The translations under genes and the position numbers were made by a program. Below, piece after piece: positions 1-64,000 of a stretch of 64,000 nucleotides of DNA. The DNA is from Candidatus Bathyarchaeia archaeon. GTDB taxonomy: Archaea; Thermoproteota; Bathyarchaeia; 40CM-2-53-6. The number at the start of each line of letters is the position of its first letter. Positions within the stretch are counted from its first letter, which is position 1. The DNA is taken from the NCBI GenBank assembly GCA_049517415.1, contig JBEKSC010000006.1:33018-97017 (forward strand). Direction: 5' to 3'. Below the pieces are notes generated by a model. That model made no database searches and was not told the DNA's origin. It saw nothing but the letters and a program-made list of their open reading frames with translations.

Positions 1-301
1 GGGCCTTTGGTTTACATGTGGTTTCGAAGAATTAGACCCGGGCCTTTGAATGTTGAGAAACCATCATGGATCTCTTGGTTTTTCGGAGCGGCTGGGCTTG
101 CTTAATGTCTCTGGCACGCTGGTTTTCTCATTTGCGCTGAGTTTGGGGTTAGCGTCACTTGTGGTCCCCATATCAAGTGCCTACCCGCTTGTCACCGTGA
201 CGGTAGCCATGCTATTGCTCGGTGAGAAATTGAATCGGCTTCAACTGACTGCTCTCGCCTGTGTGATAACGGGCCTACTCATGATCGCGTTTATTGGATG
301 A
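1..301 (+). CDS. EamA/DMT family transporter, 5'-truncated by the window and apparently frameshifted near 94-96
   Basis: C-terminal part (LASLVVPISSAYPLVTV..LLGEKL) is typical of EamA. That frame has a stop at 47-49, while frame 1 (1-102) is open and reads WISWFFGAAG. Confidence 0.7.
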
Positions 302-396
302 TCGTAATGGTGGGCTCGATTACTAACTTATCTCACCTTTGAGAGGTGTAGCGACACTATATGGATAGGGCTGTGCATGGAAGTATTGGTTGACTA

Positions 397-855
397 TTGA
401 TGATCGTTGAGGATGAAGTGAGTCGCGTCTTTGATTCTGGTTTGAACTGTGCGGAATCTCTGCTGCTCGTCGTAAGCAAGTATACAGGATTGGAGAAAGA
501 CAGTGCTCGATTTATCCCAAGAGTCGCTACGGGTTTTGGTGGAGGCATCGCAAGAAACGGTGACATGTGTGGAGCTCTTTCTGGTGCGGTGATGGCGATC
601 AGTCTGGCGCTGGGCCGAGACCGCCCAGATCAAAGCGGCGATCAATGCTATACAGCCATCGATCAATTCTACAATGATTTCGTGAAGGCCTTTGGGTCAT
701 CTAAGTGCCGTGAGCTTACTCATGTCGATTTCAAGACGCCCGAGGGAAATGCGATTTACCGTGAAAGGGTTCATCGTGAGCGTTGTACGCCTATCGTGGA
801 ATGGGCAGCCAAGACGGCAAGTAGAATTATCAAGGAAAAACAAACGACAAATTAG
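397..855 (+). CDS. C-GCAxxG-C-C family putative redox-active protein
   Basis: Motifs NCAES, GFGGG, CGALSG, then two further Cys. Confidence 0.85.
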   Translation: MMIVEDEVSRVFDSGLNCAESLLLVVSKYTGLEKDSARFIPRVATGFGGGIARNGDMCGALSGAVMAISLALGRDRPDQSGDQCYTAIDQFYNDFVKAFGSSKCRELTHVDFKTPEGNAIYRERVHRERCTPIVEWAAKTASRIIKEKQTTN

Positions 856-1085
856 ACCGGTAAGTTGCATCAAGATTACTCTGAAAAACTTTCACGAAGA
901 GGTTGAGCGGTTTTCAACCGAGAAGAAGCAATCTTCGGACTCTTAGGCGCGGTGGTTCATACCTTGAATTTAGGCGAAGCGACCTACTTTATCAACAGAG
1001 CGCAAGCAGTGTGGCTTATCCTTTCCACGACCATCTGCTTCATTTTCTAATAGTGCGAAATACCCGCGTTCGAACCCATGAACAT

Positions 1086-1913
1086 CTACTTCGCCTGCGG
1101 ATATGATCCTAAGACTTTGAGAAACGTGGTTGACTTCGCCAGTGCCTCAAGAGCTTCGCCACACTTGCCCTCTGAACGATGCCCTTCAAAATCCACGAAG
1201 AAGTGATATTCCCACGGAACGGTTCTGACGGGCCGTGACTCAATTCGCGTGAGGTTAATTTCTCTCGAAGCTAGTTCACCAAGGACTCTTTGAAGTGACC
1301 CTGGTGTATGTGGGGTTCCGAATACAACCGATGTCTTATCTTTGCCTGTCGCTGGCGCGTCTTTCGGACCTATTACAAAGAAACGCGTGAAATTCTCTGG
1401 AAGGTCTTCTATGTTACGCTGAAGAACCTTTAAGCCATAAATCCCAGCCGTACGTTCGCTCGCGATCGCCCCTGCTTCGCGGAGGTGCCTCTCCTTTATC
1501 ATTTTAGCACTCCCAGCTGTATCGTAGGCTGGTTCAGTCGCAATTTTTGATCGCTCAAGGAATTCTGCGCATTGAGCTAGCGCTTGCGGGTGAGAGTAGA
1601 CAACTTTCAGATCCTCCAGCTTTGTATCAGGCAGCGCAAGCAAGCAATGATTAATCCGTATCTTCACTTCGCCAGATATCTTCAGAGCCGTTTGAAGCAG
1701 CAGGTCATAAGTATCATTAACGCTTCCCTCTAACGAGTTCTCGGCAGGTACGATTCCATACTGAGCACGTCCATCTTCAACTGCCTCGAATACTTGGCGC
1801 AGTGTGAGACATGGTAGTTTTGCTGTCTTGGTTCCAAAATGGGTCGCGGCAGCTTCCTCACTGTAAGCGCCATGTTCGCCTTGGAAGGCAATAACGTGAA
1901 TCGTTTCCTTCAC
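1086..1913 (-). CDS. pheA: Prephenate dehydratase (PDT + ACT)
   Basis: AFQGEHGAYSE, ENSLEGSV, SHPQALAQC, NFTRF and ESRP motifs. Confidence 0.95.
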   Translation of the reverse strand: MKETIHVIAFQGEHGAYSEEAAATHFGTKTAKLPCLTLRQVFEAVEDGRAQYGIVPAENSLEGSVNDTYDLLLQTALKISGEVKIRINHCLLALPDTKLEDLKVVYSHPQALAQCAEFLERSKIATEPAYDTAGSAKMIKERHLREAGAIASERTAGIYGLKVLQRNIEDLPENFTRFFVIGPKDAPATGKDKTSVVFGTPHTPGSLQRVLGELASREINLTRIESRPVRTVPWEYHFFVDFEGHRSEGKCGEALEALAKSTTFLKVLGSYPQAK

Positions 1914-2493
1914 AATTGTACCCTCGACTAATTCACAGTAAATTGACCGCTCAACCAGTTAGAAAATCTCACTTTACTCAGGCGCAAGGATTTCTGGACT
2001 CTTGCTCAGAGCATTTGAGCATATATCCGATATATCAAGACACCTTAGTTCTTCTAAACCTCTAAACCAGACCAAGTGAGCCTAACCGCAAGAAACCCTA
2101 GCCACGGCTGAGATGCGCATCACATCCGCTTTCTCATCCTCTGTTATGGAAATCGCGACTGCTGGATTCGCGTATCACGTGTTGGTGAGAGATACATTCT
2201 TGAGTCAACAAGAAAGCCTGTGCGCCAGAGTTCCTCAGTTTCTCCAACTATCCGACAATTCCTAGCTAAAATGAAATTGGCAATGAGTGAAATGAGGTAT
2301 TCCTCAAGGCGCTCGTCATCGGGATTCGTCAAGATCAACGCGCCCTGAAACTAATCTCGTCTCGATACTCGTGCTGGGACATATGGATTCGAAGTTGATT
2401 GCAATAGTCCCACTAGCACACGTATCACAAATCGTAGAACTAAAATCGTTGCACGCATATCTCTACTGGAATAGGGTCACGGAGATATAGGGT

Positions 2494-2754
2494 GTGAGCA
2501 AAGTTTTACGAAACAGTGCTAGTGTTGTCAGGGCCTGTGTTTTGATTCGCGTCCGGCCAGGGCAGCACTATCAAGTGGCCAAGGAAATAGCTTCCTTCGA
2601 AGGCGTGAACAGCGCCTTTGCTGTTATGGGCGCGGCAGATGTCGTGGCAAGGATCCATGTGGAGGACATGAAGGCGCTTGCGGCTCTTGGAACTAGGATG
2701 GGGGACTTGGCGGATGTCGTAACAACTGAAACATTGGTTGCCGCGGAGGTCTGA
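2494..2754 (+). CDS. Stand-alone Lrp/AsnC ligand-binding domain protein
   Basis: ACVLIRV...GV..AFAVMG..DVVARI...TETLV pattern, no HTH. Confidence 0.8.
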   Translation: MSKVLRNSASVVRACVLIRVRPGQHYQVAKEIASFEGVNSAFAVMGAADVVARIHVEDMKALAALGTRMGDLADVVTTETLVAAEV

Positions 2755-2757
2755 TCT

Positions 2758-3036
2758 ATGGTCCATGCTGTGATGTTTATCAAGAGCGGGGGCAAAGTTC
2801 CAGACGCGGCTAGGCTCGCTGCGGAACTTAAGCGCATACCTTATGTCACGGAAGCATATGCGGTCTTCGGTAGATTCGATGTCGTCGCATTCTTCGAAGG
2901 CAAGGACGTCAGGGAACTCTTCACGTCAGTTTCTGAGGCCACCAAGCTTGAGGGGATAATGAGTTCGGAATCTGTCGTTGAGACCCAGGCGAATCAGGAA
3001 ACGCCCGACTATGGGAAGGGATCCTTCTTTGGCTGA
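2758..3036 (+). CDS. Stand-alone Lrp/AsnC ligand-binding domain protein
   Basis: EAYAVFGRFDVVA motif; tandem with the previous gene. Confidence 0.8.
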   Translation: MVHAVMFIKSGGKVPDAARLAAELKRIPYVTEAYAVFGRFDVVAFFEGKDVRELFTSVSEATKLEGIMSSESVVETQANQETPDYGKGSFFG

Positions 3037-3064
3037 TCTGCTTATTGATTTTGAAGCTGCGTCT

Positions 3065-4444
3065 CTATTTCTGTGAAACTAAATCAAAGAAGCGGATGTA
3101 GGATTCGATTCCACGATAATAGGTGGGCAGGTGCTGTTTCTCGTTAGGGGCGTGGATATTGTCGTCAGGTAGGCCGAATCCCAATAGAACTGAGTCAACG
3201 CCAAGTTTGGTTTTGACCATGTTCACCACGGGAACGCTACCTCCTTGGAGTTGAAAGAGCGGCCTAACTCCAAAAGTCGCTTGTAGGGCTGACGCAGCTG
3301 CTCGCATAGCTGGCGTGTTTCGATCAACAAGAACAGCCGGGGAGCTCGTGAGATTCTTGACCTCCCAGGTCACGGTTTGAGGCGCATTCTTGCGCAAATA
3401 CTCTTTCAACTGATTCTCCACAGCCCTATTGTCCTGTTCGGGAACAAGCCGCGTTGAAATCTTTGCCATGGCCTTTGCGGGCAAGACGGTCTTCGATCCC
3501 TCGCCAGTGAACCCGGAGAGGAGCCCGTTTACTTCGAGAGTAGGTCGGCCCCCAATCCGCTCAACAGTCGTGAATCCTTTCTCTCCGTACAGCAGCTTTG
3601 TCCCGGTCATCTCTTGCCAAGCTTGGTCGGAGATTGGTATGCGCGCCAATTCAGCGCGTTCTTCTGTTGAGAGAACACGGACCTTATCATAGAATCCAGG
3701 CAAAGTGATATGCCCATTTGCGTCGTGCATTCCTGCAATTAATTCACAGAGCACTTGCGCCGGGTTATGGACTGCTCCCCCAAAAACTCCTGAGTGCAGG
3801 TCACTCTTCGCCCCATAAACCCAGACCTCGAAGTATCCCAAGCCACGAAGCCCGTATACAAGGGAAGGCAAGTCAGCTCTTAGGATCTGTGAATCGCAGT
3901 TTAGGACAACATCACATTTCAGTTTGCTCTTGTACTTTTCCACAAATGGTTCGAGGTTTCGCGAACCAATCTCCTCTTCACCCTCGAAGAACATCTTCAC
4001 ATTGACCGGCAAGCCCCCTGATTTTAGCCATGCCTCCAAGGCCTTCAGAACTGCATGACCCTGTCCCTTCATATCAGAAGCCCCACGAGCGTAAATATTG
4101 TCTCCCCGCACCGAAGGTTCAAACGGAGGTGAAGCCCACTCGTTCAAAGGATCAACTGGCTGAACATCATAATGGCCGTACACTAAAACGGTGGGTTTGC
4201 CTGGAGCGTCAAGCCACTCACCGTAGACAACTGGATGTCCAGCGGTGGCAAGAATCTCAACTTTCTTGAAACCTATGCCGTTCAACTGATTTGCAAACCA
4301 TTCAGCGCAACGTTGAACGTCTTGCTTATGTTCGGAAAGTGTAGAGATACTCGGAATTGAGAGGTACTCTCTGAATTCCGCTAGATAACGATCGTGATCA
4401 CGTTTTGAGGATTCGATAACTTGCTGGACAGAGGTCATGGACAC
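3065..4444 (-). CDS. M20 family dipeptidase/acetylornithine deacetylase-like metallopeptidase
   Basis: YGHYDVQP, ARGASDMKG, EGEEEIGS, DLHSG and HAPNE motifs. Confidence 0.92.
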   Translation of the reverse strand: MSMTSVQQVIESSKRDHDRYLAEFREYLSIPSISTLSEHKQDVQRCAEWFANQLNGIGFKKVEILATAGHPVVYGEWLDAPGKPTVLVYGHYDVQPVDPLNEWASPPFEPSVRGDNIYARGASDMKGQGHAVLKALEAWLKSGGLPVNVKMFFEGEEEIGSRNLEPFVEKYKSKLKCDVVLNCDSQILRADLPSLVYGLRGLGYFEVWVYGAKSDLHSGVFGGAVHNPAQVLCELIAGMHDANGHITLPGFYDKVRVLSTEERAELARIPISDQAWQEMTGTKLLYGEKGFTTVERIGGRPTLEVNGLLSGFTGEGSKTVLPAKAMAKISTRLVPEQDNRAVENQLKEYLRKNAPQTVTWEVKNLTSSPAVLVDRNTPAMRAAASALQATFGVRPLFQLQGGSVPVVNMVKTKLGVDSVLLGFGLPDDNIHAPNEKQHLPTYYRGIESYIRFFDLVSQK

Positions 4445-4629
4445 TCACAGGTTAGATAGATTAAGTGATATTTCATCTTTGCATTCTAGGTTGAGGCCAA
4501 AGTAGCGGGCTGTCGCAAAGCAAAAATCCTTGAATCCTCCTCTCCGGGTTCTCAGACAATAATGACGTCTACCCGACGAGGCGGAACCTGTTAGGGTAAC
4601 TTGAGGAGGCGAAAACAATCTTACCATTC

Positions 4630-5232
4630 GTGCTTAGCTTGCCCAGGATGAAGTCCATTCCAAGAAGCGGGTGGATTACACACGGAATATCATTGCAGGA
4701 TGTTGAATCAGTTGCAGACCATTCATTTTCAACTTGTTCGCTCGCCCTCCTCATCTCAGATCTCGAAGCGCAGCGAGGAGAACATGTGAACATAGAGCGC
4801 GTGTTGCGATTAGCCCTTCTACATGATTTGTCCGAATCCTTAACCTTCGACATTAGCAAGGCGTACTTAGAATACTTAGGTCCGAGCGGCGCGGCTATCA
4901 AAAGGGATCTGGACCACTCAGCTTGGAGGCACATAGTCGACGGCTTGCAGAATCCTAAGCTCCATCAAAGCTATTCAGCCCTTCAGAAAGAATTCGAAGC
5001 GGAAAAAACTTTTGAATCTAGAATTGTCCACGCCGCCGACAAGTTGGACATACTCCTCCAGATAATTGAATACCACCGCAGAGGCTACCCAGAATACATG
5101 TTAGCGGACCTATGGAGTGGAACGGTCAAGAAGCTCCGTTCCTGTAGGATCCAGTCGGCCGTAAAGATTCAAAGGATCCTAATCCGCGAAGCCAGAAAGA
5201 AGCGCACTCGAAAATATCACGGTCTCAAATGA
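4630..5232 (+). CDS. HD-domain phosphohydrolase (YfbR/HDDC2-like 5'-deoxynucleotidase)
   Basis: PRSGW, ESVADHS, LLHDLSE and ADKLD motifs; true start uncertain. Confidence 0.88.
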   Translation: MLSLPRMKSIPRSGWITHGISLQDVESVADHSFSTCSLALLISDLEAQRGEHVNIERVLRLALLHDLSESLTFDISKAYLEYLGPSGAAIKRDLDHSAWRHIVDGLQNPKLHQSYSALQKEFEAEKTFESRIVHAADKLDILLQIIEYHRRGYPEYMLADLWSGTVKKLRSCRIQSAVKIQRILIREARKKRTRKYHGLK

Positions 5233-5656
5233 TGTGAATGTAGTTAATGGGTAGCTGCACCACGCCTACTCCGTTCTCGTATATCCAAATGCCAAACTCC
5301 CCAGAACTTGGTTCTGCAACTAGGGACAACGCGTAGGGCGAGAATTGGTAGAAGCCCATGTGAGTTTGGAGGTCCGTCTGTGAGAGAAAGAGGCCGTGAC
5401 CAGGATGAGAATGGTACCATCCCACAATGCGTCCCTCTATTTTTCCTTCAACGATATCGCTTGCGACCTGTGCAAGGCGCTGGGGCGGAAAAACGCAGGA
5501 AACTTCATTTGTTTCGTTCCCTCCGGCTATGATGTCATTGACCCAAAGCGAATCGTCCTCTAAGGCTCCCATTAGCAGGCCTATTCGCTCGAAGGGCCGG
5601 TTCACGTCGCGTGCAATTCGCTCGATTACACGGTTCGTTATGAATACCTTAAACAA
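5225..5656 (-). CDS. JAB/MPN+ (JAMM) metallo-isopeptidase
   Basis: E...IVGWYHSHPGHGLFLSQTD JAMM motif. Confidence 0.9.
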   Translation of the reverse strand: MFKVFITNRVIERIARDVNRPFERIGLLMGALEDDSLWVNDIIAGGNETNEVSCVFPPQRLAQVASDIVEGKIEGRIVGWYHSHPGHGLFLSQTDLQTHMGFYQFSPYALSLVAEPSSGEFGIWIYENGVGVVQLPINYIHII

Positions 5657-5878
5657 CTTTGGTCACGGAACTAAGGGCAACCTCGAGGGCGTCAAGATAA
5701 GATTTCAACCCTAAACTCCAAAGGATGCAGTCTTCCACGACGGCTTATTCACCATGAACCTGTCCATTAAAGACGCCTGTGTGCTGCTGACCTCTGTTCT
5801 AAACTGTGAACGGCTTGTTCAAAAGCGCGGCATTAATGCGAGGGTGCTCATCATGCAGCTGAGTCAGAAAAGCAGGAG

Positions 5879-6619
5879 GTGCAATGCATGAGTGAAATTG
5901 TGAGTAGAAGGCTCTACTATTTGGCCGCTGTCGCTATGGTCGCGATTGTCCTCATCAGTGCGATAGCCCTTGTTCGGCCTCCAACCGTTCAAACTATCGG
6001 TCAAAACGCGACTCCGAAGACGATTGAAGTTACTGGTACAGCAACCCTAAGTGCGCCGCCCGATGAGGCAATATTGGTTTTGGCCGTCCAAACACAAGCG
6101 ACATCTGCGACTCAAGCTGCTGCCGACAACGCGGCAACTATGGCAAATGTCTTCGCGGCCCTAACCAACCTGGGAATTGACAAGAACTCGATTGAAACAG
6201 TGTCATACACGTTGTCACCGGTTTACGATCAAACGACCTCCTCTAAGGTTGTCGGGTATACCGCACGGAATGCGATTCAAATCACGTTGAAAGACTTCAG
6301 TTTGGTCGGCAAAGTGCTGGACGCCGCTGTCTCTGCCGGAGCAAACGAAGTGCAGGGAATCATGTTTACCCTCTCGAGCACGGCACTAACAACACTTCAG
6401 GAACAGGCATTAGGACAAGCGCTTCAGGACGCAAATGGTCAAGCGCGAGCGATGGCTTCGAATCTAGGCGTCAGCATAGTCGGTCCAATATCAGTGTCGC
6501 CCGGCTACAGCTACCAACCAAACTCCTTAACCTTCAATGCCGCTTTACAACCAACACCGATACAACCAGGCACGTTACAAGTAACAGTCACAGTGCAAGT
6601 AACTTACCAATTCGCGTAA
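5879..6619 (+). CDS. SIMPL (DUF541) domain membrane-anchored protein
   Basis: N-terminal TM helix; IEVTGTA..PPDEA, GANEVQGI, ALQDA..QA..MA motifs. Confidence 0.88.
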   Translation: MQCMSEIVSRRLYYLAAVAMVAIVLISAIALVRPPTVQTIGQNATPKTIEVTGTATLSAPPDEAILVLAVQTQATSATQAAADNAATMANVFAALTNLGIDKNSIETVSYTLSPVYDQTTSSKVVGYTARNAIQITLKDFSLVGKVLDAAVSAGANEVQGIMFTLSSTALTTLQEQALGQALQDANGQARAMASNLGVSIVGPISVSPGYSYQPNSLTFNAALQPTPIQPGTLQVTVTVQVTYQFA

Positions 6620-6627
6620 GCCTAGAG

Positions 6628-7260
6628 CTAAAGGCCTAAGAAACGTGGCGTCACGTACGATTCAAAGTAGGCGGCGATGGCGAACAGAACTACCGACAAC
6701 AATGAGAGCAATAGCGTATCGCTAACTCCCTCCTTTAGAAGCGGCCGGTTCACGCTACGGCCGCTCAACTTTTCATATAACGACCGCGTAGTCGTAATGT
6801 GCCAGCGTGCAAGTCCAGCAAACTCCAGTATGAACGCCGGGATCTCGAAGACCCCATGAGGCGTTAAACCAGCGATCGTGTACATTGCACCTTTTGTGAT
6901 ATTAGTAAAAGAGATAACTGCACCTATCACGACAGCATTTGCAAGCAGTTCGTAACCCAAACTAAAGGCGCCGATGAAAGGGGCCCAAACCCATATTCTA
7001 AGAGGATTCCAGAAATGTCCGATGTTGTTTAGAAAAATCAAAAAGTAAAGGCCCTTCGTATAGGGTGGGGGTATTGCAACATAAGCCCTAGTCGAGCCGA
7101 CTAGATCTTCGAGGCCTTTCATTAGTTCCGGAGATGTCAAGAGAACGGCGTATGCAATTACCGCCGTCAGAATGATTATTGCGAAGAACGTTATCGCGAC
7201 CGCTGAGATCAAAAGCTTGTTTCGAACGAGGGCCCCGCGTATGGCTGCGGTAATTGACAT
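6628..7260 (-). CDS. Stage II sporulation protein M (SpoIIM/DUF95) family membrane protein
   Basis: IFLNN, PHGVFEIPA, AAYFESYVTP motifs; ATG at 7260 chosen. Confidence 0.85.
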   Translation of the reverse strand: MSITAAIRGALVRNKLLISAVAITFFAIIILTAVIAYAVLLTSPELMKGLEDLVGSTRAYVAIPPPYTKGLYFLIFLNNIGHFWNPLRIWVWAPFIGAFSLGYELLANAVVIGAVISFTNITKGAMYTIAGLTPHGVFEIPAFILEFAGLARWHITTTRSLYEKLSGRSVNRPLLKEGVSDTLLLSLLSVVLFAIAAYFESYVTPRFLGL

Positions 7261-7268
7261 TGAAGGCA

Positions 7269-8174
7269 CTAACTCGCTTGCTGCGTCCCGCAGTGAGGGC
7301 AGAACTTCGCGCTTTCCGGTACAGCCCCGCCACAAGTTACGCATTTTCTAGTTGGTGACTGAGGCCTCAGAAGGGCAAGAATCTGGTCTTCATATAGCGC
7401 TTGGTCTTGGAAATGTTGATTATAGTCTTTCAAAAGTGTGTAGAACCAATATATCCAAAAAAGCCCGCCCGTTATCGCGGTCAATATCATGAAAAGTAAC
7501 GGGTCTCTCTTGTGAGGCCTAGACGGAGGAAGGGTTGAAGGTACGATGCCTGCCTCGTTTAGGGCTCCGAGCAGGGTTGTTTGGTAGTTGGCCTGAAGTT
7601 CCTCGTGTCTGCGCAAGTCCTGGGTAAGGTTGAAGGCCACAATCAGGCCGACAACTGGTGTCACAAACAGGTACAGTACAGACCAAAGACCGGCAGGCCG
7701 ATCGCGCTCTTCTAATATTGATTCCTCCGACGATTGCCAGAGGCGGAAGGCATTTTCGTTCCCCGCTACGCTTGTCTTCGAAGTTAAGTATTTTTGAAGA
7801 GTCGAAAAGAGTCGTTGCTGTCTCCTGAAATGGCCGTTTCTTCTTTCAATCATGTAGTAGATAGCAAAAGCTCCAAACGCGAGTATGATGTAAAATGACA
7901 CAATTGCGAAACCGTATAGCGCAAGAATTTCGCTCGCAGCTGTAATGGCACCTTCAGGTTGCTGAAGGCTGCCAATTCTTGAGACAACCGAGACAAGGAT
8001 TCCGATGAATGAGACTGCAAGGCCAATCCCCATCAAAATCGGCAGTATGGGCACAACCATCCATAGGTAGCCCATCCTTCGGTCGGTCGAAGAACGCCTC
8101 CGTATCAATTCCTCTACCTGTTGAATCAGTAATTGGGGCTGTATTGGCGTCTTTATACCCCCAACCTTGACCAT
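7269..8174 (-). CDS. DUF4234-like membrane protein with C-terminal zinc ribbon
   Basis: ILTAITGGLFWIYWFY motif; C-terminal CxxC..CPxCG; ATG at 8174 chosen. Confidence 0.75.
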   Translation of the reverse strand: MVKVGGIKTPIQPQLLIQQVEELIRRRSSTDRRMGYLWMVVPILPILMGIGLAVSFIGILVSVVSRIGSLQQPEGAITAASEILALYGFAIVSFYIILAFGAFAIYYMIERRNGHFRRQQRLFSTLQKYLTSKTSVAGNENAFRLWQSSEESILEERDRPAGLWSVLYLFVTPVVGLIVAFNLTQDLRRHEELQANYQTTLLGALNEAGIVPSTLPPSRPHKRDPLLFMILTAITGGLFWIYWFYTLLKDYNQHFQDQALYEDQILALLRPQSPTRKCVTCGGAVPESAKFCPHCGTQQAS

Positions 8175-8217
8175 AATACCTCTAGGGATAATCTCATAAT
8201 GCTCATCGATAGTATTC

Positions 8218-8472
8218 TTGGTGAGGTTTAAGTCATTGCCAAAGGCTTTCGTCTTCATGAATATTGACGCTGGCTCAGAGAATGAGATTTTAAAAGACCT
8301 ACGTCAAGTTCCCGAGGTTAAAGAGTCCTATTTCGTATACGGCGTCTACGACATAGTGGCAAAGATTGAAACAGATACAATGGATCGCCTGAAAGAAGTC
8401 ATCACCTGGAAAGTCCGCAGGCTGGACAAGATTCGGTCCACCCTAACTACCATTGTCAGCGAAGGCAAATAG
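8218..8472 (+). CDS. Stand-alone Lrp/AsnC ligand-binding domain protein
   Basis: KAFVFMN..VYGVYDIVAKIE..IRSTLTTIV; start probably TTG near 8236. Confidence 0.88.
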   Translation: MVRFKSLPKAFVFMNIDAGSENEILKDLRQVPEVKESYFVYGVYDIVAKIETDTMDRLKEVITWKVRRLDKIRSTLTTIVSEGK

Positions 8473-8519
8473 TAATTCCGAGTTCCGCCTCGAACCGATT
8501 CTAGGCGGAGGGCTTAGAG

Positions 8520-9677
8520 TCAGCGGTAGGGGAGGAACTCTTTGCCAAGCAATTCGCGGGCGACAACGATTTTGTTAATGTCCGTCGTTCCGTCCCCGAT
8601 CATTGCTCCACGTATTTCTCTCAATCTGTATTCGTCCAGGCATTGAGTCGTGAAGCCGATTGCGCCTCGATTTTGAAGGCAGTCGTTTACGATTTCGAAG
8701 CATAGTTCCGGCACGTACCATTTGATCATAGCTGAGTACTTCGTTATCTTCTCACCTTTGTCTTTAGACCAAAGCGTCTTGTAACAGAGCAGCCTGGCGG
8801 CTTCGAGCCTCGTGTAACCTTCAACAATTCGGGATTGGACTGATTCATATTTCCCGATAGGTCGTCCAAAGGCTGTACGTTGCTTCACGTAATCGATATT
8901 TTCGTCTAGGGCCGCTTCGGCCATGCCAACGCACCATACTGCTATTAGCGATCGCATGAGGTCGAAAGTTTCCATCACGTAATAGAATCCTTTTCCTTCC
9001 TCCCCAATCAAGTTGGCAACTGGAATCGTCACGTCCTTCAACACGAAACCTCCGAAGGAGAACAACTTCCACCCAAGTGCATCGAGGTCATACCTTTCTA
9101 TTCCCGACCTGTCCATCTCAACGAAAAACATGCTAACGCCCTTTGCTCCACCCTCTGGGTCCGTCTTAGCGAGAACACAATACGCTCCACATTCGTTTAT
9201 GCCAGTGATGCATTGCTTCTCGCCATTAAGCACATAGTTATCCCCTTTCCGAATTGCACGCGTAGTAATGGAAGCAGCATCCGACCCCGCGGAGGGTTCC
9301 GTGTTCGCGATTCCAAGCAATCTTTCACCCTTCGCCATCGCCGGCAGCCACTCCCGTTTCAAGTTCTCCGGCCCATGCAACGATAGAATCTCCCCCATGA
9401 TATCGCCTAGCGGAATCTGCCATCCTGCACGCGCGATTTCCTCGACGAGAATTCCCATAGTGACTGCGTCAGCTTCCTGGCCGCCGAACTGCTTGGGGAA
9501 CCTCAAACCCAAGAGGCCATTCTGGCCCATTTTACGGTAGAGTTCCCAAGGGAATTCGCCCTTTCGTTCCGCGTCTCTAATTTTCGGTGCGACTTCCTTC
9601 TTGGCAAATTCTCGAACAGTTCTACGGAAAAGTTCCTGCTCTTCGCTAAAACCAAAATCGAGAGGCATTTCACTCAC
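8520..9677 (-). CDS. Acyl-CoA dehydrogenase
   Basis: TEPSAGSDA, LNGEK, RTAFGRPI and IGDGT motifs. Confidence 0.93.
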   Translation of the reverse strand: MSEMPLDFGFSEEQELFRRTVREFAKKEVAPKIRDAERKGEFPWELYRKMGQNGLLGLRFPKQFGGQEADAVTMGILVEEIARAGWQIPLGDIMGEILSLHGPENLKREWLPAMAKGERLLGIANTEPSAGSDAASITTRAIRKGDNYVLNGEKQCITGINECGAYCVLAKTDPEGGAKGVSMFFVEMDRSGIERYDLDALGWKLFSFGGFVLKDVTIPVANLIGEEGKGFYYVMETFDLMRSLIAVWCVGMAEAALDENIDYVKQRTAFGRPIGKYESVQSRIVEGYTRLEAARLLCYKTLWSKDKGEKITKYSAMIKWYVPELCFEIVNDCLQNRGAIGFTTQCLDEYRLREIRGAMIGDGTTDINKIVVARELLGKEFLPYR

Positions 9678-9906
9678 GGTTTTAGTTCCGGTTTACCATG
9701 CGTTGGGCTCTTAAGGTTGACTAGCAAACCAGTGAGCTCAAAGAGTTCACCTTCAGACGGCGCGAGGCCGTTCCCCTCGGTGGGGTCAACCGTTCACTAA
9801 CTTTTCAGACCGTCTTGTTCTTGAATCATGGACTTGAAAAGTATTAGCTTAATTGGTTAGTTACGGGGTAGATTTATAACGAAAGAGAACGTGTTCGTTC
9901 TCGCTC

Positions 9907-10314
9907 GTGCGAGAGGTCCGAATTTTGGACGAGCTTGAGCAAATACGCGAAAAGAAATTACGTGAGCTGGTTGGGCGGATGTCAACACCGAGCATAGACA
10001 AACCGATTGTTATCAGTGATAGGAACTTTGAGCAAACGGTCAAGAATTACCCTCTAATTGTAGTTGATTGCTGGGCGGCCTGGTGTGCTCCGTGCCGCGC
10101 AATCGCACCCGTGGTGGAGGAGCTTGCGAAGGAGTACAGCGGGAAGGTCGTGTTTGGAAAGCTGAATGTTGACGACAACCCAGAGACTGCTGAAAAGTTT
10201 GGCATTAGGGCGATACCCACACTGCTTGTGATGAAGAATGGCAGTGAAGTGGACCGCATAGTTGGCGTACTACCTAAGAACCAACTTGAAGCGCGGATAG
10301 GGTCAGTTGCTTAG
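9907..10314 (+). CDS. trxA: Thioredoxin
   Basis: WCAPC active site and IPT cis-Pro motif. Confidence 0.93.
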   Translation: MREVRILDELEQIREKKLRELVGRMSTPSIDKPIVISDRNFEQTVKNYPLIVVDCWAAWCAPCRAIAPVVEELAKEYSGKVVFGKLNVDDNPETAEKFGIRAIPTLLVMKNGSEVDRIVGVLPKNQLEARIGSVA

Positions 10315-10431
10315 AGTTAACTCAAAACGAAATCTGTTACAATTCGTTCCGCGCCACGCTCATTTGCTGGCGTGTCACCCAAAGCGCATCTTAAGAACAG
10401 CCATTCAAAGTAATACGTTAAGGTGGCTTAG

Positions 10432-10956
10432 GTGGGAATATACGAATTTGAAGGGCGTATTCCAACAATAGCATCCAACGCGTACGTCGACGAAGACGCA
10501 AAAGTTCTAGGCGATGTTACAATAGGGCCGCAATGCTACATTGGTCCAGGCGCTAGAATCAGGGGAGATTACGGGACGATTACAATAGGTGAAAAAACGA
10601 GCATACAAGAAAACTGTGTCCTCCACGCAAGGATCAATGAAAAATGTGAAGTCGGCAACCACGTTCAAATCGGGCACGGGGCGCTTCTTCACAACTGCAC
10701 AATCAAGGACTATGCTGTGATTGGCGTTGGCGCAATCGTCAGCGATTACGGGACAGTTGGAGTCTGGAGCATCATAGGTGAGGGGGCAGTAGTGGCTAGC
10801 CATCAAACGATTCCTGACGGTAAAGTTGCCGTCGGGGTTCCCGCGAAAGTTATTCGAGACGTTGTAGACGCCGATAAACAACTTTGGACTAAGTACAAGG
10901 AAGCGTACGCTGACCTGGCATTGCGTTATCCTAAAGGCCTGAGGCGTATAAAGTAG
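10432..10956 (+). CDS. Gamma carbonic anhydrase family hexapeptide-repeat protein
   Basis: IRGD, IQENCVLH, IGHGALLHNC motifs. Confidence 0.9.
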   Translation: MGIYEFEGRIPTIASNAYVDEDAKVLGDVTIGPQCYIGPGARIRGDYGTITIGEKTSIQENCVLHARINEKCEVGNHVQIGHGALLHNCTIKDYAVIGVGAIVSDYGTVGVWSIIGEGAVVASHQTIPDGKVAVGVPAKVIRDVVDADKQLWTKYKEAYADLALRYPKGLRRIK

Positions 10957-11017
10957 AAACGAATCAGGTCTTCGGCAATCTTAATGTTTGAATTCCAGCA
11001 AGACATCCCGATGGGCG

Positions 11018-12556
11018 ATGCCCAAAGATCTAATAGCGGTTCTTGATTTCGGAGGCCAATATTCTCACCTCATCGCTCGCCGAGTAAGAGAATGTGAAGT
11101 CTATTCAGAACTACTGCCATACACAATGACATCGCAAGATATCCTGAAACTGAAAACGAATGGTATTATTCTCTCCGGCGGTCCAGCCAGCGTATACGAC
11201 GAGAATGCTCCCAAATGTGACCCCGAGATTTTTCGGTTAGGGATACCTGTACTGGGGATCTGCTACGGCCTGCAGGTCATGGTTCAAATGTTGGGCGGTC
11301 GCGTGAAGGCGACAGAGCGCCGAGAATATGGAAAAACACAGCTGAACATAATTGACCACTCGGATCTGTTCCAAGGAATCAACAGCCCCATCGCTTCATG
11401 GATGAGCCACGGGGATTATGCAGAAACTCTACCCGACGGCTTCGAGGTTATGGCCAGCTCAGAGAATTGCAAAACTGCCGCCATACGGAATCCCTCACGC
11501 CGATTATACGGGGTGCAGTTTCATCCGGAGGTCGCACACACAGAGAAGGGCTTGGAAATCATAAGGAATTTTGCGACGAAAATAAGCTCTTGTTCCCAGA
11601 GCTGGAATCCAAAGTCGATAATCGAAACCGCAGTCCAACAAATTCGCTCCGAAGTTGGCGATGCCGACGTCCTATCGGCTGTAAGCGGAGGAGTCGACTC
11701 AACAACTACCGCAGTTCTAGTACAGAGGGCCGTCGGCAAACGGCTAACGAGTATTTTCGTAAATCACGGCCTCTTGAGGAAAGATGAGGAGAAGGTAGTC
11801 CTAAGGGCTTTGCGGGACAGACTCAAACTCGATGTACGCTATGTGGACGCTTCTGAAAGATTTCTCAAACGCCTCCAAGGTGTGGCTGACCCTGAACAGA
11901 AGCGGAAGATTATTGGTGAAGAATTCATCAAAGTCTTCGACGAAGAGAGTTCGAAAATCGGGACCTTTCAGTGGCTAGTTCAAGGAACGCTCTACCCAGA
12001 TGTCATTGAAAGCGCGGGGACTGGTAGCATCGCGTCTCGGATCAAAACTCATCACAATGTTGGGGGGATTCCAGAGTGGTCGAGGTTTAGGATTCTTGAA
12101 CCGCTAAAGTTTCTGTACAAGGACGAAGTTCGCAAGATTGCACGAGAACTTGGTCTCCCTGAGGCGATTGTGAAAACACACCCATTCCCAGGTCCTGGTC
12201 TAGCGGTTCGGATTGTTGGAGATGTGACGGAGGAGAAGATTCGCATCTGTAGAAACGCTAGCGCAATAGTGGAGGAAGTCGTAGCCAGCCATGGCCTTTA
12301 CGACTCAGTCTGGCAAGCATTCGCTATCGTAGGCGATGATCTAGTAGTCGGAGTGCTTGGCGATCAACGCCAATTAGGGCATGTTGTAACTGTCCGTATC
12401 GTCGAATCATCGGACGGTATGACCGCAGACTGGGCTAGAATTTCGTCTGATGTCATGGAGGAGCTCAGCAGCCGAATTACGGGGGAAGTGCCTGGCGTAA
12501 CCTGGGTGACATACGCTATAACCTCGAAACCGCCCTCCACGATTGAGCCGGGGTAA
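11018..12556 (+). CDS. guaA: GMP synthase (glutamine-hydrolysing, fused GATase + synthase)
   Basis: LDFGGQY, GICYG, QFHPEV, SGGVDS, IKTHHN, KPPSTIE motifs. Confidence 0.96.
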   Translation: MPKDLIAVLDFGGQYSHLIARRVRECEVYSELLPYTMTSQDILKLKTNGIILSGGPASVYDENAPKCDPEIFRLGIPVLGICYGLQVMVQMLGGRVKATERREYGKTQLNIIDHSDLFQGINSPIASWMSHGDYAETLPDGFEVMASSENCKTAAIRNPSRRLYGVQFHPEVAHTEKGLEIIRNFATKISSCSQSWNPKSIIETAVQQIRSEVGDADVLSAVSGGVDSTTTAVLVQRAVGKRLTSIFVNHGLLRKDEEKVVLRALRDRLKLDVRYVDASERFLKRLQGVADPEQKRKIIGEEFIKVFDEESSKIGTFQWLVQGTLYPDVIESAGTGSIASRIKTHHNVGGIPEWSRFRILEPLKFLYKDEVRKIARELGLPEAIVKTHPFPGPGLAVRIVGDVTEEKIRICRNASAIVEEVVASHGLYDSVWQAFAIVGDDLVVGVLGDQRQLGHVVTVRIVESSDGMTADWARISSDVMEELSSRITGEVPGVTWVTYAITSKPPSTIEPG

Positions 12557-12643
12557 GGATTAGGAAATCTGGTGAATACACATAGGCCTCGCTCAGGTCT
12601 TGAGCGCAGAAAAAGAATCGGCGAAAAAGTTACGGTTTGTTGA

Positions 12644-12970
12644 TTACTTTGGTTTGAATGAGTGACCGCAACCACAGGTCTCGGTTGCATTCGGGTTGTT
12701 TACCCTGAAGCCCTCACCCATGACTGATTCAACATAGTCGACTTCAGATCCATCCACGTATTGCGCACTTTGTTCGTCAACTAGAAGTTTTACTCCGTGA
12801 GCTTCAATGACATTGTCGCCGTCGGTCTGGTTGTCGAAGGCCAAACCGTACTGGAAGCCGCTGCAGCCACCGCCCGAAACATAGAGGCGCAGCCCGACGT
12901 TCTCTTTGCCTTGCTTCTCCATCGCCGCTTTGACTTTCTCAGCAGCCTTCTCAGTCAACGTAATCTTCAT
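12644..12970 (-). CDS. HesB/IscA/ErpA Fe-S cluster A-type carrier
   Basis: GGGCSGFQY and CGCGHSF motifs. Confidence 0.93.
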   Translation of the reverse strand: MKITLTEKAAEKVKAAMEKQGKENVGLRLYVSGGGCSGFQYGLAFDNQTDGDNVIEAHGVKLLVDEQSAQYVDGSEVDYVESVMGEGFRVNNPNATETCGCGHSFKPK

Positions 12971-13120
12971 GGTGGTTGGGGAGTGTAGCATTCTAATGCA
13001 CTATATTGCGGATATTACGTATGGATTATTTAAGTTTAGGTCACTGAAAAACAACCCAAACGCATAACAAACGCCCCATATCCAAAGTGGATGTAGGCGC
13101 TTTTCTGGAGGTTTACCTTA

Positions 13121-14257
13121 TTGACGCAGAGCCTCGGCATGGTTTACAGCGACGCCTTCCAGCAGTACAATTTTGGGCCGACTCATCCATTGAAACCTAC
13201 TAGACTGAAGTTGACCTTCGAGCTGATGAGTTCAGTCAAGTTACTTGCTTCGCCAAACGTGGTGATTTGCGAACCACGTGAGGCGAGCTCTGATGAACTT
13301 ATGCTCTTCCATGATGAAGATTATGTCAACCTAATCCATGAAGTTAGCAAGACGGGCGAAGGCTTTCTCGATTTAGGGGACACTCCCGTCTTCAAAGGTT
13401 GCTATGAGGCGTCAGCACTCGCGGTCGGCGCGTCTCTGAAGGCGGTTGATATGGTAATGTCCGGTCAGGTAACTCATGCCATGAACATTTCTGGTGGGCT
13501 ACACCATGCTCATCCAAGCCACGCTTCAGGTTTCTGTATCTTTAACGACCCAGCTATCTCGATCGCCTACCTGAAGAAAAAATACTCCCTGCAGAAGATC
13601 CTCTACTTGGACGTGGATGCGCATCATGGAGATGGAGTAATGTATGGTTTCTATTCAGACGCTGGGGTCTTGGACATAGACTTCCACGAAGACGGCCACC
13701 ATCTTTTTCCTGGTACTGGCTTCACGGACGAAATAGGGGAAGGTAATGCCTCCGGACTTAAGATCAATATACCATTGTCCCCCTTAACGGGCGACGAGCC
13801 GTACATGGAGCTGTTCCGGGAGATCGTTCCCGCCGCAGTAAGGAAGTATAAGCCGAAAATCCTGCTACTCCAATGCGGAGCGGACGCGCACGCAAACGAC
13901 CTACTTGCTCACTTGCAGCTCACCACCAAGTCGTACGGAGAAGTCGGGAAGATCGTTCATGAATTAGCTCATGAGGTTGCTGGCGGCCGCCTCGTAGTTT
14001 TTGGCGGCGGCGGATACAATATAGCCAATGTTGCGAGAACGTGGACGGTTGTTGCTTCTGCTCTGATTGGGTACGCGCTCCCGAAAGAGGCCCCAACGGT
14101 CTGGCAGAAGATGTTTGAAGCTCTAGTCGGAGAAGAGGCTCCAGAATGTATCAGCAGTGAGGGGGAAGCGAAGCATGCACTTCCGTCCGACGTAATGCAG
14201 AATCAACAAGCCGAGATTCTAAAGGACCTGAAACGAAGAATATCCTATCTATCGTAG
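13121..14257 (+). CDS. AcuC/histone deacetylase family protein
   Basis: GGLHHA, GFCIFND, DAHHGDG and GGGGY motifs. Confidence 0.93.
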   Translation: MTQSLGMVYSDAFQQYNFGPTHPLKPTRLKLTFELMSSVKLLASPNVVICEPREASSDELMLFHDEDYVNLIHEVSKTGEGFLDLGDTPVFKGCYEASALAVGASLKAVDMVMSGQVTHAMNISGGLHHAHPSHASGFCIFNDPAISIAYLKKKYSLQKILYLDVDAHHGDGVMYGFYSDAGVLDIDFHEDGHHLFPGTGFTDEIGEGNASGLKINIPLSPLTGDEPYMELFREIVPAAVRKYKPKILLLQCGADAHANDLLAHLQLTTKSYGEVGKIVHELAHEVAGGRLVVFGGGGYNIANVARTWTVVASALIGYALPKEAPTVWQKMFEALVGEEAPECISSEGEAKHALPSDVMQNQQAEILKDLKRRISYLS

Positions 14258-14278
14258 CCTTTCAAAGCGAGAAGAGTT

Positions 14279-15157
14279 TCAGGCGTTCTCTGCTATTGAT
14301 TCCTGCGGCTTCAGGACTCCTGTGAGGAGGTCTTTTTGAACTCGCAGATAGTCCTCGGGTGTCCCAACGTCCGCCCAGTAGCCCTCATGCTTGTAACCGA
14401 AGATTGTGCCTTCCCGCGTGAGCTTAGGAAACACATCTAACTCGAGCGAGGTTCGCCTTCCCTTTGGAATCTTGGCGAAGACGGACGGGCGAATCACGTA
14501 GACGCCAGCATTTACCCAAACTTCACCAGTTGTTTGTTTCCGCGGTTTCTCAACGAAGCTTACAACTCTGTTATCGTTATCGAGTTCTACGGCGCCGAAC
14601 CTTGTCGGTGTCTTCGTCTTCGCTAAAACAACTGTGGCAAGCGAGTTAGATTTCTTGTGAGCGTATATTAATTTGTCAAGGTCGAGTCCTGAAAAAATCA
14701 CGTCGCCATTGAGGGCGAGGAAATCGGAGTTTATCAACTGCTCAGCATTCTTGATAGCGCCTCCTGTGTCCAGGGGTTCTTTCTCGAAGCTGAAACGCAA
14801 TCGTATCCCAAGCCGGTGCTCGTCCAAGTAGCGCACAATTTGTTCCTGAAGGTAGCCTACTGCCAGTACAATCCTATCAAATTCGTATCGTTTCAGGTAC
14901 TCAATTTGGTACTCAATCAATGCTTGGTATCCTATCGGCAGAAGAGCTTTGGGTGTCGAGAAGGAGGTTGGCCTGACTCGAGTTTCAAGCCCACCGCACA
15001 GGATTAATGCTGTCCTTTCCGGGCGAAATTGTTCCATTCCAAGTTTCAAAAGAAATTCTGCTGTCTGGGATCGGTTGGTAAAGCGTGCACCGTCCACAAG
15101 TAAGTCCACTTTATGCATGAGCAATGGGTCTATGGTCATACTGAAACGGCGTTTCAT
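14279..15157 (-). CDS. Ribbon-helix-helix domain fused to a sugar-phosphate nucleotidyltransferase domain
   Basis: N-terminus RFSMTIDPLLMHKVD..NRSQTAEFLL is CopG/NikR-like. It is followed by LCGGLETRVRP..PKALLP, NGD, FVEKP and YWADVGTP. Confidence 0.85.
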   Translation of the reverse strand: MKRRFSMTIDPLLMHKVDLLVDGARFTNRSQTAEFLLKLGMEQFRPERTALILCGGLETRVRPTSFSTPKALLPIGYQALIEYQIEYLKRYEFDRIVLAVGYLQEQIVRYLDEHRLGIRLRFSFEKEPLDTGGAIKNAEQLINSDFLALNGDVIFSGLDLDKLIYAHKKSNSLATVVLAKTKTPTRFGAVELDNDNRVVSFVEKPRKQTTGEVWVNAGVYVIRPSVFAKIPKGRRTSLELDVFPKLTREGTIFGYKHEGYWADVGTPEDYLRVQKDLLTGVLKPQESIAENA

Positions 15158-15166
15158 GGCTAACTA

Positions 15167-15196
15167 GTAATACACCATATCCTTTAACTGTATTAC
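15167..15196. promoter_or_regulatory. Divergent promoter with GTAATAC/GTATTAC inverted boxes flanking a TATA-like CTTTAA
   Basis: GTAATACaccatATCCTTTAActGTATTAC. Confidence 0.6.
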
Positions 15197-15223
15197 GGTC
15201 AATTCGTACTCGGTTTATGTTCA

Positions 15224-15337
15224 ATGGATACATGCCCGGCTTGCGGAAGCAGGGACTTGGAATTCGTAATGTCTCAGGAGCAAGCAGCTCAGATCAAATG
15301 CGCGAACTGCGTGAACATTTGGTGGGACCAAAGCTAG
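15224..15337 (+). CDS. CPxCG zinc-finger microprotein (37 aa)
   Basis: MDTCPACGSRDLEFVMSQEQAAQIKCANCVNIWWDQS; paralog at 15561. Confidence 0.75.
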   Translation: MDTCPACGSRDLEFVMSQEQAAQIKCANCVNIWWDQS

Positions 15338-15500
15338 TCCAGAGAACAAGTCGCAGCAAACTTAGCGCGCCCTATTGCCACAAAGAAGACTAGCCTACCT
15401 CTGCGTGTAATTACTCAAGCAGAGAGTAACTCGTTCACGAGTCCTGCGGATATGTGATGCGTAGAAGGTCATACTGCGACGACTATTATTGGGTAGAGAA

Positions 15501-15530
15501 GTATTACCAGAAATCCTTTAATTGTATTAC
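15501..15530 (+). promoter_or_regulatory. Second copy of the operator/TATA module
   Basis: GTATTACcagaaATCCTTTAAttGTATTAC, same 23-nt box spacing as 15167-15196. Confidence 0.6.
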
Positions 15531-15560
15531 ATTATTCTGTGAAGGCTAGCGGTCACCCAC

Positions 15561-15713
15561 ATGATGCGAGTTTGTCCGGCCTGCGGAAGTCGACGAATAC
15601 AATTGAAACAGAGAAACACCTCCGAAGTGCGGATTGAATATTTGCCTGCGTTTGAAGAGTTCACCCAAGTTGTATGCGCTAACTGCCACAACCTGTGGTG
15701 GGATCACAGCTAA
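15561..15713 (+). CDS. CPxCG zinc-finger microprotein (50 aa)
   Basis: MMRVCPACGSRRIQ...VVCANCHNLWWDHS; shares CPACGSR and CANCxNxWWDxS with 15224. Confidence 0.75.
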   Translation: MMRVCPACGSRRIQLKQRNTSEVRIEYLPAFEEFTQVVCANCHNLWWDHS

Positions 15714-15757
15714 TCAGGGAACACGTGAGAGCCCCATCGCTGTGGGGATATGAAGTC

Positions 15758-18118
15758 CTAACTCTTCTTCTCTGCGCATTGCTTTCTTGCAGCGTCTAGA
15801 ACGACTCTCTGTTCGACTTGGGCAACCATCCTTCGTGTGTGGACTATGACGTCTGGGTTCACGGAGATGCTATCTATACCTGATTCAACAAGAAACTTCG
15901 CGAATTCAGGATAGACGCTCGGCGCTTGGCCGCAGATGCTTACGGTCTTACCGTAGCTGTGAGCTGTGTCGATGAGTTCTTTGATTGCTCGTTTAACAGC
16001 GAGGTTTCTTTCGTCAAATAATGGCGCCAAGACTTCATTGTCCCTGTCGGCGCCGAGTATCAGCATTGTTAGGTCATTGCTGCCGATTGAGAAACCGTCC
16101 GCACCAGCCTTGCAGAACTCATCAGCCAATATTATGTTGCTGGGAATTTCTGCCATAATCCAGAGTTTGAAATCCTCTGACTGCACCAACCCTTCCTGTC
16201 GGAGGAGCTCACGGATTTTCACAAATTCGTTCACCGTGCGGTTGAAGGGGATCATGCACCAAAGGTTTGTCATACCCATCTCGTTTCTGACTTTCTTGAC
16301 CGCAGCAATCTCAAGCTTGAATGCTGGCTCGAACCTCGGGTCAGTGTACCGGCTCGCGCCTCTCCAACCGATCAGCGGGTTAGCTTCTTTGATGGCACCC
16401 TCATATTTTTCTCCGCCTTCGAGTGTTGCGTATTCGTTCGTTTTGAAGTCGCTGAAGCGCAAAACTACCGGTCTCGGGTAGAATGCCCTACAGATCGTTT
16501 CAAGTCCTGTTGACAACTTGTCAACGAATTCTTCAGGGTGCTTTTGTTCAATAAGCATCATAGGATGCTTCTTGACATGATCGCTTACGATGAATTCCAT
16601 CCGTAGTAGGCCCACGCCGTCGACTGGTAACTGTGCGATTCTGTTGGCTAACTCTGGTTCACCAAGGTTGACGAAGATCTTTGTTCCGGTAACAGTTGGG
16701 TCCTTGAAAGCCGCCAATCCATCTGCTGCCGGTTGAGGTTTCGTTTCGAGCTCCGGGCTTTCTAGCACTATTCCCTCGTACACGAGACCCATCTTTGCGT
16801 CAACTGTCACCTCTTCCCCGGTATGTATCGTGTGAGTTCCAATTTTGGTTCCCGTTATGCAGGGGATTCCTAATTCGCGGCTCACAATGGCGGCATGGCA
16901 TGTCATACCGCCGGCATCGGTGACGATTGCCTTTGACTTCTTCATTGTCGGCACCCAGTCGGGTGTGGTCATTTCTGTGACGAGGACTTCACCGTTCTGA
17001 AAGTCGCTTACGTGATCTACTGTTAGGATAACGTGTGCCTTACCCGCTCCGCGCCCAGGCGATGATGGAAGCCCCTTAAGGATAATTTTCTTCTCCGCCG
17101 CAACGAGAGGCGTGGGTTTCTTAATTGGGCTCTTCTTGAGGGACCAAACTGTTTCGGGTCTAGCTTGCAGTATTAGGAGTTTTCCGGTCTGTGAGTCAAG
17201 TCCCCATTCAATGTCCATTACATGGCCGTAGTGTTGTTCAATAGTCAACGCGTATTTGGCTAGTTCAATTACTTCTTCATCTGTGATTACTTGCCGATCC
17301 TTGAGATCGTCTGGAACCTTCTTCTCCTCTGTTCCCCCGATCTTATTTCTCACAAGCATGATAGTTTTCGTGGGTATTTCCTTTCGGATGATTTTCAAGC
17401 TCCCCTTATCTACGTAGTAGTCGTCAGGAGTGACAGTGCCCTTCACGACGTACTCTCCTAACCCATAGGATGCTTCAAGCAGGATCAGGGATTCATCGCC
17501 ATTGGTTGGATCCATGGTGAACATAACGCCGCTGGATTCGGAGTAACACATCATTTGCACTATTGCAGAAAGTGCGACGTCCGCGTGTTCGAAGCCTTTC
17601 TGAACTCTGTAGAAGATCGCGCGGTCTGTGAACAGACTCGCATAGCATTCCTTGACGCTCTTAATCACGTTGCCTACTCCAGTAACGTTAAGGTAGCTCT
17701 CCTGTTGACCTGCGAAGCTCGCGTCGGGCAGGTCTTCAGCAGTTGCAGAGCTTCTAATGGCGACGAACGGGTTCTTGACTTTCTCTCGTTCGGCGAGTTT
17801 CTCATAGCCGTCGACTATGACTTGTTCAAGTTCCTTCGGCATCGTTGCGGAACCAATCATCCCCCTAATTTCAGCACCAACCTTCTGAAGTGTGATCGTG
17901 TCGTTTGGGTCCTTCAAAACCTTCAGGGAAGTAGCGATCTTAGATTCCAGCCCATTCTTCGCTAGGAACAACCTGTACGCATCAGCAGTAAGGGCGAAGC
18001 CGTAAGGTATCGGAACCTTCGTCTTGGAAGTCATTTCGCCCAGGCTTGCAGATTTACCGCCTACGAGTGGAACATCTTGCTTACTGATTTGTTCGAACCA
18101 AAGTAGAAGGGGACCCAT
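15758..18118 (-). CDS. ppsA: Phosphoenolpyruvate synthase
   Basis: VGGKSASLGE, RSSATAEDLPDASFAGQQE, QARPETV, CHAAIVSRE and SIGSNDL motifs. Confidence 0.96.
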   Translation of the reverse strand: MGPLLLWFEQISKQDVPLVGGKSASLGEMTSKTKVPIPYGFALTADAYRLFLAKNGLESKIATSLKVLKDPNDTITLQKVGAEIRGMIGSATMPKELEQVIVDGYEKLAEREKVKNPFVAIRSSATAEDLPDASFAGQQESYLNVTGVGNVIKSVKECYASLFTDRAIFYRVQKGFEHADVALSAIVQMMCYSESSGVMFTMDPTNGDESLILLEASYGLGEYVVKGTVTPDDYYVDKGSLKIIRKEIPTKTIMLVRNKIGGTEEKKVPDDLKDRQVITDEEVIELAKYALTIEQHYGHVMDIEWGLDSQTGKLLILQARPETVWSLKKSPIKKPTPLVAAEKKIILKGLPSSPGRGAGKAHVILTVDHVSDFQNGEVLVTEMTTPDWVPTMKKSKAIVTDAGGMTCHAAIVSRELGIPCITGTKIGTHTIHTGEEVTVDAKMGLVYEGIVLESPELETKPQPAADGLAAFKDPTVTGTKIFVNLGEPELANRIAQLPVDGVGLLRMEFIVSDHVKKHPMMLIEQKHPEEFVDKLSTGLETICRAFYPRPVVLRFSDFKTNEYATLEGGEKYEGAIKEANPLIGWRGASRYTDPRFEPAFKLEIAAVKKVRNEMGMTNLWCMIPFNRTVNEFVKIRELLRQEGLVQSEDFKLWIMAEIPSNIILADEFCKAGADGFSIGSNDLTMLILGADRDNEVLAPLFDERNLAVKRAIKELIDTAHSYGKTVSICGQAPSVYPEFAKFLVESGIDSISVNPDVIVHTRRMVAQVEQRVVLDAARKQCAEKKS

Positions 18119-18303
18119 GTTTCAATTCCTCTCTCAGTTTCTTTGAAACGTAACACTTCTGGGCGGAAACCTTCAGAATAAGTAATATCTACGTAGGGTA
18201 ATTACGAGAATTTAGATTGATAGGCGGCCTTTAAATCGAACACGATTACCAAAGCCTATCGCCACTTCTGCGAGATGCGCACTAGAGCTCAGTATAGCAG
18301 TTC

Positions 18304-20973
18304 TTGAGGAGAAACGGTTTGTACGTTTACTTGTTCGAAGAAGGCAGCACGAAGCTCCGGAACCTCCTTGGCGGCAAGGGGGCAGATTTAGCAGAGATGA
18401 CAGGCCTCGGCCTCCCTGTCCCACCTGGCATGACCGTAACAACCGAGGCATGCAACTACTACAATTCTCACGGGTCAGAGTTCCCAGATGGGCTTGAAGA
18501 CGAAATCCGCGTGAAAATGAAAACCATTGAATCGAGAACCCAAAGAACCTTCGGAGACGCTGCAAATCCGCTGCTGGTTTCCGTTCGGTCCGGTGCACCA
18601 ATCTCAATGCCGGGAATGATGGATACGGTACTTAACCTTGGTCTGAACGACAAAACAGTGAACGGGCTCATCCGACAGACGAGTAACGAACGATTTGCGT
18701 ACGACGCCTACAGACGTTTCGTTCAGATGTTCGGCAAAGTAGTACTCGGAGTTAGGGGCGACGCTTTCGAATCAATCATTCGACAAAGCAAAGAAAGGTT
18801 GGGTTTGAAATCTGATGTTGAAGTCGACGCGAAGACCTGGGCGACACTAGTTCAAGAATTCAAAGGTCTTATCGAAAAGGAGACGGGACAGGCCTATCCC
18901 GAGGACCCCAGGATCCAGCTGCAGATGGCAGTTGCGGCAGTCTTCCGATCATGGAATGGGCAACGGGCGGTCTTCTACCGTCTGACCAACAAGATTCCTG
19001 AAACGCTTGGGACGGCGGTCAATGTTCAGTCCATGGTCTTCGGAAACATGGGCACTGATTCAGGGACCGGCGTTTGTTTCACGAGAAACCCTTCATCGGG
19101 TGAACCAAAGCTATTTGGCGAGTTTCTCTTGAACGCGCAGGGCGAAGACGTCGTTGCCGGAATCAGAACGCCTAAACCAATAGCCCAACTAGCCGATGAA
19201 ATGCCCACCGTCTACAGCCAATTGCTCGATGTGTGCAAACTCCTGGAACACCATTTCAGGGAAATGCAAGATATCGAATTCACAGTTGAAAGAGGAAGGC
19301 TATTCATCCTTCAAACCCGCTCAGGGAAGCGAACCGCCACTGCCGCCGTCCGAATCGCTGCCGATATGGTCAAGGAAGAGCTGCTTACGAAGCAACAGGC
19401 ACTGCTTCGGATTCTGCCCTCGCATCTCGAACAACTTGTCCACAAGCAGATTGATCCAAGCTTCAATGCCAAACCGATAGCTACTGGCTTACCAGCGTCG
19501 CCTGGTGCTGCAACTGGGAAAGTGATTTTCGATACTGACGAAGCTTACTCTTTGGGCTCCAACGGAGAGGACGTCATACTCGTTAGGGAGGAGACTACAC
19601 CGGAGGACATTCACGGTATGGTTGCCGCTAAGGGAGTGCTCACGAGCAGGGGAGGGATGACATCTCATGCCGCGGTTGTGGCCCGAGGGATGGGAAAGCC
19701 CGCCGTCGTTGGTTGCGAACAGATAAGCATTGATCTGGCCACTGATTCCTTGCAGACGCGCAGGGTTACGGTAAACAAGAATGACATAATCACAATCGAT
19801 GGGACCACTGGTAATGTGCTACTCGGCGTTGTGCCCACAATTGAACCGAAGCTAAGTGATGAAGCCCAGCAATTGTTAACCTGGGCTGATGAGACTAGAA
19901 AGCTCGGAGTCAGGGGGAACGCTGACACTCCAGAAGGGGCTATCGTGGCTAGGCAGTTTGGGGCTGGCGGGATTGGCCTTTGTCGAACCGAACGAATGTT
20001 CAACGCACAGGACCGGCTTCCCATTGTCCAAGAGATGATCCTCTCGACAACCGAAGAGGAGCGGTTTCGCGCTCTGGAGAAGTTGAGGCCTCTACAGAAG
20101 GAGGATTTCAAACAAATACTGCGCAATATGCATGACCTACCAGTTACGATCCGATTATTGGATCTTCCACTCCACGAGTTTCTACCCAAATACGAAGAAT
20201 TGACAGCCGAAGTTGCCTCGCTGAAGGCGACAGGCGCCGACGCGGATTTGCTGGATTCGAAGGAACGAATGCTCAGGAAAGTCATGACATTGGCTGAACA
20301 TAATCCAATGCTAGGCCATAGGGGCTGCAGACTTGCGATAAGCCACCCTGAAATTTACGAAATGCAAACTCGCTCTATCTTCGAAGCCGCAGGCGAATTG
20401 CAACGCGAAGGAGTTAGAGTTCGGGTGGAGATCATGCTCCCCCTTGTTGGAGCTGCCAATGAGATTCGATTCCTGCGCGAAAAGATAACCTCCGTGGCCT
20501 CTAAGGTGATGGAGGAGAAGCGCATCAATATCGATTACAAGATAGGGACTATGATAGAAGTTCCTAGAGCTGCATTGACGGCGGACGAAATAGCCCGCTA
20601 TGCTGATTTCTTCTCCTTCGGGACAAACGATCTCACGCAGGCGACATTTGCATTCAGCAGGGATGATGCGGAAGCGAAGTTCTTCAAGGACTATTTCGAC
20701 AAGAAGATCCTGAACTCCAACCCATTCGAGGTTCTTGACAGAGAAGGCGTTGGTAGGTTAATGCGCCTGGCTGTGGAGGCGGGTAGGAAGAGCAATCCTC
20801 AGCTAAAGGTTGGCATTTGTGGTGAACACGGCGGGGAGCCAAGCTCAGTTGAATTCTGCCATCAACTGAACCTCGATTATGTTAGTTGTTCCCCATACAG
20901 AGTCCCCGTTGCACGCCTCGTCGCAGCCCAAGCAGAAGTCAAGGAGAGAATGATTTCAATCAGCGAAAACTGA
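18304..20973 (+). CDS. ppdK: Pyruvate, phosphate dikinase
   Basis: LLGGKG, SVRSGA..SMPGMMDT, GGMTSHAAVVAR, FGTNDL and CGEHGG motifs. Confidence 0.96.
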   Translation: MRRNGLYVYLFEEGSTKLRNLLGGKGADLAEMTGLGLPVPPGMTVTTEACNYYNSHGSEFPDGLEDEIRVKMKTIESRTQRTFGDAANPLLVSVRSGAPISMPGMMDTVLNLGLNDKTVNGLIRQTSNERFAYDAYRRFVQMFGKVVLGVRGDAFESIIRQSKERLGLKSDVEVDAKTWATLVQEFKGLIEKETGQAYPEDPRIQLQMAVAAVFRSWNGQRAVFYRLTNKIPETLGTAVNVQSMVFGNMGTDSGTGVCFTRNPSSGEPKLFGEFLLNAQGEDVVAGIRTPKPIAQLADEMPTVYSQLLDVCKLLEHHFREMQDIEFTVERGRLFILQTRSGKRTATAAVRIAADMVKEELLTKQQALLRILPSHLEQLVHKQIDPSFNAKPIATGLPASPGAATGKVIFDTDEAYSLGSNGEDVILVREETTPEDIHGMVAAKGVLTSRGGMTSHAAVVARGMGKPAVVGCEQISIDLATDSLQTRRVTVNKNDIITIDGTTGNVLLGVVPTIEPKLSDEAQQLLTWADETRKLGVRGNADTPEGAIVARQFGAGGIGLCRTERMFNAQDRLPIVQEMILSTTEEERFRALEKLRPLQKEDFKQILRNMHDLPVTIRLLDLPLHEFLPKYEELTAEVASLKATGADADLLDSKERMLRKVMTLAEHNPMLGHRGCRLAISHPEIYEMQTRSIFEAAGELQREGVRVRVEIMLPLVGAANEIRFLREKITSVASKVMEEKRINIDYKIGTMIEVPRAALTADEIARYADFFSFGTNDLTQATFAFSRDDAEAKFFKDYFDKKILNSNPFEVLDREGVGRLMRLAVEAGRKSNPQLKVGICGEHGGEPSSVEFCHQLNLDYVSCSPYRVPVARLVAAQAEVKERMISISEN

Positions 20974-21040
20974 TTACGCTCATCAAAAGTGATCTGTTCA
21001 GTATCACCACACCATAAGTTGCGATTTCAGGTAAGGATCA

Positions 21041-22762
21041 TTGTCTGAGAGCCGACCAGTCGTCATGGGTACACGTGGTGCCATTACCACTTCAAACTAT
21101 ATGGCAACATCGGCCGGATTTGAAATCCTTCTGGCCGGGGGAAACGCAATCGATGCTTCCATTGCTGCAGGATTGGCGCTGCATGTTGTCGAACCACATA
21201 TGAATGGAATCGGCGGCGAAACCCCAATACTTCTGTACTCTGCTAGAAAGCGTAGAATCTTTGCCATATCAGGGCAAGGGCCTGCCCCAAAGGCAGCGAC
21301 TCTCGAATTCTTCGAAGGAAACGGAATCAGGTTAATTCCAGGCGACGGTCTTCTTCCCGCAACGGTCCCCGCGTCCTTTGACGCATGGATTACTTGCCTT
21401 AGGTTTTTTGGAACGATGACTCTCAGGGAAGTGATTGCCCCCGCCATTAGACTGGCCGAGGAAGGTTTTCCGGTGTATGCCGCGCTTCATGAGATTGTGA
21501 CGCGACATGCCAAGCGTTTTCTCAGCGAATGGCCTACAACTGCAAGAATCTATCTTCCGCGAGGCAGAATTCCTCGAATTGGCGAGGTTCTGAGGCAAAA
21601 TGAACTGGCGAAGACTCTTCGCAGCCTAGCGGAGGCGGAGCGCCGCGCTGGGAAGAACAGGGAGAAGGGGCTCGAAGCAGCGAGGCACTATTTCTACGAA
21701 GGGCCTATAGCGCGAGAGATCGCGCAGTTCGCGGCAAAACGATCATTCAAGGATGCAACCGGAAAATATCACAACGGGTTAATCACCGCGGAAGATCTCG
21801 CCGACTACAAAACGAGAATAGAGAAAACTGTCAACATAGACTACAAAGGTGTAACCGTTCATAAATGCGGACCTTGGAGCCAAGGACCCGTTCTCCTCCA
21901 ACAGTTACGATTGCTTGAAGACTACGATCTAAGACGACTTCGACACAACTCAGCCGACTATATTCATCTAATCACGGAAGCATCAAAGCTTGCTTTCGCG
22001 GACCGGGAAGCTTTCTACGGTGACCCGCTTTACACCGACGTTCCTCTCACAAGACTACTTTCGCGGGACTACTCTAGGAAGAGAAAGGAGCTTATCGACA
22101 TGAGAAAGGCGTCACTAACACTCCGGACAGGCAGCGGATCTCACATCCCAGTGTCAGAAGGTACTCGGCTCTATACTGGTGACACGACCCACCTTGATGC
22201 CGTCGACTCAGATGGTAACATGGTTTCTGCAACCCCTAGCGGCGGGTGGATTACGAGTTCTCCCGTAATCGAGGGTCTGGGGTTTCCTCTGGGAACACGA
22301 GGCCAAATGTTCTCATTAGACGCTGCACACCCGAATTGTCTGGCGCCAGGGAAACGCCCGCGAACAACGTTAACTCCAAGCCTCATCAGTTCGAAAAGAC
22401 GACCTGTTCTGGCCTTTGGGACGCCTGGCGGAGACCAACAAGACCAGTGGGCACTTCAATTCTTTCTCAATTTCATGGAGTTCGGCATGGATCTCCAGGC
22501 AGCGATCGATGCTCCATCGTTCCATAATCAGCATTTTCCAAGCTCCTTCTATCCTAGGAAGGCCGAGCTTGGCAGCCTGTACGTGGAAGGGCGAATACCC
22601 AGAGGAATCGTGAACGAATTGAGGAGTAGAGGTCATAACGTGATTGTCCAAGGTGATTGGGTGAACGGCCGTATGACAGCAGCACATTATGATTGGGAGA
22701 ATAATGTAGTGAGTGCCGCCGCCTCGTCGCGATATCAGATAGCCTACGCATTAGCACATTAA
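21041..22762 (+). CDS. ggt: Gamma-glutamyltransferase family protein
   Basis: GGNAIDA, autocleavage site DTTH, PGKRPRTTL and GTPGG motifs. Confidence 0.92.
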   Translation: MSESRPVVMGTRGAITTSNYMATSAGFEILLAGGNAIDASIAAGLALHVVEPHMNGIGGETPILLYSARKRRIFAISGQGPAPKAATLEFFEGNGIRLIPGDGLLPATVPASFDAWITCLRFFGTMTLREVIAPAIRLAEEGFPVYAALHEIVTRHAKRFLSEWPTTARIYLPRGRIPRIGEVLRQNELAKTLRSLAEAERRAGKNREKGLEAARHYFYEGPIAREIAQFAAKRSFKDATGKYHNGLITAEDLADYKTRIEKTVNIDYKGVTVHKCGPWSQGPVLLQQLRLLEDYDLRRLRHNSADYIHLITEASKLAFADREAFYGDPLYTDVPLTRLLSRDYSRKRKELIDMRKASLTLRTGSGSHIPVSEGTRLYTGDTTHLDAVDSDGNMVSATPSGGWITSSPVIEGLGFPLGTRGQMFSLDAAHPNCLAPGKRPRTTLTPSLISSKRRPVLAFGTPGGDQQDQWALQFFLNFMEFGMDLQAAIDAPSFHNQHFPSSFYPRKAELGSLYVEGRIPRGIVNELRSRGHNVIVQGDWVNGRMTAAHYDWENNVVSAAASSRYQIAYALAH

Positions 22763-22828
22763 TGCGAGTGACTCTCGAAGCGCCATTGAAGATAAGCACA
22801 CACTGGTAGGATACCTATACAATTGTAC

Positions 22829-22858
22829 TGGTGGGCCGGGAGAGATTTGAACTCTCGA
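22829..22858 (-). repeat. Isolated tRNA 3' end (T-arm, acceptor strand and CCA); imperfect direct repeat of 23687-23716
   Basis: Minus strand TCGAGAGTTCAAATCTCTCCCGGCCCACCA; no D-arm or anticodon upstream. Confidence 0.85.
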
Positions 22859-22934
22859 GCAGTCTTGAGTACTTTCATTCATCTCTGGTTCTTCTTGCTT
22901 TCAAGAAACTCTCTATATTCGGAAGAGTGGGCCA

Positions 22935-23708
22935 TTGATTCCGGAAGGAACGAAAATCGATATCATAACAAGAGTCCAGTCAGGTCAGTCGATTCGTCAC
23001 GTTGCACAAGATCTTGGCATTCCACTTTCAACTGCTTACCATCACGGCCGGAGTTTCTGTAATCATCAATCGCGAATCGAGATGAACATGCTGAGGCAAG
23101 GCCAGCTGGGTTACTTGCTAGGGATGTTCGTAGGAGACGGGAGTCTCATTCGGGATAAGCCTCGAGGGGAGTTCCTTGTCAAGATTGCTTTGAACAGGAG
23201 AAGAGATTTGGACATTGTTCAATTCGTTACGCTAATGTTTGAAAAAGCAGGTAAGAAAGTCAACTTTCTAACTGAGCGAGGCATGATCATAATTAGAGTC
23301 TGGTCTAAGATTTTCTATGAATTCATCGAAGATTACGTTAAGCTCGAAAGAAACCATCTATCCCATCATCACACGAAAATTCTCTTGCGCACCCAGCGAT
23401 GGACTCGGGAGTTTGCTCTTGGTTTCATTGGCGGCCTAATAGACAGCGATGGCCATGTCGTTAGCAACTGGAAAGGCGGTCATTACGGTGCGGTAGTGAC
23501 TACGAGTAGTAGTTCTCTCAAACGACAACTCTGCAGTCTATGCGACGCTCTTGGTATCAATGTGACCAGCCATGTACAAGCGCGTGACCCCTTTCAGGGC
23601 AAGTCTCTTTATTCAGTGTATATCCGGTCGCCTGATTTGCATGCATTATGTGGAACACTACTTTCCGTAAAACATTCGAGGTTTCATGGTGGGCCGGGGC
23701 GGATTTGA
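22935..23708 (+). CDS. HTH + double-motif LAGLIDADG endonuclease-like protein
   Basis: N-terminal SIRHVAQDLGIPLSTAY HTH; YLLGMFVGDG and FIGGLIDSDG motifs; last codons overlap the tRNA 3' end in antisense. Confidence 0.85.
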   Translation: MIPEGTKIDIITRVQSGQSIRHVAQDLGIPLSTAYHHGRSFCNHQSRIEMNMLRQGQLGYLLGMFVGDGSLIRDKPRGEFLVKIALNRRRDLDIVQFVTLMFEKAGKKVNFLTERGMIIIRVWSKIFYEFIEDYVKLERNHLSHHHTKILLRTQRWTREFALGFIGGLIDSDGHVVSNWKGGHYGAVVTTSSSSLKRQLCSLCDALGINVTSHVQARDPFQGKSLYSVYIRSPDLHALCGTLLSVKHSRFHGGPGRI

Positions 23709-23781
23709 ACCACCGACCACCTGTTTACAGTTTGTTGTCTCGTGTCAGGCAGGTATCCTAACCAGACTAGACGACCGGCCC
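23687..23781 (-). tRNA. tRNA-Val(GAC) with a 17-nt non-canonical intron at 39/40 (23724-23740); CCA encoded
   Basis: GGGCCGG acceptor; CCTGC-CT-GAC-AC-G|CAGG anticodon arm restored on removing AGACAACAAACTGTAAA; GGTGG-TTCAAAT-CCGCC T-arm; relaxed BHB. Confidence 0.88.
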
Positions 23782-23954
23782 AAAGTGGCGTTGAATGAAG
23801 AGCGCAGAGAAATAAAGACTACCCAATAGGTTGCACCCTTTCCGAGAGTTCCATGAGCCTGAGGTTGGGTCGAAGCGACTTTAGGGCGCCAACTTCGTTA
23901 AGAAATCGGAAGGTCTTTTTGTGAAGAGGAGAAATGTTGTAGGAGCTGGTAGGT

Positions 23955-24308
23955 TTGCCTAGACTTTACGACCAAATAATGCGTTTTGATAAACAGGTCC
24001 GCTTCGCTGCCATTGTGGATGGCCACGGCCGAATCTTGGAAGGGGGCATGCGTGAGGGCGTTGAGCCAATCGAACCCCTCGAAAAGACACCACACCTAAT
24101 CGCGATGTTGGTCTCATTTCAGAAAGCTGAAGACCTGGCAGATTTCTTCGGCAGACCCGAGTATTCAATCCTGGTTCATGAGAAGATAATGGCCCTGCTC
24201 TTTCGTTCGGAGAAGAAATTCGTGCTTGTTACGGCCAGCAGGAAATTCAGCCTAAACAAAATTGCAAGGTTACGGAACTTGATTATGAAAAGGCGCCAAA
24301 AGCGCTGA
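23955..24308 (+). CDS. DUF6659-like roadblock/profilin-fold hypothetical protein
   Basis: VRFAAIVD..GRIL.GGMREGV pattern seen in TACK hypothetical proteins. Confidence 0.6.
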   Translation: MPRLYDQIMRFDKQVRFAAIVDGHGRILEGGMREGVEPIEPLEKTPHLIAMLVSFQKAEDLADFFGRPEYSILVHEKIMALLFRSEKKFVLVTASRKFSLNKIARLRNLIMKRRQKR

Positions 24309-24323
24309 AGACGTTTAATCTGA

Positions 24324-25508
24324 TCAGTCGCTCGAAGGGGCGACTGTTAAGGGCAGAGCTGTTCGAGGTTCCGCTGGTTCCTCAACTGTGGTCGGCCGAC
24401 CCTTATCAAAAATCCTACGAATCCATTGTGTCACGTATGTTGATGGTAGCTCCCAGAGCATGACCCTCTTGCTGTGTCGCATCGAATCATACATGAAACA
24501 GATGTGTGTGCAAAAACATTGATCGAGCTCCACCTGACGTACTTCCATCTTCCGTTCCAGTGAACCCCAAAACTCTTTGAAATTCATCCCATAACGTCTT
24601 AGGTTTCCTATGGGTTTTCGGAGTTCGCAGACCCTTACATCCCCATTGTAATCAATGACTACTGAGGTTTGACCTGCTGTGCATGGCATCTTCCACTTTG
24701 CGCGCTCAACATAATTCCGATATTGCGTCTCATAGCTGAAAGCGTACCCTGCCTTCCAATACGCCCTCATCAATGGATCCAGCAATGATTTCTTCCGCGA
24801 GGGTTTCGAGAGATATCGGAAATTAATCGGTAATACTTCTCGATAGATGCGTCCGAGCTTCTGTGGTTCTACTACTTGCAGCGCTGGGTCTTTTGGGTCT
24901 CCGCGTATGACTTGGAAGTAGTGCCCATCGAGATCGCTTTTCTCCTGGAAAAAGCGGACCATCATTGCAATTTCATTTTGATTTTCCTGTGTAATGACCG
25001 AATTTATGTAGAGTGTGAAGTTGGGCCAATGAGTTCTCAGAGCTTGAAGTTCAGCGATTGTGGCGAGGGCCTTCTCGAAGTTTCCTTGGACTCCCCTAAT
25101 CTTGTCGTGCGTCTCGCCGAGACCATCTATTGAAACGTCGATTTCAAGGTGAAGTTCGGGGCATGTATGCAGAACTTCTTTCACGACCTGGACAGTTTGG
25201 ACGGTGGGGAGCCCATTGGTCGGGATGCGTACATCGCGAATCTTGTTGTTGCGGTAGAATAGTTGTATTATTCCAGCAAGGTCCTTTCTAAGGAAAGGTT
25301 CACCGCCGGATACCCAAAGGTCGTGAAATTCAGGCATCGTTGATGAGAGTTTAGTTAATTCCTCAAATGTGAGGTCGCCCTTGCGGTTTAGTTCAAGCCA
25401 GTAGAAGCATGTTCGGCATCTGGCGTTGCAGATAGAGGTTACAAAGAGGATGACTAGGTCAAGCTGTTTTACGAAGAGGGGTTTTACGAACGCTTCACGG
25501 TGAGGCAA
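24324..25508 (-). CDS. Radical SAM/SPASM domain protein
   Basis: CNARCRTC, SGGEPFLR, HDKIRG motifs; C-terminal CTAG..C..CFCTHIC. Confidence 0.9.
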   Translation of the reverse strand: MPHREAFVKPLFVKQLDLVILFVTSICNARCRTCFYWLELNRKGDLTFEELTKLSSTMPEFHDLWVSGGEPFLRKDLAGIIQLFYRNNKIRDVRIPTNGLPTVQTVQVVKEVLHTCPELHLEIDVSIDGLGETHDKIRGVQGNFEKALATIAELQALRTHWPNFTLYINSVITQENQNEIAMMVRFFQEKSDLDGHYFQVIRGDPKDPALQVVEPQKLGRIYREVLPINFRYLSKPSRKKSLLDPLMRAYWKAGYAFSYETQYRNYVERAKWKMPCTAGQTSVVIDYNGDVRVCELRKPIGNLRRYGMNFKEFWGSLERKMEVRQVELDQCFCTHICFMYDSMRHSKRVMLWELPSTYVTQWIRRIFDKGRPTTVEEPAEPRTALPLTVAPSSD

Positions 25509-26637
25509 GCGGTTTCATTTCCGTCAACTTGTAAATCCGACCGCGCCATTCGATTTTACGGGTTCGGGCCGAATTAATTATGCAGTATGTCATAACCCAA
25601 GGAACAATAAGGCTTGTGATTGCTTCTTTGAATTTCGCTCTCCGGAATTCTTCTTTGAATTGTGGCATGGCTCGACTGAAAGTCGAGTTGCGCTGGGTGC
25701 TTCGCATCATGCCTAGGAGGCATGGCGTGAAAAGCAAGGCTGATGGCACCAACCACAATGGGGCCATCATAACCCCACATACAAAGCTAATGAGGCCCAG
25801 CAGAAACACGAAATCGAAAAATGCGTAAGCTCCCGCCGCATAATTCCAGAGGCCCTCGTTGTAGACCTTAGTTAGAGCAGTCTGACGAGTCGTCCACCTT
25901 AGAAATTCGTGCCGGTCAGTTTGATTGAAAGTGGCGACGGTGCATTGGGGAAGAAATGTTGTTCGGTAACCATGCTTTCTTAATGCGGCGTTCAGGGCCA
26001 AATCGTCGCTGATTGCGGTGGACCATATGCGCCTAATGCCAATCTTATCAAGCGTTTCTGCCCTTACAGCCATCGCTCCACCCCAAGGGAAATTGTACCG
26101 GTCGTTGAAGAGCAGGTTCGTTCCAGAAGCGTTCCACGCCGACTCAGCGTAGGACCAAAATCCGCCCCGAGAGGGGAAGAGCCAACGAAAACCAGTTGTA
26201 GCTCCCACAGACTCATCGCTGAGTGGATCAACTAGATTTCCAAGCCAAGTGGGCGTTACTCGTGCATCGCTATCTACAAAGGCGTAGACCTGCGCTTGTC
26301 CCAAATCTCGCGACAAAGCGGTTAGGAGCGCTGCAACCTTCCCACTAGCAGAGACCGCGGGATCTGAAGTGTAAATATGATCATTTCCATCCGAGCAACG
26401 CGACAATACTGACTTGGCTACGGCGTAAGCTGGGTCTTCAGTTGAATCAACAACAATTGCAGTGTGATAGTCATCGTACTTTTGGTGTAACACGGCTGCT
26501 AGGTTTTCTTCTAGACCTGGTTCTTCTCCTTTACACGCCATGATCAGGCAGACCCGGGGGCGAAAACCTAGCTGCGGCCTCGCAAGCGCCTCTGAGGCTT
26601 TACGGTCAAATTCCAAACCCAAGTACAAAGAGTACAA
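25495..26637 (-). CDS. GT2 glycosyltransferase (ceramide-glucosyltransferase/HpnI-like); true start probably upstream (about 26703-26716)
   Basis: GKV, FVDSD, WGGAMA, SDD, RW..RQ and IEWRGRIY motifs; frame open upstream with a TM helix. Confidence 0.85.
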   Translation of the reverse strand: MYSLYLGLEFDRKASEALARPQLGFRPRVCLIMACKGEEPGLEENLAAVLHQKYDDYHTAIVVDSTEDPAYAVAKSVLSRCSDGNDHIYTSDPAVSASGKVAALLTALSRDLGQAQVYAFVDSDARVTPTWLGNLVDPLSDESVGATTGFRWLFPSRGGFWSYAESAWNASGTNLLFNDRYNFPWGGAMAVRAETLDKIGIRRIWSTAISDDLALNAALRKHGYRTTFLPQCTVATFNQTDRHEFLRWTTRQTALTKVYNEGLWNYAAGAYAFFDFVFLLGLISFVCGVMMAPLWLVPSALLFTPCLLGMMRSTQRNSTFSRAMPQFKEEFRRAKFKEAITSLIVPWVMTYCIINSARTRKIEWRGRIYKLTEMKPLASP

Positions 26638-26735
26638 CGAAGCTGCGGCAGCCAGAAAACCAACTATGAGGAGGAAAACGTAAAGGCCCTCTCCAGGGGA
26701 CAGAGGATATCCCCACTAATGCTGGATATATGTAA

Positions 26736-26930
26736 CTAAGCTTCGATAACTTCGCATCTAATCTGTTTCAGCAACACGGCGGCTTGTTCCGGATCAATCT
26801 TGATTGTGTACAGCTGACTAGCAGTTCTGAGCTTCAGTTTCACAATATCCTTCAGCCGTTTCACACGGCATTCTGTAGCTCGCTCTGAAATCTTCAAGAA
26901 TTGTTCCGTGTCAGAAATCTCAGTCGGCAT
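26736..26930 (-). CDS. rpl38e: Ribosomal protein eL38
   Basis: MP.EI.D..FL..S.RA..CRVK....VKLKLRT...LYT pattern. Confidence 0.85.
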   Translation of the reverse strand: MPTEISDTEQFLKISERATECRVKRLKDIVKLKLRTASQLYTIKIDPEQAAVLLKQIRCEVIEA

Positions 26931-26981
26931 TCTAGCTCGGCTCTCTAAGAAAGGTTGGGAGAATATAAACCTGAACAGAAT

Positions 26982-27827
26982 TCAGGGCGTGAAAATCAGC
27001 AGCTCTTCTTCGTATCGCCTTCCATTAACTATTGAACCGGGAGGTCTTCTCTCAACATGCCTTTTGGCAAGTAGCTCACCGAGTTTTCTGTCAGCCTCCT
27101 CGCGCGAAATCGAGGGGTCGGTGAGCATCTTGAGTGGTACATCTACTCTGAGAGGGCGAGAGGGCATCACGTGGCGTGTTATTTTGTGAGGCAGGAGGTG
27201 CCCCGTGAGGCCGAATTCGCGAATTTGCTGTTTGCTGAAAATCGGCACAGAAATAATGAGATTCAGTTCGTTTGACTGCATTTTTTGCAGAGCAGTATCT
27301 TCCGGCGAGTAAGTCACAGCGTGTCCTTGCTTGACCATCGTTTTTTCGAGGCTTGCAGCCGTTCTTGCGAGTTGAACTGGGTCTATCGATTCAGGTAATG
27401 AGAACTCTGCACTGGTTCTGGTTAATATGATAGTTTGAGAATCGTTGTTCATTTTCCCCAGCTCAACCTTTCGCGATGAGTAGTGTAGCCCAGCGTCTTT
27501 TAGCAGTCTTTCCGCGACTGTTTCAGCGTCGTCTACCGCGAAAAGCCTGAACCATGCTCCTACTTTGATTAGGGGGTTGTCGTAGTCGACCAGGCAGCAA
27601 GGAACGAAACGACATTTTAGCAGCCTCAATGAGTTGAAGCGGTGCATTCCATCTAGAATCACATAATCTTCCTGATCAACGATCAGTGGATCTCGTAGTT
27701 CTCCCACTCTCAGAACATCATTCGCGAGTGATCCAACAACAGGGTCTATGACTTCTTCGTGCGGCTTGAGCTCGTCAAGGTTGACCATGGAAATTCTGAA
27801 ACTCAGCTTTGACCCGCTAATTTCCAT
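26982..27827 (-). CDS. ParB/Srx N-terminal domain protein (SerK/SbnI-like)
   Basis: LKPHEE, PLIVD, ILDGMHR and PHKITRH motifs. Confidence 0.7.
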   Translation of the reverse strand: MEISGSKLSFRISMVNLDELKPHEEVIDPVVGSLANDVLRVGELRDPLIVDQEDYVILDGMHRFNSLRLLKCRFVPCCLVDYDNPLIKVGAWFRLFAVDDAETVAERLLKDAGLHYSSRKVELGKMNNDSQTIILTRTSAEFSLPESIDPVQLARTAASLEKTMVKQGHAVTYSPEDTALQKMQSNELNLIISVPIFSKQQIREFGLTGHLLPHKITRHVMPSRPLRVDVPLKMLTDPSISREEADRKLGELLAKRHVERRPPGSIVNGRRYEEELLIFTP

Positions 27828-27969
27828 TCTTCAAGCCTCGCAGCAAGGTCGGTTGGAGTAGGCTGTAAGCGTTACTGACAAGTGTTCGGTTTGAAAAGGG
27901 CGGTAGGTCAGCAGAAGAAAGAGTAGGGGAAATAGTTCGAACTGTTCCAAACGCGTCCTAAGATGGATT

Positions 27970-28116
27970 CTACTTCGTGAACTTCGTCATCTTAGTGCCG
28001 CAAGTCGGGCACGTCGCACGCATCATGTTGCGGCCCTTGGCAGTCTTTTCCATCGTGGTTTGATCGTCGGGCACAGTCTTCTTCTCCTTACATTTCACAC
28101 AAAACATTTCGGCCAA
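27970..28116 (-). CDS. Small zinc-ribbon protein (DUF5679-like, 48 aa), missing from the ORF track
   Basis: TTG start with GGAGG SD; MAEMFCVKCKEKK...GRNMMRATCPTCGTKMTKFTK. Confidence 0.85.
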   Translation of the reverse strand: MAEMFCVKCKEKKTVPDDQTTMEKTAKGRNMMRATCPTCGTKMTKFTK

Positions 28117-28322
28117 TGAACATTCCCTCCCCTTTCTCAATCGACTTGATGTTAGCGGATGGCGAAGCCATAAAAGGCTTTGCTAATTCAGACTAGAAGT
28201 CGCAACATTTCTAAACGAGCTATGTAAGTTTTGATTAGTCAAAAGCAATCCTGAAATTGAAACTCGCCAGAAACGATGGAACCATAAGCAAGTTAAGTTA
28301 AAACAGGGCGTTGGTTGATTGA

Positions 28323-29258
28323 ATGCCAGCTCGAAAGCTAATCTCAATTATCGGCACCGGAAAGTTGGGAAGCGCCGTCGCCCTGCAGGTCGCGCAGAGA
28401 GAACTAGGCGACCTGAGACTTGTTGACATAATTCAGGGTCTTCCACAAGGAGAAGCCCTCGACCTTGGACAGATGGCAGCAGAACAAGGTGTAGATGTTG
28501 ATGTTCTCGGGTCAAACGATTACAAAGACATTGCGGGCTCAGACGTCGTTGTCGTCATTGGCGGCTTAGGTAGAAAGCCGGGTATGACGAGGCTCGATCT
28601 GCAGGAGAAGAACGAAGTAATCATCCGAAGCATTGCCGAAAAGATCGTGGAATACGCTCCCAAAACATTAGTCTTGATGGTGACCAATCCGCTCGACGTG
28701 ATGACCTACCTCGCTTGGAAAGTCACGGGATTCGATCCTTCTCGAGTCTTTGGCCAAAGCGGAATGCTGGACACGATGCGCTTCAAATATTTCATCGCGA
28801 AAGCACTGAGAGTCTCGACGAGTTCGGTTCAAGCCATGGTCATAGGTGAGCATGGCGATTCAATGGTTCCGCTGCCTAGGTATTCAACTGTGAACGGTGT
28901 TCCGATAACCGAGTTGCTCTCAGCCGCGGAAGTCAATGATGCCGTTGACCATACCAGGAAGATTGCTGCTGAAGTCATTGCGCTGAAGGGAGCAACGATT
29001 TACGCCCCCGCGAGCGGAATTGCGCGAATGGTTGAGACCATCATCAAGGACAAGAAGATGTTGTTATGCATGACAGCCCACTTGAATGGTCAATACGGAC
29101 TCAAGGACGTGTATGTTGATGTTCCGGCGATTCTGGGCGCACACGGTGTCGAACGCGTAATTGAACTGAAGTTGAACCATGAGGAATCTGAAGCCTTTCA
29201 GAAATCTGTGGAAATTGTGAAGGCAGCCTGTGGCAATTTGAAAACGGTCAAGCCTTAG
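28323..29258 (+). CDS. mdh: Malate dehydrogenase (LDH-like)
   Basis: GTGKLG, RKPGMTRLDL, VTNPLD and GEHGD motifs. Confidence 0.92.
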   Translation: MPARKLISIIGTGKLGSAVALQVAQRELGDLRLVDIIQGLPQGEALDLGQMAAEQGVDVDVLGSNDYKDIAGSDVVVVIGGLGRKPGMTRLDLQEKNEVIIRSIAEKIVEYAPKTLVLMVTNPLDVMTYLAWKVTGFDPSRVFGQSGMLDTMRFKYFIAKALRVSTSSVQAMVIGEHGDSMVPLPRYSTVNGVPITELLSAAEVNDAVDHTRKIAAEVIALKGATIYAPASGIARMVETIIKDKKMLLCMTAHLNGQYGLKDVYVDVPAILGAHGVERVIELKLNHEESEAFQKSVEIVKAACGNLKTVKP

Positions 29259-29260
29259 GT

Positions 29261-30034
29261 TCATTCCCGGCGAGCCCTAGCTACTCGGTTTGCTATTTGC
29301 GCGGCGACAACGCCCGCGGCTATACCTGAGTCAATGTTTACAACCGATAGTCCAAGGGAGCACGCTTGAAGCATGGCCATTAATGCCGCTCGCCCTTTCC
29401 CACCATAACCGTAGCCCGACGAACTAGGGACAGCAATGAGGGGTATGTCGACTAGCCCCGCCACTACTGTCGGTAACGCCCCTTCGCGGCCCGCTACGAC
29501 GATTAGGCAGTCAACGTTGTTCTTTACCATACTCGCCACTGGTTCGACCAATCGGTGGATGCCAGCGACTCCCGCGTCTGCTTCAAGAAAAGTTTCGCAA
29601 CCCATTTCTTCCGCAATCACTGCTGCTTCTTCAGCGACTGGAAGGTCAACAGTTCCGGCAGTTATGATGCCGACCCGACCGCCAGTCTCGATTTTCTTGT
29701 GACCAGTATCACTGATTACGATGGTTGCGGCGTGCGGTGGTTTTCTCACGTTATAATTACGGAAGTGTTCGCTTAATTTCTGTAGTTGCTGCTCGCTCAC
29801 TCGGCTAACGATCGCTCGACCATTTCTCGTAACCATGAGGTCGCAAATTTGAAGCAGGTCCCCGGTAGATTTTCCTTCAGCGAATATTATCTCGGGGACC
29901 CCGCGTCGAACCATCCTTCCAATATCCAGCCGAGCTATCTTGGCAATATTCTCGATAGTATTGACTTTCAACGCCCTCTCAGCATCATCGACAGAGATTT
30001 CGCCCTTGTGTAGTTTCTCAAGAATTTCTCGCAA
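29261..30034 (-). CDS. larB: Nickel-pincer cofactor biosynthesis protein LarB
   Basis: PEIIFAEGK, AGTVDLPVAEEA, DAGVAGIHRL, VAGREGALP and VVNID motifs. Confidence 0.92.
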   Translation of the reverse strand: MREILEKLHKGEISVDDAERALKVNTIENIAKIARLDIGRMVRRGVPEIIFAEGKSTGDLLQICDLMVTRNGRAIVSRVSEQQLQKLSEHFRNYNVRKPPHAATIVISDTGHKKIETGGRVGIITAGTVDLPVAEEAAVIAEEMGCETFLEADAGVAGIHRLVEPVASMVKNNVDCLIVVAGREGALPTVVAGLVDIPLIAVPSSSGYGYGGKGRAALMAMLQACSLGLSVVNIDSGIAAGVVAAQIANRVARARRE

Positions 30035-30091
30035 GAATGTTCGCCAGCGTGGAAATGCCTAAGTACAAAGAGCTATGAGACGTAACATAAA

Positions 30092-30988
30092 ATGTTAACA
30101 GCAAACAAACCCAATCGATCGAGAGAACTAGACCAGGATTTGGCGGGAATCCCACCAGCTCTTCGCATTAAGGCGGAAGAAGCAGTTGGGATAATCAGAG
30201 GGTTCGGCAAAGTGCTCGTCGCCTTTTCGGGCGGAATAGACAGCACACTTGTTGCACGCCTAGCGATGCTCGCAGTGGGCAAGAATGCTGTCGCCGTGAC
30301 GGCCGACTCCCCAAGCCTTCCAACGGCGGAACTGGGGGAGGCTAGAAGCCTTGCTAAGGAAATTGGGATAGAGCACATCGTGATACGGACTGAGGAGCTT
30401 GACGATCCGAAATATGTTTCCAATCCAGCGAACCGATGCTACTTCTGCAAGAAGGAGTTGAGCGAGAAACTCAAATTGGTTGCAGCGGACCTTGGAATCT
30501 CGGTTATCGTTGATGGAACCAATGCGGATGACCTGTTCGCACATAGGCCAGGTGGAGCGGCACTAACTGAGGAAGGCGTTAGAAGGCCGTTGTCAGAGGT
30601 AGGGATGACGAAGATTGAAGTTAGGGAACTATCGAGACTACTCGGCCTGCCGAACTTCGATAAGCCCTCAATGCCATGCCTGTCTTCAAGAATCCAATAT
30701 GGCCAACTCATAACGCCGGAAAAGCTTGAACGCGTGGAAAAATCTGAGAACCTCATTCGCCAGCTGACAGGCGTGAGAGAGCTGCGTGTCCGAGATCACG
30801 GAAACCTTGCTAGAATTGAAGTTGGAGTAAATGAGCGTAAGCTCTTCTTCGATGAGGCCCTCCTCGAGAAAATCGGGAATGCATTGCGTGCCTTCGGTTT
30901 CAATTACGTCTCTTTAGATGTGTTCGGATATAGAACTGGAAGCATGAATGAGGCGTTGCTTTTCAAAAATAATGCCAAACAGGAATGA
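30092..30988 (+). CDS. larE: ATP-dependent sulfur transferase LarE
   Basis: AFSGGIDS PP-loop, NRCYFCK, DGTNADD, RPG, PCLSSR and RVRDH motifs. Confidence 0.92.
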   Translation: MLTANKPNRSRELDQDLAGIPPALRIKAEEAVGIIRGFGKVLVAFSGGIDSTLVARLAMLAVGKNAVAVTADSPSLPTAELGEARSLAKEIGIEHIVIRTEELDDPKYVSNPANRCYFCKKELSEKLKLVAADLGISVIVDGTNADDLFAHRPGGAALTEEGVRRPLSEVGMTKIEVRELSRLLGLPNFDKPSMPCLSSRIQYGQLITPEKLERVEKSENLIRQLTGVRELRVRDHGNLARIEVGVNERKLFFDEALLEKIGNALRAFGFNYVSLDVFGYRTGSMNEALLFKNNAKQE

Positions 30989-31006
30989 GCGTTCTAGTTA
31001 GAAACT

Positions 31007-31321
31007 TCAGCCTCCGTGGGCAATGGGAAGAATCGCAACTTCGTCCTTCTCAGTAACCACGGTTTCCAACCCGCTCAAGGTGTTGATCTCGCGCCCAGAA
31101 ATCATGATCAAAGCATTTGCCCTAGGGTCTGAGGTTCCGCTTTGCAACAAGAGTTGCTTTAGGCTTTCGAATTCTTTCCGGGAAACAAGTTGCATCAGCA
31201 GTGAACGGACGGTCGGAGCTTCCCCAACTTCAAACAAAAGTTCATTCGTTCTAACGGCCGTCCTGAAGACACCATAGAACTTAAGGCGGATTTTCATTGC
31301 CACACCTGGTGATTCAATCAT
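31007..31321 (-). CDS. MoaD/ThiS/SAMP ubiquitin-like sulfur carrier
   Basis: Beta-grasp pattern ending DEVAILPIAHGG. Confidence 0.9.
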   Translation of the reverse strand: MIESPGVAMKIRLKFYGVFRTAVRTNELLFEVGEAPTVRSLLMQLVSRKEFESLKQLLLQSGTSDPRANALIMISGREINTLSGLETVVTEKDEVAILPIAHGG

Positions 31322-31496
31322 TCCACTAGAGTAGACTAATTGGTGAAAACATGCGTATCAAAGGCCTTCGAGTAAATGAGTCATTTTTGCATTAGAAGCC
31401 CTAAATTTCTCGCTTCAGTTTTAACATGTAATGTTCACTTAATGTTAATTATCGTATTTCGAGAGGTTTGCTCATTGCGTTCAGTAGCTGATTCGT

Positions 31497-34007
31497 ATGC
31501 GTAAAAGAGGCTTTTCCACAGCGCTTGTTGCCCTTTCCCTAGTCCTTTTAGCGGCTTCCGTGGCACCCGCAAGCGCCCAACAGGGCGTTTGGAGGGACAT
31601 CAACCCAACCGCGTACATCAGCCCCCCCGCTAATCCTCAACTGAATTCAGTTTACATGCTTTCATCAACCGAAGGTTGGTCAGTAGGCGACTCACGACTT
31701 ACAACAAACACTACGACTGGCCTACCTGCGATCTTCCACTATGATGGTTCTACTTGGAATCTGGTGCCAGCGCCAAAGTTTCCAGATTTCCCTTCACAAC
31801 CATCAGCATACAACTTAACGTCAATAAGTTTTGGACCGCCGGGTACTCCCATCAGCAGAAACGACGGGTGGACCGTAGGGTACAACAGCACCCTCACACC
31901 ATGCAACTTGGATGATGCTTCGCAATGTACTGCCTCGAATGTCACGCCTAACGCAACGGCTCTCCATTGGGATGGCATAACTTGGAGACTTCAAACCGCT
32001 GGACTATCGGGCCTAAGCGCAGGCCCACTTTGGTCTGTCTCAATGGTGAGTTCCACGGACGCGTGGGCGGTGGGACAGACCGTCAATGGTAAAGCGGGAA
32101 CTTTCTGGCATTGGACAGGTGTGCCGGGACTTGGCGGGGGTTGGAACACTCCACAAGCACCTGTACCATCAGCGCTGTTCTCTGTTTTCATGGTAAGTGC
32201 CTCCGAGGGTTGGGCTGTTGGGGCTGCTGGTAAGATCTTCCACTACTTTGGGGGAACCTGGACATCGTTCCCCTCACCGGTCACTACGGCGCTTAGGTCT
32301 GTTTTCATGATTAGCTCCACGGAGGGGTGGGCGGTGGGAGACGGAGGCGTAATAGTTCACTACGCGAGCGGGACTTGGACGGGGCCGGTTAGCCCCGGGA
32401 CGACGACAAGTAATCTCTTCTCAGTCTTCATGGTATCCTCAACTCTGGGTTGGGGAGTCGGTGCCGCCGGTTCAATTCTCCTCTATTCAGGGGGGTCTTG
32501 GTCTGCCTTGCCGATTAACCTCATACCAACTTCTCCGACTCAGCTTTTCAATTTCACTTCAGCGTTCTTTAACACGGCCACCGACGGCTGGGGCGTAGGG
32601 ACGGCCGGCGTAATTCTCCATTTCGACGGAGCGAACTGGGGTACCGTCACCAGCCCGACGTTGAACAATTTCACATCCATATCCTTCGGACCACCATTAG
32701 TTGGGCCTGCGAGTCCTAATGACGGATGGGCTGTTGGTAATTCATCGACGATAGCCCCATTCGAACCCACGATCTATCACTGGAATGGTTTCATGTGGAC
32801 TAAGGGTTCGGCAATTGGGTCGACGAATGATCTGAATTCTGTTTACATGCTTTCAACTGGAGATGTGTGGACTGTGGGTGGTGGTCCTCGTTCTACTGCC
32901 TCGTGTTCAGCGTCGCTCTGCCCGGTGATATTGCATTACACAGGCGGTGCTTGGAACACTTTGACCCCTCCCCCTGGATCATATAGTTTGAAATCGGTTT
33001 TCATGGTCAGTTCCACGGAGGGTTGGTCCGTCGGGGAAGCCGCTAATCCCTCAGACGATGGCATGATTTTGCATTACACAGTTAGCGGTGGAGTTGGGTC
33101 TTGGGGGATCTTCCCAGGTTCGGCAACGAATGGTTATGGCATCCCGTTACCATCATTGAATTCAGTGTTCATGCTCGGTCCGAATGAGGGTTGGGCTGTC
33201 GGAGATAATGCCACAATATTGCACTACACGGTCACGGGGGGCATCGGAACGTGGAACTCACTAACTGTGAGTGGAAGTCCGGGGCTATCTCCTGACGCAA
33301 ACCTTACCTCTATTTTCATGCTAAGCCCAACGAGCGGATGGGCAGTCGGTGGAATTCAGGCGGGAAGTTCATTTTCCGCTGGTCCAGTTATCCTATACTG
33401 GGACGGAACTAAGTGGACTCCGGTTGCAACGCCTACTATCCCTGGAGGAAGTTCACCAACCGGGATAACCAGTGCAACGCTGAAGTCCGTGTACTGCTCT
33501 GGACCTAATGATTGTTGGACAGGAGGATTCCCGGGTAAGCTTCTCGCGACGCTCTTCCATTGGGATGGTGTGGCTTGGAATCAGGTTACGCTTTCACCTG
33601 CTCTACTCGGGCAGGACGCTTCGTTCCAAGGGGTGCCTCCCACCTTGACCTCAGTCTACATGATCTCGCCGACTGACGGCTTCATCGTCGGGTCAAGCCC
33701 TGGATTTGCAAGTCTCCCTACCAAGACATTGTCAACGGTACTGGAATTCGCGCCGTTCGGGGGCGTATTCTCGGAGACCTTGACCTCAACGATCGTTTCA
33801 ACAGTCACGACCTCAACCAGTCTCTTAACAAGCTCAACAGTGTCCACAGTTACGGGGCTTACTTCAACCACGAGCACGATCGTTTCGACTACTACGCCGC
33901 CAAGTGGAATTCCAGGGTTCCCGGTCGAATCAATATTGGCGGGTGTAATTCTTGGACTCGTTGCGCTGGGCCTCCTAAGACGAGTGCGATCGAAACGAGT
34001 TAGGTGA
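31497..34007 (+). CDS. Cell-surface beta-propeller repeat protein with Ser/Thr stalk and PGF-like C-terminal anchor
   Basis: Signal peptide; repeated L.SVFMxSxTEGWAVG...I.HY.G..W; PGFPVESILAG, TM helix and basic tail. Confidence 0.85.
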   Translation: MRKRGFSTALVALSLVLLAASVAPASAQQGVWRDINPTAYISPPANPQLNSVYMLSSTEGWSVGDSRLTTNTTTGLPAIFHYDGSTWNLVPAPKFPDFPSQPSAYNLTSISFGPPGTPISRNDGWTVGYNSTLTPCNLDDASQCTASNVTPNATALHWDGITWRLQTAGLSGLSAGPLWSVSMVSSTDAWAVGQTVNGKAGTFWHWTGVPGLGGGWNTPQAPVPSALFSVFMVSASEGWAVGAAGKIFHYFGGTWTSFPSPVTTALRSVFMISSTEGWAVGDGGVIVHYASGTWTGPVSPGTTTSNLFSVFMVSSTLGWGVGAAGSILLYSGGSWSALPINLIPTSPTQLFNFTSAFFNTATDGWGVGTAGVILHFDGANWGTVTSPTLNNFTSISFGPPLVGPASPNDGWAVGNSSTIAPFEPTIYHWNGFMWTKGSAIGSTNDLNSVYMLSTGDVWTVGGGPRSTASCSASLCPVILHYTGGAWNTLTPPPGSYSLKSVFMVSSTEGWSVGEAANPSDDGMILHYTVSGGVGSWGIFPGSATNGYGIPLPSLNSVFMLGPNEGWAVGDNATILHYTVTGGIGTWNSLTVSGSPGLSPDANLTSIFMLSPTSGWAVGGIQAGSSFSAGPVILYWDGTKWTPVATPTIPGGSSPTGITSATLKSVYCSGPNDCWTGGFPGKLLATLFHWDGVAWNQVTLSPALLGQDASFQGVPPTLTSVYMISPTDGFIVGSSPGFASLPTKTLSTVLEFAPFGGVFSETLTSTIVSTVTTSTSLLTSSTVSTVTGLTSTTSTIVSTTTPPSGIPGFPVESILAGVILGLVALGLLRRVRSKRVR

Positions 34008-34014
34008 TGTCCGA

Positions 34015-34209
34015 ATGACCGAAATCAAAGAAATTGCTGAATATAGAATGGGTCGTCGGTCAAAGAGAATGGCTAACATAACAGCCACTCTCCCCGTTCA
34101 GCTTCTGGATAAGGTTGATGAACTCATCGACGAGGACAGAGCCCCGTCTCGCTCATACATTATTAGAGAGGCGGTAAGGAAGTATCTTAAGGAGTTCGAG
34201 CGCACTTGA
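34015..34209 (+). CDS. CopG-family ribbon-helix-helix regulator
   Basis: ITATLPVQLLDKVDELI....SRSYIIREAVRKYL. Confidence 0.88.
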   Translation: MTEIKEIAEYRMGRRSKRMANITATLPVQLLDKVDELIDEDRAPSRSYIIREAVRKYLKEFERT

Positions 34210-34269
34210 CGTGTTCGTGTGGCACAGGACAACACTCAAATAGCATAAGATACACTTCGAATAATCGAT

Positions 34270-36840
34270 ATGAAGGTCAGGTATAAGTTGTCTAGAAGGA
34301 AGCTTCCGGTTATTTTGGCACTGGCGGTGTCCATTATTGTTTTGGTATCCAGTTTAGTACCTTCAACAGCAGCTACAGCCGGACAATGGCGGCTGCTGAG
34401 TCCCACCGAATATACGCCTTCTCCCACATCGCAATTGAACAGTATCTTCATGCTCAACGGCGGAACGAGCGGGAAAGGCAGCGGAAACGGTTGGGCTGTA
34501 GGCCAGAATGGAGCCATATTCTACTGGGACGGATTTTCATGGAACCAAGCCGGTCCAACTTCGTCATGCACTTATAATTCAGTCAATTTCGGAGGGCCGC
34601 TCAACCCCGTTTCAAATGGCGTACAAACATCCTCTGGATGGACAGTCGGACAGTGCAGCGGGACTACAGCGACTTCACTCTACTGGAACGGGGTCGGATG
34701 GCAAAGCTACTCAGTCCCCGCGTCGGGAACATCTGTTGCGAACTCCGTTTTCCTGGTTCAATCATCATCGTCAACAACCGGCACCGTGATTGCGATTGCC
34801 GTAGGCAACGATGCGTCCGGCGGGGCGATCTGGACTTGGAACGGAGTTCCAGGACAGGGAGCAGGTTGGGTTGAACTCTCCCCAGCGCCTACACCGAACC
34901 ATCTCAACTCGGTATACATGACATCGTCTTACCTTTCTACATGTACAGCACCTGGTGTTCAAGGAGTGGCTGTAGGGGACTCGGGAACTATACTCACAGA
35001 TTGCGGGACTTGGACTGCTGTAGCGACTCCCGTCCCAAGCACACCATTGTACGGTGTCGCAATGTCTTCGCCGACGAGTGGCTGGGCCGTTGGGGGCTCC
35101 TGCACGATCTTAAGCACAACTCCTGCAGGTCCGACAACTTGGGCTACGTATTCGCCAACACCATGCCTCGACCCGTCCGTAACGCTGAGGTCAATCGTAA
35201 TGCTAAGCTCATCAGAGGCTTGGGCCGTAGGCGATTCAGACGCCAACGGTAATCCTACGATACTTCACGGGACATCCCTAGATTCAACGCCTCAATGGAC
35301 ACAGATTCCAGTCAATCAAGTCACGCCCAAAGGACTGGCATCAAGTGTAGGCCTTAATTCCATAACCTTCGCCCCTACGGGCGGAAACCTATGGGCGGTT
35401 GGCGCGTCGGGTGTTGCTGCTTTCTGCCAGAGCAATTGCAGTTCAATGTCAGGCTCACTTTGGAGTACGACAACGTCGCCATTGACGGGCACGACTACTC
35501 CCTATCAACTTAATTCCGTATTCATGGACAGTGACAGTGACGGATGGGCCGTAGGTCAAGCCAATCCTTCGGGCGCGCCAGCTATTCTCCAGTGGAACGG
35601 ATACAGCTGGACTCAAGCCGCCTCTGTGAGTCCGCTTGTCACTGCACCCCTGTACGGCGTGTCTATGTCGGGCTCGTCGAACGCGTGGGCGGTAGGTGGA
35701 GCGAGTGCGACACCATCAACCATCTATTTCAACGGTAACGTGTGGAGCGGAGTTGCCGCTCCAAGCTGCACATGCATTCTCCAGTCTGTGTTCATGATAA
35801 GTGGGTCCGAAACTTGGGCAGTTGGGACAAATGGCGTAATCATGCACACCACGACAACGGGCGGAACGTTCTCGTCTACCACAAGTCCCGTACCCGCAGT
35901 AGCCGCCCTAGATACTGTCTTCTTCGCGGATTCGCAGAACGGCTGGGCCGCAGGAACCTGTACCGCAGTTACAGCTAACTGCTTAGCCGTCGGTGACCCA
36001 ATAATAATCCACACGGCGACAGATGGAGGCGATAACTGGGGCACGATTTTTACGGCCGGCAGCGGCCTACCGACCCCATCGGGTACCTCGTACACTATTA
36101 CATCGTTGTTCTTCCAGGACAACTCTCACGGTTGGGCATCTGCGTCAAGCGGGTTGGCTCATCCGACCCTCATCCTCTTCTGGAACGGCGTTTCGTGGAC
36201 TCAGGTGTCCGCAATAACGACGAATCCAGACGACGACCTGTACGGTATCTCAGTGGAAGGTGGCACCCCTGCAACTGACGGTTGGGCGGCCGGTCAGGAT
36301 AGTGTTACACATCTTCCGGTGACAATCCACTACGATGGTACCTCGTGGACGGAGATGTCTCTGAGCCCCGCTATTCCAAACCAGGGTGTGCTACTTGCGC
36401 TCTACCTTAGGTCAAGCACTAACGGATTGGCCGTCGGTCCGGGCTTTGGTTCCGACACGCTGTCACTAATTCTTCACCTCGATCCTCCGGGCTCATTCCA
36501 GAACACCGTCGTACAACAGGTAACTGTAACGAACGTCGTCACGACAAGCGCGACTTCAACTACGAGCAGCACATCGGTTACTTCACAGAGCACATCAACG
36601 ACTGCGAGTACATCATCAACGAGTACTTCGAGTACCTCACCGCCGACTACGATAGTGAGTACTACGGTGGCGACCGTCACACTCGGGAGCACACCAACGT
36701 CTACGACTACTCAGGTGACGAGTTCGGTTTCAACGCCATTGGCGCTCCCCCCAATGCCAGGCTTCCCACTGGAATCGATACTTGCGGGCATACTCGTTGG
36801 CATGGCAGCTCTGACAATTCTCAGACGACGCAGGAAGTAA
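34270..36840 (+). CDS. Paralogous cell-surface beta-propeller repeat protein with PGF-like anchor
   Basis: Same repeat type; Thr/Ser stalk; PGFPLESILAG, TM helix and RRRRK. Confidence 0.85.
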   Translation: MKVRYKLSRRKLPVILALAVSIIVLVSSLVPSTAATAGQWRLLSPTEYTPSPTSQLNSIFMLNGGTSGKGSGNGWAVGQNGAIFYWDGFSWNQAGPTSSCTYNSVNFGGPLNPVSNGVQTSSGWTVGQCSGTTATSLYWNGVGWQSYSVPASGTSVANSVFLVQSSSSTTGTVIAIAVGNDASGGAIWTWNGVPGQGAGWVELSPAPTPNHLNSVYMTSSYLSTCTAPGVQGVAVGDSGTILTDCGTWTAVATPVPSTPLYGVAMSSPTSGWAVGGSCTILSTTPAGPTTWATYSPTPCLDPSVTLRSIVMLSSSEAWAVGDSDANGNPTILHGTSLDSTPQWTQIPVNQVTPKGLASSVGLNSITFAPTGGNLWAVGASGVAAFCQSNCSSMSGSLWSTTTSPLTGTTTPYQLNSVFMDSDSDGWAVGQANPSGAPAILQWNGYSWTQAASVSPLVTAPLYGVSMSGSSNAWAVGGASATPSTIYFNGNVWSGVAAPSCTCILQSVFMISGSETWAVGTNGVIMHTTTTGGTFSSTTSPVPAVAALDTVFFADSQNGWAAGTCTAVTANCLAVGDPIIIHTATDGGDNWGTIFTAGSGLPTPSGTSYTITSLFFQDNSHGWASASSGLAHPTLILFWNGVSWTQVSAITTNPDDDLYGISVEGGTPATDGWAAGQDSVTHLPVTIHYDGTSWTEMSLSPAIPNQGVLLALYLRSSTNGLAVGPGFGSDTLSLILHLDPPGSFQNTVVQQVTVTNVVTTSATSTTSSTSVTSQSTSTTASTSSTSTSSTSPPTTIVSTTVATVTLGSTPTSTTTQVTSSVSTPLALPPMPGFPLESILAGILVGMAALTILRRRRK

Positions 36841-37049
36841 TCGGCGGCGCTTCGTCTCAGGTTACAATTTAACAGGTTCTTCGCGTCGTCCCAACGATAG
36901 TCTCTATGACGGAGACAGCCAATGTTAGGCTTCCACTACGCAACAGGCTGTTAAACCACTGCATCATGGTCACTGGAAAATGACATGGGTTTGAGGGTTT
37001 TTGCGGGTAGGTTTATCTTCCGAGCTACCAGCACGACTATTGATTTCGG

Positions 37050-37601
37050 TTGAGGCTCACATCACTAATCACAATATGCATCGTTCTGGCGGCTTTAATT
37101 GGTACTTTGAGTTTGACCGCCCCAGCCTCAGCTAACAGCCCCCAACAAATGACGAGCATTAGCTTTACGGTCACAACGACAACCAATTACCAGGTCCAAA
37201 CGGGCGGTGCGTTACAGGTGAATTTTAACTCAGTTCAGGTGGACACGACTCCACCGCAAGCCTACTCTTTCGGAGTCGAAGCCCAGACATCCCCTGGGCT
37301 GTGGATAACTAGGCTGCACTGGGTATTTGGCGATGGTTCGATCCTAGATGTCCCATATTGTTGCCAGAACGAGGTCAGCGAGGTACAGTACCACGCGTAT
37401 TCTCAGCCCGGGTCATACACAGTATGGGTATGGGCTTATGATAACGCAGGGAACTTTGGCTACGCAGCCGTCCCCGTAAACTGGGTACAACCTCTTCCAG
37501 AGTACCAAGCCCCCGGCCTGCCCCTCCTTATGTCCGTATTTGCCATCCTCATAATCGCGACTTACGCAAAGGACAAACGCCCCTTCCGCAAGCTCGTCTA
37601 G
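37050..37601 (+). CDS. Secreted PKD-domain protein with PEF-like C-terminal anchor
   Basis: Signal peptide, WVFGDG, HAYSQPGSYTV, then LPEY, TM helix and basic tail. Confidence 0.8.
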   Translation: MRLTSLITICIVLAALIGTLSLTAPASANSPQQMTSISFTVTTTTNYQVQTGGALQVNFNSVQVDTTPPQAYSFGVEAQTSPGLWITRLHWVFGDGSILDVPYCCQNEVSEVQYHAYSQPGSYTVWVWAYDNAGNFGYAAVPVNWVQPLPEYQAPGLPLLMSVFAILIIATYAKDKRPFRKLV

Positions 37602-38028
37602 CTGGCCTGCTAGAAATCTCCGTGCAACCTGGACCGTGTTACAATATTGCGCTGGTGGCGAGTAGAAGTTCCGTCGTTCCTATTTCGTTGAGACTTGGCT
37701 AATTCACCAGCGAGACCCGGCCATTTCGCTCGTGTGTTACTTCGGACTTGGCATCTTGCCCGTTTTGATGCTTTCAGTGGCCGCGTGGGGACCAGGGTTT
37801 CTAAGTCTCGTAGGAGGCCTTCCTTTGCTTCAACGGATTGCTTCACACACGCGATCAACACGAACTTTGCCAACTCGTTGAGGGGCACTCCCCTCGACAT
37901 GGCCTAGGCCTGTAAACCGCTTAGTATTGGGGGATCGAGGCGTAAAATGAGCCGAGGGTTACCTTCGTTTGGCACCGTTTGGCACCACCCCTTGAAGGGT
38001 GGATCCACCCTAGCCTAATCTCCTAGAA

Positions 38029-38040
38029 CGCGGCAGAACC
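38029..38040. repeat. Orphan IS6-like right terminal repeat adjacent to the TSD
   Basis: CGCGGCAGAACC, 11/12 identical to the right TIR at 42640-42651. Confidence 0.7.
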
Positions 38041-38267
38041 GTTTTGCCGGTTCTGCTGCGTAAACGGGGCACCCGTTAAGAGTGCTGCATCAGCGGGGCA
38101 TTATGCCCTTCAGCCTACGCTGATAACTTATCGGCTGGTCTTTCGCTTCTAGCAGCCTAATCCGACTTGAACATGGCTTGAATTTCTAGTTGCGTTAGCG
38201 AAGAGGTCTAGAAAGAGAGGCTTGCCGTAATATTCCTAGTTCGGTCTGTTGGCAGCGACGGTCTAGG

Positions 38268-39320
38268 CTACCATTTGGGGCGAGTAGGATGGCTGATTAA
38301 GTACTTCGAGGTCGCTGGACTTGAGGTTGGTATACAGGCATTAGCCCCATTCGTGGCGCACACGATAGATCTGGTCGCTCCCACTAGTTCTGGTAGCGTC
38401 GTGTTAGGTAAGTATGCTAGCCATATCTCGCTGTACCCAGGGTTTCCGTTCGATGTTGCAGCGTAGAAAACGTAGATTCCGTCTGACCTAACGACTACTT
38501 CTTGATCTCCGATCTGGTTGAATCGTTCAACCGTGCGAGCAATCAACGGATTTGTTTTCCAGTACACCTGCGTCCAGTGTACTCCATCAGCTGATGTGGA
38601 TAACGCTATTTGGAGTACTGGCTGTGAGTAGTCATTCCAAAACATGTAGTAAACACCATTGTCATAAATCACATCTTGGTTCCCAACCTTGAAACCCTGT
38701 GCCCTTCCACCAAGCACTGGATTCACGGAGTTTCTTACCCAGTTGTGAATTCCGTCAGGAGATGATGCTAGGCATGAGGAGAAATAACCAGAACCTAAAG
38801 CGTTGTTAGGGGTACACTCGTAGTACATCAACCAACTTCCGTCTGGCAACTGTAGCACCGAAGGGTTGTACTTGTCGCCATCGTAGCCTTGATTCCCCAA
38901 GACCCCATACTGTTGCGCGAAGTGAGTCCAATGTATTCCATCATTGCTCCACTGCGTCAGTAACCCTTGCGTGTAGAAGTATAGCGTGTTCGAGTCATGA
39001 CGAATAATCATTGAAAGCCTTTGATCGGTGACTCTACCGAACTTCGACCATTTAACAGCATCAGAGCTTTCAGCGTAACATGTTTGCGATACATGCCACA
39101 TATTGCAACTATACCACATCCGCCAAACACTGTTCTCATAAATCACGGTTGGTTCCCCAATCATCCCCGTAACCCCACCTTCAACTCCGAGAGAAGGGGT
39201 CATAATTCTTGACTTTCGCCAACCGAAACTACCGGCCCGAACAGGAAAAACACTAACTCCCTGAACGAACCCAAGAAGCAAGATACAGATGACCAGAAAG
39301 CTGTAGATTGCAATCTTCAT
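38268..39320 (-). CDS. Secreted five-bladed beta-propeller glycoside hydrolase-like protein (transposon cargo)
   Basis: Signal peptide; repeated WxMxY...SxDGxHW blades, NPVL and NPLI motifs; ATG at 39320 chosen. Confidence 0.7.
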   Translation of the reverse strand: MKIAIYSFLVICILLLGFVQGVSVFPVRAGSFGWRKSRIMTPSLGVEGGVTGMIGEPTVIYENSVWRMWYSCNMWHVSQTCYAESSDAVKWSKFGRVTDQRLSMIIRHDSNTLYFYTQGLLTQWSNDGIHWTHFAQQYGVLGNQGYDGDKYNPSVLQLPDGSWLMYYECTPNNALGSGYFSSCLASSPDGIHNWVRNSVNPVLGGRAQGFKVGNQDVIYDNGVYYMFWNDYSQPVLQIALSTSADGVHWTQVYWKTNPLIARTVERFNQIGDQEVVVRSDGIYVFYAATSNGNPGYSEIWLAYLPNTTLPELVGATRSIVCATNGANACIPTSSPATSKYLISHPTRPKW

Positions 39321-39324
39321 CGCA

Positions 39325-39918
39325 TCATCTGACTTTTTGCCTGGAATTGCGGAGTTCATTAAGAAAGGCTTGGGGACGAACAATTAGAATGAATGGTTTT
39401 AGGATTTTTGCGGAATCGGTGAAATCACGGTCCTTTGTTACGAAGTGCGTACATTGGTTTCCATGAATTGCTATCGCCAAGTGCAGAGAGTCATACGCAT
39501 CAAAACCCATTCGAACGTAAGGCAGAGCCTTGTTCCAATCGGGCAAGGAACTGAATGTCAGTCTCCCAAGCTTTCGTCCTCGGATTATGGCCTCAGTGAT
39601 TTCAGTTCTGACTTCGTGAAGCTCACGAAGTGACAGCCAATAATGCGGATGTGTTCGAACTCTTTCCGAGTAACGCAAACTAAGTTCTTCAAGAAGCATG
39701 CGAAACTCTGCTCTCGATCTTGCGTAATTATGAATCGCTTCGAGAACTGTCCACCAAGAAAACACAAATTGATGAGGCTTGAACCTTCCTTGAAAGATTC
39801 CGTCCACAAGAGGGAGACAGGCTTTGACATCTACGCCAAGTCTCTTTCTAACGGGTATTTCAACGGTTTTCAGGAACAGCCAATCTGTAACAACAGAACT
39901 TTCAAGATACGCTTTCAA
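39325..39918 (-). CDS. PIN-domain (VapC-like) protein (transposon cargo)
   Basis: AYLESSV, WTVLE, DSLHLAIA and FVTKDRDF motifs. Confidence 0.8.
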   Translation of the reverse strand: MKAYLESSVVTDWLFLKTVEIPVRKRLGVDVKACLPLVDGIFQGRFKPHQFVFSWWTVLEAIHNYARSRAEFRMLLEELSLRYSERVRTHPHYWLSLRELHEVRTEITEAIIRGRKLGRLTFSSLPDWNKALPYVRMGFDAYDSLHLAIAIHGNQCTHFVTKDRDFTDSAKILKPFILIVRPQAFLNELRNSRQKVR

Positions 39919-40032
39919 GGATAGAGCCAGTTCCAGAAGCTCTTTTTCTTGCGCCTTTTCGGCTTCTTTTTCTTTGGCAAATAACTATCTTCTGTGGCGT
40001 TGGTAAGTTGTTCGCATTGAAAAAATGACCGT

Positions 40033-41367
40033 TTAGAGCATCTTTCCTATATCCTCTGCATCCAAGTATCGTAGCACTTGCTTGATTTCGCTCTCTGTCA
40101 GTCCTTTCTTGTTTCGTAGGTAACCGATCATGCCCTGTAGCCATGTTAGGCTTGCTTTGCCTTTCTTATATCTGCGAACCACTCCGATAGCAGCGCGTTT
40201 CCGATACTTCGCCTTGTTCTCCGTTTCCTTGGGGGGACTGCTCCTATTCTCAGTGCTTTGCGTAATCATCGACTTCCATCGGTTCCTTCCAAGTCCCAGA
40301 TTGAGGTTAGCGGCTTGAGCAGGAGTTTGCCCATCCAGAGCCATGTGTGGACGAATGAAGTTGTAGTACAAGCGATAGCCTTGCATTGTCTCATTCGCTG
40401 TTGGGTCATTGTCGAAAGCTCGCATGACCTTGGTTCTTTCACGCATAGTCGAGTGGAGCCTCTCGATGGCATTGTTGTTCGCTAGGTCAATGAAACGTGG
40501 CTTGCGAATATGCTTGGTTCCCTTGTACCGTAGCGTTTCATCGTATGCGTTTGCATAGGACACCAACCCATCGGTTACTATGGTTGCTGGGGCTTTCTTC
40601 GCACGGTCTAATCCATCAAGAAACAAGTTGCGAGCATCTCTATCTGTCCTAGCCTTAGTTAGTCGAGAAGCAATTAGGAATCGAGACTCGCTATCCATTA
40701 AATTCCACAGCCAACGATATTTTCCATTGACATTTTCTACTGTTTCGTCTGCATGCCATTTGTTCGAAACTTGAGGCATTAGTTCGTCCGCGTATTCCTT
40801 CATTAGCTCAGTGTATCTCTGAGTCCACCGGAGAACCGTCGAGTTGTTTACTGTGACATTATAGAATTGCTTGAGATGGTCAACTATCTTCCGTAGCGAA
40901 ATTCCCTTGAAGAACAGGTCGAGACTTGCAGTAATGACCTGTGGGCTGCACTTCATTCGGGAGAATCCTAAGTCAACTACGAATCTGCGCTTGCATGCTT
41001 TACACCAGAAAATCTGGGTTAATCCCCTTTGATTTTTGCGGGTTCCTCTCTTGACTATGCGGCTGCTCTGGCAGTAGGCGCATTCTGTTGGTTCAGTTTC
41101 TTCGCTGCGGGGGATAGTGTCGGGTGAAGTAATAATCGAGTCTCGAAGCGTCAAACTGAAAAGCGTACTTTGAATATGCTTGCAAGCGACTTGGCGATGC
41201 ACATGATCTGGACATTCGCAACTCCATTCCTCACCCTTCTTAGTTACTAGATACCAGCCGTTCCCAGACTGGGACTTAACTTTGTATGTCGAAGCGTCAA
41301 CTCTCTTGATCTGGTTGCCTTTCGCATAAATCGCAAGGGCTCGTTGCGGTCGTTGGTCAACCATCAT
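40033..41367 (-). CDS. IS6-family DDE transposase with N-terminal SWIM and zinc-ribbon domains
   Basis: CECPD...CKH; CAYC..CKAC; WHADET, IVTDG, NNAIERLH and YYNFIRPH motifs. Confidence 0.92.
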   Translation of the reverse strand: MMVDQRPQRALAIYAKGNQIKRVDASTYKVKSQSGNGWYLVTKKGEEWSCECPDHVHRQVACKHIQSTLFSLTLRDSIITSPDTIPRSEETEPTECAYCQSSRIVKRGTRKNQRGLTQIFWCKACKRRFVVDLGFSRMKCSPQVITASLDLFFKGISLRKIVDHLKQFYNVTVNNSTVLRWTQRYTELMKEYADELMPQVSNKWHADETVENVNGKYRWLWNLMDSESRFLIASRLTKARTDRDARNLFLDGLDRAKKAPATIVTDGLVSYANAYDETLRYKGTKHIRKPRFIDLANNNAIERLHSTMRERTKVMRAFDNDPTANETMQGYRLYYNFIRPHMALDGQTPAQAANLNLGLGRNRWKSMITQSTENRSSPPKETENKAKYRKRAAIGVVRRYKKGKASLTWLQGMIGYLRNKKGLTESEIKQVLRYLDAEDIGKML

Positions 41368-41388
41368 GGCAGTTCAACGTTCACGGAG

Positions 41389-41483
41389 TATATCTACGTA
41401 GATATATCAGCATTACGGTATCTCCGTAGATAACCGAAGCTACCGCCAACGCTTAAATACGTAGATAAAACATCTACGTAGAT
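41389..41483. promoter_or_regulatory. Divergent promoter with four TCTACGTAGA-type palindromic operators
   Basis: TATATCTACGTAGATATA 41389-41406, TATCTCCGTAGATA 41419-41432, TACGTAGATA 41458-41467, ATCTACGTAGAT 41472-41483. Confidence 0.75.
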
Positions 41484-41484
41484 A

Positions 41485-41685
41485 GTGCTAAGCTTGCCCA
41501 AGTGGAAGAAAGACGCAAACGAGTTTACTGTTGGCGTCAATCACAATGAGATTAGAGGATACCAGAGTTCAATACCCAAACCCGTCATGGAAACGCTTGG
41601 TAACCCCGATAAGATCACTTTCGTAGTCAAACCCAAGAATAAGGTAGAAGTCCAAGCCGCAAAAACGGATACCGCAGAACAATAA
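41485..41685 (+). CDS. Small AbrB/SpoVT-like DNA-binding protein
   Basis: GYQSSIPKPVMETLG....ITFVV...KVEV swapped-hairpin pattern. Confidence 0.7.
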   Translation: MLSLPKWKKDANEFTVGVNHNEIRGYQSSIPKPVMETLGNPDKITFVVKPKNKVEVQAAKTDTAEQ

Positions 41686-41695
41686 GGGGGAAATC

Positions 41696-42325
41696 TTGAA
41701 CAAGCCATCTAAGCATAGTAAGAGTGAGGAACCGAAGAAAAAGAAGCCCTACAACAGATGGGACATCGCGCTCGTTGTCATAGTACTGTTACTGGGTCTC
41801 CTTGGATACCGTTTGTTTACTCAACCTTCTGGTCCAATCACCACGACATCGACAAGTTTAGCAGCCTCAACTTCCTTTTTGCCTATAACCGCCACAAACT
41901 ACAGGACGCTTGGTCTTTCAGACTTCAATTTGACCCATAGTCCCGGCTGTCTTAGAACTGACCCGAAAACAAGATGGCTTGTTGAACACTTCGTTGTAAC
42001 CGTCTACAATCGCTACAAGGAAGCTACAGTATACTTCAATGCGTCAGTTTATGTCGCAAATATCGCATGGGCGGATGGGTCCTTCACATTCGACTCATTG
42101 AAGTCGATTCTTGAGTTCCAAGGACCGATTTACAATCAAACAATAAAATTCACAGTGGACTTCCCTATAAGCGGCACAGCTTATGGCCAATCCTACGCTA
42201 GCACCCAAGTCGCAACAGGACTTTTTGGTGTGTTTGTAGGGGTAGAGCAAAACGCCCCTCCTCTAGTCTATCCTGCCGAACCAAACATTGCGGTTTCTAG
42301 TCTTGCTTCTGCCTGTTCAGGCTAG
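41696..42325 (+). CDS. Membrane-anchored hypothetical protein (transposon cargo)
   Basis: Basic N-terminus, one TM helix, beta-rich ectodomain. Confidence 0.6.
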   Translation: MNKPSKHSKSEEPKKKKPYNRWDIALVVIVLLLGLLGYRLFTQPSGPITTTSTSLAASTSFLPITATNYRTLGLSDFNLTHSPGCLRTDPKTRWLVEHFVVTVYNRYKEATVYFNASVYVANIAWADGSFTFDSLKSILEFQGPIYNQTIKFTVDFPISGTAYGQSYASTQVATGLFGVFVGVEQNAPPLVYPAEPNIAVSSLASACSG

Positions 42326-42575
42326 GCAGTTCCTCATCAAAAAGAAACGAGATAATGCCGACTGTTCCACAAGAAATGCCGAGCCCTAAGACCAGATGCC
42401 AAGCATCCGTATTCATCAAAACAAATCTTCCAATTGTTGTTAAGGACAGAGGTTCGCTAGTCAGAACTACACAAAGAACTTCAACAAAGAGGCAACTTAT
42501 CCAAAACCTGCCGAACCAAGCGTATTTGTGATTAGTTGCCTTTTGCAGCCGTTCTGCGAGGCGTTCAAAAACCAA
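42297..42575 (-). CDS. Small two-TM hypothetical protein
   Basis: Two hydrophobic segments; no recognisable family. Confidence 0.4.
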   Translation of the reverse strand: MVFERLAERLQKATNHKYAWFGRFWISCLFVEVLCVVLTSEPLSLTTIGRFVLMNTDAWHLVLGLGISCGTVGIISFLFDEELPSLNRQKQD

Positions 42576-42721
42576 CTAGAAAGCCCCTATCGGCCAAAAT
42601 GCCACGGTAATGCAGCAGCCCTTGGGGAAGACTCGACCGCGCAGCAGAACCGTTTTGCCCAGCTTAAAAAGCCCTTATATATTGAAGCGGGTTACGAATG
42701 CTCAATTCCCCCTTATATAAG

Positions 42722-43315
42722 GTGACCAACCTGCCGGGCAAGAAGGCATTCATAAACATCGAAAACGTCGTCGCCTCGGCTACTCTTCATCAAAACATTG
42801 ACTTGAATTCAATTGTTCGCGTATTTCCCGGCGTCGAGTACCGACCTGAACAATTCCCCGGCCTAGTGTACCGGTTGAAGAAACCGAAAACGGCGACACT
42901 AATTTTCAGCTCGGGAAAGATGGTTTGCACTGGTGCAAAGTCGGAGCGGCAAGCTCGAAAAGCCGTGATGAAAGTTGTCGATGAACTGAAAAGGAATGGC
43001 ATCGTCATACTTGGCAAGCCGGAAATTCAGATTCAAAACATCGTTGCCTCAGCTGGCCTCGGCGGATACATCGACTTGGAGAAATCCACCTACTCGCTGA
43101 AACGCACAATGTACGAACCAGAGCAATTTCCAGGCTTAATCTATAGAATGGACGACCCGAAGGTCGTCATACTTCTATTCGCGAGTGGAAAATTGGTCTG
43201 CACTGGGGCGAAGAAGGAAACTGAAGTTCACAGGGCCGTTACTAAACTTCAAGAAACCCTTGAGGAAAAAGTTCTCATTGCGTACGAAGGAGCCGAGGCA
43301 CCTCCCAAGTCTTAA
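42722..43315 (+). CDS. tbp: TATA-box-binding protein
   Basis: Two repeats NVVAS/NIVAS..Y.PEQFPGL.YR..LIFSSGK/LLFASGK; start GTG 42722 or CTG 42731. Confidence 0.97.
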   Translation: MTNLPGKKAFINIENVVASATLHQNIDLNSIVRVFPGVEYRPEQFPGLVYRLKKPKTATLIFSSGKMVCTGAKSERQARKAVMKVVDELKRNGIVILGKPEIQIQNIVASAGLGGYIDLEKSTYSLKRTMYEPEQFPGLIYRMDDPKVVILLFASGKLVCTGAKKETEVHRAVTKLQETLEEKVLIAYEGAEAPPKS

Positions 43316-43360
43316 GGGCGAAACCGAAAATAAGCAAGGTCCGCCAGTAGCTTCTATTGA

Positions 43361-43630
43361 TTGGCGATGGCGGAGAAACGAAAGATCGGAGCCTACGTTC
43401 TGATTAAGATCGCTCCAGGCAAGTCGAGGAGCATTGTCGAGCAGTTATCGAAGGTTGAAGGTGTGAAGACAGCGCACCCGGTCACAGGGATGTTCGATAT
43501 TATCGCATACCTTGAAGCTGCCGACATCAACAGCCTCACTGGAACCGTGAGGACACGCATACAACCATTAGGCGGCGTGCTTCGCACGCACACGGCGATA
43601 GTGGGTGAACTCGTCACCACAGGTGACTGA
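43361..43630 (+). CDS. Stand-alone Lrp/AsnC ligand-binding domain protein
   Basis: AYVLIK..PGK..VTGMFDIIA..GVLRTHTAIV. Confidence 0.88.
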   Translation: MAMAEKRKIGAYVLIKIAPGKSRSIVEQLSKVEGVKTAHPVTGMFDIIAYLEAADINSLTGTVRTRIQPLGGVLRTHTAIVGELVTTGD

Positions 43631-43674
43631 GACCCGGAACTCGCTTATTCTTGAAGGTTATTCGAAGTTATGCT

Positions 43675-44217
43675 CTACTTGCGCTTACTAGTAGACTTCG
43701 ATTCGCTATATTCAACTAGGATGATTAACGCAATTAATAGAATTATGAGAGTAATCCCTAGAGGCCCGCGGAGTTCTAGGCTTATCAGCCCGATGTAAGG
43801 GACCTTCATTACGTATACTCCCATGAGATTCTCAGCCGGCACCCTCCAGCCATCCTGAACACTATTGTGGTCGCCCTTAGTTTCAAAGAAGAGTGAACTT
43901 CCATTGTTAACAACAGCAATGACGCGATGGACTATCGGCATATCATACTCGTACGGACTGTGGAAGATGATGATCGTTCCCACCGTCACGGTTTGTGGGT
44001 CGACGCCCCGAACAATGATGATGTCCCCAACGTTCAGTACGGGAACCATGCTTCCCGATGATACGACCATCAACGGGGAATCGGTGTGAAGCGCCAAACG
44101 CATCACTTCAACCCCGCCATAAGTTGCCGCGAAAAGTATAGCGATAAGTATCAAGACTCGCACAGTAGGATTCTTGAATGCTCGGACGGCCTTTGAGGAG
44201 GTATTGTCCTTGGACAA
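43675..44217 (-). CDS. Signal peptidase I (Sec11/SipW type)
   Basis: VSSGSMVP..GD, IVHRV and TKGDHN motifs. Confidence 0.93.
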   Translation of the reverse strand: MSKDNTSSKAVRAFKNPTVRVLILIAILFAATYGGVEVMRLALHTDSPLMVVSSGSMVPVLNVGDIIIVRGVDPQTVTVGTIIIFHSPYEYDMPIVHRVIAVVNNGSSLFFETKGDHNSVQDGWRVPAENLMGVYVMKVPYIGLISLELRGPLGITLIILLIALIILVEYSESKSTSKRK

Positions 44218-44281
44218 GCTTAGGTCGCACTTCGAAACCGTTCATCATTGATATTTCTTTCGCATTCGCCAGGAGCCTGAT

Positions 44282-44626
44282 TCAGGACTTTGAAGCCGAC
44301 GGCTGCACTTGCATGAGTCGCGCAAGTTCAAGCGTGGCGCGCTCTCCGGCTTCCAAGAAACTTATTCCGCCTTCGGTGATTTTGTAGATGCGACGGCCGC
44401 GGCCCTTTTCCGATTCCCATTCTCCTTGAATGTAACCGTCCTCTTCAAGTGAATGGAGTAAAGGATAGAGTGTTCCCGCGCTTAGGTAAACTCGATACTT
44501 GTCTCGGATTGCAATATTCACTTCGTAACCCCATTGAGGCTTCGCGCGTAGCAGCCTAAGTATGATTAGGTCAAGGTTGTTCTTGACCACCCGTTCTCGC
44601 CAATCTTTCTCCATGTTTCTTATCAA
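44282..44626 (-). CDS. PadR family transcriptional regulator
   Basis: WGYE, GTLYPLLHSLE..G.I and RRIYKITE.G motifs. Confidence 0.92.
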   Translation of the reverse strand: MIRNMEKDWRERVVKNNLDLIILRLLRAKPQWGYEVNIAIRDKYRVYLSAGTLYPLLHSLEEDGYIQGEWESEKGRGRRIYKITEGGISFLEAGERATLELARLMQVQPSASKS

Positions 44627-44753
44627 GCGTTAAGCCTCGCAACTTAGCATGCAAGCGACTAATGCGATACCGTTACTGCCTTCACGCCCTGAATTATAAG
44701 TTCCCATTGGTTTCGGGCAATAGGGCAAGAAGCCGGTCAGTGATGTTTACTAA

Positions 44754-45047
44754 TTATTCAACGATGCTGACTTGGCTTCCTTGACCGAGGCCAAGTGGCT
44801 GCTCCTCGAATTTCACCACTAGGAAGTCTGTCTCAATCCCGATGACTTTGCCTTTGAAGTTTTTTGTCTTCGAGAATTGGAAGCTTGCATCGTGCCCTAT
44901 GAAACGATCCAAGTCGGTCTCGGAGACCGTTATCCATGCCTTGTTTTCAGCGTCGTCAAATGTGATAACTACACCTATCAACCTAGCCGACCTAGTTTGG
45001 TAGGTAACTGTTGTAAGTCTTGAAGTTTTCCAACCGACATAGGCCAT
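44754..45047 (-). CDS. Hypothetical small beta-barrel protein
   Basis: Non-overlapping ORF co-oriented with its neighbours. Confidence 0.5.
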   Translation of the reverse strand: MAYVGWKTSRLTTVTYQTRSARLIGVVITFDDAENKAWITVSETDLDRFIGHDASFQFSKTKNFKGKVIGIETDFLVVKFEEQPLGLGQGSQVSIVE

Positions 45048-45067
45048 TGACTTTGATTTTTAGGCCT

Positions 45068-45541
45068 CTACTTGCCTATTTCCTCCAGTCTGTGCCTTCG
45101 TCTTTCCTCAGCCTCCTTCCAGCGACGTTTTTCCTCGTCCGTCTCGGCTTTCAAAGGAGGGACTTGGATAGGCCTATGAGACTTGTCGAGGGCGACGCAG
45201 GTGAGGAAACATGTGCCCGTGTGCCGAACTTCTCCTGTTATGGGATTCTCTGCTTCGACGCGGACACCAATTTCCATCGAAGTCCTGTGAACATAATTGA
45301 TGGAACCGATTAGTCGTAGCATGTCGCCGATGTAGACTGGGGAATAGAAGTCCATTCGGTCTATCGATGCAGTTACCACGTTGCTGCGGGCGTGCTTGAA
45401 GGCAACGATGGATGCTGCTTCATCAATCATTCTGAGAATGCTTCCGCCGAACACGTTTCCCGCTACATTCGCATCCATGGGCATCATTATTCGGACCATG
45501 GTGGTTGAGGATTGGCTTGGGGTCTTGGAGGTTTGAGCCAT
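45068..45541 (-). CDS. Acyl-CoA thioesterase (HotDog, YciA-like)
   Basis: DANVAGNVFGG, VVTASID and TSMEIGV motifs. Confidence 0.92.
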   Translation of the reverse strand: MAQTSKTPSQSSTTMVRIMMPMDANVAGNVFGGSILRMIDEAASIVAFKHARSNVVTASIDRMDFYSPVYIGDMLRLIGSINYVHRTSMEIGVRVEAENPITGEVRHTGTCFLTCVALDKSHRPIQVPPLKAETDEEKRRWKEAEERRRHRLEEIGK

Positions 45542-45748
45542 GATTATTGACCGAATGTCAAGGGAGGTGACCTTAGGGAATAATGGTTTCTCCGGTTGAA
45601 TTCAGGGGCGTGGGTCGATTCGAGAGCCTTCACGAGTGGATCTACCCAAGAATTGGTTGTTTAGGCACCCACACCTTTCACCTTAGTTTTGGTTTGGAAA
45701 GAATTAATATAGATAAGAGCGAATGGCCGCCTTAGTTCACCTTGTACG

Positions 45749-47425
45749 GTGGTTAATATGGAGACAATTCAGGTAGAAAGGGCCGAGACTAAGCTAATCA
45801 GGGAAACCAGAAGCATATGCCCTGATTGCAACAGGATTCTTGCCGCAAATGTCTTCGAGCGTGAAGGCAAGATTTGGTTAGGCAAAACTTGTCCGGAACA
45901 TGGCGAGATAGAGGAGCTGTACTTCGGTTCCGCCGACATGTACTACAAATTCGCTAAATTCTCCCATAATGGCAAAGGTATCGAAAACCCAAACGTCCCG
46001 TTGGAGAAGTGTGCTTGCCCAACTAACTGCGGCCTATGTACGAGTCACCTTAGCCACTCAGGGCTAACGAACCTCGTAATCACCAACCGCTGCGACCTAA
46101 CCTGTTGGTACTGTTTCTTCTACGCTAAGAAAGGAGTCGAGGGCGCATACGTCTATGAACCCACACAGGCAAAGATTCGTGAAATGGTTCAAGTCCTCCG
46201 CGCTGAGAGGCCTGTACCAGGCAATGCAATCCAAATCACAGGCGGAGAACCAACGCTACGGGAAGACCTACCCGAAATCATCCGAATATGCAAGGAAGAA
46301 GGCGTTGAGCACATCCAGCTGAACAGTAATGCAATCAATATGGCACAAGATCCCGACCTCGCAAGGCGAGTCAGGGAAGCCGGAGTCAATACAGTTTACA
46401 TGAGCTTCGACGGTGTCACCCCAAGAACGAACCCGAAGAACCATTGGGAAGCACCCATTGCAATTGAAAACTGCCGACAAGCAGGACTAGGAGTAGTCCT
46501 CGTCCCGACAGTCATCAAGAGCATAAATGACCACGAATTAGGCGGCCTCATCAGATTCGGCCAAAGAAACATGGACGTAATCCACGCTGTGAACTTCCAG
46601 CCAGTCTCGTTGACAGGTCGGCTGAGCAAGTCCGAGCGCGAGAAATACCGAATAACGATTCCAGACTGCATCGAACGCATCGAAGAGCAGACGAACGGAG
46701 AAGTTCGAAGGGAAGATTGGTTCCCGGTCCCAAGCTGCGTTCCAATAACTCACTTCGTCGAAGCACTAACGAAACGCCCAAGATACGAGCTCTCAATCCA
46801 CTTTGCTTGCGGAGCTGGCACCTACGTATTCAAAGAGGGCGACAAGCTAGTTCCGATCGCATCGTTCGTTGACCTAGAAGGCCTCCTCGAATACTTGGAA
46901 GAGAAGGCTGATGAGCTTAAGGCTGGCAAGAACAAATACCTCGTCGTTGCGAAAGTGCTCGCTAAGATGGGCACCTTCATCGATAGAAGCAAACAACCAA
47001 AGGGCCTAGCACTCAGTAAGCTCCTCTTCAACGCACTAGTAAAGAACGACTACAGCTCCCTCGGAGCATTCCACCACAAATCCATGTTCCTAGGCATGAT
47101 GCACTTCATGGACAAGTACAACCACGACGAAGAACGCCTCCGAAGATGCGACATTCACTACCTGAGCCCAGACATGAGAATCATCCCGTTCTGCGCGTTC
47201 AACGTAATTCCAGAGTGGTATAGGGACGCGATACAACCAAAGTACGGAATCCCAATCGAACAATGGGAGAAAGAACACAAGACGACCCTCGAACAAGGAT
47301 TGTACAAGGGCACGCTCAGAAAGGGTAAGGGACACGCAGCAGGTTGCGGATGCCCACTCGGCGCACTAAACACACCAAGCTCCGAATTACTCTCAATCGA
47401 GAACGGCATGATAAAGGGCAAGTAA
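45749..47425 (+). CDS. tes: Tetraether lipid synthase (Tes/GDGT-MAS, MJ0619-like radical SAM)
   Basis: N-terminal SICPDC..CPEHG, CPTNCGLC..H, TNRCDLTCWYCF, C-terminal CDIHY..IIPFCAFN. Confidence 0.85.
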   Translation: MVNMETIQVERAETKLIRETRSICPDCNRILAANVFEREGKIWLGKTCPEHGEIEELYFGSADMYYKFAKFSHNGKGIENPNVPLEKCACPTNCGLCTSHLSHSGLTNLVITNRCDLTCWYCFFYAKKGVEGAYVYEPTQAKIREMVQVLRAERPVPGNAIQITGGEPTLREDLPEIIRICKEEGVEHIQLNSNAINMAQDPDLARRVREAGVNTVYMSFDGVTPRTNPKNHWEAPIAIENCRQAGLGVVLVPTVIKSINDHELGGLIRFGQRNMDVIHAVNFQPVSLTGRLSKSEREKYRITIPDCIERIEEQTNGEVRREDWFPVPSCVPITHFVEALTKRPRYELSIHFACGAGTYVFKEGDKLVPIASFVDLEGLLEYLEEKADELKAGKNKYLVVAKVLAKMGTFIDRSKQPKGLALSKLLFNALVKNDYSSLGAFHHKSMFLGMMHFMDKYNHDEERLRRCDIHYLSPDMRIIPFCAFNVIPEWYRDAIQPKYGIPIEQWEKEHKTTLEQGLYKGTLRKGKGHAAGCGCPLGALNTPSSELLSIENGMIKGK

Positions 47426-47593
47426 GCCATAACACGGCTTCGCCCTTCACCGTATTTTTCCTTCCATCTTCGGCGCTACTGTAGATTCCGCGCCGGATTT
47501 GCTTGCATCAAAATCCGACAATCTGTAAACCTGAACATTTTTGTGTTGAACCAATTCTTAGTTTAAGTAGGATTTCGGTGAGGAGGCTCTGGC

Positions 47594-49051
47594 ATGGAAC
47601 CCGATTATGATGTCATAATCGCCGGGGCCGGAATTGCAGGAATGATTACCGCAGCATCTGCAGCAAAGCACTCTAATCAGAATCTTAAGATCTTAGTCGT
47701 TGACCGGAACCCTAGGTCTCAAGCAGGAATGAAAACAGCGACTGGTTGGGTTTGCGGAGACGCAGTCAGCAAGAACAGCATAGATTACTTGGCCTCAGAG
47801 GTAGGGATGCAGTATGGCAAACCTGAGCTGGAGCAAGCCGTCCATGGCGTGGTCGCATATTCCCCAGACCATCAATCAAAAGCCATGTTCGACGGAGAGG
47901 GGTTCGTATTAAACCGAAAACTCCTGCCCCAGAGGCAGTTGAAAGACGCGGAAAAACTTGGCGCAGAATTCCTGTTCGAGGCCTATGCTGACGCCCTCGT
48001 CCACGAGGACGGTTTCATCAAAGGCATTCATTGCAGATCCTCGAAGGATAACTCCAGCTTCAAGAAAACTGCGAAGCTAGTTGTGGACGCCACGGGATCA
48101 GCCTCGCGCCTCCGAACAAGCCTTCCAATAAACAGCTATATCGAGAAAGAGATCGATAAGCAAAATGACATGGAATCAACCGGACGATACATTCTCAAAT
48201 TTGACGTTGCCAAGAAGGACGAAACATTCTTCGACCCTGATTATTGCATCATTCACTTAGACCAGGAAATCGCGCCAGGGGGATATGCTTGGGTATTTCC
48301 GAAAGGTGAGGACAAAGTCAACATCGGCCTCGGCGTGCAGAAAAGACTACTTGAACAACGAAACAAGCAATTGGGGAGAAACGATACCCTGCAGTCCTTA
48401 ATCGATGAATACGTGCGCACGAATCCGGTCATTAAGAATTGGAAGCTGGCTAACGGTTCGGATGATATTGGAAACGAGAAAGGGAGTTGGCAAGTGCCTG
48501 TTCGTAGACAGAACGATTGCATGGTCGCAAACGGGTATATGATTGTGGGCGATGCGGCCTGGATGCCCCGACCGATCGACGCGGGCGGAATTGGACCTGC
48601 GATATATGCTAGCACTATAGCTGGCAAAGTGGTTGCAGAAGCATTACAGACGAATGATACTTCTGAGCGGGGGCTCTGGAAGTTCAATACGGAATATGTA
48701 CGCGCATATGGTTACAGAATGGCAAGCTTTGAAATCCTGAGGCGTTTCCTGCAGATACTAAGCAACGATGACCTAAACTATGGAATGAACCATTTCCTCG
48801 GACAGGATGATGTAGACAGCATCACCCGAAGAGAGCATCCAGAATTCAAACGAGTAGCCTTTGCAAGTCCAGCAAGAATTATCTGGGCCCTCCCGCGGCT
48901 CGCGTTGGCGAGAGGCCTCCGCTACACGAGTGAAAAAAGCAGGAAACTTATTCAACACTACATGAACTACCCGACCTCTCCGGATGGGTTCCCTGAATGG
49001 CACGAGCGGTTCACCGAGGAACTGCATGAGGCGTACGCTCGATTCTCTTAG
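47594..49051 (+). CDS. Digeranylgeranylglycerophospholipid reductase (GGR) family flavoprotein
   Basis: GAGIAG, CGDAV, PGGYAWVFP and GDAA..GGIG motifs. Confidence 0.85.
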   Translation: MEPDYDVIIAGAGIAGMITAASAAKHSNQNLKILVVDRNPRSQAGMKTATGWVCGDAVSKNSIDYLASEVGMQYGKPELEQAVHGVVAYSPDHQSKAMFDGEGFVLNRKLLPQRQLKDAEKLGAEFLFEAYADALVHEDGFIKGIHCRSSKDNSSFKKTAKLVVDATGSASRLRTSLPINSYIEKEIDKQNDMESTGRYILKFDVAKKDETFFDPDYCIIHLDQEIAPGGYAWVFPKGEDKVNIGLGVQKRLLEQRNKQLGRNDTLQSLIDEYVRTNPVIKNWKLANGSDDIGNEKGSWQVPVRRQNDCMVANGYMIVGDAAWMPRPIDAGGIGPAIYASTIAGKVVAEALQTNDTSERGLWKFNTEYVRAYGYRMASFEILRRFLQILSNDDLNYGMNHFLGQDDVDSITRREHPEFKRVAFASPARIIWALPRLALARGLRYTSEKSRKLIQHYMNYPTSPDGFPEWHERFTEELHEAYARFS

Positions 49052-49177
49052 AGTCGATAATCCCTACTCGATGGTAGGTCAAACGCCGGCGCGAGCCTCT
49101 CCTAATGGAAACACGCGTCAAATTCAAATAGGGCCAAGAATGCACCAGAAAGAGGCAGCGAAAGGCACTGAGCTGAA

Positions 49178-49564
49178 ATGCAGGAATTCCTCGAGAAAGT
49201 CAAGCCTAAGCAGAAAAAATTCTTCACTCAACTACGAACAGCGATCCGCGAACTTCCTGAAACTGAAGAGTCTATTGAAATCGACGAGGTTTCAGGGGAA
49301 TGGTGTCCAGTATACCGCGTGAAGGGCTCCGACTTAGTTTGGATCCACTTCGATGAACACTTGTGGATCAACTTTCCGGTCGAACCGAACTTCGAGAAGA
49401 AAGTCCTTCAAGATGAAAACCTCGACACCGAGGTCATTGACTTCGTGAAAGAAGCCGAAGAGACCGGTGGCGTCAAATGGGCAACGGCCGAAATAGAATC
49501 AGCTGAAGGCGTCGAACAAGTCATCCCACTATTGAAGCTCAGACATTCCGTCTTGTTTTCATAG
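49178..49564 (+). CDS. Hypothetical acidic protein
   Basis: Clean 128-aa ORF; family not recognised with confidence. Confidence 0.6.
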   Translation: MQEFLEKVKPKQKKFFTQLRTAIRELPETEESIEIDEVSGEWCPVYRVKGSDLVWIHFDEHLWINFPVEPNFEKKVLQDENLDTEVIDFVKEAEETGGVKWATAEIESAEGVEQVIPLLKLRHSVLFS

Positions 49565-49620
49565 AATTATGCCCAACCAAGCAGGGTAACGCATAGTTCC
49601 CGTCACTCACGATAAAATAA

Positions 49621-50850
49621 CTATCTTGAAAAGCCGCTTAATGTCTCCTTTAGTCTCTCTACGCCTTCTTTGAGGACCTCCCGCTCTAGCGTTGAGAAAG
49701 ACAATCTGGTGTAGCCTTCAAAATCTTTTCCGAAAGCTGAACCGTAAACAACTGCGATTCCGTTATCCATGAATCTGTTAAGCAGATATTTGTCCTTGTC
49801 TTTGATATCCTTTGGAATGAACTTGTTCAGGTTTATGAAGAAATAGAACGCGCCTTCAGGCATGTACGTGCTTCCATTGGATATCGCCTTTATGCCTTCA
49901 TAGACGATGTCTCTTCTTTCTTGGAGTTCTTTGACAAAGAAATTCAACCATTTATCTCTGGATTCCTTGTCGCGCAATGCAACAGTCAACGCATGCTGCT
50001 GAGGTGTTGAGAGACCTGCAGTCTGGCTGTAGTTACCTTTAGTCATGTTCTCGATTATCTTCTTATTCCTGCTAACTGAATATCCCATCCTAAGTCCAGT
50101 CGCGGCAAAACTCTTCGAACCTGTAAAGACAGATATTATGTGGTCTCCGTCAAACTCTAGCATGCTGGTATGCTTCTTGCCGTCATAGACAAGGTCCTTG
50201 TATGCCTCATCAGATATTATGAGAACGTTGTTCTTCCTGCAGAGCTCATTCACTAGAGACATCTCTTCTCTTGAGAAGACTTTTCCTGTCGGATTGTGCG
50301 GCGTGTTCAGATAGAAAACATCCACATCCTTTATGACCTCTTCAAGTTTGCCTGCGTCGATCTTCAACCGTCCTGCTTCTTCCTTGAACGGAACAAGAGT
50401 CCAATCAAATTTTGCGTAAGGCAGTATGTTCTCTAGCATGGCGCTCCAGATTGGACCGAAAGCTGCTGCTTTACAGCCTTCAAACTGCAAGAATGCCAAT
50501 TCGAGTCCTTCTTGTCCGCCATAAGTTGCTACTACATTATCTCTCGTGATTTCTTCTATTTTCATCTCATTCATATGGGAGATAACTGCATCCTTGAACC
50601 AGGGAGCTCCGCCTGATTTAGGGTACTTGGTGAGTTTCTTAACAAGCACTGCATCGCTGAATGCCTGCGCTACGTACGCTGGCATGTCAAAGCCCACCTC
50701 TCCGCGCTGAAAAAAAATAAAAGGCCTGCCAGTCTTCTTCTCGAAAGATGAAGCAAGCTGTTCGGCTTCCTCGCTTATCTGCACGATAGGCGAAAGACCA
50801 ATTCGTCTAAAGGACGAACTTATCTTTGATTCAATGTTCTTTGTTGCCAT
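49621..50850 (-). CDS. Class I/II PLP-dependent aminotransferase
   Basis: NTPHNPTG, SDEAY and SKSFAATGLRMG motifs; ATG at 50850 chosen. Confidence 0.92.
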   Translation of the reverse strand: MATKNIESKISSSFRRIGLSPIVQISEEAEQLASSFEKKTGRPFIFFQRGEVGFDMPAYVAQAFSDAVLVKKLTKYPKSGGAPWFKDAVISHMNEMKIEEITRDNVVATYGGQEGLELAFLQFEGCKAAAFGPIWSAMLENILPYAKFDWTLVPFKEEAGRLKIDAGKLEEVIKDVDVFYLNTPHNPTGKVFSREEMSLVNELCRKNNVLIISDEAYKDLVYDGKKHTSMLEFDGDHIISVFTGSKSFAATGLRMGYSVSRNKKIIENMTKGNYSQTAGLSTPQQHALTVALRDKESRDKWLNFFVKELQERRDIVYEGIKAISNGSTYMPEGAFYFFINLNKFIPKDIKDKDKYLLNRFMDNGIAVVYGSAFGKDFEGYTRLSFSTLEREVLKEGVERLKETLSGFSR

Positions 50851-50883
50851 GAAAGTTCTTACTGCGGCCGTACGTGTTTGCAC

Positions 50884-51192
50884 TTAAGATTTACGCATCA
50901 CAGTAGCCTGTGTGTTATCCCAGGACATGTGGCACATCTCTGAACTCCCGACCCAACACGTCTTCAGGTCGATGACGGCTAATTTCTCATGCATTCTCGG
51001 ACGTAAATCTACGTGTACTTTGATTTCTTTGAGATATTCGATTGCGTCTGCTGCTCCTTTCGCCAGATTATCATCGAGCTCTTTCTCTGCGGCGTCGAAC
51101 ATCTGTCGAGGGGGTCGAGTGTATATCGAAACTCTCACACCACGCTTTACTAGATCCTTCAAGTCATCTGCTATTATCCCAAGTCTTATGCG
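50884..51192 (-). pseudogene. Phospholipase D-family (HKD) domain fragment
   Basis: RGVRVSIYTR..HEKLAVID..WVGS; N-terminus missing and expected SxN lost. Confidence 0.6.
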
Positions 51193-51798
51193 TTAATAGT
51201 TTCGACATGAATCTTTGGTTGTCACGTTCTTTGGCATAACCTAGCTTGGTTTAGGGTCTTGTTTTCGTGAGGTTTTAGCGGGTTCGTAGCCTAGCGGGTG
51301 ATGCAATTGATGTCTGAAGTTTCGCCCTTTTACCTCTCTGTTGCAACTGTTTCTCTTCTCTCATTTCTGGGGCTGCAAAAAACTGTCTGCTGGCTGAGTT
51401 CTGCTAAGGCTTAGGGCGGTAGGCTTTGGTTGCCTGTTAAGTGTCGAGTTAGAAGTCACGTTAAGTTGAGGACCTGTATCAAATGATTGAGGCTATACAA
51501 CAACATGGTTTCCTCGAGCAAGAGCTCAGATTCGTCCTCGAATAAGGGCTCAAATAATTCCTATAGTTCCATTGCAGCATTATGGAAGAGAGGGAAAAGA
51601 AAGAGGATAGCTGCTGCCACGACTACGACGAGGCTTGGGTGTGCAGAATCTGCGGCTATCAGCTTCCGGTTGCGATTCAGAATAAGATCAGGCGGATTGG
51701 TGAGGGAGAAAGGAAATGAGGCATAAGGTGGCCTTGCAGCAGCGTATCGACACCCTGGAATCATTAGAGCAACGCGGCTATCACGGACTGGTTAGCGT

Positions 51799-52233
51799 GT
51801 GGGAACCGGCGCGGAGGAAGATCTGATGGCGATAAGAATAGTGTATTTTGAGAAGGCGGTTGCGGACAGCATACTGACCGCGGCGATGAGCGTGTACCCG
51901 CGCGAGACTATCCTTCTGCTTCAGGGAAAGAAGAGCGGCGACGAAATCCGCCTGAACAGCGTCCTTATCCCGCCACTAGCCACCTACGGCCGAGGATTCA
52001 GCGTATACCTTGGCACGATGCTTCCCTGGGACCTGACAATCATGGGTGCCGCCCACTCCCACCCATCAGGAAACCCGCACCCCTCCACCCACGACCTCAA
52101 CCACTTTCGTGGACGAATAATGGTTATCGCGGCATATCCTTACAATGATTATACGAATCTCGCGGCCTACGATCGCGAAGGCAGCACGATCCCGCACGAA
52201 ATAGTTCCCGACGAAACACCGCAACAGATGTAG
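51799..52233 (+). CDS. JAB/Mov34 (JAMM) metalloprotease
   Basis: YPRE and HSHPSGNPHPSTHD motifs. Confidence 0.9.
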   Translation: MGTGAEEDLMAIRIVYFEKAVADSILTAAMSVYPRETILLLQGKKSGDEIRLNSVLIPPLATYGRGFSVYLGTMLPWDLTIMGAAHSHPSGNPHPSTHDLNHFRGRIMVIAAYPYNDYTNLAAYDREGSTIPHEIVPDETPQQM

Positions 52234-52261
52234 ACAGCTTACTGCGCTCATTGCGGCTTGC

Positions 52262-53059
52262 TTACTTGCTGGGCGTGTTGCGCTTAGGGGTTGCGTTATC
52301 TTTGGTCAAAGTTGAATCTGCCCACAGGTATTCGAAGTAGTTCTTAGCGAATTTTGCGAGGCCTATATGGTCGGACCAAATGGCTAAGCCGATGGCCTCT
52401 TCTCCTTCCTGTCCGAGGAGGAGGATGACTTCGCGGCCATCGGCGATTATTCCACCGCCGAACATTTGTTCACGGATGCGCACGTCACAGTACTTCTTCA
52501 GTTTGTCCATGGTTTCACTCATTGGGCTCTTCATAGTCATTATCTGCACCTTGACGCCTCTTTCCACAATGGTTTTGACAATCGGAATCAGCATTTCCGC
52601 GGTTGCGTCGGGTATCCCCGGAACTGCAACGAGAATTTCTTTCTGTACGTGTTCGACGGTTTCCCTGATCTTGGCGAGAACGTTGAGGTTTCCGCGCACG
52701 ATCCAGATATCTGGGCGCTCCCTCACCCCTTTCTTCTCGTATATTGGTTGAAGTTCATCTAGCACTATTCCTTCGTTCGTCTTGAGTGAGTTCTCAAGTT
52801 GGGATTTCGTAATCTCGAGTGCTACCGAGGGCGGTTTCGGATAGTACTTGCTCGGCCGCCCGTGCTCCATTTCAATCCATCCTTTCTTTTCGAGCGACCC
52901 TAGCACTTCGTAGATTTTCGAATAGGGCACATCCGAGGCTTGGCTTAGCTCGCTTGCCGTTGCCGGCCCAATTTCGAGGAGTGAGGTGTATGAGCGTATT
53001 TCGTAGTCGGTTAGTCCGAATTCTTGGAGCGAACGCCTTGCTTTATCGCTTATTGTCAA
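52262..53059 (-). CDS. TrmB family transcriptional regulator
   Basis: GLTDYE..Y..LL, VPYSKIYEVL.SLEKKG and GRP..Y motifs; TTG at 53059 is the likely start. Confidence 0.92.
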   Translation of the reverse strand: MTISDKARRSLQEFGLTDYEIRSYTSLLEIGPATASELSQASDVPYSKIYEVLGSLEKKGWIEMEHGRPSKYYPKPPSVALEITKSQLENSLKTNEGIVLDELQPIYEKKGVRERPDIWIVRGNLNVLAKIRETVEHVQKEILVAVPGIPDATAEMLIPIVKTIVERGVKVQIMTMKSPMSETMDKLKKYCDVRIREQMFGGGIIADGREVILLLGQEGEEAIGLAIWSDHIGLAKFAKNYFEYLWADSTLTKDNATPKRNTPSK

Positions 53060-53132
53060 TGAGAGCCAGCCGCTGACAGAGCTTTCTAGCTGGGATTCAA
53101 TATAAGATTTCACTACTGAAAGTGGTTAACGA

Positions 53133-53585
53133 TTAATGGTCTTGTCGGGGTTCGTTTGAGACCCAATATGATTCCTTCGTCGTGAATTCCTTCTTCCAAA
53201 TTGGAACTTCCTTCTTCACTCTCTCAACAGTTTCAGCAAGCGCAGAAAAAACATCGTGCCGATGTTTTCCAAGCACGGCGACGAAAAGGCTTGGCTCACC
53301 AACATTCAAAGTGTCAATAATGTGATGGATCGAAACCTCGAGGATCCCCGCGCGTTTCTTGATTGCATCCCTGATTTCTTCCATGCGTTTGAGGGCAACC
53401 TCAGTGTAGGCTTCGTATTCAAGCCGAACCACTTTCGCCTCAGACTCACGTACCGGATCTTCGCGAACGACACCGACGAAGCACGCTACTGCACCGGCCT
53501 CATGATAATCAGGGAGCTGAGAAAGGCCGTTCATTATTTGGTTCAGGTCAACCTCACCCTTCTTGTGAAGTCCAATAACGTCCAA
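53133..53585 (-). CDS. moaE: Molybdopterin synthase catalytic subunit
   Basis: GAVACFVGVVR, LEYEAY, HR and VPIWKKE motifs. Confidence 0.93.
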   Translation of the reverse strand: MDVIGLHKKGEVDLNQIMNGLSQLPDYHEAGAVACFVGVVREDPVRESEAKVVRLEYEAYTEVALKRMEEIRDAIKKRAGILEVSIHHIIDTLNVGEPSLFVAVLGKHRHDVFSALAETVERVKKEVPIWKKEFTTKESYWVSNEPRQDH

Positions 53586-53669
53586 CGGATTTGCCGCCCA
53601 GGAATTACGTTGTCACGCTCAGGATGAAAAATGTTCTTTGAGGCTGACGAGCAGAGGCGACTGTGTGAC

Positions 53670-53906
53670 CTACGCCTTCTGCTGTATCTCGGTTTTCATT
53701 TTCTCGAGATGCTGGTTTTCAGAGTCAAACGTCGTTCCGACAATCTGCACTTGGTAGATGGTCTTGGGTGCGTTGCAGAATTCGCAAGGTGGCCCAAACC
53801 CTTCAGAACTTGGTGAAACCCTAAGCCAGAGCTGGTTTATTCCAGCGTACGTAAGGTCAAGTTTGACCTTGTCCCGAGCACAGTTCTCGCAAAGATAGAA
53901 GGGCAT
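53670..53906 (-). CDS. Small hypothetical protein with two CxxC pairs
   Basis: MPFYLCENCA...CEFC. Confidence 0.55.
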   Translation of the reverse strand: MPFYLCENCARDKVKLDLTYAGINQLWLRVSPSSEGFGPPCEFCNAPKTIYQVQIVGTTFDSENQHLEKMKTEIQQKA

Positions 53907-54234
53907 CGCATACACTAGGGGACGCGATAGTCTTAGAACCGTTATTAACACTTCGAATCCGCAGACCTGATCTAGCTATGGGAAACCGCCTTATCAAAAG
54001 CGACAAGCAAATTGGACCCAGCTTATCTGCGGCGGTCCCCTAAACGCAGAAGATCAAGGGAGCATAACATTCCCCGTATTCGAGTCATTCCGCTTTGCAT
54101 TGGGATTAGGATGTCTGGGTTTGACCTTGATAGTTGGAAACGGCTTGCGTTTATCTAGCCGGCGACGACGATAGAGAGTCCCACGTCCATTCGGCGTTAT
54201 GCGACTCAGGGTAAATGCCTTATCAACACAAAAT

Positions 54235-54384
54235 ATTCAGGTTAACTCTGATTCCCTCATCGTCGCAATCGGATTATGGAATAGGATTCAGTTTAACCTT
54301 CTGGGCGCTTCGTTTCTCTTGGAATGGTAGATGCCCTTGCGGCCATCATTACAGCCTGTTTTAAATACGCACATTCAGGTTAAC
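54235..54384 (+). promoter_or_regulatory. Three ATTCAGKTTAAC boxes around the promoter of the 54408 gene
   Basis: Copies at 54235-54246, 54286-54297 and 54373-54384; TTTAAATA just upstream of the last. Confidence 0.6.
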
Positions 54385-54407
54385 CTACTCTCAGAAGGCA
54401 AAGTGTC

Positions 54408-56033
54408 TTGAGATATTCCAAGGCGATTCTGTTTGTCGCTATAGTTGTAACTGCGTTTATTGCTCCTCCGAGGGTTGCTGCGTTAGGTCCCGTCGTTACG
54501 GTGACATCCACCTCATCGCAACCTACTCAACAGGGAAATCTCGCGACCTATTCGATCGATGTTGCTTGGGGTTTTCCTTCGGTTTCCTTTTCACTTGCTC
54601 TTTCCGGTCTGCCCGGAGGAGCTAAGTATTCTTTTTCCGCTAACCCAACCACGACTACCGCATCCCTACATGCTACGAGCACGTTGACAATCGACACCGA
54701 CAGTTTAGCATTGTATTGTCCCGGAAGCTATTCGTTCACGGTGACCGCCACATCAGGTCCTAATGTTGGTACGAGCCCTTCGACCGCTCTTACCGTGGCT
54801 CTGGTTGGTCCCCCGCTTCTAGTTTCAGTCTCAACGGACAAGCCCACATACCAAGTCGGAGATGTAATCAGCATATTCGTGACACTTACGAGGCCGGCGA
54901 AAGGTGCACTGCAGATTACGGGGCCCTCAGGTTTCTCCCCTTTGACATTTTCCTTCCACCAACTCAGTCCCTTTAACGGGGTAGCGAGGACCTTAACCGC
55001 CGCAACCATCGGGACGTACACCGTTAGCTTGGCAGCGGACGATTATTGCGGTGGTTACGGTAGCGCCCAGGCCACCTTCGCCGTTAATCCCAACACTTAC
55101 GACGTGGCAATTTCGCTCTCTGGCGTGCCGTCTCAATATTCCTCAACTCTACAGGTCGATGGTCAACAACAAGGAACAATCCAAGGAACTCAGACCAAGA
55201 CGCTCACCTTCCCAATTAGTTCCACGCACACAGTTATGGTGGATCAATATGTTAACGGAACCACGGGAGTGAGGTACTACGCATCACAAAACTCCTGGTC
55301 CGTATCGTCCACGGATAGTTACACATTCAACTATCAGACCCAGTACCAGTTCAACGTGGTCACCGACCCAAGCGGTGTTACTCCTACGACAGGGGGAGGA
55401 TGGTGCAATGAAGGCCAATCGGTTCAGACGAACCAAGCGCCTCCGACCGTAGCGGGCCCAAGCGGCACCCAATACGCTTTCAAAAACTGGGAACTTGATG
55501 GGGCAAACCAGAGTAGTAACCCACTTACTGTCACAATGGATAAACCGCATACCGCCGTAGCCCAATATTCAACTCAGTACCAGCTTGTGGTTGATTCACC
55601 CGGCGGGCTTGGCAACCCGCAAGGAGCAGGTTACTATGACGCTGGCTCGACCGCAACGTTCTCCGTGACCTCACCCGTAGGGTTCCTAGTGCAGCAAGTC
55701 TTCGTCCAATGGCAAGGAGACTATACTGGGACGAACACGCAAGGCTCCGTCGTTATGGACAAGCCCAAGACCGTGCATGCAGTTTGGACAACCAGCTATA
55801 TCCCACTCATAGCCATAATTGTGGTCGCACTTGCAATCGTGGCCGGAATCTTGTTCTGGAGAAAGCGAAAGGGGCCTTCTCCTGAGACGAAACCGACACC
55901 AAGCGCGACCCCGGGGGAAGAGGCAGCCAAGAGCTTGAAATGCGCCTCGTGCGGAACCGACAACCCCATCGACCAGAAATTCTGCACAAACTGCGGGAAA
56001 GGACTAACGGAGAACAAAGAGCATCACACTTAA
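54408..56033 (+). CDS. Single-pass surface protein with Ig-like/B-repeat domains and cytoplasmic zinc ribbon
   Basis: Signal peptide, TDKPTY, repeated FxxW..MDKP.T..A.W/Y, TM helix, CASCG..FCTNCG. Confidence 0.8.
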   Translation: MRYSKAILFVAIVVTAFIAPPRVAALGPVVTVTSTSSQPTQQGNLATYSIDVAWGFPSVSFSLALSGLPGGAKYSFSANPTTTTASLHATSTLTIDTDSLALYCPGSYSFTVTATSGPNVGTSPSTALTVALVGPPLLVSVSTDKPTYQVGDVISIFVTLTRPAKGALQITGPSGFSPLTFSFHQLSPFNGVARTLTAATIGTYTVSLAADDYCGGYGSAQATFAVNPNTYDVAISLSGVPSQYSSTLQVDGQQQGTIQGTQTKTLTFPISSTHTVMVDQYVNGTTGVRYYASQNSWSVSSTDSYTFNYQTQYQFNVVTDPSGVTPTTGGGWCNEGQSVQTNQAPPTVAGPSGTQYAFKNWELDGANQSSNPLTVTMDKPHTAVAQYSTQYQLVVDSPGGLGNPQGAGYYDAGSTATFSVTSPVGFLVQQVFVQWQGDYTGTNTQGSVVMDKPKTVHAVWTTSYIPLIAIIVVALAIVAGILFWRKRKGPSPETKPTPSATPGEEAAKSLKCASCGTDNPIDQKFCTNCGKGLTENKEHHT

Positions 56034-56066
56034 CCAACACAAACGCTCCCTCAGCCTTGTTGCGCG

Positions 56067-57143
56067 ATGGCCTCGCTAACGGAGTCACTCACAGAACAGA
56101 CTCAAACCGACAGACTATTCTTCGTTCTTTCAGGCGAGCACGCATCCCTCCCCGCCGCAGAAGTAAAAGCGATTCTAGAAGCGACTGGCGCAAAATTCTC
56201 CGAACCGACTCTGAGCTACAGGTTACTTACTCTAAACGCTCCATTTAGTGCCTTGAAGGCAGTTTCGGAAAGGAGCCTAATGTACGATTCGTGCGGCCTA
56301 TGCTTGGGAGAATGTGAGGCCGACGAGCGACAAATTGAGGCATTCGTGAAGAATCAGCCGAATGAACGGTTGACCCGTGGGGCTGAGAGTTTTGCGGTTC
56401 GGTCTGTGCGGTTGGGCGGGGCAGCCAAGTCAGTCCGGCGCGTGTCTCTAGAGAGCAGGGTTGGTTCTGTCTTGAAGGAGTCGCTTCCAAGGTTACGTGT
56501 TAACCTTGAGAAGCCTGACCTCATCTTTGCTTGCGTGTTGTATGAGGACAAGTTTTTGCTCGGTCTGTCAAGCTATTCGAAGCCATCTGGCCTGATTGCG
56601 CCTAGGCTGCCCCGTAAGCGTCCCGTATTTCACCCGTCCACGATGCCGCCGAAGATAGCGAGGTGCATGGTCAACTTAGCGCGAGCAGTTCCGGGAACAA
56701 AATTTGCCGACCCATTTTCAGGAGTGGGCGGCATCGCCATTGAGGCTGCTGTGATCGGTTGTAAAGTTCTAGGAATGGATGCAAACCTTCGCATGTTGAG
56801 AGGCGCTCGGAGAAACTTAACCCATTTTGGTTTTGAAGCTGAAGGTTATCTGAATGCTGATGCCCGCCATCTCCCAATGCATGACGTGGATGCCATCGCA
56901 ACTGACCCGCCGTACGGGCGAGGCTCGTCAACCATGGGAACTAAAGTAGCCGCTTTGGTTAAGGAGTTCCTAGAAGGCGTGAAGAGTTCATTGAAAAAAG
57001 ATGCCCACCTCTGCATATCCGCCCCCGTCGAGGTTCAAATTCAAGAATACGCGAGAGAAGCAGGCTTCACGCTCAGGGAGAAACATCTCGCGAAGGTTCA
57101 CCGCAGCCTAACTAGACAATTCGTCGTGTTGCAAAACTCTTAG
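56067..57143 (+). CDS. tRNA (guanine-N2)-methyltransferase Trm11/TrmG10 (THUMP + MTase)
   Basis: LSGEH, RPVFHP, DPFSGVG and TDPPYG motifs. Confidence 0.88.
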   Translation: MASLTESLTEQTQTDRLFFVLSGEHASLPAAEVKAILEATGAKFSEPTLSYRLLTLNAPFSALKAVSERSLMYDSCGLCLGECEADERQIEAFVKNQPNERLTRGAESFAVRSVRLGGAAKSVRRVSLESRVGSVLKESLPRLRVNLEKPDLIFACVLYEDKFLLGLSSYSKPSGLIAPRLPRKRPVFHPSTMPPKIARCMVNLARAVPGTKFADPFSGVGGIAIEAAVIGCKVLGMDANLRMLRGARRNLTHFGFEAEGYLNADARHLPMHDVDAIATDPPYGRGSSTMGTKVAALVKEFLEGVKSSLKKDAHLCISAPVEVQIQEYAREAGFTLREKHLAKVHRSLTRQFVVLQNS

Positions 57144-57144
57144 A

Positions 57145-58077
57145 ATGGCTTCGAAAATGTCAATTTCCGTAACCTTTCTCGGGACGGGAGGAAGCGTCCC
57201 AAGCAAGTATCGAAACCTCCCGAGCGTCCTCCTGCGGAGAGGCCCAGATATAATGCTCTTCGATTGTGGGGAAGGTACGCAACGCCAATTTCTCCAAGCC
57301 AAAGCAGGGACCAACCGAAAGATGCGGATATTCATCAGCCACATGCACGGAGACCACGTATTCGGATTACCTGGATTACTCCACACCCTCTCATTCATGG
57401 GAAGAACAAAAGAGCTGGAGATTGTGGGCCCAAAAGGAATCGCAGACCTTGTCACCTCGGTTAATCGCGTTGTCAAATTGTATTCCCGATTTCCCATTCG
57501 AATCAAGGAGGTACATCATGGTCGCGTTGTCGATGACGAGGAATACGAAGTGCACGCTGCCCCCGCCGAGCACGGCATGCCCTGCTTGGCTTATTCATTC
57601 GTGGAGAAACCACGGGCTGGGAAGTTTGACCCTTCCAAAGCGCTGAAACTGGGCATTCCGGAGGGCCCGATGTGGAAAAAATTACAGGCCTCTGGTTCCG
57701 TGAAGATAGGAAGGAAACTAATTCCATCAAGGCTTGTTGTTGGACCGCAAAGGCCAGGTGTCAAAATAACATACGCTGTTGACACACGACCATGCGCGGC
57801 CGTTCTCAAATTAGCTGCTAGGTCGGACCTTTTGATTCATGACAGCTGCTTCGCGGAAGCAGCTTCTGCGAAAGCAAGAGATTATGGCCACTCGACCGCT
57901 AGCGAAGCCGCTGGTGTTGCGAAGAGGAGTAAGTCCCGGAAATTGGCGCTCTTTCACATTAGCGCCATGTATGAGGATGCCGCACCACTGCTGGCGCAGG
58001 CCAAAAGAATCTTCCGCGAAACAATTCTCTCAAGAGATATGGCTACCGTCTACGTCTCCCCACATACTCTTGGCTGA
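57145..58077 (+). CDS. rnz: Ribonuclease Z
   Basis: FLGTGG, DCGEGTQ, HMHGDH, exosite GIPEGP, and HST motifs. Confidence 0.95.
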   Translation: MASKMSISVTFLGTGGSVPSKYRNLPSVLLRRGPDIMLFDCGEGTQRQFLQAKAGTNRKMRIFISHMHGDHVFGLPGLLHTLSFMGRTKELEIVGPKGIADLVTSVNRVVKLYSRFPIRIKEVHHGRVVDDEEYEVHAAPAEHGMPCLAYSFVEKPRAGKFDPSKALKLGIPEGPMWKKLQASGSVKIGRKLIPSRLVVGPQRPGVKITYAVDTRPCAAVLKLAARSDLLIHDSCFAEAASAKARDYGHSTASEAAGVAKRSKSRKLALFHISAMYEDAAPLLAQAKRIFRETILSRDMATVYVSPHTLG

Positions 58078-58480
58078 GGCCTGGTCCGGGGCTCGCCAAG
58101 AAGTCTATAACCGATTGTGGATCCGACGAGTCTATCTCAATGGAAACTGATCCATTCGGTGATTCCCCGGTGGGTTCACAGAACGAGACTCTTCCCACGA
58201 ACGCGGCCTGCTTGTTTAGGTAGATCCTAATTCGTTGGCCTTTGGTTCGGCTGAAGAGAACTGACCTCGCGGCAGTCCGTATCCTCTCCTGCCTGATCAG
58301 ATTCCGCAAGGTAGAAAGAAAGGCCAAACCGTCCCCTTGAATCTTGAGAACGACCTCGTTCCCTTGCCTGCTGATCTTGTGAATAGGTTCCGATGGAAAC
58401 AGGTTTTGAAGTGCGCGTTCAACTTTGGACTCATCTTCGGTCGGGTTAACTACGGACTCGGCAGTGATCTTTGCGTCCAT
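58043..58480 (-). CDS. DUF54/UPF0201 RNA-binding protein
   Basis: VNPTED..KV..AL.NLFP, IR.AARS and LNKQAA motifs. Confidence 0.88.
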   Translation of the reverse strand: MDAKITAESVVNPTEDESKVERALQNLFPSEPIHKISRQGNEVVLKIQGDGLAFLSTLRNLIRQERIRTAARSVLFSRTKGQRIRIYLNKQAAFVGRVSFCEPTGESPNGSVSIEIDSSDPQSVIDFLASPGPGLSQEYVGRRRR

Positions 58481-59031
58481 TACGTTTTCAACTTATTGAG
58501 AATATCTTTAACCGCCGATTGCAGTTCGGTAATCGTATTTTCATTGACGGCCAGATAATCAGCCAGAGCAATGACCTGTCCTAACCCCACCGTCAGTTCC
58601 CGATTATCACGCTCGGAGAATGTATCCAATGTCTTAGGATCATCGCTCCTTCGCCGGGACAGGAGCCGATTAAAACGCGTCTTGGGTGAAGCGTGAATTG
58701 CTAAGGTCATTACTTCAAACTTCGATTTGAGTTCGGTAAGCTCGGGGAGGCTTCTAATCCCCTCTACGATGACTTCGTTGGACTGGCATTGTTCAATCTT
58801 AGGGAGTAGCCTTTTGGCTACTGCCGCAGGTCCCTCGATTTCTCTAACCTGCAACATAACAGCGCCGATGTTTTGGGGGGTTGGGTCTAGCCCCCTGCGC
58901 TCAGTCTCTTCTCTGATTACGTCGCCCAGAACCAGCACGTCGAACCCAAGTTGCTTCGCCGCTGCTGATGCCACACCCTTTCCAGCGCCCGGCATGCCGG
59001 AAATTGCGATGACTTTCTTTCTTAGCTGCAT
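58480..59031 (-). CDS. UPF0200 P-loop kinase (archaeal dephospho-CoA kinase-like)
   Basis: GMPGAGKG, GDVIRE, EGIRS and RSDD..F.ERD..EL motifs. Confidence 0.85.
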   Translation of the reverse strand: MQLRKKVIAISGMPGAGKGVASAAAKQLGFDVLVLGDVIREETERRGLDPTPQNIGAVMLQVREIEGPAAVAKRLLPKIEQCQSNEVIVEGIRSLPELTELKSKFEVMTLAIHASPKTRFNRLLSRRRSDDPKTLDTFSERDNRELTVGLGQVIALADYLAVNENTITELQSAVKDILNKLKT

Positions 59032-59123
59032 TTGCCGGCAAACGTCTCCGAGGTCTTCCCGCTCAATGGCTATGAACCGTTAAATTAACGTCATTCAATA
59101 TTAGGCTTCGCTGACGGAATCAT

Positions 59124-59696
59124 ATGTCGCAGGAACGCATACGGAGCTTCATTGCAGTTGACCTCGATGAGGCTTCAATACGCGAACGAATAGTGACGGT
59201 TCAGAAGGGTTTGGAACAGACACACGCACAACTGAAAATCGTGGAGCCAGAAATAATGCATCTGACCCTCCGCTTTCTAGGAGAGGTTCCACATACAACG
59301 ATTGGGAAAGTTGAGGAGGCAATGGATTCTGTGCGCTTTCCGCCGTTCGAAGCAGAGTTCACCGGCCTCGGAGTGTTCCCAAACCCAAGGCGAATCAACG
59401 TGGTCTGGGTAGGGATCAAACAAGGGCAAGAACAATTGAACGGTATTTTCCAGCAGCTTGAACCGAGGCTTAGGCAAATTGGCTTGCCACCCGACGACAA
59501 GGGTTTCAGCCCTCACATGACAATTGCCCGCGTCAAATCCGCTATGAACAGAGATGCCTTGGCGCAATATGTTGAGGGTAAGCGTAACGAAGAGTTCGGG
59601 AAGATGGCGGTAAAAGCTGTGCGATTAAAGAAGAGTACGTTGACCCCTAGAGGGCCGATATACACAACAATCCATGAAGTATCGGCTTCGCCCTAA
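59124..59696 (+). CDS. thpR: RNA 2',3'-cyclic phosphodiesterase (2H family)
   Basis: HLTLRFLGE and PHMTIAR (two HxT motifs). Confidence 0.93.
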   Translation: MSQERIRSFIAVDLDEASIRERIVTVQKGLEQTHAQLKIVEPEIMHLTLRFLGEVPHTTIGKVEEAMDSVRFPPFEAEFTGLGVFPNPRRINVVWVGIKQGQEQLNGIFQQLEPRLRQIGLPPDDKGFSPHMTIARVKSAMNRDALAQYVEGKRNEEFGKMAVKAVRLKKSTLTPRGPIYTTIHEVSASP

Positions 59697-59713
59697 CGGA
59701 CCAAGTGTAGGTC

Positions 59714-61144
59714 TTGGACAAGTTCGGAAAGGTTTGTGATGCCGTTAAGAATAAGATTTCTCCTTCACTCAAATTGAAAGACGCGGTTGAGACAAAGGCC
59801 GAGGAGATTAGGCGGGCTGTCGAGCGAGAGTGCGTCAAGGCGAATCTCGAAGCTGAAGTCCGCGTGGACGGCTCCGTCGCGAAGGACACTTGGATACGGG
59901 ATTATGCTGACGTCGACATTTTCATGAGAGTTAGCCCACAGTTAACCAAGACGCAACTTCGAGACGTGTGCTTGCCAATCGCACGCAAGGCACTTCTTCC
60001 TCACACAATCGTTGAGAGGTATGCGGAGCACCCGTACGTAGAGTCAGTAGTAGAATTGGGAAAGGAGGGTGAGCTACGTGTCAACGTTGTCCCATCCTAC
60101 AAAGTCGAGAAAGGCAAGTGGCTAAGCGCCACAGACAGGAGCCCCTACCACACCGAGTACATTCGTCAACACCTCTCTAAGGAGCAGCACGACGAAGTTC
60201 GCTTGCTGAAGGCCTTCATGAGGGGGATAGGGAGCTATGGAGCAGACATCAAAACTGGCGGCTTCAGCGGCATGCTCTGCGAGACGCTCATAGCTTCGCG
60301 CAGAGATTTCAGGCGTGTTGTTCAAGATTTCAGGGTGTGGCACGAGGACGAAGTCATTGACATTGAGAACTATTACGAGGGGAGGCGTGAAGAAGCACGC
60401 CGCATTTTCCGAGAACCATTGATCGTCATCGATCCAGTGGACAAAGGCCGCAATTTAGCCGCCGCGGTCCGAGAGAACCAGCTCTCCAATTTTGTTGCCG
60501 CATGCAGGAAGCTGACCTGGAAACCCTCAACTGCTCTCTTCTCTCAACCAAAAGTCAAGGCGTTGACGCCCGATAATTACCGAAAACTCATTCGAGCTCG
60601 TGGGTCGACGATCATCTGCCTAGTCGTGGGAAGAATAGATGCAGTTGTCGACATTTTGTGGAGCCAACTGTACCGCACGCAGAGAGCCCTCGTCAACCTT
60701 CTGGAGAACAACGACTTCAAAGTCGTCCGATCATGGGCTTGGAGTGATGAAAAATCATTGAACATAATTCTATTCGAACTGGAGCAAGGATTGTTGCCTC
60801 GCCCAAGACGCCACGATGGCCCTCCAGTTTACAGGTTTGAAGAAAGCACTTCGTTTCTATCAAAACACGTGCCGAACCCAAGTACTATCTCCGGCCCTTG
60901 GATTGAGAATGGACATTGGGTTGTAGAAAAAAGGAGGCCAGTTGTTTCCGCAAATGCCTTGCTCAAATCAGTCCTTCGTTCTGGGGGAGAAGACGTGGGC
61001 GTTGCTTCTCTGCTTGCCGAGTCCCTTAGGAAGAAGTTACAAATTCTTGAAAATGAAAGGATTGGAAGACTGATCGCCTCGAATGCGGAGTTTGCCAAGG
61101 CTATGAGAACTTACCTTTCAGGAAGGCCAGCTTGGTTTGCATGA
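59714..61144 (+). CDS. cca: Archaeal class I CCA-adding enzyme
   Basis: GSVAKDTW..DVDIF, YAEHPYV, DRSPYHT and DPVD..RN motifs. Confidence 0.95.
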   Translation: MDKFGKVCDAVKNKISPSLKLKDAVETKAEEIRRAVERECVKANLEAEVRVDGSVAKDTWIRDYADVDIFMRVSPQLTKTQLRDVCLPIARKALLPHTIVERYAEHPYVESVVELGKEGELRVNVVPSYKVEKGKWLSATDRSPYHTEYIRQHLSKEQHDEVRLLKAFMRGIGSYGADIKTGGFSGMLCETLIASRRDFRRVVQDFRVWHEDEVIDIENYYEGRREEARRIFREPLIVIDPVDKGRNLAAAVRENQLSNFVAACRKLTWKPSTALFSQPKVKALTPDNYRKLIRARGSTIICLVVGRIDAVVDILWSQLYRTQRALVNLLENNDFKVVRSWAWSDEKSLNIILFELEQGLLPRPRRHDGPPVYRFEESTSFLSKHVPNPSTISGPWIENGHWVVEKRRPVVSANALLKSVLRSGGEDVGVASLLAESLRKKLQILENERIGRLIASNAEFAKAMRTYLSGRPAWFA

Positions 61145-61895
61145 AGACGAAATACTCCTCGATGGGCTTCTGCGGTCCCGTTACTCACAGATACTCACCT
61201 ATCCTGGTACGGATCTCAATGAAGCGAAGGCAAGGATAAACCAGCTCTCAGAGATTGGTGTTTCCGCTCTTCGTTTCCGAGGAGTCACCCAAATAGCTGG
61301 TATTCCTGTTCTTGGGAAAGGTTGCGTTGGCGTGGTGACGCAGGCTCGTCTTGAAGGGGAAATTGTTGCCTTGAAGATCCGGCGTCTAGACGCCGACCGG
61401 CCGTCGATGAACGACGAGGCTAGGTTGTTGCGATTGGCGAATAGCGTTGACGTTGGGCCGCGTTTGATTTCTGCAACAAAGAATTTTCTCGCAATGGAAC
61501 TTTTCCGAGGCATTCCACTCTTCCGATGGGCAGAGCGCTCAAAGGGGGGCAGAAGAGTGGTGAGGGAACTGGTCACACGCCTCCTTACATGTTGCTTCAT
61601 GCTTGACTCGATTGGGCTTGACCACGGGGAGTTGAGCCACGCACCCAGGAATGTTCTAGTTAATAGATTTGGCCAACCCTGCATTGTTGATTTCGAGAGC
61701 GCCAGCACGGCAAGGCGTGTCGCAAACGTCACATCGCTACTTCAATACTTCCTATTTGGAAGAGTATCGAAGACGCTTCACGCCTCACAAATCTTCCCTG
61801 ACAGAAGGAACATCGTGAAGGCCTTAAGCGAATACAAGCACAATGGTTCGGTTGAAAATTTCCAGGGGGTCCTGGGCGCGCTTGGCTTGTTATGA
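61137..61895 (+). CDS. RIO/Bud32-like Ser/Thr kinase
   Basis: LGKG..GVV, ALKIRR, HGELS..NV and IVDFE motifs. Confidence 0.85.
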   Translation: MHEDEILLDGLLRSRYSQILTYPGTDLNEAKARINQLSEIGVSALRFRGVTQIAGIPVLGKGCVGVVTQARLEGEIVALKIRRLDADRPSMNDEARLLRLANSVDVGPRLISATKNFLAMELFRGIPLFRWAERSKGGRRVVRELVTRLLTCCFMLDSIGLDHGELSHAPRNVLVNRFGQPCIVDFESASTARRVANVTSLLQYFLFGRVSKTLHASQIFPDRRNIVKALSEYKHNGSVENFQGVLGALGLL

Positions 61896-61934
61896 AAGGT
61901 TCTTATGAGCGCGCATTTCTTTTCTGGCCCGAAC

Positions 61935-62114
61935 GGGGCCGTCGTCTAGAAGAGATTGCTCGTCAACTCTCTGGACAGCTTGGTCTGGGAACACGATTCC
62001 GCCAACAGGATACCAGAGCGCAGTCGCGCGCGGTGAACCTGGGGCGCTGGCGTCCCTAAGAAAGAAAGGTCTCAGGGCCAGAGGTCGTGGGTTCAAATCC
62101 CACCGGCCCCACCA
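61935..62114 (+). tRNA. tRNA-Pro(GGG) with four BHB introns (61950-61978, 61987-62006, 62017-62037, 62053-62083); CCA encoded
   Basis: Joined exons give a 79-nt cloverleaf GGGGCCGTCGTCTAG|CTTGGTCT|AGGATACCAG|CCTGGGGCGCTGGCG|GTCGTGGGTTCAAATCCCACCGGCCCCACCA. Confidence 0.9.
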
Positions 62115-62226
62115 TTGTTGTTCAGCGAATTTACTGACGCGCGCATACATTCCCCGGGATGCCATAGAAGTAACAGGGTTGCAAAAGTATAAAGATTCAT
62201 GATCGCAAACCGGGAGTTGAATTGGT

Positions 62227-63171
62227 ATGTTCCTCTCAGAAGTTGAGAAAGTCGAATTTACGAGCATTGTGGATAACACAGTTGACATTCTCTTACCGAG
62301 TTCGGAAATTGCGGTAAGGCCTAGGCTATCTCTTGGCTGGCATGCCAAACCGCAGTTAATCGCTGAACATGGTTTCTCCACCTTGGTGGTTGTGGAAGTC
62401 GGAGGAAAAACGAGAACAATTCTCTTCGACACCGGCCTGGATCCTATGACCGCGGTTCATAATGCAGAGGCCTTGGGAATCGATCTGTCAGCTTGTGAGG
62501 GGCTTGTTCTGAGCCACGGACACAACGATCACGCGGCAGGTCTTCTAAACATGAAAAGAAAACTCGGTAGCCGGAAGCTTCCGCTCATGCTGCATTCTCA
62601 TGCGTTCAGAAAGAGAATGGTGGTCTTGAATGATGGCAGTACTTGGGACTTGCCCCCTCCGGAAAGGACGACGGTTGAGGCGGCTGGCTATCAAATCGTG
62701 GAGAAGAATGATTCGTCATTTCTTCTTGATGGAGCGGCTCTCCTTTCGGGTCAAATTGAGAGGACAACCGATTTCGAGAAAGGCTTGCCCGTGCACTACG
62801 CGGAGGTCGAGGGAAAGCTGGAGAAGGATCCTCTAATCCTCGACGATCAAGCTCTTATCATGAATCTGAAAGGTAAAGGGCTCATCGTTCTTACAGGGTG
62901 CGGCCATGCAGGCTTAATCAACACGATACATCATGCTCAAGCAGTCACAGGGATCAGTGAAGTCTTCGCAGTTATGGGAGGTATGCATCTTACAGGAGGT
63001 CTCTTCGAGCCGATAATTCCGAGAACCATATCAGAGCTAAAGAGCATTAATCCATCCGTAGCTATACCCTGCCATTGTACTGGTTGGAAAGCCGTCCATG
63101 AAGTAGCACGCCATCTTCCTGATGCATTCATACAGAACAGTGTTGGGACGAAGTACGTATTCTCCGCGTAA
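62227..63171 (+). CDS. MBL-fold metallo-hydrolase
   Basis: AEHGFS, FDTG, SHGHNDH, GCGHAG, GGMHL and PCHCTG motifs. Confidence 0.9.
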   Translation: MFLSEVEKVEFTSIVDNTVDILLPSSEIAVRPRLSLGWHAKPQLIAEHGFSTLVVVEVGGKTRTILFDTGLDPMTAVHNAEALGIDLSACEGLVLSHGHNDHAAGLLNMKRKLGSRKLPLMLHSHAFRKRMVVLNDGSTWDLPPPERTTVEAAGYQIVEKNDSSFLLDGAALLSGQIERTTDFEKGLPVHYAEVEGKLEKDPLILDDQALIMNLKGKGLIVLTGCGHAGLINTIHHAQAVTGISEVFAVMGGMHLTGGLFEPIIPRTISELKSINPSVAIPCHCTGWKAVHEVARHLPDAFIQNSVGTKYVFSA

Positions 63172-63225
63172 TCTATGACCTGCTGACTAACATCAAATCG
63201 ATTTCCTATGAAGTACGGGGGCTGA

Positions 63226-63555
63226 TTACTCGGCACTTGTCAGGTTTCCTTCTTTGGTGCCGTATTTTTGTTTGAAGTTGTGTATCGCTAGGCGGATTAG
63301 GTCGGTTCTGTGTACGCCGTAGGTCTTTGCGTACTCGTTTAACTTGCCTACATTATCAGGGCTCATGGCGAGGTTGATTTTTCGTTTCTTGCACATCTGG
63401 CAATCCCGTTCTTTAGGTGAGTGGAGGAATTCGTCTATTGCAATGTTCACGAGGCTGCTACGGGGCAACCCATACACTCTAACGAGGCTGTCCAATTCTT
63501 CCAAATCATGCTCACAGAAACGCAAAATAACGCTCACCCGACGCCGCCCACCCAT
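63226..63555 (-). CDS. Tandem ribbon-helix-helix domain protein
   Basis: Two RHH units: VILRF..LD.L....RSSLVNIAIDEFL and INLAM..LNEYA...RTDLIRLAIHNF. Confidence 0.75.
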   Translation of the reverse strand: MGGRRRVSVILRFCEHDLEELDSLVRVYGLPRSSLVNIAIDEFLHSPKERDCQMCKKRKINLAMSPDNVGKLNEYAKTYGVHRTDLIRLAIHNFKQKYGTKEGNLTSAE

Positions 63556-63886
63556 ACCAAGCCCAGCCTTCTAGGCCTATGCTTCGCCAAGTGTATGAAC
63601 ACCCAAGAGGTCCCGCTGGTCCAGCAGAGTGTGTTGTGAAAAAGGCTTCAAGGTAGCGGGACACACGGAAAACCGTGAGCACAAAACTACCGACCCCCCC
63701 ACCACCCGTGACCCAAGCGGGCGCGCAAAAATGCGTCAATTTGGTGGGGCCGAAGCGACTCACCGCGGTTACGAAAAGGGTCCTCCGGTTCCATAGGAGC
63801 TTGGGACGAGTAACATTTTGTGTCCACAATACTACAACCATTTTTGGAACGAAGGTGCCTACTGCCTGAGGGCTTGAACACTGAAA

Positions 63887-64000
63887 TTACACGATTTTCA
63901 GCATGAGGCTACCCTTCGTCGAGGTTCCCCATTTGGGTAGGCCTCTTCCCTGCAAGACGAATATTGTGCCCTTACGTGTTCTAGGTGGGATGCGAAGAAG
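63887..64000 (-). CDS. 3' end of a DnaJ C-terminal domain protein (truncated by the window edge)
   Basis: LLRIPPRTRKGTIFVLQGRGLPKWGTSTKGSLMLKIV* matches the IPPGT..G..F.L.G.G.P....G.L DnaJ_C pattern. Confidence 0.7.
   Translation of the reverse strand, partial: LLRIPPRTRKGTIFVLQGRGLPKWGTSTKGSLMLKIV

Follow-up and report, generated by a model that had tools for sequence, protein, structure and literature searches.

Why should a gene for a putative homing nuclease lie between two copies of a tRNA 3' end, with its own stop codon inside one of them? The original prediction for this 64,000-nt stretch of bathyarchaeal DNA (the window) saw here a minimal selfish element that swaps the end of a tRNA-Val gene. 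Our comparison with relatives makes it very probable that the unit is a mobile, end-replacing cassette. We also think it likely that the cassette is an intron-less homing element and that its family, here called A, is engaged with a second family, B, in a two-way arms race over the T-stem of one tRNA gene.

Table 1. Features of the cassette locus in the window, with the basis on which each was assigned.
Feature	Position	Strand	Basis and remarks
tRNA-Val(GAC) gene	23687..23781	-	CCA encoded; Rfam tRNA match; anticodon read by hand
tRNA-Val(GAC) intron, 17 nt, position 39/40	23724..23740	-	By-hand reading; Rfam gives a 19-nt insert
Replacement 3' end (T-stem GGTGG/CCGCC, T-loop, acceptor strand, CCA)	23687..23716	-	Repeat search; cassette-supplied
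Stranded, apparently previous 3' end, nt 47-76, T-stem GAGAG/CTCTC	22829..22858	-	Repeat search
TATA-like tRNA promoter region	23808..23823	-	Conserved in relatives; putative function
Host gamma-glutamyltransferase (GGT) gene, syntenic flank	21041..22762	+	Outside the cassette; yardstick of vertical inheritance
Two-part motif TAC/GTTTCA, about 15-20 nt, CTTT	22867..22903	+	Kept in A and B cassettes
Family-A HTH and double-LAGLIDADG gene, 257 aa	22935..23708	+	ORF; Pfam; model; alignment

The two 30-nt tRNA ends at the window locus (Table 1) are spaced 858 nt apart and differ at exactly six positions, tRNA nucleotides 50-52 and 62-64, and pairing is intact in both T-stems, GAGAG/CTCTC and GGTGG/CCGCC (with a U.G pair as the partner of G51). 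Sequence and repeat search thus agree with what had been predicted for the two ends. They agree equally on the gene between them, whose last codons and stop are the complement of the replacement end: the protein tail HGGPGRI is antisense to the tRNA end, and the TGA (23706-23708) falls within the T-loop complement. The tRNA is left intact, the old GAGAG end has moved to the far side of the nuclease gene, and the nuclease stop is fixed in the new T-loop. The same stranded element stands in the same place in a close relative (G305), where it has one acceptor-strand change, and a 14-nt look-alike of the Val D-arm beside it (22805-22818, plus strand) is not kept in that relative and is probably due to chance.

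Read by hand, the anticodon is GAC (23746-23744), and the Ser or Tyr identity given by ARAGORN was rejected in favor of Val(GAC) with an intron at 39/40. In the window genome (G000), a whole-genome search with the Val(GAC) 5' half gave a single match. The bulge-helix-bulge of the intron is relaxed, with one G.A mismatch in the central helix. The nuclease ORF is not housed in such an intron, as the sole intron measures 17 nt and the ORF lies 3' of the tRNA gene on the opposite strand. The ORF list holds no integrase or transposase between the two tRNA-end copies, in keeping with the original prediction, and there is no whole or split tyrosine integrase of the pNOB8/SSV type at the attachment site. 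All six PF00589 matches in the genome lie on other contigs (C2, C3, C9 and C16), none of them near the window locus.

Between the stranded end and the start codon, both families keep a two-part motif that is probably the cassette promoter; its first half occurs 28 times in the genome against about 20 expected, not a clear enrichment. A sigma-70 promoter scan, with a model unsuited to archaea, stayed at chance level. A consensus-fold search before the stranded ends found no conserved RNA fold beyond the T-arm itself, and a ribozyme-like or splicing structure there was rejected. The GC content of the cassette is 45-47%, so little below that of its flanks as to be uninformative.

The allele assembles as a single contig of 1119-1180 nt with zero differences in all four public sequencing runs examined, none of which is marked as its possible source, so it is not an assembly artefact, and the layout is found again with proteins about 50% identical, so it is not a product of chance. 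A joint from 22858 to 23743, seen in three of the four runs, was considered as an empty allele and rejected: a 2192-nt contig implies about 1.9 kb between the two points, and the loose end matches G305, which makes it a G305-type allele. In a short X18 contig, 26 other letters separate a GAGAG end from a Val 5' half; one side has only 30 letters, and we do not attribute the contig to the window organism.

By Pfam, the A protein matches LAGLIDADG_3 (E 3e-12) and Hom_end and, weakly, an HTH at its N-terminus, bearing out the HTH and the two LAGLIDADG motifs first noticed in the letters. The motif helices, YLLGMFVGD68 and FIGGLIDSD172, end in aspartates that are invariant in all 24 aligned A proteins and that align with the motif aspartates of PI-SceI, which we take to be its catalytic residues. 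The predicted structure (pLDDT 87, pTM 0.84) has the two acidic-ended helices and the two-domain fold of a monomeric LAGLIDADG enzyme, and a fold search with it returned I-DmoI and PI-SceI as top matches (E 8e-10, TM about 0.5 over the query), with I-DmoI filling the top ranks. A protein search gave 27 relatives, and 24 sequences were aligned; viral contigs held no relative of A. Sequence divergence places the gene under purifying selection, with a dN/dS of about 0.2 (0.18-0.31 in 22 of 23 pairs with dS below 1.2). In a tree without an outgroup root, 14 Val-type A proteins group apart from family B (support 98/98). The family is rare: any match to the A profile occurs in 14 of 401 genomes of the class, and a substantial Val-type A gene only in G000, G315 and, truncated, G128.

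The layout recurs across the family. Homologues were expected to end inside tRNA 3' ends, and 20 of the 24 aligned A proteins close with GGPGR[ITN], a tail encoded by the complement of a non-GAGAG arm, while all 21 A loci of the Val(GAC) type overlap the tRNA 3' end. The supplied arm is non-GAGAG at every one of the 21, being GGTGG/CCGCC in the subclade of the window or GCCGG/CCGGC; at one further A fragment (L041) no tRNA was seen. The duplicated end that was likewise foreseen for homologues could be read at 16 of the 21 (15 by script, L027 by eye), each time of GAGAG type and each time with the nuclease gene between the new-ended host gene and the old end. These 16 come to about 11 after near-identical loci are merged; four loci are without a stranded end (L008, L014, L030 and L031) and one more is without upstream sequence.

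Among the 11 loci tabulated, the unit is 853-897 nt long in nine, and an insertion and a stack account for the length of the remaining two. The stranded fragments in this set begin near nt 42-47 and never take in the intron, and their match to the tRNA 5' of the T-stem extends over 5-7 nt in six loci and 0-4 nt in five. The stranded end appears to be the 3' end of the previous resident, on the evidence of L025, where it runs on into 17 nt identical to the flank of the empty G158, including its non-CCA end, and L032, where the next gene is the same as in the empty G311. The GAGAG arm itself is found in 11 empty family-level alleles; matches of a stranded end to the flank or next gene of an empty relative, or to a B remnant, exist for only three of the 11 loci.

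The tRNA gene was also compared across the class. The Val(GAC) 5' half gave 115 matches in 114 of the 401 genomes, and 90 of these alleles were examined, part of them by eye; the genomes behind the allele and locus counts are kin and not independent events. In the host family, 24 of 27 genes are readable and divide into 12 GAGAG, 9 GCCGG and 3 GGTGG, and in the host genus (19 of 20 readable) the corresponding numbers are 8, 8 and 3. Outside the host family, 61 of 62 readable genes are GCCGG-like (GCCGG, CCCGG, ACCGG, GCTGG or GCCAG) and one, in G191, is GAGAG. Control tRNAs of the host genus each show a single 5' T-stem strand, in 11 of 11 Ile(GAT) genes (with one wobble variant on the 3' strand), 16 of 16 Arg(CCG) genes and 18 of 18 Val(CAC) genes, counts that omit two 5'-only Arg fragments and one non-tRNA match. 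Extra tRNA-Arg(CCG) 5' halves followed by shared non-tRNA sequence occur at L248 (G236) and L249 (G325), either stranded fragments or split-tRNA halves, and three genomes (L233, L238 and L245) have a tRNA-Arg(CCG) with an intron-like insert in the T-loop.

Empty alleles with a GAGAG arm had been predicted, and they exist. The clearest comparison sets G307, empty and GAGAG, beside G128, which has an A remnant and GCCGG: the two show no difference in the first 63 nt of the gene, share the intron and are 95.4% identical over 2.7 kb of flank, and they differ only in T-stem and occupancy. The view of GAGAG as the displaced original arm stands in so far as GAGAG is the immediate predecessor; it is probably not the ancestral host arm. 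Because the outgroups are GCCGG-like almost throughout and family B supplies GAGAG, this arm is probably derived from B.

Family B is a second HTH-LAGLIDADG gene, 18% identical to A in a profile comparison. Its C-termini read GGPGE[TNI], the antisense of the GAGAG arm, in 7 of 16 proteins and GGPGR in none of the 16, and the ends that it strands are non-GAGAG in four of four cases (L023, G272, L028 and L029). In G272, B stands alone, supplies GAGAG and strands GATGG/CCGTC; G278 and G329, with one base of difference in the first 66 nt, carry GCCGG. An ORF of G272, a member of the host genus, is 100% identical to a protein assigned by name to Bathyarchaeia, on which the placement of the host in that class rests. 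The two families are also stacked on one another, in both orders, and the arms alternate in every stack read. L023 runs tRNA(GAGAG)-B-[GCCGG type]-A-[GAGAG] with both genes intact, A overlapping the GCCGG-type end and B lying between that end and the intact tRNA. L029 runs tRNA(GCCGG)-A-[GAGAG]-B-[decayed GCCGG] with A intact and B frameshifted, L028 has the same order with B truncated, and L022/L024 retain a C-terminal scrap of B, so that in each of these a broken B lies behind an intact A, as when older nucleases in a tandem stack decay farther out.

A simple mechanism would account for these layouts. Nuclease A would cut a GAGAG tRNA-Val(GAC) gene near nt 43-48, where most stranded fragments start, and repair from an occupied chromosome would copy the donor 3' end (GGTGG or GCCGG, still pairing) together with the nuclease gene. 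The new arm would be immune through three changed bases per strand, and the stranded GAGAG copy through loss of the anticodon-side half-site. B has the reverse layout, supplying GAGAG and stranding GCCGG- or GATGG-type ends, presumably by cleavage of its own. As A and B swap opposite arms, each invasion would rebuild the target of the other. We hold it likely that LAGLIDADG cleavage drives the swap, and probable that the T-stem bases are what the nuclease discriminates.

After invasion the nuclease genes would decay and the installed arm remain. Decay is seen in frameshifts and, at L021, in an insertion (1728-2918) encoding a TnpB/Cas12f-like protein (PF07282), a related end of which lies on contig C44 of the window genome, that splits the A gene. 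Eight GCCGG alleles have no A gene: three (G293, G236 and G224) show clear A C-terminal scars after the arm (E 4e-11 to 8e-6), two (G278 and G329; E 5e-5 and 2.5e-4) show doubtful ones, which do not rise above background hits (4e-4) and which the overlap with the tRNA in part imposes, and three show none. Decay that leaves arms behind would explain why the T-stem of tRNA-Val(GAC) is polymorphic across the genus. The cassette also moves between lineages: the G000 and G315 blocks are 90.3% identical over 998 nt, against 66.4% nucleotide and 65% amino acid identity for the syntenic GGT, a contrast that indicates lateral transfer of the block. Similarity to the G315 block stops at 23826. An intron identical to that of the window is found in L021, yet with different flanks, and the G315 intron resembles it, suggesting that conversion extends upstream of the T-arm. 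Taken as a whole, we lean towards a toggle in which two barely related nucleases each recognise the arm that the other installs and rewrite it by compensatory base-pair swaps. If so, the T-stem of tRNA-Val(GAC) in two bathyarchaeal genera would record the last invader and not host ancestry or translational need, and the non-native GAGAG in half of the sampled genes would have arrived by gene drive.

End duplications at this tRNA also arise without a nuclease in cis, as two loci indicate. The closest relative, G305 (L205, G305:C3, 2742-4746), has flanks 91-93% identical to those of the window and the same stranded GAGAG end next to GGT, with a 1.9-kb insert made up of an ABC ATPase and permease pair and a GCCGG tRNA; it has no nuclease gene. 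The insert is 88.7% identical to the distant G325, against 65-71% in the flanks, and was apparently acquired from a G325-like donor; this allele is present in three of the four sequencing runs. One reading is that a break made by A was repaired from a resistant donor; nuclease-free recombination would explain the allele equally well. The only outgroup GAGAG gene, in G191 (L128), has a decayed duplicate 1.1 kb downstream around two other ORFs, presumably a PIN-domain and an antitoxin-like protein, and no LAGLIDADG match was found in this duplication. Elsewhere in the window genome, a multi-intron tRNA on C11 (14678-15969) has an identical 3'-end duplicate, with the same arm, 1185 nt away; no nuclease or integrase lies inside, and by its motifs we take the enclosed gene to encode a DegP/HtrA-like protease. 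More repeated tRNA 3' ends occur in that genome at C7 29904 and 37452 and at C2 122864 and C4 118981, the C2 copy beside an integrase match.

These nuclease-free duplications at tRNA-Val(GAC) and around the protease-like gene speak for a different origin, in which the units are mini-islands inserted by a trans-acting integrase, or through homology-facilitated recombination where a tRNA gene serves as a hotspot, with the LAGLIDADG gene as cargo or as what is left of a larger element; duplicated tRNA 3' ends are, moreover, described as the classic attL/attR signature in the available text of PMC3293823. We regard this as unlikely, given the near-constant unit length (853-897 nt in nine of the 11 tabulated loci) and inserts that held no integrase ORF wherever examined, with none near the window locus. 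The C11 duplication has identical arms, whereas at Val the arm type tracks the nuclease family, and a cargo gene would have no need of a stop codon joined to the T-loop.

Even if cleavage drives the homing, immunity might lie with the intron, with the anticodon arm or with the newly formed junction, and the T-stem alleles would then hitch-hike. The window intron, common to L021 and similar in G315, could share in immunity, and in B-like cassettes at Thr (L087) and Pro (L089) the two copies do not differ in T-stem, which means that the wider class does not always recode. At the A loci, by contrast, introns vary widely and the arm rule never breaks, the shared intron and 5' half of G128 and G307 leave only T-stem and occupancy to differ, and the arms in stacks alternate strictly, all of which makes hitch-hiking improbable. 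A domesticated host protein that binds DNA or regulates the tRNA in antisense, or a second end serving as an alternative spliced exon, would fit the N-terminal HTH, the purifying selection and the antisense overlap with the tRNA. It would sit poorly with a gene that is rare, patchy, laterally transferred and often broken, with two invariant motif aspartates, with stranded ends that gather pairing-breaking changes (L001, L028 and G305) and with the lack of conserved RNA structure before those ends in the fold search; we consider it very improbable.

The end-replacing cassettes at tRNA-Val(GAC) belong to a wider class, for which a profile search gave 280 representatives at E 1e-10 or better, counted by sequence match alone. 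Distant A relatives (29-39% identity) are found at the 3' ends of Pro and Ile tRNA genes or immediately 5' of Asp, Lys and Leu tRNA genes, where the 5' end is clearly duplicated in two cases (anticodons by hand), and in 27 of 39 B-like loci examined a tRNA 3' end lies within about 270 nt of the ORF end. Among individual loci, a distant A relative at tRNA-Ile(GAT) (L034, 3025-4818) brings in GCCGG and has a GAGAG end stranded at a distance of 1.7 kb, the same arm pair as at Val on a different tRNA, with a 212-aa ORF without a Pfam match in between. The 5'-end version of the cassette is seen at L035, where 31 nt of a Lys tRNA start are duplicated exactly (453-483), and at L038, where 28 nt of a Leu tRNA start recur (2767-2794) with an apparent compensatory D-stem change. 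Read by eye, a stranded tRNA-Thr(GGT) end at L012 (about 318-375) has a seemingly intron-like T-loop insert that the intact gene is without. At L077/L220 (G200:C26; ORF 2504-3592 in L220) a B-like ORF runs in sense through a whole tRNA-Val(CAC) gene, and an orphan Val(GAC)-like end with the T-stem GAGGG/CCCTC follows directly. A tRNA-like end is present in three degenerate copies around and beyond a B-like ORF at L116 (G331:C58), perhaps an older stack.

Compensatory T-stem changes, stray tRNA 3' fragments and moving tRNA introns are usually read as host evolution or as integrase scars, and the cassettes offer an assayable mechanism for all three in archaea, lateral intron movement included. 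They would also extend the kind of arms race known from the WHO elements of yeasts to a structured RNA, in which escape requires swaps that preserve pairing and may therefore cycle among few alleles. T-stem pairs tune elongation-factor binding, a relation known mainly from bacteria, and the drive may therefore exact a measurable cost in translation. Two small nucleases and four natural target alleles, two to six bases apart, make a compact test of homing specificity.

Among known systems, I-DmoI, I-Tsp061I and the LAGLIDADG domains of inteins share the monomeric two-motif fold predicted for A; they are encoded inside introns or inteins, with which their PDB titles are consistent. The A ORF, unlike the I-DmoI type, lies outside the tRNA and needs no splicing. 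Elements of the pNOB8/SSV type and the tRNA-Thr insertion of Caldiarchaeum duplicate a tRNA end, and the rebuilt tRNA inherits element sequence, with protection from further invasion proposed and an integrase or recombinase explanation given for the tRNA-Thr locus (PMC3293823). Those elements are integrase-based, and the word LAGLIDADG occurs nowhere in the available text of that paper, whereas the window cassette has no integrase. Phage T4 SegB is a free-standing nuclease able to read a T-stem-loop; it is a GIY-YIG enzyme of a phage that spreads a tRNA region, and the available text describes no end swap or stranded copy (PMC2330249).

Closer in layout are the mORFs of fungal mitochondria (Allomyces atp6; Glomus atp6, atp9, cox2 and nad3), endonuclease ORFs that bring a foreign 3' end and strand the native end about 1 kb downstream, where it matches an empty relative (PMC3630166). 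They share with the cassette the ORF-borne new end and the stranded native end. They differ in residing in organellar protein genes, often as in-phase fusions, and the available text describes no RNA-stem recoding or reciprocal pair (PMC3630166). A literature search, mostly of papers outside subscription journals, did not turn up cassettes of this kind at tRNA genes of archaea.

The nearest counterpart is the WHO elements of Torulaspora and Lachancea yeasts, in which a LAGLIDADG gene brings a replacement 3' end for an essential host gene and leaves the old end downstream, in tandem clusters ordered so that the most recent arrival is closest to the gene, and for which allele-specific cleavage and an arms race have been demonstrated (PMC7282813; bioRxiv 10.64898/2026.08.13.744650, both in the available text). 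The nuclease gene with a replacement end, the displaced old end and the stacks are all common to the two systems. The WHO target, by contrast, is the yeast protein gene FBA1, the WHO protein is related to inteins and carries a zinc finger, and the terms archaea and tRNA do not occur in the main text of the preprint. The window protein, at 257 aa, has only HTH and LAGLIDADG domains and targets an archaeal tRNA, of which about 30 nt are replaced with compensatory stem recoding. Its gene runs antisense to the tRNA and stops within the T-loop, and a pair of families seems to alternate between few alleles. By analogy, then, the window cassette would work like the WHO elements and is not a member of the WHO family: end-replacing homing elements are a known kind, and what stands out here is the apparently reciprocal nuclease pair and the T-stem polymorphism that would result from it.

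Follow-up and report, generated by a model that had tools for sequence, protein, structure and literature searches.

The locus studied here raised the question of whether a tRNA gene interrupted four times can be a working gene, and whether such fragmentation is exceptional for its host. The window (the whole 64,000-nt stretch of DNA analysed, to which all coordinates refer unless a host contig is named) lies on contig C6 of a 2.65-Mb assembly of 59 contigs, 100% complete and 6.86% contaminated. The gene was located at positions 61935-62114 of the + strand. An earlier reading, made from the letters alone, had proposed a four-intron layout yielding a 79-nt cloverleaf, and the coordinates, lengths and motifs were found to be as claimed: removal of the four introns (29, 20, 21, and 31 nt) gave a 79-nt tRNA-Pro(GGG) with an encoded CCA, which was scored at 116.9 by ARAGORN. 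The gene and the element in front of it are composed as follows.

61894..61907, + strand: probable archaeal promoter, a BRE-like stretch of purines and then a TATA-like box, of putative function
61935-61949, + strand: exon 1, 15 nt, tRNA positions 1-15, with positions 10-13 supplying the 5' strand for the first central helix; unchanged in all 18 genes of the genus
61950-61978, + strand: intron 15/16, 29 nt, HBh' motif; missing from 32 of 52 orthologous genes
61979-61986, + strand: exon 2, 8 nt, tRNA positions 16-20b
61987-62006, + strand: intron 20b/21, 20 nt, hBHBh' motif with a 2-bp outer helix; present in 52 of 52 orthologous genes
62007-62016, + strand: exon 3, 10 nt, tRNA positions 21-30
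62017-62037, + strand: intron 30/31, 21 nt, HBh' motif; found in all 52 orthologous genes
62038-62052, + strand: exon 4, 15 nt, tRNA positions 31-45, with the GGG anticodon
62053-62083, + strand: intron 45/46, 31 nt, HBh' motif; found in 50 of the 52 orthologous genes
62084-62114, + strand: exon 5, 31 nt, tRNA positions 46-76, comprising the T arm, the 3' strand of the acceptor stem, discriminator A73 and the encoded CCA

A clean cloverleaf was obtained only when all four introns were taken out. Among the 16 possible combinations of kept and removed introns, the fully spliced form obtained the best ARAGORN result; 10 combinations, the unspliced gene among them, did not give any call, four gave a wrong isotype (100.8-102.8), and one gave Pro at 104.1 with the remaining intron skipped. 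The expectation that standard annotation would miss the gene was borne out, since neither an ARAGORN call nor an Rfam match was obtained for the raw sequence of the locus. In the window as a whole, ARAGORN and Rfam found one tRNA gene, for which the ARAGORN isotype was wrong: the stretch at 23687-23781 (- strand), called tRNA-Ser(UGA), is actually a tRNA-Val(GAC) with a 17-nt relaxed intron at 39/40.

All four introns occupy non-canonical positions, none of them being located at the canonical 37/38. The central helix, formed by the upstream exon with the 3' end of the intron, was complete (four of four pairs) at each junction, the intron stems comprised 5, 4, 4, and 4 pairs (for 15/16, 20b/21, 30/31, and 45/46, respectively), and the splice sites were located in 3-nt bulges, of the kind that EndA is known to cut after the second base. 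The exon-side outer helix had 0, 2, 0, and 1 pairs in the same order, and three junctions were therefore classified as HBh' and only 20b/21 as hBHBh'. The 15/16 and 45/46 junctions are fixed at the predicted register by orthologues without the respective intron. The central helices of these two introns are built with strands that belong, in the mature tRNA, to the D and anticodon stems, so that the precursor must fold unlike the product; the helix strand of the 45/46 intron copies tRNA positions 27-30 and therefore competes with the mature anticodon stem.

The splice motifs of the tRNA-Pro(GGG) gene are far above chance. When the intron letters were shuffled, the full central helix with a 2-bp flank occurred at frequencies of 0.004, 0.066, 0.002, and 0.002 for the individual introns, and motifs at all four junctions together appeared in none of 20,000 shuffles; a multi-intron finder scored the locus at 91.8, in contrast with values of at most 46.7 in 60 shuffles in which the last exon was kept. 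Other arrangements were considered and discarded. Nested or dependent introns were excluded, as the unspliced sequence already contains the four motifs without overlap; a split or permuted tRNA gene was excluded, as the five exons are colinear within 180 nt of one strand; and self-splicing group I or II introns were ruled out by the size of the introns (20-31 nt) and by the lack of an Rfam match at the locus.

The promoter-like motif overlaps the stop codon of the upstream kinase gene and was seen, by eye, in front of all 18 genes of the genus at an unchanged distance, with variable intervening DNA. The upstream region (56067-61895) is a tRNA-processing cluster with genes for a Trm11-like methyltransferase, RNase Z, a 2',3'-cyclic phosphodiesterase and a CCA-adding enzyme, in addition to the kinase-like gene. 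Linkage to the kinase is kept in the genus and in some genomes of the groups g15 and f9, and is absent from g2/g3. The downstream DNA (62115-64000) is different in each relative, and the end of the contig is reached 1.9 kb further on, as expected of an insertion hot spot.

Full-length matches to the gene were obtained in 17 of the 22 other genomes of the genus, all of them with the same four introns; the five genomes for which no full match was found are 67-93% complete. Across the 18 genes of the genus, including the present one, 99.1% of 810 precursor-structure cells were paired (these genes being kin and not independent), with changes on both sides of a pair in 13 cells; none of 500 shuffles came as high, and controls with slid partners gave 32-47%. 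Three stem pairs of the 45/46 intron changed on both sides within the genus. The wider comparison comprised 52 full Pro(GGG) genes resolved from 50 genomes of three families, after leaving out two hits cut by contig ends and one chance match. Exons were nearly invariant and motif pairs were kept in the orthologous genes of the three families, the central helices displaying a few single mismatches. Considering the 37 distinct genes, intron stems swapped pair type yet remained paired; for one position of the 20b/21 stem, the pair was A-U in 19 genes, G-C in 10, and C-G in 8.

The number of introns per gene varied within this set, with 2, 3, 4, and 5 introns in 1, 28, 22, and 1 of the 52 orthologous genes, respectively. 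The 15/16 intron appeared in 20 of the 52 (all 18 of the genus and two of three in family f9), an intron at 7/8 in four, and one at 13/14 in a single gene. The five-intron tRNA-Pro(GGG) belongs to relative G059 (locus L132, contig C3, about 165484-165727, - strand) and carries introns at 7/8, 13/14 (64 nt), 20b/21, 30/31, and 45/46, with a second exon of 6 nt; its spliced form was scored at 112.4 by ARAGORN and its raw form gave no call. When the introns of family f9 were compared with those of the genus, the similarity at 15/16 was matched by shuffles (176 and 86 of 500 as high), and the 45/46 introns were closer than shuffles (0-3 of 300 as high). This comparison of sequences favours two gains at 15/16, where the introns of the two groups appear unrelated. 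In seven other families of the order no Pro(GGG) match to the search patterns was obtained, and no intron-less version was seen. The distribution indicates that 20b/21 and 30/31, usually together with 45/46, would form an old core, and that the introns at 7/8, 13/14, and 15/16 probably come and go by lineage. A simple ladder of stepwise gains (2, 3, and 4 introns by rank) was rejected as too simple because four-intron genes occur in another family and introns at 7/8 and 13/14 occur in sister genera. In sister genera (loci L126, L128, and L130), the last exon of tRNA-Trp(CCA) is that of tRNA-Pro(GGG), and tRNA-Trp(CCA) likewise has an intron at 45/46.

The tRNA genes of the host genome were counted with a finder that follows a tRNA profile and is able to skip BHB-like introns, the tRNAs of relatives being used as templates. 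This census yielded 46 tRNA genes with 44 anticodons (CAU three times) and 109 introns, or 2.37 per gene, values that are to be read with a profile trained on this genome, several relaxed junctions, some approximate positions, and long introns counted once. Zero, one, two, three, four, and five introns were found in 1, 9, 17, 11, 7, and 1 genes, respectively; 45 of the 46 genes were interrupted and all were colinear. ARAGORN scored 40 spliced genes at 115-127 and four hand-parsed ones at 117-125, this check covering the genes other than the final Asp and Tyr parses. Apart from Pro(GGG), four introns were present in Glu(CUC), Lys(UUU), Leu(CAG), initiator Met, Pro(CGG), and Tyr, and five in tRNA-Trp(CCA) (host C24:5192-5420, - strand; introns at 10/11, 28/29, 37/38, 45/46, and 59/60; 120.2 by ARAGORN when spliced). 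With seven other host genes carrying four or five introns, the description of the locus as an unusually fragmented gene, made in the sequence-only reading, did not hold. That reading had also asked whether the genome has another Pro(GGG) gene, and none was found among the 46. Pro(UGG) might read CCC and CCU by wobble, so the Pro(GGG) gene need not be essential.

Two further stretches deserve mention. The sole Arg(CCU) gene, as parsed (host C2:49679-49827, - strand), carries C at position 33, where U is usual, and its motif at 37/38 is weak. A 47th tRNA-like stretch (L151, host C57:1617-1716, - strand), with a T arm and a CCA end, was found on a 3-kb contig; it fits no standard anticodon and may be contamination. 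Its reading as a pyrrolysine tRNA was discarded, as no PylS over the cut-off was found in the genome and no Rfam family matched.

The splicing machinery expected for such genes was present in the genome. Two PF01974 genes encode two paralogous EndA subunits. The alpha subunit matches chain 3p1z_B (E 7.5e-39): its residues Y127, H135, K166, R159, and W187 align with Y125, H133, K164, R157, and W183, and its loop residues K43/K45 with K44/R46 (numbering of PMC3241643). The catalytic triad and the K44/R46 loop are described for the Aeropyrum enzyme in PMC3241643. The second paralogue is without the motifs of the triad region and looks non-catalytic. All 15 EndA relatives found were records titled Candidatus Bathyarchaeia or Bathyarchaeota, with 61-93% identity. 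The host enzyme is thus predicted to be of the (alpha-beta)2 type with the crenarchaeal-specific, broad-specificity loop, which agrees with the broad-specificity EndA that had been anticipated for this gene. RtcB is also encoded in the genome.

All these factors taken together make it very probable that the locus is a functional tRNA-Pro(GGG) gene, with four passenger introns removed by EndA, in an intron-rich lineage of Bathyarchaeia. The gene would be transcribed from the promoter just upstream as one precursor of about 190 nt, in which, to judge from the sequence and its conservation, each intron, none of the four being nested, pairs with the end of the preceding exon to form a bulge-helix-bulge motif. 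The (alpha-beta)2 EndA would then cut each bulge after its second base, eight cuts in total, and RtcB would join the exons in four ligations, followed by end trimming, as in established biochemistry. The introns are probably tolerated passengers that pile up because EndA removes introns from any position, the gene being one of eight with at least four introns in a lineage with an average of about 2.4 per gene.

The alternatives of a pseudogene and of a parsing or assembly artefact appear very improbable. The contamination of the assembly (6.86%) and the single metatranscriptome examined, which was without spliced product, would fit an artefact; this metatranscriptome gave 10 contigs, none at ≥95%, two of which cover intron-bearing stretches in unspliced form, without splice joints; they perhaps represent DNA or precursor from relatives and thus weigh neither for nor against splicing. 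Against decay stand the near-invariant exons and the preservation of motif pairs across three families (52 genes from 50 genomes), along with the conserved promoter-like motif, the lack of any other Pro(GGG) gene among those found, and the shuffle controls. A different proposal concerns the order of events, since the earlier reading had suggested that ordered splicing might be needed. A fixed order, in which 45/46 and 20b/21 are cut first, while upstream introns still block the mature anticodon and D stems, seems unlikely. Positions 10-13 and 40-43 do serve both mature stems and central helices, and a preferred order among independently folding introns is shown for Cyanidioschyzon merolae in the accessible part of PMC3728597. 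Nearest-neighbour folding with flanks at 15 C gave low motif probabilities (0.19 for 20b/21 and 0.30 for 45/46), and the modelled probability of the helix fell from 0.30 to 0.00 for 45/46, and from 0.19 to 0.00 for 20b/21, when either was the last remaining intron. However, the model was equally low for single-intron genes (0.00-0.12 in the five tested), which yet must be spliced, and the values for 45/46 swung with the flanks chosen (0.02, 0.30, and 0.97); with controls failing and results depending on flanks, the derivation of a splicing order from folding energies was rejected. Moreover, 32 orthologues splice 20b/21 without any 15/16 intron, and there is no steric need for an order, the inner exons measuring 8, 10, and 15 nt against the 7 nt needed for two motifs. 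Every inner exon therefore accommodates two motifs at once, and as all four motifs fit simultaneously and none is nested, no obligatory order is called for.

Where the introns came from was addressed by comparison within the genome. No near-identical sister of the four was found among the other 105 introns, and the best match among these was equalled by 103, 4, 67, and 9 of 200 shuffles (uncorrected). Selection might have kept the introns as a means of concealing the tRNA gene from viruses and integrative elements, for which tRNA genes serve as attachment sites, a defence hypothesis published by Randau and Soll, as summarised in the available part of PMC4090602. We consider this improbable here, though less so than decay or artefact is. 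The genome holds tyrosine integrases and 13 orphan tRNA-end matches, and the three orphans closest to Pro(GGG) contain the last exon only, with at most two intron bases. Nevertheless, the 31-nt last exon is intact and is itself the duplicated part, so the gene still looks targeted; the orphan Leu(CAG) and Leu(UAG) copies carry intron sequence and are located about 0.5 kb or less from integrase genes; and an intron at 15/16 or 7/8 is remote from any attachment site of this kind. Defence against integration is at best weakly supported, and tolerated accumulation under a permissive enzyme is the favoured reading.

The orphan tRNA ends were observed at several places in the host genome. Copies of exon 5 occur at C35:4186-4215 (- strand, 100%), C34:17342-17370 (- strand, 100%), and C9:14329-14354 (+ strand, 92%), with more decayed ones on C9, C14, C16, and C2; several have a common short motif in front of them, which was seen in genome G007 too. 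No integrase was found beside the exact copies on C34 and C35, either in the listed ORFs or by family search. A partial copy of Leu(UAG) (C16:41984-42105, - strand) keeps the whole 59/60 intron, and one of Leu(CAG) (C2:122837-122896, - strand) keeps intron sequence; both adjoin a tyrosine integrase gene. Within the window, positions 22829-22858 (- strand) contain a 30-nt tRNA 3' end, orphan and slightly decayed, that has CCA but no 5' part and looks like a remnant attachment site.

In the portions of three reviews that were available (PMC8450103, PMC4390854, and PMC4033280), three is stated as the archaeal maximum of introns per tRNA gene, as the sequence-only reading had stated, with the pre-tRNA-Glu(UUC) of Pyrobaculum calidifontis and the pre-tRNA-Pro(UGG) of P. 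islandicum as three-intron genes and a record genome of 71 introns in 46 genes (1.54 per gene). According to these sources, the Thermoproteales resemble the host in having several cis BHB introns at non-canonical positions and an (alpha-beta)2 EndA with the crenarchaeal-specific loop. They differ in the maximum of three introns per gene vs. four here, in the load (1.54 vs. 2.37 introns per gene), in the absence of nesting from the host gene as set against the three-intron genes of Thermoproteales, and in the transposed intron families described for them, in contrast with the four introns of this gene, which have no clear sister copies. The nuclear tRNAs of C. merolae likewise carry non-nested introns, each folding its own BHB motif (PMC3728597, in the part consulted). 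There, expression and intermediates are shown; C. merolae is a eukaryote with at most three introns per gene and many permuted genes, in contrast with the 46 colinear genes of the host.

The closest parallel is found in Asgard archaea, for which 228 introns in three genomes are given in the accessible text of PMC11291895 (2024), and up to five intervening sequences per gene, with an average of 2.2, for families in that of Goswami et al. 2026 (bioRxiv 10.64898/2026.10.13.758758). As far as these two sources extend, the introns are likewise short and of BHB type, located at many non-canonical sites and missed by standard annotation, and an (alpha-beta)2-type EndA and repeated gains are comparable features. 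Between 92 and 98% of Asgard genes are interrupted, with 2.0-2.4 introns per gene and a maximum of five, as compared to 45 of 46 genes, 2.37, and five in the host; the five of the preprint are intervening sequences counted from an alignment and not shown to be spliced. The host belongs to a different lineage, Bathyarchaeia, which is absent from the main text of the preprint (10.64898/2026.10.13.758758) in the part available. Beyond this preprint, the literature searched gave nothing on archaeal tRNA genes with four or five introns. A search for literature on tRNA introns of Bathyarchaeia found none, subscription journals being mostly outside the search and supplements being places where such genes may be listed.

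The novelty that had been attached to the count of four introns did not survive these comparisons, as relatives commonly have four, one relative has five in the same gene, and Asgard genes have up to five. Four introns do not set a record and are commonplace in this lineage, and the mechanism is the known one. The remaining interest lies in the intron load of the whole lineage, apparently unpublished for Bathyarchaeia, and in the series of two to five introns within one gene. We see an even chance that this clade is a third, unpublished and independent hot spot of tRNA introns, as heavily loaded as the richest Asgard families, in which Pro(GGG) is still gaining introns, an old core of 20b/21, 30/31, and 45/46 having been extended at 7/8, 13/14, and 15/16 by branch, with 15/16 gained twice. 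If this is true, the dense recent gains in one gene would make the way in which tRNA introns arrive directly testable. The results show that the textbook limit of three is also exceeded as a matter of routine outside Asgard archaea, in an uncultured class that is abundant. Because common annotation misses such genes, genome-quality and codon studies in Bathyarchaeia are likely to work with tRNA counts that are too low. The series of 52 genes with two to five introns lends itself to tests of intron gain and of the range of substrates accepted by EndA.
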